A stretch of 64,000 nt of DNA, from NCBI GenBank assembly GCA_026023565.1, contig JAPETS010000012.1, forward strand, positions 124,001-188,000, read 5' to 3'. The translations under genes and the position numbers were made by a program. The DNA is from Cirrosporium novae-zelandiae. Lineage: Eukaryota. Shown here piece after piece: positions 1-64,000 of this stretch. Within the stretch, counting starts at the first letter, position 1; the number at the start of each line of letters is the position of its first letter. Under the pieces are notes generated by a model. The model saw only the letters and a list, made by a program, of their open reading frames with translations. It searched no databases and was not told the origin of the DNA.

Positions 1-2195
1 AATCAAAATTTACTCTACTGTCCTTTTCCTTCTGAAGAAATTAAGGATGGAGTTCCTAAATCGCAGCTGGCAGAGCTGCCATTGAGCTTGATCGCTTTGA
101 TCATTTCCTATGTAGGGGATCCCAACTTTTCTACCAGTGGCTGTCTACCAGCAGGCAGCCGCATTTCCCATATGTCCATTTTTCCCTATTTAACTCACGA
201 ATAAATCTATTGAATAACCAAATGCCACTGCTGACATGATTGCTATGGAATATATTTAGGTTACAGACTCCGCTGACCTTCTTCATATCGCACGAACATG
301 TCGCCTTTTCCACTGGTTAACTATACCCCGCCTCTATCAGCATGTCACGCTACGTGCCCACCGATCAGAGAAATCCAGGGTAATTTCCCCTTTTGCCATG
401 GGACTGAATACATTGGCGACACGAAAGTCTGGGGATTCGCTCAGAACATTTAAATTGTGCGGGGAGTGGCGGAGTGGGAGTCTATCAGGGGAATATGACA
501 ATGGCGGGCGTGGTTGGGGAGGATGGGGATCAGGAGATGGAGATATGATGCTGGCGATTGCCGTTCGGGCAGCAATTGATCGGATGCCAGGGTTGGAGAA
601 GTTCAGGTATGTGAGATTCTTGCGGACAGAAGCAAGTCTATCTGTAACATTGGGTGAACCGATTGGGATGCTGACACGGTGGTGGAAGCTGGGAACTTGA
701 CACTCGCCTCCTCCCAACAGTTTATGCTGGTCTAGCTGTCCTTCCCTCCTTGAAATCTCTCTCCGTCAAATTTCCTTCTAGCCGCATCCCCCACTCTATG
801 CTCATGATCCCGCCGTTCCCCAACCTCCGGGAACTCAAGGTCACCGATATCGACCCTCTCTGCTATCCCGATGACATTTCCACTTGTCTTTTGGGCTCTA
901 AAAAACTGGAAGACCTGAAGCTGCATTGGAGTCCAAGGATGCGGCAGGAACGAGAAATTACCGTGCATCTGATGACATATTTTGGAAAGTGTTTGGCTGC
1001 AAATTATCAGCCACCACTAAAGAGGGTTTCGCTGCAAAATCTGTTCACTTTATTGTTGGACGACTTCCATGCACTCATGGATGAAAGGCAAATAGAAGAG
1101 CTCACCGTTTTGAATGTGACCAACGACATGTACGACCATGGGTTTATGGCTGGTTCTTGGCATCCAATGTACACTGATCTCATAGTGAATGTCAAAATGC
1201 TGCGCACCGATGACATCGGTGTCCCAATTCTCGAAGGCCTGTCAAGAATACAAGGCCTTGAGCGACTTTATCTCATCAACTCGAAACCTATAAGTCACAT
1301 GGGAGCCTACCCCTGTCCCACTGGCACCTCAAAAAGCAGTCCAATACAATCCTCTTACAATGCTCCCACGCCTCCTGGAACCGGCCCCTCCAATACCAGC
1401 ACCGGCTCCCAAACCCCGACTATGGGCTCCCTCCCTAGCCTCCATAACTCATTCCTTGATGTGATTACGCGCATCCATGGCCCCACCCTAAAACATCTTC
1501 TCCTCACTTCAAGTATCAGTCTCACTCCAACCTCCATTGCACATCTTGTTCGCTGCTGTCCAAATTTAGAGCAGCTAGCGTTAGCGGTTGCAACGGACAA
1601 CGCAAACATTTTTAGAATACTGCTACCGTTTTTGCCGAACCTGTCCGCACTACGGGTGTTGGATTGCATGAACGACGTAACGGGTGGATTCAATGACATG
1701 TTTCGTATGGGAGAGGAAGTGATAGTGCAGGTAATTGGGTATATAACTTCAGGGTCGGAGTTTAGTAATTTGAAATATTTGGGGTTTGGTGATAGGGACC
1801 TAGATACAGCGTATGTCTTGGGGGCTTCAGTTGATGAGGAAAATGCAAACACCTCAGGCGGAACTGAACTAGGCTATACCGGGAATAGAGTTGGGAGTGG
1901 ATCACCTTTCATGGATAGGTCTGATGATATTGCAAGTTATAAAAGGAAGAGAGAGGACAGTGGTGCAATTTTAATTTCTCAGCTGCAATCCCGAGAGCCT
2001 GCCGTGGAGCTCGCGCTGAAAGGCTTCCCCGACTCTCCAAATTCCGTCCAACGTTGGAGGGTCGCCGTATCAGACGTATTGGACGCAGACGGAATACCGC
2101 ATTATAATCGGATCCGCCGGAGCGTGAAGAGAGTGGGGTGGGATGCTGTTGCAGATGTAGAGATTTGGAAGATGGACTGCCACGATGTGCTTTGA
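1..2195 (+). CDS. F-box domain protein with RNI/LRR-like C-terminal region; 5' end lies upstream of the window; exons ~1-111, 260-606, 689-2195
   Basis: Frame 1 is open from base 1. Splicing GT112..AG259 and GT607..AG688 gives the F-box-like LAELPLSLIALIISY/VTDSADLLHIARTCRLFHWLTIPRLYQHVTL, joined in frame to the 481-aa ORF with LRR-like segments (FPNLRELKV, CPNLEQLALA, LPNLSALRVL). Confidence 0.8.
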
Positions 2196-3412
2196 GAAAG
2201 ATTAATCCACTATAGTCATACGTCATGCATTTTCCCCCCTGCCGTTCACACTTCTTTCCGGGTGGAAGGTCAGACTCCAGTTTTCGCTGCTTCGGGTTGA
2301 AGATCGGGCGGCAGTTGCGGACTCGGTCCGTTTTCTGAAATGAAATCTTGGGGATGAAGGTGCGTGGAAGGATAAAGCTCGAAGAAGCACAACAAACAGG
2401 AGTCACGCTCGAGGAGAGAAAAGACAGGGGAAACCCACGAACAGCGAAGATTCAGGAAAGGTCTAGGGGAAGCTACAAAGACGGTCTCAAATGACACAGA
2501 TGTCAGTCTCTTGCAGCGGAAAGAGTAGAAGTCACCTTCCTCTACCACCCCAGGGAGCCGGCGTTTACTTTTGCAAGGCTTTGGCTCGGGATTATGGGTG
2601 GGTTCAACGAGCCCAAATTGGAATTTTGAATTATTATGGAAAATGGCAATTTAGCCTTGAATATATACACAGAGAATATAGATGGGTAGATTTAAAATCC
2701 CTGGTGGGGGGGGTGATACCCTTGCAAAACTTTTTTTTTGCAATTTTGTTTTTTGGGGGGGATTGGGTCTTGTTTATATTTTTTCAATATTAGATAGTTC
2801 TATAGGTAGTCTATCTACTCGTGGTACTGTGTACATATGTATATATCAAAATCTCTTTTCCATTATACCCATGTATGTATATGTATCTATATTCTATCCC
2901 TCCCTTACCAAAACCCAATAGGTCTCTAAAGGTAGACTAGATATCTAATCTATTATTTTATCCAACATATTTATTACCCAAGTAAGTATAGTACAAACAA
3001 ACAAAGAAAAAAAAACTAATTATTATTCGAACCCTCAAGCCTAATTAATGAACGAATTAATTAATGTGTTTTTGCTATAATTATATAGTAAATAACCTGA
3101 AGACGACATGTCCATGCCATGTCCACGCCATGTAGAATAAGTAAAATAAATCATGATTATTATTTATTATTTATTAACCTCAGCTGTTAACAACAACAAC
3201 AACAACAAGGTCTAAGAGGGGAAAATGGTAATTATTTTTAATATATTGTTGATAAAATTTTTTTTGGTTTTGTGTTAGCGATAAACTAGAAGTTTACCCC
3301 CCTAAGCCAAAAGGACGTGATTACCCGCTTGTTACCAAGGGGGCAATCTATCTATCTAGTCATATAAGGTATCCGTCACATTTTGGTTTGGTTTTATTAA
3401 ATATTTTTGAAA

Positions 3413-3512
3413 GGTGGAGGGGGAAAGGGAGGGGAAGGGGAGAAGGGGTAGGGGGAGAGGGAAAGGGAAAGGGAAAGGGAAGGGGAAAGGGAAGGGGAGG
3501 AGGGGGAGAGGG
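3413..3512 (+). repeat. Polypurine (GGGAAA/GGGGA)n low-complexity tract
   Basis: Nearly pure G/A sequence with repeated gggaaa and ggggaa units. Confidence 0.85.
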
Positions 3513-3955
3513 GATATTGGTATTGAGGGATTTCATGTGTGTATATATATATGTACGTGTGTGTGCAATGTGTACAATATCCGCAATGTGTGTTATAAGT
3601 TTCGGAGGGGGGAAGGGATATTAGAAAAGGGAAAAGGAGGATATGCTTGAGGATTGATGAGTGAGGGTTCATATGATGGTATCGAGGAGTTTTCATGTGC
3701 ATGTATATATATATATATATTTGTATATAATATATGCTATAGGGGTCGGGGGGGGGGGAGATATTAAATATATATTTGAAAATTAATGATTGATGATTCA
3801 TATAATGTGATGACATTGGTATTGGGGGGGTTTCATGCATATGTATATATTTCTGTGTAATGTGTCATGTGTGTTATGGGGAGAAGGGGAGGGGGTATTG
3901 GAAAAAGGAAAGAGAAAGGAAAATATATTTGAGGATTGATGATTCATGTATGTAC
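3513..3955. repeat. Degenerate tandem repeat, about 3 copies of 140-160 bp
   Basis: The motif ggtatt/cg..g..tttcatg..tgtatatat recurs at ~3519, ~3678 and ~3818. Each copy is followed by tg(t/c)tat..G-run..(g)atatt..ttga..attgatga..ttcat. Confidence 0.6.
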
Positions 3956-4445
3956 GTATGCCTGCATGTAATGTGTGCGCGTATACTACATGCTATACCA
4001 CCATCATCCCATCTATCTATCCTATTCCCACCTTGCCAGTTTCGAGGAAAAAAAAGAAGACATGCAAGCATGCACATACAACGCATTTGTTTGTTGGTAT
4101 TGGTATTGGTATAAACATAAAAACCATTTCCACTTCCCTTCATAAAAAAAGAAACACAACCTCGTTCCGCCGTATTCGCTCCGCTTCGCCTGGCACCTGG
4201 CACGCCGTTTGAAACTTTGGGGATATATTCCGTTTTTTTTGGTAAAATCCCCCCCCACCGATCCCGTAAACCCGTAAACCGTTTTTGTTGCCTTGAAAAA
4301 ACTCCGGGAATCCATTAATCCCCCCCCCCAATCTTATCTGTGTGTACAATCGCGGAAGTCTGTTTCCCCCATATCCGCCCTTCCCCCCCCTTTATTTTTG
4401 TGAGTGTAGCTTTTTTTGGCTATGCGATAATGCTATATGATGGGG

Positions 4446-5582
4446 CTACAGGTTTGCCAGATCTTCCACCTTGGTGATGCCGTTATCCAGAGGTTTCTTT
4501 TTCATGACTTCCATTGGTACCATATCTACGGCACCGGCCCTGCGACTCCTTCCACCGCCTGGTCTGTTGATTGTTTTTCTGCAGATTGGACATCTCCCTT
4601 TTCCTTCTTCGGTTGATTGTTCGCCAGCTACGATGGCTTGGGAGATGCAGTCGTGGCAGAATAGGTGACCGCAGGTTAGGGCTGTCATGTCTTCCATTCG
4701 GGAGAGGCAGATGACGCATTTTAGGTCGGCGAGGCGGATCGGGCCTGTGGGGTGGGGCTTGGGGGTTGGTGCGCGGATTGGGGCGGGGCGGCGAGGGGTG
4801 GGGGTTATGGTGATCGGGTTTGTGGTGGTGCCCTCGCGATTTGTGCGTGGAGTGTGAGGGGGTGGTGGGTTTGATGGCCCGGCGATGGTGGTGGTGGGTG
4901 CATGGTGCATGCGAATGTGGGTGGGTGTGTTATTTGGCATGTTGGTGAGGTCGATCTGACGGATATGTGACGAGGAGAATATTTCAGAGTCGTCTTCCTC
5001 CTCTTCGACCCACTCGTCGTAGGTGTCAGAGTCGGAGGGAATAGACATGGCATTTTGGACGCGACGACGCTTGCGACCTGTTGATCGATTGGAGGAACTC
5101 TGTGGGCTAAAGTAGGAGCTGGAGCTTGGCTCCCCATTGTTGTTCGTGCTCTGAGGTATCAAGGTCGAGGGGTGGTGGTTATGGTGAGGTTGGGAAGGTG
5201 AGCTAGTCAAGCCGGACTGGAAGGAAAAGGCGAAATGGTGGTCTCGGGGCATATTTCCTGGCATTTCCTCTGTTGGTTCGTCTGTTGACGCGTTTTCTTC
5301 TTCGATTATTCCCGTTTCCGCCCAGTCGTAATAGGTGACGGAATCCTCCCCCTCGGGGGCGTCTGCAAACCACGAATCCACGATCTTTTCGAGATCGCGA
5401 TTATCTATACCCAGGTCTGGCTTATCGAGCCCTGAAACATTCAGCAGGTCTTCGTCAGAAGGAGGGGATTTTTTTTGTTTATATTTTTTGTTTGATGGAG
5501 GTAAATGTATATAACGCGGGAGGTGCTTACCCGATTCTTTGGGACCAGGGGTCCCGGATTGGTGGTTCATTCTGATGTTCAT
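4446..5582 (-). CDS. C3HC4 RING-finger E3 ligase with SUMO-interacting-like motif (Slx8/Rfp/RNF4-like STUbL subunit); probable in-frame intron 5450-5530
   Basis: C-terminal RING CVIC..TCGHLFCHDC..CPICRK; acidic disordered N-terminus with the SIM-like IRQIDLT after an acidic run; GTAAGC donor at 5530 and CTGAC..AAG acceptor. Confidence 0.75.
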   Translation of the reverse strand: MNIRMNHQSGTPGPKESGKHLPRYIHLPPSNKKYKQKKSPPSDEDLLNVSGLDKPDLGIDNRDLEKIVDSWFADAPEGEDSVTYYDWAETGIIEEENASTDEPTEEMPGNMPRDHHFAFSFQSGLTSSPSQPHHNHHPSTLIPQSTNNNGEPSSSSYFSPQSSSNRSTGRKRRRVQNAMSIPSDSDTYDEWVEEEEDDSEIFSSSHIRQIDLTNMPNNTPTHIRMHHAPTTTIAGPSNPPPPHTPRTNREGTTTNPITITPTPRRPAPIRAPTPKPHPTGPIRLADLKCVICLSRMEDMTALTCGHLFCHDCISQAIVAGEQSTEEGKGRCPICRKTINRPGGGRSRRAGAVDMVPMEVMKKKPLDNGITKVEDLANL

Positions 5583-6061
5583 CGGAGTTAAAGTCGGAGT
5601 TGATATCGGAGTACATCGGAGTTGAAATTTCTCGGGCCGAAGATGATAAATTTATATCGGCCCGACATGCAAACAAATCCCGAGATGCAAACAATCGCCA
5701 AGCCCCTAAAGCTACACGCCCAAACGCTACACAACCGCCGTTAGCCTTTGAGATGCAATTATTACCGCCCATGCGGGAATGCTTTCACAGAAACATGATC
5801 AATCAGCTTATAAGAATTAAATCTACCGTATATCTAGCTGCAGTATCATACTCAAAACTTGACATTTGATAATCAAAATATGTCAAGCTTGTTAGTAAAT
5901 TATATGCACCTGCAAAAATGATTATCAGAGGTGCTAGATAGGGCTGAGAAATCAAATGAAATCATTATCTGGTCGCGAGAAGCTACTCCCATCACCCACA
6001 ATCACAATTTTCAGTCCCCTCCCCAGAAATGCCTTGGGCATCTTCATGACCTTTATCGAGC

Positions 6062-9000
6062 ATGTACATGACTCTTTCTGCTCCTCTGCATGCGAGGTCT
6101 TTGAATCGCTTGTCCTGCCTTTATGCGACGCGGTTTCTAGGTCGGAAACCTGGATTTAGGCACTATGCTGTCGCAGCATCTCCCGCCGTCGCTGAGCTAT
6201 CGAAGCCCAAAGGTCTTTCGGGTACGGGTCGCATGTATATATCTAATAAAACAATTCTGACAGCTTTGCAGTAGCAGCGCAACCTCGATTCAATGAAATT
6301 GGTGTTCAGCAACTCAGTAGTTCCATCTACCCACAAGTTTTCACTTCTCCTTCTGCGCCTCCACCACAGGATCTTATCGCACTATCCAAACAACATCTCG
6401 CCGACCATGAGCTGCTGGGCAAGACTCAGGAGCAGCCGGCTCCAATCGGTTTCAAACTTCCCGACTTGAAAGGACAGACTCTGGATGAACATTTTTACAA
6501 GCTAGGAATGGATGCTTCGGAACCGTATTTGAGTTACACCAAGGAATACGCAAAAGTTGATTTACCAGACAAGCCGCGGAAATGGGTTCGAAGAAGTGGT
6601 TGGACAAAATACTATCCTGACGGAACTACGGAAGAGATTGATGCGCCCAATGAGTCCATGCTTACGTTCGATACCGAAGTTATGTGGAAGGAAAGCTCCT
6701 TTGCTGTCATGGCCTGCACTGCTAGTCCTACTGCTTGGTATGCCTGGCTTTCACCTTGGTTATTGAAAGAATCTAAAGTGGATCGGCACCTTATACCATT
6801 GGGAAACCCCGACCAGCCGAAGATTGTTATCGGGCATAATATTGGCTATGATCGTGCACGAATAAAAGAAGAATATGATATCGAGCAGTCAAAGGCATTT
6901 TTTATTGATACAATGTCCTTACATGTGGCTGTTAATGGCATGTGTTCAAGGCAGCGTCCAACTTGGATGAGACACAAGAAGAATCGTGATTTAAGGGAAA
7001 AGATTACATCGGAGACAAACTCGTTGGAATTAAGCACATTACTAGAAAATCAGATGCTAACGGAAGAAGAGGAGGAACTTTGGGTTGGGAGAAGCTCCAT
7101 CAACTCTCTCAGAGATGTTGCCAAGTTTCATTGCGGAGTCACAATTGATAAGGCCCAAAGAGAACATTTTGGAGAGCTCGATAGGTCTGGTGTTCTAGAA
7201 AAGCTAGACGAACTATTGGATTACTGTGCTGCTGATGTCGCCATAACGCACAAGGTCTTCAAGAAGGTATTCCCAAACTTCCTTGAGGTTTGCCCACACC
7301 CGGTCAGTTTTGCTGCGTTACGCCAGCTATCGTCTGTTATATTACCCGTTAACGAGACTTGGGAAAAATACATTGATAGTGCCGAAAAAACGTATCAAGG
7401 TCTCCAAAAGAAAATAACGACTCGACTTGTCAATCTTGCTAAAAGAGCTTTGAAATCCAAAGATAAGCCAGAATCATATGGTAAGGATCCATGGCTAAGG
7501 CAACTGGACTGGTCTGACCAGGAGATCAAAATGGTCAAGGGAAAAAATAAAGATGATCCTCCAAGACCATCAAAGTCCCAAAAGCTCCCCGGAATGCCCA
7601 AGTGGTATAAGGATTTGCACCTTACAAAGGATAGTCCTATCAACCTAACGGTCCGTACGCGGGTAGCGCCTCTTCTCTTGAAGATGGCTTGGGATGGTTA
7701 TCCCTTGGCCTGGTCTGACAAATATGGTTTCACGTTTCAAGTACCTGTAAATGAAGCTTCTAAATATACTGACAAACCTGTTATCCAATGTCAAGAATTT
7801 GAAGAAAAGGATGCCCTATTGCGAGATGACAGCCAGCATGTTTACTTTAAACTCCCTCACAAGGATGGACCCCAAGCACGATGCACCAATCCAATGGCAA
7901 AAGGTTACTTGCAGTATTTTGAAAGCGGAAAACTCTCATCTCAATATTCTTATGCCAAGGAAGCTTTGGAAATGAACGCGTCCTGCTCATACTGGATTAG
8001 TGCTAGAGACCGTATTATGTCACAGATGGTGGTCTATCAGTACGAGATGGGTACAAAAAAGAAAAAAGCCCCCCGGAAAAACCGCGTAGGGTTCATTCTT
8101 CCCCAAATCATCCCTATGGGCACTATAACTCGAAGGGCTGTAGAGAATACTTGGCTTACAGCTAGCAACGCCAAAGCCAACCGCGTTGGGTCTGAGCTCA
8201 AGTCCATGGTTAAAGCACCTCCTGGTTATTGCTTCGTTGGTGCTGATGTCGACTCCCAAGAACTCTGGATCGCCAGTCTTGTAGGTGATGCCCAGTTCCA
8301 ACTTCACGGTGGAAATGCTATCGGCTTCATGACTCTTGAAGGTTCCAAAGCTGCCGGCACCGAATTTCATTCAAAAACTGCCAAGATTCTAGGTATATCA
8401 CGTAATAACGCAAAAATCGTCAACTATGGGCGTCTCTATGGTGCAGGACTCAAATTTGCCACTTCCCTCCTGAAACAATTTAACCCTCTACTTACCGACA
8501 AGGAATGCGAAAATACAGCATCCACCTTGTATAAACATACCAAAGGTACTCGCACCACCCGCAAAGTGTTACGTCCTACAACATTCTGGCGTGGTGGTAC
8601 CGAGTCTCTCGTCTTCAACAAGCTTGAAGAATTTGCAGAGCAAGAACGCCCCCGTACTCCCGTCCTAGGAGCTGGCATCACTGAAGCCCTCATGCGTCGC
8701 TACATCAACAAAGGTGGATTTATGACATCGCGTATTAACTGGGCCATCCAGTCGTCAGGAGTGGATTACCTCCATCTTCTCGTCACAAGCATGCAGTATC
8801 TCTGCCGACTCTACAACATATCCGCTCGGCTAGCCATCTCCGTTCATGATGAAGTCCGTTACCTCGTCAAAGAAGAACAAAAGTATCGCGCCGCTATGGC
8901 TCTACAGGTCGCTAATATATGGACACGTGCTATGTTTGCTCAACAGATGGGAATCAATGATCTTCCGCAGTCATGTGCCTATTTTTCTGCTGTGGACATC

Positions 9001-9576
9001 GATCATGTTCTCCGTAAAGAGGTTGATATGGATTGTACCACACCTTCACATCGAGGTAAGATTCCTCATGGTGAGAGTCTCGATATCAATGCCCTTTTGA
9101 AACAAGGCGATGCCGCATATCTGGATCCTAATATCGTCTCTAACGACCCTCCACATGTTGAGCAATATTCGTACGTTTACCGTGAGCCTGTCATGAAAGC
9201 TCTCACGGCCAAATCTGGTGACCACAACCATAACCTCCTCTACCTACGAGCACAACTTGCCACCAATGAGCAACAACTTAGAGAAGTCGTCAGGGAAAGC
9301 CGCAAACTACTTGACGATAGTCTCGGGAAAAGCTTAAAACCGTCTTCCCGACGGTCTGCTCGAAACAAAGAAGAAGAGGAAATGCTAGGCCATGAGTGGG
9401 ATTATTCAGTTGCGAATGATGTACACCTGCTCGAGGTACCTCCAGAATGGGACTTGGGCATTGAGCCTCGGCAATATAATCGCGTGCCTCGAAAAACAGA
9501 CTGGGGTTATCATCCACATCATTACAATCATCACAGTGGCAATGGGGGGCAGTGGAAACAGAAGATGGCCAGGTAA
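6062..9576 (+). CDS. MIP1: Mitochondrial DNA polymerase gamma; exons 6062-6212 and 6272-9576
   Basis: Basic presequence in exon 1; PRFNEIGVQQL; exonuclease motifs FDTEV, GHNIGYDRARI and YCAADV; polymerase motifs VGADVDSQEL, AKIVNYGRLYGAG and VHDEVRY; TSRINWAIQSSGVDYLHLL. Confidence 0.97.
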
Positions 9577-10288
9577 AGGATGAGATGGATGTATGATACG
9601 AACTTTCGCTTCCGAGGAATCGTTTCTTTTGTTTCCGTGTGATATTTTATATGTGCAGCAGCTATGCGGGTTGTCTATAGGCAATTGGGGTGTGAATGGC
9701 GTACGTATAAAAGCATGATTATGAATGCTTTGGATTTGGGTCTAAGTTGGGGAGGTTTAAAGCTTGGAGTTGGCTGGCTTCTTGTGTATATGTGATACGG
9801 CCGTTATATATAGCTAATAGAGAGGGGGCAGAGGGAAAAAAAATTTAAAAGTAAGGTGTTTAATCCAGGAAGGCAATGGTTAATCAAAAGCAATATATTG
9901 GTCAATTTCAGAACTTGACTTGGAAATGCCGTCTAAAGTTGGTTGGCTGCCGAGACGGTTAGAGTCTCTCTTGGTCTGGTCTGCCAGGGTCTTTGTACAC
10001 TTTTAACCCTGGAAAGATAAAATATATCCACAATATACCCACTATCCCCCGCATCCCTTTAATATCTGTCCAATCCACAATGACCTATTGAAGATCTACT
10101 ACACAACGTCGTAACGACTGCTGGGGTCTCGAGTTCAAGAATGCTGGAAAATGCGCAATGGGGAGGGAATATGATCCTTCACTCGTTGCTGGATATGGTT
10201 AATATTATATCAACATGTCTACCTAAATGTTTTGTTTGTGGTTTTCTCTCTGTATTAATCTTTATCTTTCTCTCTCTACCTTACAATC

Positions 10289-11360
10289 ATGGCCGTCTTA
10301 GGAAGTCTTGCTGGTGCTTCCACCCTTGTGTACTCCAAGATTACTCCTTTGAATCTTATTCTTATAAGAAGTATGGTGAGCACATCCATTCCATTAAGCA
10401 TTTTCTATACCTTTGATCGTAATTCGAATGTGCTACAGACAGCTATCACTGATCTAGCTATCTACGAGCAGGACCAATTACCCATATAACACCAACAATG
10501 CTCCTTGTAAACGATCCAGCCCAACTTCCCGTCATCTACCACCGCCAAGCCGATAAATCCAAACACTACATCACAGGCAGTTTCGGGGAAACAGAAAGCA
10601 TCTTCAACATACAGGATTACAAAGTTCATGCCGCACACCGGAAGCTCATAGCTGGACCTGTAAATTTGAAATTGGAGTATTATAGATGGGAATGAATACT
10701 TTTCTGAGAGCTTTAACAGTACAGTTTCACTAACATCAAGCAGATGGAACCTTTGATGGACGCCCGAATGGAGGAATGGATCAATGCTATCGACACCCGC
10801 TTCGCGCAGACGGGCAACTAATTTGATTTTGCTCCATGGCCTATGTATGTCCCCCCCTCTACCCGACCTTCCAATTTCACCCCCTCTAACCTCCAACTCT
10901 ATAGCTACATGGCCTACGACATAATCAGCACCCTCGCCTTCGGTGCCCCCTTCGGCTTCATATCCACTGGCAGCGACGTCGCCTCCCTGATCCAAGGGTT
11001 CCACGACGGCCTTCCCGCCTGTGGTCTTATGTGCCGTCTCTATCCCCTAAAGAAATACCTAGTCGCAAAACCCACCGACAACACGGGAATCGGAATCCTG
11101 ATGCGTTTCCGCGACAAACTCCTCGCCCAAAGAATCCGCGAACTTCAAGAAGGAAAATATTGTAAAGATGGGATGGATGGTCGACAACGAAGAGACTTCC
11201 TCCAATTCCCAAACCCCCATCTCCACTCACATTCCCCCAACTGTAGAAGTAACGTGTAACCCCTACTTCACAAACTGCTCTCCCCATATCTATGGTCCAG
11301 AGCCCAGTGTTTTCAACCCGTCTCGCTGGATCGATGCAAGTCCGGAACAGAAATTGGATA
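10289..11360 (+). pseudogene. Cytochrome P450 pseudogene
   Basis: P450-like fragments GPITHITPTMLLVNDP, HAAHRKLIAGP/YSFTNIKQMEPLMD, YMAYDIISTLAFGAPFGF and IYGPEPSVFNPSRW. In-frame TAA at 10819. The I-helix, ExxR and heme-binding FxxGxxxC regions are missing. Confidence 0.8.
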
Positions 11361-11657
11361 TACATGTATATTTATACTATAACACACGTCTAGAAGAAAA
11401 ACTGTCGCTACTCGAATACACTAAACTTAAAAAGAAAATTAGTTTCAAAAGTATTATAAAATCTAGGTATCGAGAATATACGTTGATGATATAAGAAATA
11501 TTAAGTGTTTGCTTTGTTTGGAGATGGATGGCTTACGGATTTAAACTTCGGGGCCAACTACGCTATCTCTGCCTCTTTATCATTACAGAACGAGACCTAA
11601 ATCAACACATCATTATTTCAGTTATTCAACAATTGTTAGTGTTTGTACCGTTAAGAC

Positions 11658-13830
11658 ATGAGCCAATTATGTCACGTCTGTCGAGCTCTGCCGTGGCATC
11701 AGCTCGACAGGAATAGAAAATTTCGGTATGCATGGTGGAAAAACGAGAAGCTATGCGTACCACAGAATCAGCATGAGACAAGCGTTCCCCTCAATAAAAA
11801 CGAGATTGTTTCGCTATCAACTAAAGAAAATATAGAAGTAGAGGATGAGTTTTGTTATCACACTACCCTGAATAACATTCGAAACTCATCGCAAAATGGA
11901 TGCCATTTCTGTCGCCTGGCCTGGACATCTTTATTGGACTGCACAACTGATTCCATTCCACCTAATGAGGAGGATGACCTGTTGAGCCGATTTGAAAACA
12001 ATGTTTTTCAAGTACAGCTTCGTCATGATCCTACATCAGGGAAGCTTAGTCTTGATATCAGCGCCGGTGACCTAAAGAGGCAAGCTAACCTCATGTATTC
12101 ATTCGTTTCGAGTGAGTCAGCACGAGATTATTCTAATGTCCTATGTCTCAGTGATATGTCCAGACACACCGGGAGATATTCGAAATGCCTTCTCACCGAA
12201 GCTCACTCTTTCCCCCAAATCCTCACATACCTTTGAAGTTATTCGCTATTGGATTCAAAAGTGTAATAATCTTCATCATGACTGTCCAAAGGAAAATGAC
12301 TTGACCCATCTTCCTACAAGGGTAATTGATGTTGGATCTACAAATTCCAAACAGTCACCATTCTTGTATGTCTCCTGCAGTATAAAAGCGAGGTACATTA
12401 CACTCAGTCACCGCTGGGGTTTGGGCAAGACTTTTCGCACTATAAATGCAAAAGTAGCTGAATACCAGAATGAACTCCCAGTTCATGAAATGTCACAGGT
12501 ATTTCGGGATGCAATCGAGCTCACGAGAGACCTCGGCATCCAATATCTCTGGATTGATTCTATTTGCATCATCCAAGACTCTCCCAAAGATTGGGAAGTA
12601 GAATCTAGTAAGATGGCTAACATTTACGGTAATTCATGGTTTACGATTGCTGCCGCTTTATCAGACAATATTGACACCGGACTGTTTGCACAGCGCGATC
12701 CGCTCGCCATCAAGCCATGCAGAGTCCATCTGAGATCATCCACAGACTCAGACATGGAAATAGTTAGAATATGGAAAGAAACCGAACTCCTAGGAATTAG
12801 CCTTTTGCACCGATATCTCTTATATACCCGTGCCTGGGTCTTCCAAGAACAGGCCTTATCACCAAAAATCCTACATTTCACTCCACATCAAGTGTATTGG
12901 GAATGCTTTTCCGAAAACTACGCAGAGAGCCAACCGCTACGACGTCTAGAGTGGACGGAAGCACCACCAAAACTTTCTAATTCTCAACATCGAGTCCTGC
13001 TTGGTTCTTCTGGCCACTCAAATGACGTCTTCGGGACCTGGCTCTTCTTAGTCGGAACATACACGGCACGCCAGCTGACATACGATACCGACCGACTTCC
13101 CGCATTATCCGGCATTGCGAAAGTGATTCTAGCCCGCATCGAGGCCTCCAGTAACACCGATGAGTACCTTGCCGGACTCTGGAACAGAGACATGATCCGC
13201 GGGCTTGTATGGTATCCAGATAAAGTCCGACTTCTCGGCATAAAGCACACTCGACCACTCACGTATACTGGCCCCTCATGGTCCTGGGTAGCAATCAACG
13301 GTCCAATTTCATTCCCTCTACGAAATAAAGACTCCTGGCGATATTCTTATTCACCTACATCCTGGACCGACTCTCCCGCAGTCGGAGCCCCCTGCTCAAC
13401 ACTACTCTCAGCCAAAACTCTCGCCCGTGGGCTTGACCCAACAGGACAAATTTCTTCAGCCAAACTCACGATCCTCGGACCTGTCTGCCACAACCCATTT
13501 CACCTACTCCCCCATGATCTCTCCGACACCCCCAACCCATCAAATTCCACCTGGACCAGAAAAGACGACCCTACAAACCAACCACTCCAAAACCCCCTAT
13601 TCAACCTCGACATCGATAACCCCATCCCACCCACAACCCCCAAAATAAACACCATCCTCCTCCAGCTCTACCCCAAATTCGCTTTGATCCTCGAACCCCA
13701 CTTTCAGCCCGCCGGAGTCGTAACATACCAACGGATCGGATGGTGCGCCGTAGGAGAGCATTTCACCTCCATGGCAGGAGCCGTAAGCGACTCGGATTTC
13801 ACGCAGATGGAAGTCGTAACGATCATCTAA
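11658..13830 (+). CDS. HET-domain (heterokaryon incompatibility) protein; intron 12112-12163
   Basis: HET signatures LPTRVIDV, YITLSHRWG, FRDAIELTRDLGIQYLWIDSICIIQD, WEVESSKMANIYGNS, LYTRAWVFQE, DRLPALSG, YLAGLW and PSWSW. N-terminal LCHVC..GCHFC exon joins in frame. Confidence 0.93.
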
Positions 13831-14636
13831 CCCAAACCCAAACCCCAAAACCAATCTCTCTACTCTACTCTACTCTACTCAAGACGAAAAAAAAATATAA
13901 ATAAATATTATTTGATTCCCTTCATATATAGTAAAAGTACCAGAGAGCTAAAATGTGTCTACCTGCCATTTTCTAAAAAAGGAATATATATATATACCAT
14001 CATAATCTAGATTTTTTTTTTGTTTAGTAATGGGTGAGAGAGAGGGGTATTCAGAATGAGATTGGATTGGATTGGGTTTGGTTTGGTTTGGTTTGTTGGT
14101 GGGTGGGTAGGTGACTAGATTGGTTAATTAGTTGGTTAAGGTAAGTAAATTAAGTAAATATGACGGACGGCTGATGAGTAGTGATTAGGCGAGCGCGCGC
14201 ATATCCTATATATATAAAAAAAAAACATTAAAAGACCGGCATAATATTCATTCCATTTGCACCTAACCTACTTATATTATAACTAAATATAGACTATACC
14301 AAGCAAGCAAAGATACCTATCATTTCGTAGGACGAAACAAGAAATTCCAGAAGAAGAAAAATAAAAGTCAAAATACCAAGGATCGATTTCTAGATTTATA
14401 TTCGGGTAAAGCAAGTATAAGTAAAAGTAGAGAGAGGGTAAAATTTCAAAAAAATAAAATGCAAATCGATATCCATCATTTATCCAATCCAATCCAAAAT
14501 AATTAACCAAGTGTACCGACATGTCAAATGCAGCCAAGAAGAACTAAACCCCCCCCCCCCCCAATCCCCCTAATTCATGCCTGCCTGCTTGCCAGCCTAC
14601 CTATCCACCCTTCCCCAACCCCACCCCCAAAACCCC

Positions 14637-16290
14637 TCACGCCGCATTTCGAATCGGACTAACCTGCGTCCTCTGCATATCCCTCTCCAAGAACGAAAAC
14701 CGCCTGGTGGTAGGACTGCTCGGCAAGCTACCGGCTCTCCTATCCTCATCGCTCCCAGCTCTAGAATACCGTCTCTCCCTCCTCAACCCGGTGCCGACGA
14801 CTGCGCCGGCGAAGCCCCTCACAACCCTCGCTCTCCTCTCAGAAAGGTACTCGGTGCGTTCCTGGTCGGCAACGATGGCGAGTTCCTGGTCGCCCCAGAG
14901 GACGTAGCCGCTGTGGACGGAGTGGCTGTCCTCGGGGACGAGGAAGCGGGGGAAGAGGTTCAGGAGGTCGAATTTGGGTGGGTGGGGGGGTTGGGCGATG
15001 GTGGTGCCGAACTGATCGAGGGAGCTCCAGGGCCATTCGAGGAAGTTTTCGTCGTCGATACTGACTTCGATCATTTTTTGGCTGGATTGCATGGTTCGCC
15101 AGAGCTGGACGCCGTGGTGGAGGAGGACGGGGAGTTTGGCTCGGAAGGTGTCGGTTGTGGTGCTGCTGGAGGGTAAGAAGAGGTTTAGCCGGTTGAGGAT
15201 CGAGTCGGTAGTTGCTTGCACGGTTCGTTCGATTGCGGCGGTTATTTGGTCCGGGGGGTGCGTGAAGAGGAGGAGGGCGCGCATGTGCGTTTCTTGGCCT
15301 GTGGAGGTGCGCACTTGATGGGAGAGGATTTCGCGCAGGGTTTGGCTGTCGGATTCCGTTTCGGGGATGTAGCAGGGTTTGAAGATGAAGGTGTAGAGGT
15401 GCGTCGAGAGGACGTGGAGGGCTGCGGCTACGCGGATACCTTTGGCATTTGAGGAGTTTGTAGCTGGGAAGCTGAGTGGTATGTTTAGGTCGCTGACACG
15501 TTTTTCCCACTGGAGGTAGTCCTGTCAGGAGGGGGTGATTGGTTAGTATTGCTAGGTGGGTTGGGTGGGGGAGGGGGGTTGAGGAGTGGCTTACTGCGAG
15601 GAGATCCATCGGGAGGTCGACGAAGAAATGGGTGTGGAATAGATTGTAGCATTCGTAGAAGAATCGATCAATCTTCTCTCCCCTGCTTAAATGTTAGCAT
15701 GGTCCGCACAGTATTTGGGGCATTGGTACTCACACGTCTGTTAAATCAATATCTTCGAGTTGGGAGACATAACGTTCCCATTCCTTGAGTTGACCACGAT
15801 AGAGATCTCTTTCTCGTCCTGTCAATCCGGATTCTGTGTTTGCCTTCTCGACCGCGGAACTCATCGACTCAACCTTTTCCTTCAGTGCTGCCAGTTCTTT
15901 CGTCTTCTCCTCCATTTCTCCTTCTTTAGCAGCAGCCATGGAGCTCTTCAACCCATCTTTCTCCGTAATTAGCTCGTTTTTCTCCTTGGCCCATTCAGCA
16001 TAGCGCTCTTCGAACATCTTCATCTGCTCTTTCAGACAGAGTTCCAGGGAAGAGTTCTGCCTGTTGGCCTCTTTCAGTTCCAGTTCGAGGGCATTTTTCT
16101 GGTCCATGGCATCACTGATATCAGAATACTCCGGGGCATGCTGAAAGAGTTCTGCTGTGATAGCTTCAAAATCACACCAGAGCTTTGATGCTCCCCGCTT
16201 TTGGCCGGATTCTGATGCATTGCATGGTGCCAATTCTTTGTTTGTAGCTGCGTCGCCACTGCCGGCATTATCTTCGTTTGTATCCGACAT
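14637..16290 (-). CDS. Hypothetical protein with N-terminal coiled coil; 3 exons (introns near 15690-15735 and 15520-15595)
   Basis: Heptad-rich exon 1 (ELELKEANRQNSSLE..) ends at a GTGAGT donor. Downstream exons (KIDRFFYECYNLFHTHFFVDLP; WEKRVSDLNIPLSFPATNS..) run into the 14637-15314 ORF (LLNLFPRFLV..VHSGYVLW). Confidence 0.65.
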
Positions 16291-17481
16291 AGTTATAAAA
16301 TTTGAAGCTGAAATACAGTCAATATATGGTCCTCAAAAGATACAGAGTAATAGAAGTACTTACCGCAAATAAGCCTTACGGGTCAGCTTAGTCCACAGGT
16401 ATTCAGTGAGGTTCCGAATATTAGTTTGATGAAGACAACTACGCTTGTCGGCGCCATGCAATTCAAAATATATAACCCATTTCCCTTCATCTCACCTGAT
16501 TCCTCGGAGATATTCATTGGCTCCCATCTTTCCCAATTGAAGGCTTACATCCCACACAACAGCCTCACTTTGAGAAGGCGAATATGTAGCGGTACAGAGA
16601 AGAAGTTGTGGATGTCAGATACATTCTACGCCAACACTGTTTCGTGGACGCATAGTTGTCGAGGTGTCAAGCTGTCGCGCGCAAAGCCGATCACTAAGGG
16701 AAAGGATGGAAAGATTGACGATTTGAAAATGTGCCATATCACATTTGCCTTCGTCTTTTGCTTTGACCAGATAAGCATGTGACTATTCTTTTGTCGTCTA
16801 GCGGCATTGAGGGCATTGAAGGTCTGCAAAGAAGCTGATGGTTCTCGAATTGCGGCACTCAACGTTTCCTGGATTGTGGTAGACTAGGCGTAAGGGTGGT
16901 TGCACTGCATCATGCACAAATGTCTATGCTCCCCCACTTGTTCTCGAGGAATCAGCTCTTTCCCCGCATTTATAGGACCCGAACTGGTATTGTGCATATC
17001 TTGCCTGGGATTATCTGATGTTTATTTTCCACAGTACTTTGGTAGAGTCAAGGTAGAAAGGTGGCAGTTCTCCTTCTACGCGTATAACCGAGGACGTTTC
17101 CGAGGTAAAATCCACAAGCCCAGCAACACGTTGTCATGTTAACAATGACCCAGCACCTTTCCCATTCTTACCATGTCGACTAATTACTCCAATATCATTG
17201 AACTATAACTGTACCGCAAGCCTTAATGTTATACATAGTCCAAGGACACTAGAGTAAGAAAGCCCAACCAAGCAGCAATACATGACTTGGAAACCTCCGG
17301 TATAGAGACATGGGGCATTGAAGTATAGGTCCCCTAACGCTTTCTGTATCTGCGTACAGAATCATCTCTTTTGTGCTCCGTTGAATTCCTATTCAATCCT
17401 ATCTCTTCGTACCTAGTCCTAACTCTAAGACCCTCAACGTTTCCTAGACTGCACCTCGACTGGGCTTGGCCTTCTTGCTTT

Positions 17482-19330
17482 TCATTCTCTGGCTTCTATT
17501 GCTATTGGTTCAGTCGACTCTTGAGCATCTTCAATCTCAGTAGCAACCCAACTATGGCTAGGATCAGCTATAACTGCGGTATGATGACACATGAAACAGT
17601 AATCATAGTTATAGTATGTACTACATCTATATCGCCATCCGCATATATCCTGTAGAAACGTAGTTTAGTCATGGTCGCTTACAGTCATAGCGGTTGCGAC
17701 CTACATAAATACAGCCATTGCGCCAATAGCCGCCAGCCTTTGTTCCTTGTAAAGAAGACACTTCATCGTCAGTTGGGATCAATTTGTCAGGTTGCGTGTT
17801 TTCGAAAAAAGGTGTTGGTTCTGATGGAATATCTTGATGGATAGACTCATCCGGTTCCTAGTAGCCTCAGAAGCTTTAACAAAGTAATCCTCCATTCCTG
17901 CACTTTTTAACGGCTGAATGGTTGGAAGATCACCGATTCTATAAATCCAATGCAATGGAGACCAGTGATTCTCGTCAGGGCTGTTCAGATTGTAAGGCTG
18001 CAAAACTCTTTCCAATACAAATATAGGTGCCCCTGAAGCTGCATACTGAACAACAGTGTCGCCCCTTTACCCTTAGAGTGGATATCCAACCTTTGGGTTA
18101 ATAGATACCTAGGTAGTTAAATAACTCAAGCTGATTACCTCCTGCAGAAAAATGCAGCGCATTCCTTCCGAGAGCATCGATATTGCTAGGAGAAGCGTGG
18201 CTCTTCTCAAGGACCATCCGCGGAATTTCAATTTGCCCTTTAAATGATGCTAAATGTAATGTGGCGATATCAAAACCTCTACCCTGCACATAGACGTCAC
18301 CACCAGCATGGAGCAACTAGCTGGCAGCATATTTTTGCCCATATTGCACTGCGCTGTATAGATGAGTCAATACGGATCCAACTACAGCTGACACGTTTAT
18401 TCCATGCTCCAACAGCTGCCCGATAGCTGTTTCATGTCCCTTTTCTACTGCCTTGTATAGAGGCGTTTTTCTTGTTTCATTCATACTTCTGGTCGCTCCA
18501 GCGTAGAGTAATTGCTTGACAATACTCTCATTTCTTTTCTTCACTGCATTGTGCAAGGAATAATCTTCTCGTTCGTTTGAATTTTCTGTGTTCACTCCAG
18601 CTTCTAGCAGTATATTAACGAGATCTTCACCTCAAATTCCGCTGCGTATTGTAATGGTGTATGTCTCTCTTTGTTTGTAACTTATGACTTCACATCGATT
18701 TGAAGCAGCTTTCCGACAATATTCGCATGCCTATTTTTTACTTCATGCCCCTATTTTATCGCACAGGATAGAGGCATTTTTCATTTTCTCTGCAACTTTT
18801 TGCTTCCCCTGAATTCAAAGCAGCGCTCTGATGGTCAGAGCACGCCCTTCTTTCATTATGTCAAGCAGCAACGTGTTTCTGTAGTGGTCTATGGTTTCTG
18901 GATTTGCTCCAGCTTGAAGCAGCAATCCGAATCCAGTTTTCTATCCGTCTCCAGCCACCTAATAGAAAGGTATCGCTCTATACTCATATTTAATATTGAT
19001 ATTCATCTCAACTTGAAGCAGTTGCCTAATATATGTATTCACTCTTTCCCACAATACATCCACAATAAGAAGGATGTATTCTCTATTTTTTTTCGAGCTT
19101 TGGCGAATATCCTGCAATTTTCCTCTTAGTTATCGAACAGGTTGGATAAGTGAATACCAAGGGCTTATCGAAATCGGTTAAAATCTATTTTCGTTTCTGG
19201 CAGGAACTCAATTTTGTTCTATCTAGGGCTGCTAGATAAAGTAGAAATCCATGATCATCGTCTTCGCTTTCAATGTCTGTACTAGTCGCAGCTAAGACAT
19301 CTAGAATCGCTAAAGGGATTTCCGTAAAAT
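17482..19330 (-). pseudogene. Decayed ankyrin-repeat protein with C-terminal ZZ-type zinc finger
   Basis: Broken ankyrin repeats (SLHNAVKK, KTPLYKAVEKGH, ATLHLASFKGQ, GRNALHFSA, WSPLHW) are split by stops and frameshifts. The terminal exon DICGWRYRCSTYYNYDYCFMC..H follows GYWRNGC, a degenerate ZZ finger. Confidence 0.75.
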
Positions 19331-20732
19331 ATTTCGATATAATGGTGATTGATAGCAGTGTAGTTGAAATGTCTTTCCCTGGTATAGATATATGTCTAAT
19401 GGTTTAGCAGATGCTATTCATCTTTTGCTAAAGGCCTTTCCTAACTTCTCCCAAGGGCTCGTAAGTTGCTAGCTAGTTGTAGTATTAGTGTATGGTGGTA
19501 AATAATACCAATACCGAGACCAATGATTCATATCCTTACACTACACATTTACATTTCACATCTTCATGAAGAGAATGTAAGGACGCAGAGATTATAAAGC
19601 ACGGTAAGAATCATATATCAAGAATGGTAAGTGTGATTCGGATGCTAGCCTTTGGAAAAGCAGCAGAGTATTAGGCAGATCATCCTTTATCCTTCTAAGG
19701 AGCTACATGAAAGCTATTGATAAGTCATGTTAACACTTCTCGCCCCTTATATATAGAATAGAATAGAGTAATTGACATTATCTCAGAGGGTAGTTCATGT
19801 AGTTTCTCAGCCTCGTGAGATCAGTTAACCGTGAGCTGAAAGCTGCATTTTTGGCGGAATAGTTCATAGAATAGTTGTTCCGTACTCCACGTTATGTCCA
19901 CTATAACCTGAAGGCGACATGCGGACAATAAAATGAATCATTATCATACTCCATGTAACAAGAGAGACTGATAAAAAATAGGGTAGTACTCTCCACATCT
20001 GTAATACCCGCCAAAGGGATCCACTAGTTGCTCCTTTGAATGGAGGAGAATCACTTATTATCTTTCATACAGTAGTGTCGGCTGTCTGGTATGCAATTGC
20101 ATCGTATATGTTCAAGCTTCGAACTTAGGCCGAACTTCCCTAGCTATCCATCAATGAGGATGTGGAATATGGCTCGATGATGGTGGCCTAAAGTCTGGTA
20201 TTGAAGCTGAAGAATAAGAGATCCCCACCCATTAAGCCTATAAAGTAGAAGGCGTTGTGCTTAAGCGAGAAAGTCCTTGGACCCCTGGCCTGACATCTTA
20301 CCCGCACACGCTTCAGTGCCTGCTGGGATTAGACTTCTACCTTAGAGTTACTATCTATTTTCTCAGCTACACGATGGAAGCAGAAGGCACCAGAGGTCCT
20401 GGAACCGATAAAAAATTCCAATAGGAAGACGTGGTGAGATTGGTCGGTTGGTCGATTAGATTGGTAAGGAGAACTACAATTCAATGGATAGCTAAAAAGA
20501 TGGAATTCTTTCCTTTTAAGCCTGTTAGGGGTTGTCTTTAGAGGTGTAGTGAAGTGGATCAATCCAATACTAAGATAGAGAGTTATTAGGGATGCCATAA
20601 TGCTCGATGTTGGGAATATACATGACATGGTAAACATCCTGTATGAATGGAAGGGCTGACACTTTCGATTTCTGAGCAACATTACCATCTCACTCATAAC
20701 CATATGCACAAGTCATAATACTAGCCAAATAT

Positions 20733-22235
20733 TTAATGCCTCTCCACATCGAGCATATTCAACCAATTCATCACCATCATAGCTTTTACCAGGTTCCCCT
20801 TTAGATCAAGATGCCTAAATTAAATCATTATCAGTCCCATGATATCATATCAGCGCACTTTCGCTTTCAAAAACTCACACTCCATCATAGATATTACTCT
20901 GTACACTCATATTCCAAGTGCCCAAATGATCAACGCCTCTTGGTGCCATTTCAAACCCTACACTCTCCTCGAACAGAACCAGCGCCTTATTACCCTGTGT
21001 CAGCAAAAACTCATCTGGTTTCCTTGGTCCCGCCGCGTTTGGCGTGATGAACAACCTTGGCCAGAAAGCCGCGGGTTTTCTGAGGTATGGTAGCTGCTCG
21101 GTGGCGATGTCGAGGAGGAGGTCAAGCCAATCGAGGGTTGCCTGGAGGTCAAGACCATTCCAGAGGCCATGGCCAAATATAAAGGCATGAGGTTTGCGGG
21201 GCTTAATGGTGCCGAGAAGAGTGCGGAAGCGAGTAAGTTCTTCGGGGGGCATTGGGAAGCGGACCATTTGTTCGACTATTGGAGGTTTAGTTCCGCTGGA
21301 AACATGAGCGTTGGAAAGGGGTTATCTAACGTACTCATCAAATCAATTGAACCCGAGGGACATGTGAGGCTGCCTGGATCATTCTTCATTACATCTGCAG
21401 TCTTAAAGATGCCCTGGACGGAACAGGCTTTCACGTTGAATTGGAAATTGCAGAAGCAGTCTTGCCTTGAAGACACAAGTTAGCTTCGCCTATGAATCCG
21501 GGGGTACCTAGGAGGCCGTCTAGCTTTCAGTTCAACAAATACCTTTCCTTCGGGGTGAAGTTCCAATCCGTCACAGCCCCATAACCCAAATCCTTTCTAA
21601 TCATAACATTCAAGCTACCGATAACATGCCTCATCATACTATCACCAATGACTATCACCTTCTCGAACCTTCCTAGGATGTCGCATATCTCCTCAGTGGT
21701 GAACCAGCGCATATCGCAACCCCGTGGCATAAAGGGTGCATCATAACCAATGCGACCGCCGCCGGACATTGCTTCCAATAACGCCTTTCGATCTTGGCAT
21801 AATGGACTGAAAGGAGTATGCAAATCTAGAGAAGAGATGTTACAAGCGCTTCGGTACTTGTAGTCGCTGAATGCATCAGCCGTATCAGGAACGCGGTAGG
21901 GAATAGGCTCGGGGGGTTGAAAAGCAGCTTTTGGAAGAAAAGTGTTATTGAAAAGTACTTTGCGCTGAAGAAGGTCTGGATGACAGTCCTATAGGTCACA
22001 GATTAGACAAAATACAGGCTACTGAGGTAGGTGGATAGGTAGATATCCAATTTACCGTGAAGCTAAGAGTTTTCAATAGCAATGAGATAAACATTGCTAT
22101 ACCACATATTATCAAGAGAATAAAGTTAACTTTGCGAGGTGGGAAGATCGAAGGTCGTCGTAGTAATCGGAATAATCGAGGACTTTGATTTGATGTCGAG
22201 GGAAGTGAATTCTTTCTTTCGACAAATGGAAGCAT
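20733..22235 (-). CDS. Type II membrane SGNH/PC-esterase-like protein (GDS..DxxH), 5 exons
   Basis: Single N-terminal TM (VNFILLIICGIAMFISLLL); GCDMRWF..VIVIGDSMMRH nucleophile block; FGHGLWN; after splicing, YDGV/HLDLKGNLVKAMMVMNWL supplies DxxH. Confidence 0.75.
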
Positions 22236-22677
22236 TATAACGATCTGAAGAGAATGGGTTTCTAGCTAGGGTCATAAGTATAATAATTGAACCGAAATCT
22301 TTCCGAAGAATATTGGGAGAGTTGTTCAGATAGAGGTTAACTATTCACATATGATTTATCGCATGTGAAATCTTGCTACAAGCAATTTGAAATGGAATAT
22401 AGAAATTTGAGGTATCAAAACTTCTGAGTAAATTTGTAGAATTAATAGCGTAAGTTTGTGGTCCTACATCAGGTAAGACGGTTCTCAAATCGAATATGAA
22501 TTTGGATACTTAACATGCAGTATTGAAACATTTGAATATTCATTTCACGTCATCGCCATCTCCTTAAACATCGGTTACTCCTACACCTGAACACCAATTC
22601 CAGTAAATCAGTAAAATATACTTCCAACACGGCTTTTCTGCTTTGGTGATATATTCTTCAAGTTAAGGAATTAGCCC

Positions 22678-24390
22678 TCATACTGATAGGGTATCATATT
22701 GGTATTCCTTTCGTAGCTTTCGTATTCTTCGACTAGCTTCTGCCAACCTCATCTGCTCGGCTTTCCACCTCTCCTCTTCCTGGTTTTGTTTTGTGTTACT
22801 CGCTTTAAGCCAGGTGGTCCAAGAATTTGCGCGTCCTTGACCCCGCTCTTCTGGAAGCATGATCATCTTTTCAATCATCTTTCCCCAATTCTCCATCCCT
22901 ACTTCCAGGCACTCATTACATTTATCTTTTCCTTCTCTGTTGGTCCTGGGGTCCGAAAAGACGTTCTCGGCCATCCCAACGGCATCACGGGTCCATGCTA
23001 AACCCGAGTCTTTTGATGTTGTTGAGAATAATATTTCTCCGATATATGTCATCAGAGCTGCCTCTTCACATACTGCGTTTGGTGTGCGAATAAGTGGTTG
23101 ATCGCGATCCGCCGGTGGATCAGGGAAGAGGGGAGGGTTAAGTGACGAGCGAATAATAGACATAATGTACGGCATGCTAAAAGGCTGTTCAACAGGACCA
23201 TCCAGTGCTTCTGCTACCACTGGAGCAACAGGCATTGAGCGCCTAGCCCTGAGAACCGATAAAAAAATAGGTAAAGCTTTCGCTACGTCCCCATTTTGCG
23301 CATAATGTATCGCAAGAGACGTACTTGAGAGGACCAGATTCTCCGATATATGTATTGGCTCTGCTTTGTCCTTAATGATTCCTGTATTTAGGTCGACTAC
23401 ATCATTCCCACCCTTGGGCAGAGCGCTAACGGCAATATCAAGTGCCCAATCATACATTTCTTTAGCAGAGTCCGGAAGGCTTTTGAAGTCGAGCCAGTCT
23501 GCATAAGCTATGGCAGCATCAATACGCTGTTGTGAAGAAAAGCCAACGGTGGTCAATATTTTCAAGTAATACTGTTCAGGAGGCTGAGACGCTGGACTGC
23601 AATTATCCTCCAGCGGTGGCGCCTCTGAACCCAGCGAAACCGGATGAGGGAGAGGATTCGACGCGCCAATGACAACCTCCGGTGGAAAGCAGATATTCCG
23701 AGTCTTATCTATGACCCAGCCATCAATATTTTCTGCACACCTAGCCGCACCCATCAAAGCTTCAAAGTAGCCTCTTCTCCATGGTTCACTCTTGTCGCGT
23801 ATATCCAATCCGGTCTTCCCAACACCTTCAACAAAAAGCCCCCCGTCCTCAGTTTCCTGGATGCCTTTTCCGTCAATCTCCGGGTCTTCTAACCGTTGAA
23901 TCACCTTTTTGTAGTTCTCTTGGGCCCCCGGCCAATTGACCAACCCATTATCAAGATATTCAGGCCTCTCCATGACTTTTCCTGTGCGATAATGCCGACG
24001 TGATTCAAAAGACCATTCGGGAGGAGAAGGATTATTGCGCTCGTATTTTTCTTGCCGAAAACCCCAAGTAATGACTGCCATGAGAAACGATGCGATACCA
24101 GCAGTGATAAGTATCCTTGTGTAAAACTGCACCCTATTTTTTATGTATTGCTTTCTTTCAGTAGTGATAAGCCGGGAAAGCTGATATGGGAGTGTGATAC
24201 GGGGTAGAGGAGCGCCATATTCAGAAGGGTTATGCAGGAAAGGCAATTGTGGCCGAGGATTGTGAGATGTGATCAGGAGCAACTTGGATTTTTGAGTGAA
24301 GACTCGAGAGGAAGTATATGGATTATTTGGAGGCCTTAGAGGTCGAATGAGTGAAGGTATTCTCGTAGGTACAGATCGTGGTGGTAACAT
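22678..24390 (-). CDS. Conserved fungal protein: predicted mitochondrial presequence, one TM helix, helical/TPR-like C-terminal domain
   Basis: Intronless 570-aa ORF; Arg/Ser/Pro-rich N-terminus lacking acidic residues; TM ILITAGIASFLMAVITWGF. Function not recognised. Confidence 0.75.
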   Translation of the reverse strand: MLPPRSVPTRIPSLIRPLRPPNNPYTSSRVFTQKSKLLLITSHNPRPQLPFLHNPSEYGAPLPRITLPYQLSRLITTERKQYIKNRVQFYTRILITAGIASFLMAVITWGFRQEKYERNNPSPPEWSFESRRHYRTGKVMERPEYLDNGLVNWPGAQENYKKVIQRLEDPEIDGKGIQETEDGGLFVEGVGKTGLDIRDKSEPWRRGYFEALMGAARCAENIDGWVIDKTRNICFPPEVVIGASNPLPHPVSLGSEAPPLEDNCSPASQPPEQYYLKILTTVGFSSQQRIDAAIAYADWLDFKSLPDSAKEMYDWALDIAVSALPKGGNDVVDLNTGIIKDKAEPIHISENLVLSSTSLAIHYAQNGDVAKALPIFLSVLRARRSMPVAPVVAEALDGPVEQPFSMPYIMSIIRSSLNPPLFPDPPADRDQPLIRTPNAVCEEAALMTYIGEILFSTTSKDSGLAWTRDAVGMAENVFSDPRTNREGKDKCNECLEVGMENWGKMIEKMIMLPEERGQGRANSWTTWLKASNTKQNQEEERWKAEQMRLAEASRRIRKLRKEYQYDTLSV

Positions 24391-24798
24391 TGCGATTAGT
24401 TGTTGAGTGATGGTAGTCTGAAGCTCAATGAATTTAGTGGCTTCTCGGTTCTACAAATGAACGTCATAAAATATGAAATACAACTACCTAGGTATGTAGG
24501 ACAGATGGGCCGGTACCACTAAAAACCTACAATGTATTTGAATAGTTGGCTTAGGGATTAGTATCTTTTTTGAGATGCTATATTTTTGACAGTAACCTAG
24601 ATAGTTTATATTCATTATAATTATTGGGTAACCTTAACACCTAATATTCCCTCAGTTGGAATATCGTCCAGAGCAATCACGAATACCATTACACCCCAGA
24701 TTGCTAGGAGCATATTTCTTAGTCCAGGCTAATAGATACTATTATATATCATAACTTCGTCAAAAAAAATGCAATCATGATAACTTGACTCTGCAACT

Positions 24799-25866
24799 TC
24801 AAGGTAGGTAGAAGACTTCTTCAAGGGGTTTCCACCAAGTTCCATTGGCACTCCCTGTTGCTCCAGGGACTAAGCTCTCCTATAATTATCTTAGATTAGC
24901 AAATACTTCATGAAGGCAATAGAAAACCTACTTGCATAGCATCAGTCATTGACCACCAAGCCTGAACTTTAGGATTTTCAGCCATTCGTTTCATATCACC
25001 CTCCCAATCATTACCGATGTATCTAAATGTCGCAAAGAGTGTACGATCATTGTCATAGAATATTGAGTCTGAGAACTAAATAAGCCGTGTCATGCGGGAA
25101 CCCCAGTTTCCATATACTCACAATCCGCAATATTACTTTGTTTGATCTGATCGAGAACCTCTGGCCAAACCCTACTATGACACTCTTTATAGCCCGCTAC
25201 TGCTTCTGGTTTGAGGTGGATAATTTGAGCAATCCTACCCCCTGAGAATACAGGATTAGGTTGTGGTTGCTGGCTGGTTGACATGGTGGACAATGGAGAA
25301 ATGGGCTGCAGAGATTGGATCGATTGATCTGGTAAATATTGTAATGGCGATGACATCTGAGCCTGGGGTGGAAACGGTTGTTGCAGTTGGCTTTGCTTAA
25401 GCTGCTGTTGATGTTGTGCGTCCTTCTTCAATAATCCTTTTTTTATCCTTTGAGCAACTTTCAGCTCAACCTCTTCGCCGTATTTCTCCTTCAAGCACTC
25501 TAGAATTTCCTGTGGCTTTGTAGCTTCTGTAACATGTAGATGCCTAGCAACGGCTCCTTGAACCCATCTCTGGCGAGTAGGAACTGCTCTCTTAATGCGT
25601 TCCCTGGTATTCTGGCAAGTGTGTTGGGGATTCAGCACACTAATGAAGATTGCACCGTTTTCGTCAAGATTGGCGCGAATTCTCCAAGGGCAGTTGGAGA
25701 TTTTATCGGCACAAATGAGAATAGCGCGAGTAGTATCTTTATGATTGACCTTGTAGTCAAATTTGGCGCGGACGGACCAGTCATTGATGACCTCGATAAA
25801 ACTGGAGTAATCAGGAAATGTTGAGCCGACCTTCGGGGGAGCATGAAGAGACAAGAGGGCACTCAT
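24799..25866 (-). CDS. Fusion of a MuDR/MULE transposase-type DNA-binding domain, a Gln-rich linker and an L-rhamnose mutarotase (RhaM/DUF718) domain; exons 25866-25122, 25068-24932, 24879-24799
   Basis: N-terminus VGSTFPD..CADKISNCPWRIRA..HTC. C-terminus RIAQIIHLKPEAVAGYKECHSRVWPEV..D/YSIFYD..LFATFRYIG..AWWSMTDAMQ/ESLVPGA..WWKPLEEVFYLP*. Both introns are canonical and keep the frame. Confidence 0.85.
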
Positions 25867-26452
25867 GATTTCAAATTATGGCGTGGAGACTGTGGGGAAG
25901 ATACGGATTACCACCTTGCTGTGGCAATTGAGGTGCGACCATGTAGAGTCAAAATCCTCGGGGGGAGAGTGAGAATAAATTCCGATCCATCTTTACCACC
26001 CCGTGCTACCTTGCTACATGTCTCTTCCTTGTAGTTGTCTAGTTGTTACTCTACATTATTATTATTGAATTTCTAATATATTAATTCTCATCTCTCAATC
26101 AAATAAATATTTCATTCAGGTTATTAAGTAATAAGATGATATTGGTTTTTAGATGTGGATGAACGATGCCTTACAAGGCTAAGCTTCATCACACTGCGTT
26201 ACCGCTTTTTCTTCTTGTCGAGGCTAGAGGCGTGCCTGGAAACCATCTAGGACATGATTCATCCTGTTACCTGGTACTATGTCCAGACCTGTATCCCACC
26301 TGGAGGGAAGATAAGCCGATGCAAAGCTCCCGCCACCCTCGAGTCTTTCCTGCAGAATGCTCCGATCCAATGCAGCCTTTGTCCCAATGAAACAACGCCT
26401 TCTCCGGCTCCCGTTTCTCCCTGCATTCATAAGGCTGAAGACCCTGGGATAT

Positions 26453-28136
26453 TTAATATATAGTTTCGATCATGTATACCAATCCAAAGAATAAGAAAGC
26501 AATGGCGCCACCAATAGTCACTACCAACAGTCAACTTTACCGATAATTTATCATGTTATTATTAGGAAGACTTACCAACTCTAAGGCTGACTCTACCAGC
26601 GATGGCACGGCCGCCTATAACGGCTCCGGCGGTACACAACGAATGACCGAAGATAGCACCGCAGGTAACCCACCAGTAATCTTGACCAGCGGCCATGGCA
26701 ATCGTGGCAATTTGACTTCGATCACCCCATTCACCTAGAAATGTCATTATGAAAGTTTGTACCCATGCAGGGCTTAAAAGAAATGAAAAAAGATTGTGGA
26801 ATCCAGCGAGTAGGTTCGAGAAGGAGGAATAAGGACTTGGAGAAGGCGAACGTGATGAGGATGATGAGGGACTTGCTGGTGGAGAGGGTAGGCGTGAATT
26901 TGATCGGGTCTTTCTAGACCCTGCACGACCAGATTCAAGGATATAAGGCGAAATTGAAGACCGTCGTCGGTTCATCTTTCGTGATTGATGTGCTTTCTCC
27001 TCCAACTCCATTTCAACCTCCTTCATTTCTTCACTGGGTGTGTCATCCGGACTCATTTCAAGCCCTTCTCTTAGCATTTTAGCACCAAAAACGAAGAATA
27101 ATACGGTGGCTGCAAGATGGGTGTATTTTTGAGGCAACAGCGTTGGCACTGCGTGTCCGAAGATGGCTGAAAGTACTGTCATCACCAGAAGCGCGCAGAA
27201 GGCTGAAGAAAAAACCAGGAGTCTGGGATGCTTCATTGCCATAAGAGCTGCAATTAAAAACGTTTTGTCGCCAATCTCTGAGAATATTATCATCGAGAAG
27301 GAGAGTAGGAAGGAATGTAGGGGCTGTATAATCCCTTCATCTTGTACCGAGCCCGGGGGCAGTCCGGGGCCAGTGTGTACGATGGGCTTTTCAACATTAA
27401 GCGGGTCATCTTTGACGGATGAGGCTGGCATCGGATATGGAATATCATGAGGCTTCTCCGGAAGGTCTGTTGGTTTCTGTAGAGTAATTAGCACAGTTCG
27501 TGCCACATTTTGCGTAAGCACTTAACCAACCTCGAGACCATTCAAAGGTTTCTCTTTTACCGGTTCTTCCGTAGACGTGCCAGAGCCTTTCTCAAATGTT
27601 TCTTTGCCTTCTTGCTTTGCCAGCTTCTCTTGCTCGCTATGTGGTAAGGGAGGAGCCTCTTTTGGTGGATCAGGTTTCTTATCGGGCTTTGTACCAATGC
27701 GTCCCTGGGTCTGTCTATCTCTACTCTTTTCAGAGACGCCACCCTCAGTGCCCCTAGTGCCTTCCTTGGGTAGTATCCGGTTGGGATCATCCATAACCCC
27801 GTCGTTGGATTCCGGTATAGCTGGCACCAACTTCCATCCATCTCGCTCGGTCGTTGATAGGGGTGTGTCGCGCAATGTTGTTGGTACAGGTTTGGAAGGG
27901 GCATCATCGTCGCCAGCAATTTTTGCCAACTTTCTATCTCTCTCAGCTGCTGTCTCCACCCATGGACCGGCATGTGGTTTTCCATCCTTGCCATCAACCG
28001 GAGCATAAAGGGTACCGGCTTCAGCTTTGGAGGTGGCTATAGCAGGAGCTGCATCCGCAGTTGCGAGGGCGACGTGCGGGAAGATTACCGGTAAGAGGAG
28101 GAGAAATAGAGGGGACGGTATATTAGGGAGCTTCAT
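26453..28136 (-). CDS. GDT1: GDT1/TMEM165 (UPF0016) Golgi Ca2+/Mn2+ transporter with long luminal N-terminus; 3 exons
   Basis: Twin family motifs SEIGDKTF and GEWGDRSQIAT; signal peptide MKLPNIPSPLFLLLLPV; last exon VTIGGAIAFLFFGLVYMIETIY*. Confidence 0.92.
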
Positions 28137-28871
28137 GACGAATAGGAGAATATATGGAAGTGTGTGTGTGGTATGTCAAGAAAGGAAACGGTAGACAGTA
28201 ATAGTATGCGTGACAATTATGGCTGACGAATTAAAAGCTGGTAGGCGGTACTTCGTAGACAATTGAGAATAGAGAAATAAAGACTGCACCTAGAGAGCCA
28301 TGATTAGTTAAGGTTGTAAAGAAGAAATGTAAAACAAAATGTGAAAATACGGAGACTATCATCGCATTGCTTTGGTACGTTTTGAGAATTAGCTACTGTG
28401 TACTGTGGAGCAGGGATGACTCTGCAGCACCACCAGTAGTACGTGGCGTTCTATAATTAAAAACTGGGCACCTTTACCCTAATTGGTTTAGTATGATCTG
28501 GTGGCTGATCCGAATTGAGGCTTGCCCTTTTACTGCCCTTTGCTGACCTTTGGCCCCCCTTTCTGTTGTTTGATCCGTTTGCCTTTCTTTTACCGGACAC
28601 GCCACAAGAGGCTATTACTGGCTAGTATTCCCCGCAATTCCACTAGTCCAGATAAGTACTTTCCGGTCTAACCTCTTTCTGACCTCTTCCTGAAACTACC
28701 ACCACAACTCTCTTCACCTTTCGATAGCATCCTCATCAGCTACACCATACCATACACCCAATCAATGGCTTGTCTAAAATTGGGTTTTCATCTTTTACCA
28801 CACTTTTGTTGCCTACTCTCTGTTAGCAAAAGTCTCCCTCCAGAGTCATTATTCTTCAGCTGTACCTGACA

Positions 28872-31669
28872 ATGGCCACAAGAAGAATAACCAGGAGTCA
28901 AAGCCGAGAGCTTAGTTATAGCGAGGCACTGGCTCAAGGGCTTCAGAGGATTACAAGAACTGTCAAACCTACGACTAAGCATTCAAGTAAGCTACACTGT
29001 TATATTTTTACCAAGTCATAAAATACTTTCCTATAATATATTACGCGATTACCTTCGAGGTTATTTCACGGTATGTGTAACTAGGAGACTGACCTAAAAA
29101 AGTAGTGGACTTATCAATCGTCGACGAATACGTCCAAGATGATGATGACTATGAAGATGATGACAATGACGACAATTCGCAAGACATCGCATCAACAAAC
29201 GAGTCGCAACATCGAGGATCGCGTTTCTCCTCGGTCGGATCTGACAGTGACACTCATTCGATAGAAGAGATCAGAGATCTTGATCCTAATCAAATGATGG
29301 AGGGCCTCAAAGATCTTTCAGTAGAGTCAGATAAAATCCTCGATTTTTTTGGCAGCCAAAGTTCTTCCAAACTGTCAACAGACAACCTATTAAAAGACCT
29401 CCAACTTCCTCGCTCAGAAGCAAACAAGCAATTGAGTGGTCTTTTTCTTGACAAATATGACCGCACATGCTATAATTTTGGAAGTGATCGATACATTGAT
29501 ACATCTATTGCTGTAAGAGGTCTATTCGGGGTTACGGATCCTAAAGATGTGGGACACAACTCGTGGAAGCTCGCTCCAGTTTTCCAACGAGCAAACCTTG
29601 CTACGCTTAGTATACTCATAATTAAATCAGAAGAGGGGACGGAGATTTGTCGAGGGAATTTAGAGCTTCTTGACCGACAGTTTCCCAAAGTCTTTGTGAC
29701 TGATTTTCAACTACCATCCGAACCGTCAAAACATTCTCTTGGACCCGGTAGTAGTATCTTATATCCGGAAACCTTTGACCTTGCTTTAGATCTCCGCACC
29801 CAATATTTCATAAGTCAAGTACAGTTTCACCGCCGCCATGATCCTAGTTTTGACCCAGATGAGATAATTCGTGATGTATTTTGGGTTGATTTAGAATCTG
29901 GATCCCCAGAATCTGTTGTCAAAGGGTGGGCCGTTCTGGGCTCCAATGAAGACGATTATAGAACGTTGCCCGCAGAATACCAGAAAAAACTGAGGAACCG
30001 AATTCGTATGCTTTCAAGCACCTTTACTAATGATTCGGATAATGGCAGTAGCTTGGAACAACTTGAGGAGGAGTTCTCGTGGGATGATTTTGTGTATGCA
30101 TTAATGGATTGGGTAAAGCGGAGGAAGAATGAGATTGACCACGAAATTGAACGCTTCGGAGGTGTGATTAATATCCAGAAGTTCGTCAAAGAAGAACTAC
30201 AAAGGTCAGGTAAATCTTCGGATCTAAGTTTGAGTGCACCTGTTATTGGACAGAACCAACCAACAGCCACACATGATGGACTGTCTATTTCTGCTTCTGC
30301 CCCTCTGCGTACTTCTGCCGGTACCGTACCAAAAATCAATGCAGGGGTAAGGTAAGCAATCATCTGCTCTCAAGGGTAATTCAACTATTAACATTGTGTT
30401 AGTTTCAACAACATATCTTTTATACGGCAGATGCGCCAGCCCATAAGCCAAAAGCCAATAACCAGTTCTGGCCAAACCAGTACACCTATTCCGCGAGGAT
30501 CAAACGTAAAAACTTCAGTTTCGGCACCTCCTAAAGTCAGAACAGAGAGGATAGAATATCAAGATGATGACTGGCAACCGTCTATTGATGGATGGGGTCT
30601 TAGCCCCGGAGATGGAGTAGTGGATACTGGAGAACCACCATCTCCCAGCCAACAACTCGCTCGTGAGGAAGCCAGCAGGCTGCAACAAAACGAGCACACG
30701 AATGACTCTGTTAGAAGGTCAGGATCCAGACCCAAAAAACGCTTACTTGACCGTCAGGAAGATGCTAGTCGCGTAAGCCCAGATGCTGATTGGGAGGACA
30801 GCCAAACTCGCTCTGACAGACACCCATCTAAAAAGTCTCGCCGTGCAAACAATAAAACAAATAATGAGAACGATAAGGACGGGGAGGATGATTCGGCCGA
30901 ACCCGATCAGAATTCAGGATATGAAAAGGATACACGACCATCTGACGTTCGGAAGCGGCGCGCTTCAAAGCCAATGCCGCAACAGGCAAATCGTCCTCCT
31001 AGAAGAACGCAGAACGATCCTCAAAGTTCTTCCGCCACTAACTCACGAAGAGACGTCCCACTGGGAATCATGAAAGTCCCAACCCCAGCGCAGGCCAGTA
31101 CCAGAGCGCCATCAATCACACCGCCACAGACACAACCATCATCTAGCAGAGCAATACCCCGAGGAAGCCAAGCCTATAAGGAGCTAAAGGTAAACGAGAA
31201 AGCCAAAATGGATGTTGCTGCATCAAAAGACCTCAGAATCCAAAAGCGGATTCCCTGGAGTGCGGAAGAAACGGAGACGCTAATTGACCTAGTTGGCGAG
31301 ATCGGTACCAGCTGGTCGGCAATCGAAGGCCATGACAACACCCATAAGCGTGTGCTAATAGGAAGAAACCAAGGTTCCTTGAAAGACAAAGCAAGAAATA
31401 TCAAGATGGATTTTCTTAAGTACGTTATGTAACCCTAACCCTAACCCTATACTCCCATCATACCCCCCAAAAACCAACCCTACTAGTTTTTATCTTATCT
31501 TATCTTACACAATCTAATCTAATCAACCTGTTTGCTTGCCTGCTTATCCAGGGCCCGAATCCCACTCCCGAAAAACTTCAACCTCGTCGTCATCACCGGG
31601 CCCATGATAGCGCAGCTGGAGAATATGGGTTTGCAGTATGACCAAACCAGAGGGACTTTGAAACCATGA
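28872..31669 (+). CDS. Telobox Myb/SANT protein (TRF/Taz1-like telomere-repeat-binding factor); exons ~28872-28986, 29103/29106-30346, 30431-31419, 31552-31669
   Basis: Single C-terminal Myb RIPWSAEETETLIDLV..GTSWSAI..RNQGSLKDKARNIK with telobox-type LKDKARN; large helical central domain; splice phases are consistent from MATRRITRSQSRE to ..GTLKP*. Confidence 0.75.
31430..31449 (+). repeat. Interstitial telomeric repeat (TAACCC)3, i.e. (TTAGGG)3 on the minus strand
   Basis: taaccctaaccctaacccta, starting 10 nt downstream of the GT donor at 31420. Confidence 0.85.
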
Positions 31670-32960
31670 AGAATAAAGAGGTATTATTGGATTTGAAAAT
31701 GAAAGTACAATCGCAACGAGGAAGGAGGAAGTTTGAGAATCTCGGTTGGAATAAGGGAAGGGGGGGGGGGGAAGTTTTTTTTTCATTTAATTCCCCGATA
31801 CTGTGTTAGGGAAGCTAGAGCTATGTTAGTTGGCGGGTCCTGGTGGCTTGATTGGTAGTTTTAGTGGCTTGGTGGTTTGGTTGGTGGCGCTTGTTGGGCT
31901 TGGGATTTAAGTTGGAAAGATAACACCCATACCCCCCATCCCATCTCAGCTTGTTCATGTATATTTTTCCTCTCGCCCCCCCCCCCCCTTTTTTTTTTCT
32001 AAGAGAGGAGGAATACCAATTACTTTTTTTGTATGTATGTATGTTCATTATCTAGGTCTTTTTTTTCTTTCTAGAGGGGGACTATGAAGGCTATGGTTAT
32101 ATTTGTGGATTATCCTACTCCTTTGTCTTTTTTTCTGGAGTGTAAATAATAATAATGGGGTTCCTTTTTGGGTCTTTTGGGGGTTGGTTTGGTTGGTTTT
32201 GTTGGATGCATGGGTTGATAACTTGAGATTGCTTCTCTTTCTCCTCCCAATTGGAGGTAGTGGATAGTGTAGTAGGACATGGATGTGTTTATCTTCAAAT
32301 TGGATTTGTATATTTGCAGGTTCATGTTTCATGTCAGATGTGATCAGCACAGAATAGCTAGATGCATGCATCTAACTACTCGAGTGGGGTTCGGTTCTTT
32401 GGTATGGTAATCGGTTATCGGTAATCGTAAAGATCTGATTATAGATGTAGATGTGTAGATATGCAGCATAGTTGATTTAACCCACTTCTATTTCTTTATG
32501 AATTCGTGGTGAGGTGAGGTGAGGCGAGGAAGCAGTGTGGGTGTTGAGTTCCGCGTGTTGTAGTGTTGTAGAGGGAGGGGCTAGTTTAGTTTTGTTTGAT
32601 TTCCCGCTCTCGTAAGTATGGGGATGGTTAATGTCGTTAAGGGAAGGGAGGACTCGAGGGACGGAGGAAGGGAGAGGAAATTTTTGGTGGGTTGGATCGC
32701 ATCGTGTCGCATCGGCAGTGGTAATGATGGAATGAATGCTCGAAGTATATGGAATATGGTATATGATATCTTGTCGGGAAAAGCCGTGGTTTCGAAGCGC
32801 GTTGATGACTTGGTAGTATGCATGCATGGCTATTGCGATACCTGGTGCTGGCGCGCTAGATGCTAGAACCGCTTTTCAGATTCCAGCATCAACACCGATA
32901 ATAAAACTTGTACGCCACTTCGCGGGTGGGCACATATAACGTCACCCTCATAGAACCGAA

Positions 32961-34749
32961 TTAATCACTCCCGCTATCATCCACTGCTTCTTTCTCACTT
33001 AACCCCCCATCCTCATCTTCATCCTCATCTTCATCCACCATCATCACCTCACCAACCTTCATCTTCCCCTGCAAAACCTTCTCCCTCCTCCTCTCACCCT
33101 CCCTAGCTCTCTCCCCCTTCTTCTCCCGCCGCCGTGCCTCCATCTTCTCTTCTTTTTCTCGGAGATCTGCGTTCGCGTTTGTGAGGTCGACGAGATGGGC
33201 CAGGAGCTTTTTTTGCTGCAGGGTTTGCGCGTGGAGTTTGGCTTTTAGGGTTGCCAGTTCTGTTGCGGTTGAGGATTGCTGGGGGTCTGGGGAGGAGGGT
33301 AGGGGGATGTAACTTGTTGTGGTGGTGGAGTGGGTGGAGAGTTCAGAGAGGCCTGCTGCTAGTATGGAGGCGGGGAATGAGGGGTGGGTTAGGGAGGTGG
33401 CGAAGGTGGTTTGTGGGGCGGTTGATTCTGCTGCGGAGGAGAGGGATAGAGATGAGGATGGGAGTATGGCTGTAGGGAATTTGGCTGAGAAATTGTAGTT
33501 TGCTGGTATGCCGTGGGTGTGGTTGCCACCTCCCGTGCTAGTAGTGTCTGACAGCGAGTGGTCGTATCTTGGTTTTATCACGGCGTCGAGTTTTAGATTT
33601 GGTGGATGTTCGTTTGGGAAGCCTGAAGGTGGAAGCATGAGGATATTTGTGATTGGGATGGAGATGCTGGATACAGTCGCGTCGTATTTTCCGGTGTAGG
33701 CGTCCCAGGCGGTGATTTTTCCGTCGCTGTGGCCCGATAGCAGGGTGCTACCGTCGTAGCTCAGAGCGAGGCATTGGCAAGCTCCTACAGAGTCGTCGGG
33801 AGCTATGTGACAGTCGTTGGGGGAAAGCTGTCTTGGGGCATTTTGGGTAGAAGCATCTCCTAGTGGGCTTTCTAGGGATTTGGAGGCATAGAAATCAACT
33901 CCCTGGATGCTGCCGTTAGAGTATCCTATACAAAAACCTCGATCGGCAGGTTCAATGGTTAAGCATAATGGTGTATGTGGCAGTAGATATGTTAGCAGAG
34001 GAACGCCATTTGTATAGGACCAGACTATGCATGTATTATCCTCAGATGCCGATATGGCGATATTGGTATCGGGGGAACTGTGACCCAGGGCCAGACTTGT
34101 GATGGGCGCACGATGGTTAGATAATGTCCTGACTGGAGTATCATGTGGCGATTCAGTTTGGTCTATTGAAGAGTCTTGTATAAAAGAGAGAAGGTTTGGT
34201 AGGGACCAGACATGTATATTTGAATCTGCGGATCCAGAGAGCACGAAGTTGGAGCTTGCATCGATAGAGAGGCATGTTACAGGTTGAAGGTGGGAGGCTT
34301 GAGTGGTTACTTGTCGGCCGGTACAGACCTAAAAGAATAAATTATCAGCATCATCCTGCAGAGAATATAGAAAAATATCAATGAGCGATTCAACATACCT
34401 CCCAAACAATAACGCGCCCTCCTTCCGTCCCCAAGATCAAAAATCCAGCACCTCCGTCGCTCTCCGCAAAAACAACACTGTGGATTTTTTCTGGGAAAGG
34501 GATGAGGGTCTCCTGGTTCCCTTTCTCGCGATTATAGACGTGCACAGCCGCCTTCTCGGCCTGCGCGGCGTATACGTGGGAGGAGCTCACAGCCAAACAT
34601 TTCGGTGGAGTTGAGCTCTTCTTGAAGCTTGCTCTTGTTGCTGAAATGGGCTGCAGCTCATGAATGTGGATTCCGGCATCTTTAATAACGGCGGGAACTG
34701 CAGACTTCTCTGAGCTCAAAGTCGAGTATATGAAGCTTTCGGTAAGCAT
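32961..34749 (-). CDS. IPI3: Pre-rRNA-processing WD40 protein Ipi3 (Rix1 complex); intron 34329-34398
   Basis: MLTESF..FKKSST..HVYAAQAEKAAVHVY..GNQETLIPFPEKI..LGTEGGRVIVWE/VCTGR..SHLQPVT..LSGSADSNIHVWSL; WD repeats followed by a C-terminal coiled coil. Confidence 0.9.
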
Positions 34750-35236
34750 ACTGATTGTGTTGAAAGCTGTGCCCAGATAATATACGTACCTGTAGGTTGG
34801 TATCTTGGATGTTGGGAAGGGTCTTGATAATTTTTCTGTGGTGTTTGAATTGTTTGCACACCCCAATCCCACAATCGCTTTTTATTAGCCGAGTCGTCAT
34901 CCCACATCGGGTTTCACTACATGACTATTTACAAACCGGAGGATAGCTTGTTAAGCTTCGATACTTGCTTCCACTTTAGAAATTACATCTTTGTGGGCGG
35001 GATTTTGGATGATGTTTTGATATAGTGGTAGAAAAGTCCTTGCGAAATGAAACGAAACGGGTTTATTAACTACCACAGTAATTTGGACTAGAACTTAGCG
35101 ATATAATGCCGTGTCTGTCTTGTAGCTATGCTACCTTAGTCCATCCAACATCGTTTAAGGTAATAATACTGTCTTGCCCACCCCAAATACATGCAGAGCC
35201 CACATCCAAACAACAGTTACGACCATCCAGTTCCCT

Positions 35237-36190
35237 TTATTTCCCCTCGAGCTCCTCCTTAACAACCCCCATATCCGGAATCCCAGCTTTCAAGTTCCAC
35301 TCCATAGTCTCACAAACAATCCTCGCAATATCCAAAGCAAACTTCACCTGCTCCTCCTTTCCCCCATTCCGGATGAGCCCACGCATATGCCATTGGACCT
35401 GGCTCGGCGCATCCAGAGGGAGCAACGACCCAATCGTAACTTGCGATGTTTCGATGGCGCTTAAGACTGCTGTCTCGGACATGTAGAGCCCAAATTCTAG
35501 ATTGACGGCTCCTTGCACTATGCAAAATTGATTTAATATTTTTGTTCTGCTAGATCGATCGTAATTTATGGAGGCTAGTGGGAGAAGAAAGAGACAAGCA
35601 TACTCAGATCTGGCGCTATGCGTTCCATAGGTAAGAGGACCCTGTCTGTGACATTCCGGTAGATATTTCGAAAGTATTGCATTCCGCGTTCTGTAAGGTC
35701 AAGAGGGTTTTTAACATCCTTCCGCACATTCAATACGGGTTCCGGGGACAAGGCTAGGAGTTCCTCGTCTTTTAGGATGTCGGCTGCGAGGGGGTAGAAC
35801 GCGTTCAGAGTTCGTGGTACTCCGTATAGCATGAGCCCCTTCATGAGTCCCTCTAGGATGCGCCGGAGAATTTCTCGTCTCTTCTCTGCTGGCTGGCCTG
35901 CTGTTATAGCGGAGTAGAGATGGGGTACTGCCGGACCAGCATTGCTGGATGCGAGCGCGTTAGCCTATGATAGACTTTATCAGTATTCAATTGATTGGGT
36001 TTTTCGTGTTTGCGAATCTACTGTAGTGATATGGAGTACGAACGACAATGCAATACCAGGCAGGCTGATTGTTCTCAAGATTTGGTTCGAGCGCCTGGGC
36101 TCGAGATACAATTGATGCTACCTGCGCTTTGAAATCGTTTGGGGCTGCTAGGGTTGGTAGCAGCTTCGTGAAATTATCTTTGGACGCCAT
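35237..36190 (-). CDS. AhpD/carboxymuconolactone-decarboxylase-like protein, 3 exons
   Basis: RRILEGLMKGLMLYGVPRTLNA; ERGMQYFRNIY; FGLYMSETAVLSAIETS..QVQWHMRGLIRNGG, the pattern of fungal AhpD-like proteins. Confidence 0.75.
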
Positions 36191-37344
36191 CTTGAATAAA
36201 TAGTAATTGTGCTTGTTAGTGATTCCCGTCTCAGTTCTCAATTGAAACGTAAAGCAAATTCGAAATGTCGCAGTTCAATGGTACAAGGATGCAAATGCTT
36301 TGGAGAAGGAAGATGCGAGACTTCAATCTAGCAGTTCATACACTAATTCACCCAGATGACGATAATCAGACATCCCTCTACATGGGGTTTGCTAACGCAT
36401 CTGCAATTGAGAAGTTTATCCAACATCCTTGGATATGTTCGTTCTCCTACTTGTAAAAATCGACAAGAGATCGGTCTGGCTCCATGTCTTCGGAAAGGCT
36501 CGCTCATGAGAAAGAAAGAAAAAGGTACCAATAGCTATCGCCGGTCTTCGATTGTGGGTACCTTTCTGTTATCGATCATGGCGATCGACTGGTATAGTTC
36601 TCTGGGCTTAAACAAATGGAAGAGTTTCTCTCTGCAAGTATGGCGTGAATTGCGGGGCAATTCGCTGTTCTTGGATCTCCACTTGGGTTCCTCGTCTAGG
36701 GATGGACTGACTTGCAAGAAACATCAAGACATTGGTCTTCAAGTGTCCTTTGTGGCTGACGCACAAGGATCAGGGAATTTACTGCCACCAGGCCCAACCC
36801 GTTAACCACAACGGCTTGCAATAGGTTATTTGCACGTCCTTGACAGGACTTTCGAGGATGAAGATTGGAGACGAGCTCTAGGTAACTCGTACATCGATTG
36901 AACAATCCATCTAACTTCTCGGACCTTTACGTCTCCGTTCCTTGGAGACGAGGATACCTCTAGGGTATCCCATTTCTCCATCTACCTTCTCAAAAAGCAC
37001 GTAACAATTGTTTTTATAAATTAATCCTTAAGCGTATCATACATTTTAAACACCTACTAGAATATAAGGCGGAAGAGGAAGAAAAGCACATTTATAAATC
37101 TTTATTAACCTAAAGGTGAGCTGGATATGTATTAGTAGTGGCCGACGGCTCGGTTCTAGGATAATTATAAGATACGATTAAAGACTTCAGGTTTATCTAT
37201 CTATCTACTCAGTTTTTACATATAGACAATATAAGTAGGTCTTTGGTATAATCTTCAGTAAAGAAATCATAATTAAATATTATCAAAAGTATCTGTTTGG
37301 TATAACGCCTACAATTGGCGAGGATATATCAGAGTCATCACATT

Positions 37345-40300
37345 CACCCTGACTAGGTCTCCTCGTGGGATTGTTCATGCTACCCATTTGTTTGTTTCCT
37401 TCTATCAAGTTATCGAAAATGCTTTCCAATATTGGATCTTCCTCATCGTCCATCCGATGCGTTGAACTGGTGATGATCGTCCCTAAACACGGGCTATCAG
37501 CATCGATTTTTGAGATGAGGCAGCCGCAATTATACTTTCATCAACCACCCAGAGCCACAATTGATCCACTCTTAATACACAAGTCTTTTTGCTGTTTTGT
37601 TTGCTAAAATAGCGCGTTACAACCTGATCGCCATCTCGGAAGTCAGTATCGTCTAAAAGAGAATAATAGTATTGGTCTAAAGTCCTTGACTCGTGCACAC
37701 GATTCTTATAGACATTGGTTAGTTGCTCGTGGAGCTTATGCACACTGATGGGTTCCCAATCGTCTGCCGAAATGTTCACATTACTAGGCAGCTTTCCCTT
37801 AGAAAGTTTTTCTAACTGTAGATACGCGTCTCTTTGAGGGTTTTCATTGTCCTTCAAGCTAGGAGCTACTTCTTTTGTGGGGTCTTTCACTGCCGAAAAT
37901 GAGAACGTCAGATAAGGCATCTGCGACCTTGGTCAGAAGGAAAAATCGCACTGCAACGGTCATACGTACGTAAATAGCGGTCCTATAATGGGCGTCGACT
38001 AGGCCTGCATTTAGCTGACTTCCTGCTCTTGACTTTGATTTCACTGCATCATTCTTTATCAGCTTGTCCTCGCTCTGCTTATTTTGAATTTTTTCAGCTG
38101 CTCGATAATTATCTGAACACAACTCTCCATGTTGTTTTTCCCGGTCTGCTTTGACGGCCCCAGGGAAGTTCGATGGTCCACTGATATTTTTTTCCGGTGC
38201 CACTGGTCTTCCCTCTTTCAATTTTTGGTTCTCCGCTTCTGGTCGGTTCACCCTTGAAATGGGTTTTTGCTGCTTTCTTCCTTTTGGCTCTTCGGTATCC
38301 AGCACCTTACTTTCCTGCTAATAAGATCTTTTCAGAGCTTCCCGCTATGCTAGCATATCCGTTAGTCTCTAAGCTATTTTCTTCAATTAAACAGACTTAC
38401 TGTACACAATGGCTTCATGTATCGCACTCGGCCTGCGACCCCTGAGCGCTCGTGCGAACCTCTCTTAACAAACTCACTTAATTCAAAATGCTCTTTATTC
38501 GTCTTACATATCTTTAGCGTCAAGTCCTTGGAAAGTACGTTAATTCACTATATTATAAGCTTTAGATGGAAAGTTTTACCTCAATCCATTCCGTCTAATT
38601 ATAGTTAAGTTAGCCTCATTGCCAGCCATGAATAACACAACTGTTGACTTACATTGTTCACCGCGACATGTATCCATCTAAACCGGAAATGAGAACGAGA
38701 TCCCGCTTGTGCTTTAGCTTCATTTCCACCCGCTGTTGATGTAAGAGCTTGGTATTCTCCATGGTCGATGCATTCAGACCCTGTTGCTGTAGGTTCATCA
38801 ATTGTCTTTAGGGTGTGTCCATCGGATTTTATAGGGGCGGTCCTCCCGCTTCTATCCCCTTCTCGTAGTTCTCGCTCCTGGGCATCATTGATGCCAGACA
38901 TGACTTTCTCCGGCCCATCTCCGTAGATAACTTCAAAGACATTACTTAGACGAGGTTGGAAATCAGTCCGACCATTCTCTTCAAAGAAATCTACGATAGT
39001 AGCGTCAAACTTTTCACACAAGTCTCGCTGCTTGGCTGGAATAGACCGTGTCTTTGGCTCTCCATCAGAATTGCCGGAATAGGCCGCTCCTTCCACGACC
39101 GGAGGTTTGTGGAGAATGTCAAATATTTTTGCATATGCAATTTTTGATGATTCTTTTCCCTTGGTAGCTTTCTCGCTGTCGATGTCTCCTGCGGATCTAC
39201 TCGAATTTCTCTTCATCTTGCCAGCGATGATCTTAGCAATTTTGACGTCCTTTGGTTTGACTCTTTTGGCAAACAGCTCCGAAACTACGCTCCGATGACC
39301 ATGGTAAACTGCCCAGTGCAACGGTGTCCATCCAGTGGAGTCAAACTCTAGCCCTCTTACCTTTTGAGTAGAAAGGTCTTCTTTATAGACCAGCAGCAAT
39401 GTTTCCAGTTTTCCAGCCTTGGCTACTAAATTCGGCGTGTCTTCTAGAGCTCCAACATCCTTTCTCAGATCAGTCAGGGGCATCCCCCACAATAACCGGA
39501 CAGCTGCGAGTTGATAACCTCCATTAACCGCTAGAGAAAGTGGTGCTTTCCCATGCTCCGTCCTTTCCACTATTTTGCTCTGCTATTCTTCCGGATAGAG
39601 CTCTTCTAATTTCACCAATAGTAATGATATAACTGCATCGTGGCCATTTATCGCTGCCAAATGCAGCGCTGTCTCGCCGTTTTTTGACTTGCAGCGAATC
39701 TGATCGGAGACTAAACTATCCTCTAGTAAAGTAAGCACAACTGCGTCATGCCCCTTAATAGCTGCAAGATCTAGTGCGATATGATCGTTCGGATCTTTTG
39801 CCATAATCCCCACACCACTTCGCAAGAGTGCATGTGCAAGATACTGTAGCCCTCTGTGGGCCGCGACATGTAGCAAAGTCTCGCCATCTCTCGCTACTGA
39901 CCGTGGAGACTGAAGATCTTCCCGGTGTTTAAGGTACAAGGTCGCCGCCAGAGGATCTGCTTTATTCAACACCGCCCAGTGAAATAAGGCTTCTTCCTTG
40001 CTGAATGTTTGAGAGTTCCCGAAAAAAAGACGATCAAATAGCCATTCTTGAACCTTCCTAACCTCGCAACGATTCACATGATAAGTATCTTCGGCCTGGG
40101 GATTCTCTAGTAATTTTATTTCTTGCTTCATTAAAAGGAGTACAATGCCCTCCTCATACGCTTCGATAGCCAAGGTAAGTGCAGTAGCCCCATCGTTTCC
40201 TTCTGCGGTAATAGTATCTATATCCAGTTCAGGTAGCAGAAGTTCTATTACACCTGTATAACCATGAGTAACTGCAGAATGTAGCGGTGTCCATCCATTG

Positions 40301-41496
40301 TTGCTCTTATTTTTAACATCAGCACGACTTTTGAGGAAAATCTCTATCACCTCTTTTTTCCCGTGGGCAGCAGCCATATACAAGGCTGTCAAAGTAGAAC
40401 GAGTAGCTTTTGCTTCAATATTCGTGCCGTGCTTCAAGAGCACTTTAACAACTGATGCATGTCCTTTCGCAACTGCTAGATGAAGTGCTGTTCACCCGTT
40501 GCTATCCTTGGATGGTATATCTGCCCCACGTTGAAGACATGTCTCCACAGTCAGATTGCAGTCCTCTCCGGCAGCTATGTAGGGCGCCACTTCACTGAAC
40601 GTAGCTATAGTGGTAGCCCCGATGTCTGCGTCGTGAAACAGTAGGAGCTCTACAACTTTGGCTTCGCCAATCTGAGAAGCAATATGTAAGGGAGTCCATC
40701 CACCGGATCTTCCTTCGAGCAACACACTCTTTATGTTAATCTCACTAGCACGTGATAAGATCTTCGCCATAATATCTGATGCACAGTATCGAGCAGCTAG
40801 ATATAGTGTAAACTTTTCACGGTCCGCATCATAGCCGTTCTCGTGCATTTCAAACTTGGCTTCGATATTCGCGCCCTGATCTAGGAGTGTCTGAAATTTT
40901 TCTGCATCTTTATCCATAATTGCCTTGAGGATATCTTTATTCTTCTTTGTAACTTCATCAGGATCATTCGTTGTTGGTGAGGAAGCCTGACCTTCAAGGC
41001 ATTTGGCTTCATCATTCCCAGCTCCCGAGGCGGGACCTTGGTCAGCCTCATTCTGTCGAACTATTATATCACTCTCAATTTGGTCGGCTTTGTCCGTAGG
41101 AGGCACTACACGACACTTTTCGTGGGGTTCAGGCTTGCAGCCGATGTATTCAGCTTCGGAGTGAGCTGTATCGTTGCGAGACGGTTCAGGAACACTTAGA
41201 GCAGCAGGATTTACTGGAGAAGCAGGATCTCCATCTGGTTCGAGGTCATCAAATGTAACAATATCCCCCTCTTTAGCGGTCATATGAGCTGGAGTAGGTT
41301 GGTCATTTAACTGTCCGGTCGCCTGCTCTTCATTACCAGTACGAAGAGCTCCACCATTTAGATCGGTTGTTTTCTCTCCAGAATTCTGGTCGGTTCTAGG
41401 TTCAATCGTTTCTTCGTCCTGTGCCATTGATCCAGACCCTGGATTTGAGACTGTCTCAACCTCATCGATTTCTCGGGGCGTATTGTTGTCGGCCAT
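37345..41496 (-). pseudogene. Ankyrin-repeat plus CorA-like-domain gene, interrupted by in-frame stops and truncated at the 3' end
   Basis: About 10 ankyrin repeats (GWTPLH, GETALHLAA), then RWIHVAVNN/TEWIE/DL, MPYLTF, HESRTLDQYYY..RDGDQVV and LRVDQLWLW, motifs of fungal Ank-CorA-like proteins. In-frame TGA at 40492 and TAG at 39583. Similarity ends near 37345 with no C-terminal TM helices. Confidence 0.75.
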
Positions 41497-43560
41497 AGCT
41501 AATATGTCATTCGGATATATAAACAATAGTATATAATTTTCAGCGTGTATAAGCTTGGGAACCATCTGAGTGCTCTTCCGAAGACACCCTCCGTTGAAGA
41601 GGTGACTGCTTAAAAGGATAAGAACGGGGAATCCTTACGCCGTGATTGAACCTCATTGAAGGCTATCAGCTTCGATAACTTAGCTGCAAGCTGCCGCGGC
41701 CTTTCTGCAAGCCATTTTTTGTAGCAGAGGTCTTGCAGCACCATAGCCAATAGTATATAAAGAACCGGAAAGCCGTATTCGAAGGCCCTAAATGCTATTT
41801 CCTAAATTTGATGCATGCAGCATTGGGCATTATGGAAAGGCTGAGGATCTCCGAAGCAAAGAGGGGGATTAGGTTAGCGCGGCCCGTACCAAGCACATGC
41901 CAAGAGCCATTCACATGTTCGACGGTACGTTCAGTTAATTCTACATGGTATAAATCTCTTAGGGACCTAAAAGAACCTGGGGGCTGGCTATATAAGCCCA
42001 AAAGAGCGCTAAGCCTAACATAGAAGCCGCCTTTAGTAGCCTAGGGCACATACCCTCGTCGCCTGAGGCTACAATAAAGGTCTACTCTTTCTTAACCAAA
42101 TCACAATCGCCATTGTTCAAAACCACTCTTTCACACAACCAATGTAATTGACCCAACCAAAAACATTCCTCTCTCGACTTTTACCACCATCGGAATATTA
42201 AGACTATAAATCTAAACACAAAACAACAAAAAACTATACGCTCAACTTCCTATTCCTAATCTTCCAGCCACATATAACCTCAACCAATCAACCAAAATAA
42301 TCTCAACTCATAAAGAACCCAGGACCTGGTCAGCCAGTCGCTCAATCAGCCAGTCTATCCGTCTGCCATTACTAAAACCAAAAAAAACCCTCCAAACTAC
42401 TAACTGGACATATTATGAAAGCGAATGTAAGAGTTGAGAAATTTCTTTCAGATAGGGAAGGGGGGGTTTTTGTTGTGTGTGTGCATGTGTATGTGCGTAG
42501 GACAGTGGAACAGGTGGTTCAAAAAGATCCCCCCCGTCTTCGATATCAGGAAAGAGAAGAATGAATCTAGAGAATTGAAACCATATCTACAATAACAGCC
42601 TGCCAGCTAGACAACTAGCAAGTACTCCCAAAAAGAAAATGAAAATAAACACAAGCCCTCAAAAGAAGAAGAAAAAGAAGAACAAAGTTATCAACTACTA
42701 CTTACTTACCTTTCCCTCCCTTTTCCAGATTGCAAGACCTTTCTATGCCTTATTGTAATCCACAAAAAGGAAGTCAAGATAAACTTAAATCAAATCATCG
42801 ATTCAAAACGAGTTTCAATCAACCTTACTTATCTACCCCCCCTGAAACCCCAAGCCCTCAAAAAAAGAAAGATAAGAGATATCTAAAGTGAATTCTAAGT
42901 TGGTTGCCTGGGTCACTCTACTCAAGTACAGGTTAGGGATATAACCCTGCTGCAACAAACCCCTAGACCCCTAATTAGTGTGTAAACCCGTTATCTAAAC
43001 CATAAAAGCAAAAAATACCTAAAATTTAAGTTTTCAGAAGGAGGAGGAGGATTTTAGAGCTTTGATAATTTATCTAGGTGCCTAGGAAATCGTTGGTTTC
43101 AAGGAAGTATGTATGATAGTGATAGTGATGACGACAATGGCCCTGCTGCCTTGAAGAAGTGAGTCTATGAGGGCATGTGGAGGGGTGGTTGGGATTAGGT
43201 TTTTTTTAAGATTTAAAAGATTTTGAAGGTTAAGTAAGTTTTATGGCTTGGTTCTTTTTGTTATACATTATATATGTACTTATTGTCCATGTACATGTAC
43301 ATACATATAGAGTAGGCGGGGTTGATATACGGGATATATATGGGGTTTGGGGGGGGAGGTTCTATCATAACAATAACAAGAGAAAAAAATAGGCAACAGA
43401 AGGGGAACTATATGCCGCTCTTAATCGCTTGTTGACAAAAGGAATAAAGACAAAACATAAGAGAAAAAACCATGACGTTTGACGATTATCAAAAACCGAA
43501 AGGGGAATATTGGTATCTTCTCCTCCTTTTCCTCCTCTTCCTCATTAGCCACCACCAACC

Positions 43561-44677
43561 TTACCGCTCACTCCCATCACTACTCCTCAACAGAATCCCA
43601 TCACTCATTCCACCCTTCCCAAGAGCAAACCGACTACCGAGTCCCCTCCCTGCATTCTTCGAGAACTTCAACCCCCTTCTTCTGAACCCAATATATGGCA
43701 AAAACATACCAGGATGCACACACACGAACGCGGCTACCACCACAAAAATCAGTAGTGCATCTAGGCAGTAAAAGTAGACTTCATTATCCGACAGTGTATT
43801 ATGAACCCCGAGGACAAATTCCAGGAATCGGTAAACAGAACGGATGAGGATGGTGGCGCTGGCGGCATTGACAGTGGTGAGAAGGAACCGCCAGTTCGTT
43901 TCTGTGGGCAAGGGGAGGGAATTGAGTTTCGTGCGCAATACGAAGGCAAAGCGCATGCTGGCAAGGACGAAGAACCCAAAGGTTACAAGTTGAATGCCGA
44001 GGCCGACGAGGACGACGTTTTTGCCTTTGTTGGCTTTGGTGGTTGTGTCGGCGCTGGCGACCATGGCACCACCGACACATTGCACGGCGAAGCTGAGGAC
44101 GTCGAAGGAGACGAATAGGGGAGTTATGTAGCGAAAGGGCATCCAGAGCTGGCGGAAGGTTTGGTGAGACTTTGGAACCACCCAGAGCACGATGCGCCCG
44201 AAGGCCATGTAGCAGGCCGCAGCCATGACGGCAGGGGCTATCAGGATCAGAACTGTTTGGATGATGAAGGCGTTTTTGTTGTCTAGATGTTTGACTGAGA
44301 ACGCGCGCGCGACATAGCCGATGAGTTCCACTGTTTGTTAAAGGGGTAGTTAGTTGACTGTATCTGTGTGTAATAGGTAGGGATGGGAAATACGAACGGG
44401 CAACTGAAAACAACATGGGCCACCAGAACCAAGCTCGATACCAGAAATATTGGATCAGATTCGCTAGCAGGATAATCACGTAGAGGGCGAGGAATATGAC
44501 AGCCGCTGCGAACGAGGGGGCGTAATTGTATCGCCCTTCTGTCGCCAGTTCCTCTGGCGTTTTACCATTAATTGCGGAGGTTCGGCTTGTAAGTTGTTGG
44601 GCATCGCGAGTTATAAACTCGTGTGCCATGGGATATAAGATCTCCGCCATAGCGGCGGAAACTATAACGGGAGCCAT
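43561..44677 (-). CDS. RTA1-like 7-TM protein; intron 44331-44397
   Basis: YNYAPSFAAAVIF, ELIGYVAR, LIAPAVMAAACYMAFGR, FVSFDVLSFAVQ..GG, GLGIQL, IRSVYRFLEF, EVYFYCLDA and HPG. Confidence 0.92.
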
Positions 44678-45635
44678 TGTCGGGTGGGGTGGAGGATTGG
44701 TTGGACTAAGAGGGTATAGAAGTAGATGAGTAGGAAGGGGAGCCAATCCAACCGAAGGAAATATCAAGCCAAGTCAAATCCAAGGAAATATATAAGCAGA
44801 TGGAAATTCAATAAATGGATAGACGGTGACGGTGATAATAATGAGATGATAATTAAGGTGGGCCTTGGACACAAATATATATTCCTGTCAACTCCCTCCA
44901 GCAAAACTACTTCATCATGCCTAAAAAGAACTCCACTCCCATATACCATAGCGATGGGCCATGCACGATTCCTGCCAACTCCAAAATTCGCAAGCCTATC
45001 CTATTCCATACTCTTTGTTACAAGTGTCTCGAGTTTAAACAAAGCCACAAGCAAGCTCTTTTTCGTCCCCGTTAAGCAATAAAAATCAATTTCTCCCTCC
45101 CTCTTCGATTAACAAGGCTGTGCAAATGCATACATCTAGCATGTTGATACTTCAACTAGTTCCGAAAGCAAGGCTGGAATGAAAAGGGTGTTCAGGCCTT
45201 AAAACTATTCGAGGGGGGTGTCTTAGATGGCGAGGAAAGACATTATAACATGAATCGCGTGGCTAATGCGTAAAATTCGCAACGCTAACTGGATTAGGAA
45301 TGAACCAGCTCAGGTTCAAACAATGCAAACATTATTTAAGGCTGATCATTGCGAATCGTTTAATTTTCAGGATGGAAGGATTTTAGCTATGCCCCTCTCG
45401 GGTTATTTCTGCAAGTATGTCCCCGTTATCACGACGCCACACTCCTCGGCCATCGGACTTCCGGCTTTTAGCCAGGCATCAAACCCATCGGCACGGGTGA
45501 AAGAGAAAGTCCGTACTCACACATTTGGCTACATATTACAGTAGATGGATATGCCTTTTTTTAAAATAAATATATTAGTACTATTCCTGGCAACTTCCAC
45601 TTGCGACGCGTCCAATGGGCAGAGCAACGTCTTTT

Positions 45636-48239
45636 TTACGAGCGAATATCGCCGATGCACCCCTTTGCCTTTTCCTCCCATCCTTCATTCACCCCCTTTT
45701 CATTAAGCCAATTTCTCGCTTTCTCAACAACCAGCTCCCATGACTCTTCGTCCCCCTTCAACATGGTCTCGAAGAATATAATCGCTATCATGGTAGCTCC
45801 AATGTCATTTTCGGAGAGTCCAAATTTCGTCAACTCGTTCCGACTTTGCACATTGCAAAGAGTAAGTAAATTATTATTTAGGGTGAAGCTGCCATCAAAG
45901 TGCTGGAGCCCGATAAGTTGTTGAAGTTTGCTATCTGCTTCGCTGGGAGGTGGTGGGGGAGCTGGAGAGTCATCCATCTTGGCCATATAGCATACTGCCG
46001 GTACTGCGTTGGAAGGGTCACTACCAACAGTGTTTATACCAAAACTTTTATGCTTCACATAATTGCTCCTACGGGCGCAAGCGGCGCCTTCGGTGCTTAT
46101 AAGCCGAATTTGCTGAGTACGAACCGCGATCCCCCCTGGTTTTGCGAATTCACATCTCTCGTCCGTCCCATGTACCTCTAGAGCATAGCCAGGCTTGTTG
46201 TTCTCCAATGCAACAAAGGAACACCACTTGCCTCCCACTTGGAAGGTCACACCAAGTCGTACTGCTTCGCGCTCGACCATATCCTCGTAACGACCCTCAA
46301 AGGCTTCCCTAAGCTTCTTTCCTTCCTTTGTAGTGGCCTCTCGCAACCATCCTCGACCTTCTTCTAGGTCGAGAACGGCTTTCTTGGCCGCGAGCTGATG
46401 AATTGTCTCGCCATTTCCAACGTCCTGAACGGAAATTTCGAGTTCCAGAGGTCCGGAATCAGACGTGGCCTTTAGAATAACGGACTGGGGCGTACCTTTA
46501 CAGGCTTCCGGGGTGATAAGAAGGTATATAGAGGTCCTATTGAATGGGAAAAGAGGGGGAATCTTTTGTGGGGCTTGAAGCAACTTCGGTAGAATGACTT
46601 CGGGTAGGTGGTTGTATCGTCCTTTTGGTTCCTCCTTGGGCTCACCTACATTGCTAGAAGTATTGTAGAGAGAAATTGGAGCTTTATCTGCTGACTTTGT
46701 GTCCTTGCTCGTGATGGGCTTGGTCTTTTCTCCTGTGGGATCATGTGTTGCAAGCCCTTGAAGGCCTTCAGTAACACTTTCCACCATTTCGAAATCGGTG
46801 TCATCTGTATCTTGGACATATTTGACTTCCAACGTGTAGTTGTCAATATGTGGGGATAGAGCACCCTTCAACATCCGAACGACCTTCTTATCAAATTTCT
46901 CATTATCCCCAACTAACTGGGCAAATCCTTTTCCAGCACGAGCAATACCTTCGATCAAGCTATGTGAAACCGACACACCGATACCTAGACTGAAGAACCG
47001 AATAGGATATTGGGAAGTGGATTCGGTAATAAAGTCGAATAATTCATTCTGCCGCCAAATTTCGCCATCAGTAAGAATCATAACTTCAAGTTGCATATCT
47101 TTGTATCTATTTTCCACCGTAGCCTTTACAGGTTCAAGCATTTCAGTTCCACCAAAGTCGGCATCGATGCTTTCGCAGAAACTCAAAGCGTGATCTAAGT
47201 TACTCTGGTTGTATGATTTGCTCTGTTTCCACAAGAAAGAATATTTGGTGCCGAATGAGCAGATGTTAAATTTAACGCCGACAGGTAAAGATTTGAGGAA
47301 GGTTGTCAAGGCGGATTTGAGAGACTGGACCTTGCCCCCCATACTTCCACTTCTATCAATGACAAAGACAATTTCTGGTCGAATCTGTGGCAGATTGGAT
47401 TTTGGAACTAATGTAGCCATCAAGGCTCGGTAGCCTAGCTTTGGATGATGCTCAAGCAGTGTCTTTGGCTTTCCCGTCACATTCGTCCGAACTAGGAGAA
47501 TGAAGTCTTTCTCGAGCTCGCACTTTTCAAGAGCAAGTTTTGCCGATGCTTGGCTAGGGTTCATACTATCTTTGCTGGCGGTTGAAATTTGGCCAATGGT
47601 CACACCAATTTGATGACTAGGAGATACAATTTCTTTAACGAAGGCGTCATTTTCCAAGGTAATATCAACAATAACATCAAGACCGCCATAAACGGGAGTT
47701 TCTAAACCGGGAACAAGGCTATGTTCTATAAGTGATCCATAACGAGGAGCGATGATAGTGGGGATGGTGAACCGGATGCCATCAGTTTCAGAGTCATGCT
47801 TGAGCTCCCCAATGTAAGTTATCTCCACTACGACCTTTTCATTAGCAGGGATATTGCCCAGGAAGGCAGTAAAGCAGTCCGAGGCTGCAGGAAGTTGTTC
47901 AAGAAGACCTGCAGCCTCACCACGCTCCGTGGCCTCTTTAAATTCTGTTTTAGCTTGCTCCTTCTCCTTGACGATTCCTTTGATGACTTTGGGACCGATA
48001 CAACAAGAGAACTCGATGACAGTCACTCCATCATAAAGGGGGAAAGCATATTGTACCTCGTTAATGGGGTCTGGTCGGCCATTGAAGAATGTTTGGGTCA
48101 ATGTAGTTCTCGAGATATCTGAGAGAATGGCACTTTTGGCAACAGTACTGATCTGCGGTAAGTAGGATTTTACAGTTTGACTGTATTGATCCAGCACTGG
48201 CAAGTAACAGCCACAATATGTCATGTTATATGAGGTCAT
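45636..48239 (-). CDS. VIT + von Willebrand factor A domain protein (VWA5A-like)
   Basis: VIT region SRTTLTQTF..YAFPLYDG..GIVKEKEQAK..AGLLEQ..GNIP; MIDAS motif FVIDRSGSM; GGTEML; ILTDGEIW; RFFSLGIG. Likely start MTSYNMTYCGCY. Confidence 0.92.
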   Translation of the reverse strand: MTSYNMTYCGCYLPVLDQYSQTVKSYLPQISTVAKSAILSDISRTTLTQTFFNGRPDPINEVQYAFPLYDGVTVIEFSCCIGPKVIKGIVKEKEQAKTEFKEATERGEAAGLLEQLPAASDCFTAFLGNIPANEKVVVEITYIGELKHDSETDGIRFTIPTIIAPRYGSLIEHSLVPGLETPVYGGLDVIVDITLENDAFVKEIVSPSHQIGVTIGQISTASKDSMNPSQASAKLALEKCELEKDFILLVRTNVTGKPKTLLEHHPKLGYRALMATLVPKSNLPQIRPEIVFVIDRSGSMGGKVQSLKSALTTFLKSLPVGVKFNICSFGTKYSFLWKQSKSYNQSNLDHALSFCESIDADFGGTEMLEPVKATVENRYKDMQLEVMILTDGEIWRQNELFDFITESTSQYPIRFFSLGIGVSVSHSLIEGIARAGKGFAQLVGDNEKFDKKVVRMLKGALSPHIDNYTLEVKYVQDTDDTDFEMVESVTEGLQGLATHDPTGEKTKPITSKDTKSADKAPISLYNTSSNVGEPKEEPKGRYNHLPEVILPKLLQAPQKIPPLFPFNRTSIYLLITPEACKGTPQSVILKATSDSGPLELEISVQDVGNGETIHQLAAKKAVLDLEEGRGWLREATTKEGKKLREAFEGRYEDMVEREAVRLGVTFQVGGKWCSFVALENNKPGYALEVHGTDERCEFAKPGGIAVRTQQIRLISTEGAACARRSNYVKHKSFGINTVGSDPSNAVPAVCYMAKMDDSPAPPPPPSEADSKLQQLIGLQHFDGSFTLNNNLLTLCNVQSRNELTKFGLSENDIGATMIAIIFFETMLKGDEESWELVVEKARNWLNEKGVNEGWEEKAKGCIGDIRS

Positions 48240-49291
48240 TTCGATTGTTGCGAATGGTGGGAGGGTGTTTAATAATTCAGTTTCAAAAATTCTTAATTTG
48301 ATGAAGAAGAATTTCTGAACAGGGGGGGGGAAGTGAAGGCTATTTATGTGACTGTTGAACACCCATTCTTTCAAGGTAGGCAGCAGTGTAAGCCAAGGTG
48401 TTATTACGCATGGAATTATAAACATCCAACGGGAAGGCGCCAGTAAACCCTAGGCTAAGTCATTGATTGAACCTTTGAAAGGACGAGCCAATGGCAAAAG
48501 AGGGGAAACTATAGATATGGGAAGAATACCTTGTTTGAAGCCCTGAGTTGACGTATGCAGCAATCAACGAATTATATCCTCGAAGCTTTGAAGCAAATTG
48601 AGGCTGCGGTCCCGACTAGAGATGAAAATCATTTGGATTTTTTGGCATGATCCATCTCCATTATTGATATCTTCTGATACCTACCTTAATATCTACCTGG
48701 GTTGGAAGGCGTTTATAAGGTGGAGTGGCGAGGCTACAAGGCTGCAAGGTTTATCAACCAACCACAACACATAAATCACCTTACTATGCAGAGAATTATT
48801 CACTTTCGTATTCCACGAAGAAAATAATGATGATTCTAAAGTGTAAGTTCGATCTCAATGACTTAATTGATTGTTTGTTAATTAGCCTGGGTGTTGTTAT
48901 AGGGCTGTCTGTATAGCCGGGTTCAATTGCAGGATTGGTATGTCTAGATACCTCAAGCAAGGATACCGAACTTCATTTGGTTCCCCGCTCCATCTCTGCT
49001 GGACATCACATAGCCACATGTGATGTTGAACTCAGTACCTACTTATGTAGGCACCCACGCATCTAACAAATCTTGCTCTCTTTCTTTTCATGTCTCGGGG
49101 ATAATTATACCCAATAGATTCTATCAACTGAGAGCATCAGAACCACGACGTGCTATGACGTTATTACTACTCACTTCATCGATTTTCTCTAACAAATAAC
49201 CGAGTATAATTATTGTATGCTTCTAAAGCTTGAGCTTCATCGGAGCCATTACTCTCATCCTCATACTTTCGAAAGTACATAGCTCCCAAGA

Positions 49292-50527
49292 ATGTCTAAC
49301 CCTCAAGCTAGGTCTTCCTTTTCCCGGATCTGCCCTCGGTTCCTCACTGCCATCTCCTCCATCTATGGACCTCTACCCCCTAAATCCCCTTCAACCTGGA
49401 CTCCACCACCACTTCCTTCTGGTCATCGAGGTCGCTACCTCTGGACTGATGCTTTTGCAGTTCTAGATTTTCTCACTCTTTCCAAAGAAACCTCATCCCC
49501 AGTTTATATCACTCTTGCTGCGCGCCTTATTTCTACTGTTCACGATGTCCTCGGTCGTACCCGTGATGGCTTTGCTCGTCTACCTAATGCTACAGATGAT
49601 CAGCCACTTCTTGGTGGACTACGCATTGGAAAGTTGGATGAACATGGTAGTGATGGAGATGGCCAATATTTTCACTATCTGGCAATTTGGATGTTCGCAT
49701 TAAACCGCATGGCGCTTGCCTCGGGAGACATTTCCTATAACTCGCAGGCAATATCTCTTGCAAAAGCAGTGCACCCGCGATTCATGAAAGATCCAAGTGC
49801 GAAGAGACCAAGGCTGTATTGGAAGATGTCTATGGACCTATCGGAACCTCTGGTATTTAGTGAAGGGAATCTTGACCCTATTGATGGATACGTTGTATTC
49901 AGTATTTTGCAAGCGGTCGCTGGCCAAAATGGGATATTGGCCAATGAAATTGCGTCTTACAAACGTATTCTTGATACGAAATGGCCCAACTACTCGTCTA
50001 GTGATCCTCTGGATCTTGGCATGACACTATGGACGGCTCATTGGTTTTTAGGCAAAGAAGAATGGGCAGATTCACTTTGTAAGCGGGCATTAGCAAGTAC
50101 AAGTATGTCTAGATCATATCCCCCATATCTTAAACCTTTACAAGGATGGGAATATCTCATTAGTAACCTTTTTCTGTTAGATGAGCTTGTCAATGAATTT
50201 CACTTTTTTTCTCGACCTCCGCGTCGTCGTCTTGCTTTCCGCGAGTTCGGGACTTGCCTTGGAATTCGGTCCATTCTCCAGAGTCAGCCCACTTCATTTA
50301 ATAGTGAAGAGCAGGGAAACGGGCTCGAAACTCTTGCCTCAGACATAGTCACGACATGGGAGACCGAGAAGGTGGTACCAGATGTTTTAAGTCACGAGAA
50401 CAAACAGAAGGATGGATTGGAAGACATTACGGCTGTTATGTATGCCGCCGCCTTGTGGCCAGGAGCACTTCAGAGAAGCTATTTCAACGATGCTTCATCT
50501 TCTACTGTAGCGACTGCCGCAACTTGA
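49292..50527 (+). CDS. Conserved hypothetical protein of the 'GRYLWTDAF' family, possibly alpha/alpha-toroid; probable in-frame intron 50103-50180
   Basis: Motifs GRYLWTDAFAV, GGLRIGK, DGDGQYFHYL..WMFALNR, LYWKMS.DLS, RLAFREFG and ITAVMYAAAL. GTATGT..TTAG intron. Function unknown; the fold is a guess. Confidence 0.75.
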   Translation: MSNPQARSSFSRICPRFLTAISSIYGPLPPKSPSTWTPPPLPSGHRGRYLWTDAFAVLDFLTLSKETSSPVYITLAARLISTVHDVLGRTRDGFARLPNATDDQPLLGGLRIGKLDEHGSDGDGQYFHYLAIWMFALNRMALASGDISYNSQAISLAKAVHPRFMKDPSAKRPRLYWKMSMDLSEPLVFSEGNLDPIDGYVVFSILQAVAGQNGILANEIASYKRILDTKWPNYSSSDPLDLGMTLWTAHWFLGKEEWADSLCKRALASTSMSRSYPPYLKPLQGWEYLISNLFLLDELVNEFHFFSRPPRRRLAFREFGTCLGIRSILQSQPTSFNSEEQGNGLETLASDIVTTWETEKVVPDVLSHENKQKDGLEDITAVMYAAALWPGALQRSYFNDASSSTVATAAT

Positions 50528-51689
50528 AAGATCTGGCTGAATCTGTTCGTCCTGAGCTATAATGTTAACCAAACTTCAAGGTAGGGGAGGAGAATTAAAA
50601 AAAGTTCTTTAGCTTTCATTTATGTTGAAGAAATGAAAGGTGATCTTGACACTACCATGTCCTCGGAATATAAACTACCATTAACAAGACTAGACCCCTC
50701 GTATATCATGGCATGAAATGTAATAAATCTAAAGCTTCCTGCAAGAATATACTCTCTGACCATTTCTCTAGGTACCTAGGTAGTCAATAGATGGATTTAG
50801 GCCCTAAATGTCGAATATTTCGAGCATACGTACTAGGACTGCGCTAAGATGGAGGTCTCTAAAATATCTTCACTTCTTCCTAATACTCCACTTTCACAAC
50901 TAACAACGCCAACAAGTTGTTTTTTCTTCTACACAATCTACCAGGTTACCTACCAATGATTCATGCAGATGTATATCTCGTATGATTGCCTTGAGCTTAC
51001 CTTGACTCTCATGAATCTTTGCATCTTCTGGTAACCTGGTAGATAGTCTTACTATTCTCCTTTCTTCATCAGCCATTCCTTGATTCATCGATTTTTTCAG
51101 TTAGCTTTCGTTTTCGTCTAGTTTTTGAGCTATTCAATTCTCACCTCTTTAAACCATCTCGTCCTCTGAGCACTACAGCTATGCCGAAATCGCTAAACGT
51201 GAGATACAAGTAAGCGGTTATCAAATGTGACTCAGCCTCGAATACTCCAAGCTATTCAGTGATCTTCCTGGAATTCAATTTTCATCAAGTATGTGGTTAT
51301 TAGTGCAGACCTTCCCATCTCACCTCTCTTATACATACTGACACGTTCATTTTTAGATGATTTTGAACTGAGTTTGATGTCCATCCTTATGGCAGACCTC
51401 AAGCCCAAACTCTTTGGTACGTGACTATCACTTACACTACATGGACAGCTTTTCTTAGTGCTCTTTGTTCAATCCCTTTTCAAACAGTCCACTAACACTT
51501 CTACTACAGGTTGCTATCAGCTTGGCCTTGCTCATATCCCTCGCTGTGATAGTTGCGAGAGGTTTTATCCGCGTCCTGCATGGACGAGATCAGTTTCTTT
51601 TAGCGGCGTCGCAAGACCCGCTCTCTCTTTCTAGCAGCGTCGCAAGACTTGCTCCAAATTTTATTTTCTTCTCTTTCGATGTCGGCTCC

Positions 51690-51968
51690 TGGCTCCTTAT
51701 TTAGGGGTTATGGCTTCGTTCCACTTCCGCCAGAACTCAGGCTTTCGCCGAGTATAACTCGGGGAGTTCAGTTAACACACTTCCCAGCCCGGATCCCTTT
51801 TTAAGGGATTGCGGTTTATATTGAAGGCTTTCGTTAGAATCTAAGCTTTCGTCTGGCACTCCGTCGGAGTGTCACTTTCCAGTCCGGATCCCTTTTTAAG
51901 GGATTGCGTTTTATATCGAACATGTTCGTTACAATCCAAGCTTTCTTCCGGCACTCCGTGGGAGTGTA
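51690..51968. repeat. ~95-bp tandem repeat (2 close copies plus 1 degenerate copy) containing short palindromes
   Basis: ccggatccctttttaagggattgcg at 51789 and 51884; aagctttc.t..ggcactccgt.ggagtgt at 51843 and 51938; a looser copy at 51691-51790. Confidence 0.8.
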
Positions 51969-53785
51969 CGGTTCGTACATTTTTTTTCCCCAAAAGATTC
52001 TTACCAACAGGATCATACCGCCAAATTCCACAACACCCAATACCATTGTCTGCCTCACCAAGGGCTAGATGGTATAAACTCTGAACCACTCACCTACATC
52101 AACCAGTGCAGTATTGTCGATTGTCGGCGTCGGGGTGTCATTGTCTGTCTGATCAAGACAGGATGACACATGGGTTGTATAAGCGCTTCTATATATACCC
52201 TATATACATAAAGTGCCTAAGGGTGCGTTGACGGCTTGAGAAGATTTGGAGGTTATTCGATCTTGACCTCATCATAGGCGGTCGAATACCGTCTTTCGGC
52301 CTGCAGGTCTCTAGCTTGTCACTTTCTGCCTCATCACGGGTCGGGTGGCAGCGCGACGAGATTAGACAATACTGTGATTGGTTTCCACCAGGGGATGTCA
52401 TAGAAGGGCTTCGCTATGGATAGGATTGTATGCAATGAGTGAGTGGGAAGCGGATCGGGGAGAGCCCTATTCCATTTCAGTTAGAAATGCTACTCCGGAT
52501 CGCGTCGTAAGACCGCTCCATAAAAGTACCAACAATATAATGCAAATCCTGACAGCGGGATTATGTCTCACAAGGCGTCGTAAACCCTTTAAGTGTCTGT
52601 ACAACTCAGAGGTCCTTACCACAGCAACTATTCCATTATCAATTAACCAAATACTGTACCATTCAGATCCCTGGAAATATTAACCACCATTAACTACAAG
52701 CAGAACGTAGTCTCCATAACAACACTTTAGGAAATTCTAGAATCAGGAGTGTCCCATCGAATATATCCTCAACAGGACCCTGGCAAGGGGACATTTGTTT
52801 TGGTATTAGCGGAGTTTCTTTCAAATGCCGAAACCCGGGGGGGGATTGCTGGCAACGCCATGCCAACGTTTCGTAAGAATTAAAGATCCGCCCCACACAA
52901 AGTTTACTTTTAATTTCCAAACGTTGAACGGTGAAGAAAAAGACCCTCATTATCATCATCAACTCACCATCATCAGCTATAGATTGATAGGAAGGTGAGT
53001 TATTACTTCTCTTCTATTAATTACCACCTTATTAATTCATTCATTGCAACCAGAAAACCTCCACCCTTAAACAAGCATTAGATATTATTATCATACAGGC
53101 TCGTCAGATCTGCTCCTGCTTAGACCAAGAAAAACAACAACACATCGTAGTTTTGTTCTCCAACAAAAAAATCATCACCACCAACCACCATGTGGTCACT
53201 GCTCTCATCCTTCCGGGCCTTTTGAAACGAAAAACGAGGGAAAAAACCCCATTCCCGTTTTTCCATCATCTAACTTACCCAGGTAACTTGTTTCTCGATC
53301 GTTTCGAAGAAGAAGAAAAGAAGCAACTAACTACACAATACCTGAGTAGTTAATATTAAGCTTCAGGAAAACCCAGGAAAAACCCAGGATTTCCTTTCTA
53401 TATATATTGTTTTTTTTTGTGGAGAACTTACTTGTGTCAAACATTTTAGAGTTTGTTGTTTTGCGAATTGAAGCCTTTGCCCACAACATCATTGTTGCGG
53501 ATTTATTAAGGAGGAGGGAGATCATGCATAGCTTCCTTAGATCGATCCATTTTTATTTATGTTTGTGTATGTGTAATCGAATGCTTGTGTGACTGGCGGC
53601 GCGGTCCTTGTGTGGATTAAGTTGGATGATTTTATGGACTTTGAAACCAGAGACTTTAAATACCCCATTGCATCTCCCTCAATTCCTTTTTCTCTCCCCA
53701 GAAGCAGGTTCTTCAATCCCTATCATCATCCAAAAGCAGAACACCACAACAATTTCCCTCAACCCCCCCAAACACCACCACAACC

Positions 53786-54313
53786 ATGAAATCCACCTTC
53801 TCCCTCCTCCTCCTCTCCCTCCTCACAACCGCCACCCTCACAACCGCAACCCTAGACCCCTGCACCACCAACACAAAAGGAAAATGCCCCAGCAGTCTAA
53901 ACTGCAGCGCCTCCAAAGAATCCACCGACATCCAAGCCGCAGAATGCAGCCACAACACCCGCACGTCCGAGACCCAGACGTTCGCGGTCTTCACTACCGA
54001 TCATACCTATGATAGCAGCAATGGCGCCCCCTATGGGACTTGCAAGGCTTATACTTGCACCGCTCCTACGAGCGATGAAATGGAGAGTGATAGTGATTGT
54101 TGGACTTTCTTTTGGAAGTGAGATTTTATTCCCCTCCCTCTTTTATATTTATTATGGGGAGGCGACGTTTACTAATATATATATATTTCTTGTAGTGATA
54201 ATGGAGAGAGCAGCGGTGTCGGAACTGGATGCATCAAGGATCCCGACACCGGTGAATGCGGATGCGAAGATAGCGATGGCACTTTCGTTGCTGGAAGCGA
54301 TAGCTGCACCTAA
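53786..54313 (+). CDS. Small secreted cysteine-rich protein (~149 aa, 11 Cys); intron 54118-54195
   Basis: Signal peptide MKSTFSLLLLSLLTTA; exon 2 (N)DNGESSGVGTGCIKDPDTGECGCEDSDGTFVAGSDSCT* joins in frame. Confidence 0.88.
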
Positions 54314-54957
54314 GCTTAGACTTGCGAATGAGTGAGGGAGTGGAAACGAACGGGGTGGGGCAGGAACTGGAAATGGGGAGGGTGTTCTGTGGAAGGGAAG
54401 TTGATGGGAGAAGGAAAGAATGTGTGTATATGTGTGTGTCCTTGGTCAATAGTACACCACGACGTGGGGAGAATGGGAGAAGTAAGTAGCCGGAGATATT
54501 TAACGTCCTGTACATGTATGTGAAAATCATGTACGTTGATATCTATCTACTCAGATGATCCCAAAAACAAAAAAAACAAAAACGAGGGAACAAAGGAAGA
54601 GGAAAGGAAAATGCAGATAAATAAAATTCAAAATGAAGAGTTTTGAACGTGCTCAATGGGAAGTTATTTGTCCCTTCATTCCCACCCCCTGGCTTTATTT
54701 TTTATTTATTTTTTGGCTTGTAGAGATGTTGTAAACGATGATCTAGTAGATTTTGTGAGTTTTTATTTTGTTAGGGGTAAAAGAGAAGGGGAATAGTGAG
54801 ATGTGAATTTTTCTCTTTTTGGGGTTTATTATATGTTGTTATTTTTTCTGTCTTACTTTACATGTCTATACTATATGCGTACCTCCCGCCAAGAGCTCCA
54901 CCCCCCACCCCCCACCACCATCATCATCATCATCATTACAACCATCCTCACAAACCC

Positions 54958-56775
54958 CTAAACAACCATCGCCCCCAACCCCACCAACGGATCCACCAAC
55001 TCGCTCCTACGTATACAAATCTCATCCGCCAGCCTCCCCCACTCCTCCACCAAGCCTAACTCCCGAATCCTCCCCCACCTCTCATACCCCCTCCCCTTAT
55101 CTTCCTCCACCGTTTTCACCTCCGCCTCACCACCTCCAAAAACCATAACCCTCTTCTCCATCCCAAACGGCACCCACGGCTGCCCGCCACCCGCAAACTG
55201 TAGCCAGAATTTTGCCATGCGCCTCGCTTGGATTTGCTGGGTGAGTGGGAGGGTGTGGCGGAGGACATTCCAGATGAAGACGTTGTCGAGGGAGTGGTGG
55301 GCGAGGCCGTGCCATTCGTTGGGGTAAGGGGAAGGTTCGTCGAAGTGGTACGCGAGGGTTTGGGAGGGGTTTGAGAGTTGGAGGTCGTGGTTTGGAGAGA
55401 GGTAGAGGGCATCTGTTGTGAAGGTTTCGAGGAGGGTGAAGGTTTCGTCGGGGGTGAGGGTCTGGTTGGTGAGGTTGTAGAGGGAGAGGAGGGTTTGGTT
55501 GGCGGATGGGTTTGGGAGGCTTAGGATGTAGGACTGCAGGGTTGTTGGTGGCGTTGTGAGGTGTCGGTATGCTTTGTTCCAGATTATGCATTCGTTTTTC
55601 GCGTCGCCGATCATCAAGCGTGGGCACCAGGGGGGCGTGTGGAAGTTGCGGAGGTGGCTGTAGCTTGGCATTGGTTGGTTTGGGAGGAAGGTGTAGTCAT
55701 CGCAGAGGGCCATGGTGATGACGGGGGTTAGGAAAACGTCTGGCATGCTGGCTGTGAGAGTTGCTTCGGGGGTGTTTAGGAGGTGGGTGAGGCGCGCTTC
55801 TGGGGGGAGGTCTTCGGGGATTTCGAGCCTTTTTAATGTCTTTTCGTATAACACTTGGTATTGCTGCACGCTCATTATGCCGCAGAGGGGTAGCAGACCG
55901 GACTGCAATATCGCTGAGGAGAAAAGAGGCTCGCCGCGTAGTAGGTGAGCGTTGATTGAGACTGCAAAAAATGAGATGTTATTTGGGGTTCCTTGAAAAG
56001 GTGTTGTAAGTGGTGCTGTTGACTTACCACCACCAGCACTTTGTCCGAATAGAGTGACCTTGGTCGGATCTCCTCCGAAGGCTGATATGTATTTTTGCAC
56101 CCATCTTAGAGCCTCCACCTGGTCCCAAAGCCCGTAGTTCCCAACACCTTCTTCGCCATGGGCTTTGTTGTAGGCTCGAATCTCCTCGCTAGCTAAGAAC
56201 CCCAAGACACCAAGCCGATAATTCATGCTGATAATAATGGTTGGGCTGTTTTCCTCGCGCGAGATGTCTGCTAGTACTCGCCCGTCGTACATTCCGGCAG
56301 AGCCAGCGGCATAGGTGAATGCGCCGCCGTGAAGAAACACCATGACCGGAAGAGGTTTCGTGATTTCTTTGGAATTGGGGGGATATGGGACACTGATGTT
56401 TAGATTCAGGCAATCTTTTTCGGATGTTGGGGGGTTCTCGACCCATGGTCTATGAGGTACGGGTATGGGGTAGAAATCCCGAGGAGGTTGAGGGTGATGT
56501 GGACTTGACGAGACGGCAAATATTGTCAATCAAGATTTGAACATCTGAATATGATATTAGTCTTCGACGTACCCAAACTTGGTTCCATCCCATTTCTCGC
56601 CTGGCCAAGGGACTGGAGCGGGCTGAGGTCGTCTGAACCGCCCAGGGATTGAAGCGTAGGGAATTCCTAGATATTGACATGTTTTGCCATCGAAACATAG
56701 GCCATCTATCTCGCCAAGTGAAGGCACCTTAAACGATGCTGATGATACCTGAATTAAATCAACACCGTCGTCCAT
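54958..56775 (-). CDS. Type-B carboxylesterase (alpha/beta hydrolase) without signal peptide; introns ~56510-56571 and 55962-56027
   Basis: YLGIPYA..RFRRP, SEKDCLNLNI, VMVFLHGGAF, NYRLGVLGFL, GNYGLWDQ..WV..I..FGGDP, nucleophile GQSAGG, His motif AHHSLD. Confidence 0.93.
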
Positions 56776-56849
56776 GATTATAAGAGAGAGTCGATATGCT
56801 GAAGTAAGTGAGAAATATAGAGTAGATGAAAAGGATTATTCTCTATATA

Positions 56850-57330
56850 AGACATCGAAGATAGCTAAACATTAAACACGCAATAATATAAGCACTTGTA
56901 AATTATAACTATTTATTTTTCAAGACGATAAGCACTGCAAGTAATTAACTTCATTTGTCAATTACCTTCTCTCGATAAAATGCAAGACAAAGCATCGGCA
57001 TAGACGTTCGGGATGTTTTATCGCGATAGGCTTTCGATAGGAATTCGCTTTTCAACTCCCCACCATCTGAATTTAGCATTTCGGAATCCCCAATCCTACC
57101 CTAAACCATATTTGAGTCCATTCCCTACCTCATATCACAGTATCTTCTTCTAAAAGCTTACGAATTACATCAGATCATTACTACCGCTTGGCGAGTTCAG
57201 AAGCTGACGTTTCAACGTTGGTTAAAATGATTTCCCCAAAGGCAAAATGGACAAAGGACAAACAAAAAAAGACTGGAAAAAGCAGTTCACTTGAAAGAGA
57301 AAAAGCAATTACATACATCCCAAGATAATT
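56850..57330. promoter_or_regulatory. Divergent esterase/aminotransferase promoter with clustered GATA elements
   Basis: GATAA/GATAG/TTATC at ~56859, 56927, 56974, 57018, 57025, 57036 and 57324; duplicated ataagcact..aa.t.a.taact motif at 56888 and 56928. Confidence 0.5.
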
Positions 57331-57346
57331 CTTCCAAGTAATCAGT

Positions 57347-58807
57347 ATGGCACCTGGGATAATCTCTGAGACGACAACTGATGTCGTTCCTCCCTCCAAA
57401 ATTGAATCCTCTAATGTCTCCAACACCGCTTCTAGCTCATCATATTGGGCCAAGCATCCCAAGCCGTCCCTGTTCCACCGTGACCTTCATAGCAAGCCCG
57501 TTGTCGCAACCTCTGGCTCGGGCCACTGTCTGAACCTCCAAAACGGGAGCAAAATAATCGATGCCTGTGGTGGTGCAGCCGTCGCGGCCCTTGGAAATGG
57601 CAACGAAGAAATTGTGGCCGCCATGACCGAACAGGCGAAGTCGCTTGCCTACGTTCACACTCAGATCTACACCACACAATCCGCGGAAGATCTAGCAGAC
57701 CTGCTAGTTGGACATCGGCCAGGCGGTCTCAGCAAGGCCTTCTTCGTCGGCAGCGGCAGCGAAGCGAACGACGGAGCCATGAAGCTCGCGCGACAATACT
57801 TTTACGAAAAGGGCGAGCACCAACGGATCCATTATATCGCTCGAAGGCAGAGCTACCACGGAAACACCTTCGGCAGCATGTCGATATCCAACAATGTCCC
57901 AAGGCTCGTCCCGTATGTCGACATCCTCCTCCCGAACGTCAGCCACGTCAGCCCCTGCTACGCCTACCAGTACTCCAACCCCAACGAAACCTCCGCCCAA
58001 TACGTCGCCCGCCTAGCCGCAGAACTAGAAGCCGAATTCCAGCGCATCGGCCCCGAAAAAGTCATTGCCTTCGTCGCCGAAACAATCGGAGGCGCCACCA
58101 GCGGCTGCATCCCCCCGGTTCCCGGCTACTTCCCCGCAGTCCAAGAAATCTGCAGGCGCCACGGTGCCCTCCTAATCCTCGATGAAGTCATGTGCGGCAT
58201 GGGCAGAACAGGAACAACCTTCGCCTGGGAGCAAGAAGAAGGAATCGTCCCGGACATCCTCACCATCGGCAAAGCCCTGGGAGCAGGCTACGCCCCCATC
58301 GCCGGAATCCTCGTCCACCAACACATCATTTCCACCCTCTCGCACGGAACCGGCTCCTTCAACCACGGCCAAACCTACCAGCAACACCCTGTCTCCTGCG
58401 CCGTCGCCCTCGCCGTCCAGCGCCTCATCCACCGCAAAAACCTCATCCCCCACGCCGCAAAAATGGGCCGTCTCCTCGAATCAACCCTTAAATCTAAACT
58501 CGGGCATCTGCAATTTGTGGGGGATATTCGTGGGAGGGGACTCTTTTGGGCGGTGGAGTTTGTGAGGGACAGGGAGGGGAGGATGCCGTTTAAGGAGGAG
58601 GTGAGGTTTGGGCCAAGGGTTCAGCAGGAGGCGTTTGAGTTGGGAGTCGCGGTTTATCCGGGTCATGGCACTGTGGATGGGAGAAAGGGGGATCATGTGC
58701 TCTTGGCGCCGCCGTTTGATGTTACGGAGGAGGAGATTGGGGTTGTGGTTGAGGTTCTGGTGAGGGCGTATGAGAGGGTTGTTGCTTCTGTGGTTGGGGA
58801 GGTGTGA
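57347..58807 (+). CDS. Class III PLP-dependent aminotransferase (omega-amino/beta-amino type)
   Basis: IIDACGGAAV, GSGSEANDGAMK, SYHGNT, AFVAET, LILDEVMCGMGRTG, PDILTIGKALGAGYAP (catalytic Lys), HGQTY, GDIRGRGLF. Confidence 0.95.
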   Translation: MAPGIISETTTDVVPPSKIESSNVSNTASSSSYWAKHPKPSLFHRDLHSKPVVATSGSGHCLNLQNGSKIIDACGGAAVAALGNGNEEIVAAMTEQAKSLAYVHTQIYTTQSAEDLADLLVGHRPGGLSKAFFVGSGSEANDGAMKLARQYFYEKGEHQRIHYIARRQSYHGNTFGSMSISNNVPRLVPYVDILLPNVSHVSPCYAYQYSNPNETSAQYVARLAAELEAEFQRIGPEKVIAFVAETIGGATSGCIPPVPGYFPAVQEICRRHGALLILDEVMCGMGRTGTTFAWEQEEGIVPDILTIGKALGAGYAPIAGILVHQHIISTLSHGTGSFNHGQTYQQHPVSCAVALAVQRLIHRKNLIPHAAKMGRLLESTLKSKLGHLQFVGDIRGRGLFWAVEFVRDREGRMPFKEEVRFGPRVQQEAFELGVAVYPGHGTVDGRKGDHVLLAPPFDVTEEEIGVVVEVLVRAYERVVASVVGEV

Positions 58808-59194
58808 GTGGGTATTTTGTATATACATTAGAAGGCTATTCTTATGATATGTATATTGCTTTTCTTTTTTTTAAATAAACCCCATATCCACATCCACCTC
58901 ATCTCATCTCATCTTATCTAATCCCCAATCCTCCTAAATTGCAGCAATCTAACCCAATATCTATTGTTCTTATTTCCTTTTCCCTATCCATATAGTGTCA
59001 AATTAAGATGATTAATATTTAATTGAGGATTGCGCGACTTATTATCTAGAGAGGGGGGGGAGGGAGAGATAAAAAATTTCTCCTATCTCTTACCCATTCA
59101 TATTTACACTCTCGTTCACAAACTCTCTCCTCTCTCTTCCCCTCCTTCCTTTTTACTCCTTAAAATTCACCCAACCTCCACACATACACACAAT

Positions 59195-60983
59195 TTACCA
59201 AGCATACCGAAACTTCACCCAATCCTCGCGATCCGTCCGATCGAAAAACTCCTCATTCTCCATGGTATTGGTCATGGCGTCAATTTCGGCGGGGGAAAGA
59301 GATTGGAGTTTTTTGTCGCGGTTGTGGTTTGAGAAGGTGTAGTAGAGACTGTTTTTGTATGGAGGGCAGAAGGGTTAGTTTAGTTTGTGTGTGTTTTTTT
59401 GGGGGGGGTGGTAGGGGAGTGGAGTTAGAGAGGAAAAGGGAAAAGACGTACCCAAGCGTGATTGTAAGGATCTGAACAATGGTAATGGAAACCAGCATAG
59501 CTCTAGTGCCAGTTTCGTATCTAGGTTTCTCGGTCGCCAAGAATAGCTGGGGACTAACGATGTTGCCGACACACCACAGGATGAAGCACATACTCGTACA
59601 CATCATCTTCTTCGAGAACCCGGCCACGTTGCTGCTGATGAGACTCAGGAGGATGGCATAGCTAGCTGGGACGCAGAGGACAAGCCAGACGCCAGCGCAG
59701 CGGGCCCACTTGTTTGTTAAAGGAAGTGTGTGAAGCATTGCGATTCCAGCGAGCGTGGGTGCCGCGATCCAGAACATGACGATTGTACGGCCGTTTTTAA
59801 CGGAGCTGGAAAGGAGGCCCGCTGCGAGCATGGCGAGAATTTCGGTTCCACCTACGGGTAGCGTGAGGAGGGTTGTTGTGAGGCCGCTGAAACCCATGTC
59901 TTGGATAATTAAAGGCAGAAAGGACCCCGCGATGTTGGTTATGTTGCTGACACCGGACCAGAGGGCGATGAGCCAGTACTGTGGGTCGCGCAGGGCTTCG
60001 AGGGCTTGGTTCCATTTGAACTTTCGGGATTTTAAGCCTGTTCTGTTGGAGCGCAGGCGTTCTACTGCTATTTGGCGTTCGACGGGGGTGAGGAACCAGG
60101 CCGTTGTTGGGGAGGAGGGAAGGAGGAAAAATACGGCGAGGGACCAGAGGATGGTGAAGCCGCCGCAGATGAGAAAGACTAGTTGCCATTCTGAGACGCT
60201 ACTGTTGGTTTTTCCGATTCCATAGGATAGGAGGCCACCTATTATGGCGGCGAGTCCAACAAACCCATACCAGGAGCTTGGGAAACGTTAGCAAGTGAGA
60301 AATTGAGATTGGAATTTAGGGCAGGCAAACGTCACACGGGCACCTTGCTCCTCATTTCTATAGAAAGTACCCATGAGGGAAACCCAGCAGGGTCCAATGG
60401 CAGCCTCGAAGATGCCCATTAGAAACCGAAGGGCTGCGAGACCTGAAAAGCTTTTTGCAGTTGCACACAGGGTTACCATACATCCCCATAGGAAAAGATT
60501 GACCCCAGCATATCTTCCGGTTGGGAATTTGGTGAGGAGATAAGCAGAAGGTGCTTCAGCGACCAGGTATCCAATATAGAAAATAGAAGTTGCCCATGAG
60601 TACTGTTGACCAACAAGACTCAAGTCCTCTTGCATGCCCCATACAGCTGCGTAGGAAACTGTCACCTTGTCAAGGTATTGGAGACCGAACGTCAAGCATA
60701 ACTACAATTATTTTATTAGCGCCATGCTGAATCGGGACTTGAGAGAGCACTCCGGGGGTAAACGTACAATTGGAAGAAGGAATAAATCAATCTTCCATTT
60801 CACTCTTTTTGCTTCTTCTTCTGTGAATTCAACAGTGCCAACCTGAACCAAAAATTGAAGTCCAATATCCGCGTCCGAGTCGACATAGACATTGGCTTTC
60901 TCTGTCCCTGAGGACTCAAGGTCCATTTTAGACAAGCTACTCGGCTTCTTCTCCATATAGGTCACGCCGTCAGTTGAAGCCAT
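59195..60983 (-). CDS. MFS transporter, allantoate permease (Dal5-like, anion:cation symporter) family; 4 exons
   Basis: KIDLFLLP, LQYLDK, QYSWATSIFYIGYL, LRFLMGIFEA, NVAGFSKK, VGNIVSPQLF..PRY, C-terminal FFDRTDRE..FRYAW*. Confidence 0.92.
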
Positions 60984-61019
60984 TGATAATTTCGGCTTTC
61001 CATAAATAAAAATCACGAA

Positions 61020-61465
61020 AGTTCTCGAGCAGGGAGTTCAATGGACGACAAGAAAATATATAACCAGGGGGTGTTTATCATCTCCTTCTAGTTGATGAAG
61101 TCTCGCATCAGCCTCCATTATGGACGATAACAAGATAACTGAACACTCGATGTTGGATCCAGTAAATATTTTCGGATTAGTTTTTGATAGCAAAAGACAT
61201 GATGGTCCAAGTTGGCGGTATAGATATGGTGGAGAAGGCATGGGTTTGATAGGCGGTGATAGGGGTCTGACAGCATCGTTTCTTATCTTGAATTCCGCGC
61301 TAGCATTTCCCTCGGGAATCGGGAAAGATCCTTCCGATAACCGAGAAATTGCATCGTCGCATTTTCGCATTTCGCATCTCCCTCTTCTTCCGCACTCAGT
61401 TGGCACCGTGAACTCCTGTTGAAAGTTGCCATTGCGTTTACTGCACGTCTTAAAATACCAAATCA
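61020..61465. promoter_or_regulatory. Divergent permease/transcription-factor promoter with about 8 GATA elements and CGG triplets
   Basis: TTATCA 61075, GATAA 61126 and 61134, GATAG 61186, 61248 and 61258, TTATCT 61283, GATAA 61336; tcgggaatcgggaa..ttccg at 61312-61336. Confidence 0.5.
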
Positions 61466-64000
61466 ATGCGGTCTACCGTAGCATGCAGCTGGTGTCGGTA
61501 TGCTATTGCCTTGATTTTCTCGAGACCTAATATACCGTCAATACGGCTATAATGTCACCCACCGAACAATACAAATACTAGATCTAATATCCAGGAATTC
61601 TACTATGTTTCAGAAGCTGACGGATATCTTCATAGAAAATCGAAAATTAAATGTCATCATTCAGGAACTCCTCCTTGTCGAGCTTGCTCTTTGAATCCTA
61701 GCCGGGAATGTATACTAACACCTCCCCCACGCCATGTACGAAAACATCAACATCGCTTGAGTCAGGCACAGGTCTCCTTGCCTCCCCCAGTAGGCAGTAA
61801 TGGAGATTCTGAGCATATGACTGAAGAACCTAGAGTCGGTGAAGCAGACAATACTGATAATACGGTCTTAACTAGGTACGTTTGATATAGGCGGTGCTTT
61901 ATTAAGGGGAGTAACTGGACATAGAGTCGAGGCCAGCAAAAATAATTGCTTTCTTGTAAAATAGGGAGGCTCCCACAAAATATAGAAAGGGATTGATTCT
62001 GTATCTGCGTTTGATATTTTTGGAGACCTTGAGCCAGGCTATGTGGTCTCAGAGGGGATCTCAATTACTCCATCAACCACATTTAAGCCTTCGGCGATGA
62101 TCCATTTGGTGGACGTCCCACACGACTGTTGCTTATAGGTAGAGCGCATTATGAAGCATCATTCAATTTTCCGAAGAGTTGCTATAAGCTAACAGGATTT
62201 GGCAAAGGAATCGAATTATCCCCGACCCTCTTCGTAGTACACACCCTAGTCTCATCAAGCGCGGCTGCTTAACGTTCATGCAATTATTTCCCGAATTTGG
62301 GTTCTTTCATCGTCCAAAGTTTTTTGAACAGCTTCGAAACAATGATATTGATTCTCTCAAGCTATGTGCGATCATGGCCCTTTGTGCCAGATACATCCCA
62401 GAGTTGGTTAGCAATCATGGAGGCCAGATGAAAGCATCTGAATTCTATGCCAAGTACGTTCGAGCCCATATTATGGAACGAGTGACTTCGTATGCAGATA
62501 TCGACACGGTCCAGACTCTTGTACTGCTAAGTCTTCATGATTGGGGTTCATGTAACGGTTTTCGAGCTTGGATGTATATAGGTAAGCTCTCAGTCTATGA
62601 TCAACGATACAGGGGGTGGTATATTTGGGAGTCTTTTGAAGAACAATTGAAAATTTAAACTCGAAATAGATCATTCCAACCATTGATCAAGACCCTTTGT
62701 TGGTTGAATGCTGATGTCAACTTAGGTATGGCGACACGAATGAGTCAGACCATCGAGGCTGGGTTGAAAGATATGGAAAGTCGCACATCCGAAGAGCCAC
62801 GAACGCCGCACTCGACACCAATTATTCGTGAAAGCATACGTCGAACGATTTGGGCGTGCTTTGTGATGGATTGCATGTTAGGATGCGGCAAGCATCGTCC
62901 CCAGAGTTTTCGATCATCTGAGTTGGATTTTCCCCTCCCTATCAGTAACGAAGATTTCGAGTTCGAAAGCCAGGCTGCCGCTATTGCTCCCAGCTACCTT
63001 GTCCGGTTCGATCATGGCGATAGGGACAACACGCCAATGCCGCCTCGAAACTTAACAATGGGTTCGGAGCAGTCTCTCGCAATTATCATCCAAGGAGTTG
63101 ACATCTGGTCCAGCCTTTCTAGCTGGATTTGCTCCGGCGGTCGAAAGATTAAATCCTCGGGTCCATCTTATCCACCCTGGAACGAGAATTCGTGCTGGTA
63201 TCAGGTTAACAAAGCCCTTCAATTCTGGCGTGTTCGACTTTCACCTCGATTGATCTATTCTCCCAAGAACAACAACCTGGTGGTTCATGTATCAAGGAAT
63301 CACGGGGAGGTGTTTGTTATCATAAACCTTCTGTACTACATTAACCTAGTATTCCTGCATCGCGAATACATTCCATTCTTTCCTCACAGGGTCTATCATC
63401 CTTGCGGGCCCATCGATGCCCCACTACTCTCCGAAGAAGCCCCACCGGGCTGGTGGAACGAAAGCGCCAAAACCTTATTTGAAGCAGCAGCAAAGTAAGC
63501 CTCCCAAACCCCCCACAAACTCCAAACCTCACTAACCCGACCCCACCCACCAATCAGCATCGTAGATCTCCTTCAAGGCCTCCACCAAAACGACATCCTC
63601 TTCCAAACCCCCTTTACAAGCTTCTGCCTCTACGTCGCCGCGGGCACCCTAGCATACGGCCACACATGGCCACACATGGCCCCAGGCCTCCTACACGCCC
63701 AAGAGAAATACAACTGGGGATTCCAATGGCTGCAGCAGGCCAGCAGTCTATGGCCCATTAGCAAGGGCTGGCACGAAACCCTAGCCAAGCTATCAATTCT
63801 GTACGAGAGGATCCAGAAGGATGCCGTGCGGTATTCTGGCGTGGGAAGAGATCGGTTTGCAGATCTAGAGGATAGTTTGAATCGAATGGCTGAGGTGGAG
63901 GGAGGGGGTGCAACTGGGGGTGGTGGCAGTGCGCCTGCGGCTAACATCTTATTGACGTTGGCACAATCTTCTTCACCTATTATTGAAAATGAAAATGGGC
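61466..64000 (+). CDS. Zn(II)2Cys6 fungal transcription factor with fungal-specific TF middle domain; runs past the window end
   Basis: MRSTVACSWCR spliced to KSKIKCHHSGTPPCRACSLNPSREC gives Cx2Cx6Cx7Cx2Cx7C. Later exons contain FPEFGFFHRPKF, VQTLVLL..AWMYIG, ESIRRTIWACFVMD and LHREYIPF. Confidence 0.92.

Follow-up and report, generated by a model that had tools for sequence, protein, structure and literature searches.

A gene on the minus strand of Cirrosporium novae-zelandiae contig JAPETS010000012.1 joins the DNA-binding module of a MULE transposase to a complete L-rhamnose mutarotase (rhaM) domain, and it is very probably a real, conserved and selected fusion gene. Positions are given for the window, which is the whole 64-kb stretch of DNA that was analysed. 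The same fusion is retained in a second fungus and is therefore probably a working gene, and the protein patterns described below support the view that a transposase-derived gene has been domesticated by its host. Going by its domain content, the protein might be a transposon-derived, one-component, sugar-responsive transcription regulator, a tentative reading that falls somewhat short of being probable.

Gene structure and assembly

The fusion gene occupies positions 24799-25866 of the minus strand, with its ATG at 25866 and the end of its stop codon at 24799, and encodes a product of 320 aa in three exons. This splice model was derived from the sequence. Exon 1 (25122-25866, minus strand) is a single open frame (P0001) and is followed by intron 1 (25069-25121, minus strand; 53 nt, GT..AG), whose splicing NCBI and ENA predict identically and at whose position the stand-alone rhaM protein P0003 has read-through sequence. 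Exon 2 (24932-25068, minus strand) encodes the rhaM stretch YSIFYD ... WWSMTDAMQ and matches Pfam rhaM positions 40-82 with an E-value of 3.9e-9. Intron 2 (24880-24931, minus strand; 52 nt, GT..AG) is placed by the alignment of the stand-alone rhaM protein P0154 across the junction and by the ungapped alignment of L003, a metagenome rhaM locus that bridges exons 2 and 3 without a gap. Exon 3 (24799-24879, minus strand) encodes the C-terminal strand of rhaM, ends in EEVFYLP and a stop codon, and aligns with the C-terminus of P0154. The uninterrupted exon and two canonical introns reported in the preliminary description were thus recovered with exact coordinates, and its third exon is upheld by the spliced model, which aligns with residues 11-124 of the 126 residues of P0154, and by the ungapped L003 match. 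Exons 1 and 2 are identical to those of the NCBI model P0002, which differs from the splice model in its last exon; that last exon is probably wrong.

The source record is a MAG. Across positions 23500-27500 the locus shows 0 differences from a 12,087-nt contig built by a second assembler from the probable source run, an agreement that only argues against a mis-join, since both assemblies use the same reads. The fusion gene is single-copy within the 64-kb window, where no second copy was found. Its neighbours are GDT1, HET, WD40 and ankyrin genes along with ORFs that have no assignment, and none of the nearby genes belongs to sugar catabolism.

The fusion could in principle be an artefact, either a mis-assembly of the MAG or a chance open frame that joins a dead transposon fragment to rhaM. 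The nature of the source record and the presence of at least one wrong exon in the NCBI model lend some weight to this explanation. However, the second assembler's contig, which is partly independent in spite of the shared reads, agrees at every position, the architecture recurs in two contigs from an unrelated metagenome source, and the fusion junction lies inside one exon, so that no splicing is required to produce it. We consider an artefact most improbable.

The MULE-derived N-terminal module

Residues 1-148 (25423-25866, minus strand) make up a module derived from a MULE transposase, which comprises an N-terminal helix, a four-stranded zinc finger and three helices. Within this module, residues 12-67 (25666-25833, minus strand) match Pfam DBD_Tnp_Mut (PF03108) with an E-value of 8e-8 and 32.3 bits, above the gathering cutoff of 25, in agreement with the MuDR-type assignment made previously from the letters of the sequence. 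The ligand spacing given then, C-x6-C-x22-H-x-C, is also correct: the metal ligands C52, C59, H82 and C84 (25615-25713, minus strand; 'HxC' type) are near-invariant in the family alignment, and all four are kept in the second fusion protein, P0155. More generally, W30, F36, C52, C59, H82, C84, W101 and T116 are near-invariant in the 50-sequence family and retained in both fusions. By its sequence, the module is a MuDR 'HxC'-type WRKY-GCM1 DNA-binding domain, for which zinc and DNA binding are predicted.

The AlphaFold model of the module (pLDDT 92.8) consists of a helix at residues 20-34, strands at 38-43, 47-52, 62-67 and 73-79, and helices at 99-109, 118-129 and 135-149, and so contains the four-stranded sheet after a helix that is expected of a PF03108-type domain. 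Its closest solved structure is that of Aft2 with DNA (4lmg; Foldseek E 1.7e-4, VIA Z 8.4 over 104 residues), followed by a next-best match with a Z of 5.7 and by WRKY domains with Z values of 4.3-5.0. The match to the Pfam AFT profile (PF08731) stayed under its threshold (E 0.19, 12.5 bits vs a cutoff of 21.6), and the Cys-Cys spacer measures 6 residues and has no insert. Judged from the model, the resemblance to Aft is one of fold only. According to the available part of PMC1702500, the fingers of Aft1/Rcs1/Rbf1 and FAR1 are of the insert-containing type. Since the finger of the fusion protein is of the short-spacer 'HxC' type, these proteins, to which the preliminary description had drawn a parallel, are analogies from a sister family, as far as the available part of that paper goes.

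At E<=1e-3, phmmer returned 282 relatives of the module, of which the best apart from the module itself is P0004, a transposase with MULE and SWIM domains that is 42% identical. Among the matches listed (best 150 of 282), 13 of 149 are transposases with a MULE catalytic domain, one (P0115) bears a fungal transcription-factor domain, and none of the 149 carries rhaM.

The homology to transposases stops at the helical segment of residues 99-149 (25420-25572, minus strand; AlphaFold and family alignment), which connects to the catalytic core in transposases. More specifically, tblastn matches end at 25417-25477, and in the 50-sequence family alignment the relatives continue into the transposase core where the fusion protein turns to its Q-rich linker. 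When 15 transposase-type relatives were used as tblastn queries, 14 matched only 25417-25866 and one gave no match, and none of the frames downstream of the module contained remnants of the core. Pfam detected neither the MULE catalytic domain (PF10551) nor a SWIM finger in the exon-1 frame. Credible terminal inverted repeats are likewise missing from 23500-28000, where the best inverted pairs reach 70-76% over 21-30 nt. The earlier observation that the locus has no DDE domain and no terminal inverted repeats is therefore borne out by the Pfam, tblastn and repeat searches alike. A plus-strand similarity at 26872-27192, antisense to a GDT1 exon, was rejected as chance: it reached an E-value of 1e-4 at word size 2 only, a second query gave E 0.5, and the frame has three stops. 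The MULE half has a gene-like composition (TpA/ApT 0.67), with no RIP signature and no foreign composition.

A protein of this kind might also act in transposon control, as a DNA-binding-only transposase that is dimerised by rhaM, covers the ends of related MULEs and represses their transposition, the sugar pocket being irrelevant. Truncated transposases repress transposition in other systems, for example the P-element KP repressor. What the protein retains corresponds precisely to the module with which the transposase binds transposon ends, its closest relatives include the real transposases counted above, and a dimeric partner would raise the affinity for paired sites. On the other hand, no related MULE copy occurs within the 64-kb window, the closest transposase found is only 42% identical and no matching target element is evident. 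Furthermore, the active-site motifs of rhaM are fully kept, which would be unexpected if dimerisation alone mattered. A role in transposon control is, in our judgement, decidedly improbable.

The linker and the rhaM domain

The two domains are connected by residues 149-210 (25237-25422, minus strand), a stretch of 62 residues with 17 Q, 10 S and 10 P that had already been described as Gln/Pro/Ser-rich. It contains an internal ATG (25282-25284, minus strand) encoding Met195, which the preliminary description had picked out as a possible second start and which lies in the context CCACCATGTC and is invariant between P0002 and P0155. The start context of Met195, CCACCATG, is strong, and the residue is located 16 residues ahead of the RIAQI motif, compared with 10 residues for the start of stand-alone P0154. 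The conservation of Met195 in P0155 together with its CCACCATG context fits an ancestral rhaM start, and Met195 probably is that start.

The part of rhaM encoded by exon 1 comprises residues 211-248 and the first base of codon 249 (25122-25236, minus strand), carries the Y-x3-H-x2-VWPE motif and covers Pfam rhaM positions 1-39. In the exon-1 frame, PF05336 is matched at residues 211-249 with an E-value of 2.6e-10. Positions 40-82 are supplied by exon 2 and the rest follows from the alignment with P0154, a fungal protein assigned by NCBI to Geopyxis carbonaria, so that the domain proposed earlier begins at residue 211 and is completed over exons 2 and 3. The YKECH..VWPE motif is present in both fusions and aligns with the solved mutarotases 7byu and 1x8d, with the Tyr and His of Y-x3-H corresponding to Y18 and H22 of 1x8d (alignment numbering), two residues that we take to be catalytic. 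The best solved match of the domain is 7byu (E 2.9e-16), which is an L-fucose, not a rhamnose, mutarotase. Solved rhaM homologues are dimeric. In the full-length model the rhaM half reaches a pLDDT of only 56-66. The intact active site is as compatible with an ordinary enzyme as with a sensor, and both activity and sugar specificity are predictions.

A second fusion and signs of selection

P0155 is a 338-aa metagenome protein from an 11.9-kb ENA contig that carries PF03108 (34.1 bits) and then PF05336, in the same order as in Cirrosporium, and the fusion architecture was found in two contigs of unrelated metagenome source. Compared with P0155, the Cirrosporium protein is 57% identical in the N-module and 80% identical in rhaM over 92 aa. 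Both fusions have rhaM domains that share 68-74% identity with stand-alone P0154, from which we infer an ancient split of the two fusion-bearing lineages. The linker of P0155 has 90 residues, is rich in Q, L, P and H and is unalignable with the 62-residue Cirrosporium linker; in the model it is partly helical at 153-197 and has a pLDDT <50 at 199-244.

Of the 147 N-module columns compared between the two fusions, 83 are identical and 64 are different. Family conservation is 0.477 in the identical columns vs 0.354 in the differing ones (Mann-Whitney p=8.5e-5), and the identity between the fusions falls from 75% in the most conserved quartile of columns to 33% in the least conserved. Because the differences lie mostly on columns that vary within the family, this pattern argues for purifying selection on the N-module, as read from protein patterns in a single comparison that assumes a deep split. 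In neutral simulations, an identity of 57% corresponded to ~0.27 substitutions/site, with the frame open in about 3-7% of runs, and at 0.5 substitutions/site the frame was open in 0.8%. The absence of the fusion from relatives, combined with neutral evolution of the MULE half, had been named beforehand as what would count against the gene; what we found is P0155, with its ligands kept and its substitutions on variable positions. A lack of fit to MULE/WRKY-GCM1 profiles had likewise been named, and the N-terminal domain matches PF03108 above threshold.

These comparisons also bear on the possibility that the gene serves mainly as an enzyme, with free mutarotase made from Met195 on a shorter transcript and the MULE frame tolerated as a perhaps weakly useful 5' extension, such as a leader with regulatory function or part of a rarely made isoform. 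Met195 is common to both fusions, has the strong start context CCACCATG and stands where stand-alone rhaM genes begin, and the rhaM domain, complete with its catalytic motifs, is better conserved than the MULE half (80% vs 57%). However, two diverged organisms both keep the MULE frame open and in register with rhaM, even though the linkers differ in length (62 vs 90 residues). The metal ligands and core residues are all retained, the substitutions are biased toward variable positions, and a leader without protein-level constraint is expected from the simulation to decay. A mainly enzymatic gene of this type is thus improbable.

The fusion may have a very narrow distribution, as one other organism was found and 0 of the 149 listed N-module relatives carry rhaM. 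Alignment of the full-length protein against metagenome contigs gave 3 loci, all of which are stand-alone rhaM. L001 and L002 show 42-44% identity; L003 is 69% identical across residues 265-319 and lacks a MULE part upstream. The N-module alignment against metagenome contigs, with 312 pattern matches, yielded no N-module relatives. Thin word-index protein searches (2/232, 2/7 and 1/1 candidates matching) added no further fusion, and the ESM Atlas gave no usable match.

Possible function and known systems

A possible course of events is that a MULE, or the first exon of one, inserted upstream of a resident rhaM gene, whose former 5' leader would have turned into the linker and whose former start would persist as Met195. 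In the resulting protein, the N-module would bind specific DNA, like the related Aft2 finger, and the rhaM domain, with its sugar pocket intact, would pair two fingers as a dimer. Through the rhaM domain, L-rhamnose or L-fucose could then influence DNA binding or activation. The Q-rich linker would serve as spacer or activation region, and free mutarotase might also be made from Met195. In its most specific form, this would be a eukaryotic sugar switch in which the finger sits on host promoters and the sugar-binding mutarotase both dimerises it and sets its activity by L-rhamnose or L-fucose, possibly alongside free enzyme from the old start; we regard this full form as rather unlikely. The preliminary description had proposed a regulator domesticated from a transposon. 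Structure and evolution speak for the domestication, with the PF03108 match, the Aft2-like model, the lost core and the second fusion; the regulation is a proposal that we draw from the domain content.

New transcription factors are known to arise from transposase DNA-binding domains, and direct welds of such domains to small-molecule enzymes are few. Babu et al. (2006) described fusions of a MULE finger with isochorismatase in filamentous fungi and proposed the enzyme as a sensor of small-molecule effectors (PMC1702500, available part). The idea of an enzyme as sensor on a MULE finger was, according to the same part of PMC1702500, already proposed in 2006. Like the gene studied here, these fusions occur in filamentous ascomycetes and combine a core-less, transposase-derived zinc finger with the domain of a small-molecule enzyme, but their partner is isochorismatase rather than rhaM, and they are placed under the insert-containing finger family, in contrast to the short-spacer HxC/MuDR finger of the present protein (PMC1702500, available part). 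Fungal transcription factors derived from MuDR 'HxC' fingers are not described in the available part of that paper. In the literature beyond PMC1702500, itself available in part, we found no experimental work on the isochorismatase fusions, which are the only precedent found for a finger joined to a small-molecule enzyme. Literature searches, in which multi-term match lists were only partly covered, found nothing that brings together rhamnose mutarotase and either a transposase or a MULE domain, and no paper on a fungal rhaM. The preliminary description knew of no such architecture in the literature, and these searches agree with it for rhaM joined to a MULE domain, but the isochorismatase fusion and the sensor idea are both published (PMC1702500, available part).

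The gene presents a clean case, with a sharp breakpoint, the likely ancestral enzyme start still visible and both halves kept in a second lineage. If the mutarotase is a ligand sensor, the protein would offer a sugar-responsive regulator that is compact and can be engineered, and bacterial-style one-component regulators would have been assembled in a eukaryote by exon capture. If the finger silences transposons or tethers the enzyme instead, the gene would still be a datable domestication from the MuDR 'HxC' family.

Among domesticated MULE DNA-binding domains at work in their hosts, Aft1/Aft2/Rcs1 and Rbf1 are comparable to the proposed regulator, and the activity of Aft is ligand-responsive, the ligand being an Fe-S cluster. 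In contrast to the fusion protein, the Aft family has no enzyme domain, and 4lmg is only 14-17% identical to the N-module. The plant proteins FHY3/FAR1 are MULE-derived transcription factors, like the role proposed here, but they still have a complete transposase-like core and a SWIM finger, whereas the fusion protein keeps the first ~148 residues only. Fungal MULE transposases of the Hop and Mutyl types, including P0004, are homologous over the N-terminal 147 residues (42% identity to P0004). Unlike the fusion locus, autonomous MULEs have a catalytic domain, a SWIM finger, terminal repeats and extra copies (copies being judged within the window). At the other end of the protein, the C-terminal 110 residues equal a full-length member of the stand-alone rhaM/YiiL/RhaU L-rhamnose and FucM L-fucose mutarotases (1x8d, 2qlw/2qlx, 6hhn, 7byu). 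Known rhaM members are single-domain enzymes of ~105-145 aa, to which the fusion adds 210 residues of N-terminal module and linker.

Gene structure and genomic context

The fusion gene is read from the minus strand as three exons encoding a product of 320 aa. This splice model, derived from the sequence, matches exactly the extent of 24799..25866 given in the preliminary description. From the ATG at 25866, exon 1 (25122-25866, -) runs as one uninterrupted frame which, as had been described, carries a MuDR-type domain, a linker and the start of rhaM, with Pfam matches to both domains. It is followed by intron 1 (53 nt), exon 2 (24932-25068, -), intron 2 (52 nt) and exon 3 (24799-24879, -), which ends in TGA. 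Both introns, already recognized as canonical, are of the GT..AG type.

In the NCBI annotation, the gene appears as a hypothetical protein of the Cirrosporium novae-zelandiae (Xylobotryomycetes) metagenome-assembled genome. The deposited model (P0002) is identical to the splice model in exons 1 and 2 and differs in the last exon, which is probably wrong because it is the exon at 24799-24879 (-) whose product matches the C-terminal end of stand-alone rhaM. The third exon proposed at the outset is the correct one, since the protein then aligns to residues 11-124 of the 126-aa stand-alone protein P0154 and since a metagenome rhaM locus (L003) aligns ungapped across the exon 2/3 junction. The P0002 tail of 35 aa is taken instead from an ORF at 24621-24728 (-).

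Over positions 23500-27500, there are 0 differences from a second assembler's contig of the probable source run; as this contig was built from the same reads, it argues against a mis-join only. Directly upstream lies an exon of a GDT1-family cation/proton antiporter (26565-27521, -), so that ~700 bp of intergenic sequence are available to the fusion promoter, and directly downstream a 590-aa open frame (22681-24450, -) with no Pfam match at E<=1e-4. Farther away are a HET (heterokaryon incompatibility) domain gene (12076-13827, +), a WD40 gene (32964-34328, -) and ankyrin-repeat ORFs (38608-40491, -). No sugar-catabolism genes were seen in the wider neighbourhood within the window, and the neighbourhood gives no clue to the function of the fusion gene.

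The mutarotase half

A complete rhaM domain makes up the last 110 residues, with a Pfam match (PF05336) at exon 1 residues 211-249 and exon 2 corresponding to profile positions 40-82. Its closest solved relatives by sequence are the L-fucose mutarotase 7byu (E 2.9e-16 with P0155, a second fusion protein) and the L-rhamnose mutarotases 6hhn, 1x8d and 2qlx. The Y-x3-H..VWPE motif, noted earlier as active-site residues, is present and aligns with Y18 and H22 of 1x8d (alignment numbering), to which Ryu and colleagues reportedly assigned a catalytic role in 2005. Furthermore, the position of intron 1 coincides with read-through sequence in the stand-alone rhaM gene model P0003, and the rhaM half therefore looks like a resident gene rather than a captured fragment.

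The transposase-derived module

The N-terminal module matches Pfam DBD_Tnp_Mut (PF03108) over residues 12-67 with 32.3 bits (gathering cutoff 25), bearing out the MuDR-type assignment. The metal ligands are spaced precisely as first read, C52-x6-C59-x22-H82-x-C84. By the definitions of Babu et al. 2006 (PMC1702500), the module belongs to the 'HxC' MuDR family on account of its short Cys spacer and its H-x-C.

A HMMER search of 1.84 billion representative proteins, with residues 1-150 as query, returned 282 relatives at E<=1e-3. Among the best 150 of 282 listed, the closest non-self match, P0004 (42% identity over residues 1-146), has the DBD_Tnp_Mut, MULE catalytic and SWIM domains of a true transposase. 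Domain scans of the 149 non-self relatives in that list (77 at E<=1e-3, 72 at E<=1e-5) found a MULE catalytic domain in 13 and rhaM in none. Within the same list, the module is also joined to a Fungal_trans_2 transcription-factor domain (P0115), to SH3 (P0041) and, in P0070 and P0071, to CCHC zinc knuckles. Such combinations could reflect further domestications or errors in the gene models; from such varied partners, the module seems to have been recruited repeatedly.

Consistent with the initial reading that a DDE catalytic domain and terminal inverted repeats are lacking, tblastn with 15 transposase-type relatives detected no core remnants downstream of the module in any frame (14 matched 25417-25866 only, one had no match), and no credible terminal inverted repeats surround the gene. 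The 64-kb window holds no second copy of the module, and the MULE half shows no RIP-like or foreign composition. A MULE catalytic-domain similarity at 26872-27192 (+), antisense to the GDT1 exon, was judged to be chance; it is weak (P0004 reaches E 1e-4 at word size 2 only, P0079 E 0.5) and has 3 stops in frame.

In its AlphaFold model (pLDDT 92.8, pTM 0.84), the module folds into a helix, a sheet of four strands and three further helices. Among solved structures, DNA-bound yeast Aft2 comes closest (Foldseek E 1.7e-4; VIA Z 8.4 across 104 residues), followed by the next unrelated match at Z 5.7 and WRKY domains at Z 4.3-5.0.

A second fusion and evidence of selection

Searching with the rhaM part led to P0153, a 5'-truncated model whose 90% cluster also includes P0155. 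The search for the same architecture, suggested in the preliminary description, thus yielded one further fusion: a protein of 338 aa encoded on an 11.9-kb contig of an ENA metagenome, with PF03108 spanning residues 13-77 and PF05336 residues 242-326. The two fusions share 52% identity overall, 57% in the N-module (two small indels) and 80% over 92 residues of rhaM. The linkers, both in frame, are unalignable: the 62 residues of the window protein include 17 Q, 10 S and 10 P, as its description as Gln/Pro/Ser-rich implied, and the 90 of P0155 are Q/L/P/H-rich. Each rhaM is 68-74% identical to P0154 (NCBI name Geopyxis carbonaria), whose named source we take to be a Pezizomycete. As the two are only slightly closer to each other than to this protein of a distant class, we infer that the fusion-bearing lineages split long ago.

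N-module columns identical in both fusions are better conserved across the MULE family than those that differ (mean 0.477 vs 0.354; Mann-Whitney p=8.5e-5, 147 columns), with identity between the two fusions at 75% in the top conservation quartile and 33% in the bottom. All four metal ligands and W30, F36, W101 and T116 are kept. In neutral simulations, 57% identity corresponds to ~0.27 substitutions per site, at which the frame stayed open in roughly 3-7% of runs, and in 0.8% at 0.5 substitutions per site. Together, these results from one protein pair argue that purifying selection acts on the transposase-derived module. The earlier concern that the fusion might be absent from relatives and its MULE half neutral is answered in part: the fusion is kept in P0155, and the pattern of this single pair looks constrained at the protein level. 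Neither of two metagenome scans recovered the DNA that encodes P0155. We consider the gene very probably real, conserved and selected. An artefact, which the shared reads of the two assemblies address only as to a mis-join, appears highly improbable alongside the second fusion. An enzyme gene with a tolerated N-terminal extension would accommodate the complete rhaM domain, and is unlikely given the selection apparent on that extension.

Origin of the fusion

The internal Met pointed out previously before RIAQII is Met195, which is unchanged between the two fusions. It has a CCACCATG context and precedes the RIAQI motif by 16 residues, which is about where the stand-alone rhaM proteins begin. 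Translation of the ancestral rhaM probably began at this Met, with the linker as its former leader. In a 50-sequence family alignment, the relatives enter the transposase core past the helix ending '..LL', where the window protein enters its Q-rich linker. Many short relatives (P0009, P0025, P0031 and others) end right after the same helix, which suggests that an exon, intron or module boundary lies there in fungal MULE genes. To give the fusion, a transposase first exon may therefore have been captured upstream of rhaM, and such a boundary may account for the clean breakpoint.

Putative function and precedent

Fungal MULE fingers, both stand-alone and fused, were already reported by Babu et al. 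2006 (PMC1702500), the only paper returned by our search for follow-up literature on such fusions; among the listed results that we read, no paper joins rhaM to a transposase domain. Compared with the fusions described there, the window gene has a new enzyme partner, rhaM, and a finger of the HxC family. It also has one conserved ortholog, and its probable ancestral start codon is still visible.

Two lineages keep one reading frame in which a folded zinc-finger module of the transposase type leads through a low-complexity linker into an intact rhaM domain. Our tentative reading is a DNA-binding regulator with rhaM as its pairing or sugar-coupling part. The finger would bind specific DNA. Since solved homologues of rhaM are dimers, this domain would bring two fingers together, and it may make regulator activity depend on L-rhamnose or L-fucose. 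Between the two, the Q-rich linker could serve as a spacer or activation region, and free mutarotase may also be made from Met195. A transposon repressor would also suit a transposase-type finger, with rhaM serving dimerisation only; beside the retained Y-x3-H..VWPE motif, we hold it to be unlikely, slightly more so than the tolerated extension. As a putative regulator, the fusion gene is a good experimental candidate.

In the full-length P0155 model, the N-module is predicted with pLDDT >90 and residues 199-244 with <50, and rhaM, from a shallow alignment, reaches 56-66 with its C-terminal strand missing. The first part of the linker (residues 153-197) is predicted as long helices at pLDDT of about 65-86 and, instead of being simply disordered, may form a Q-rich coiled segment.
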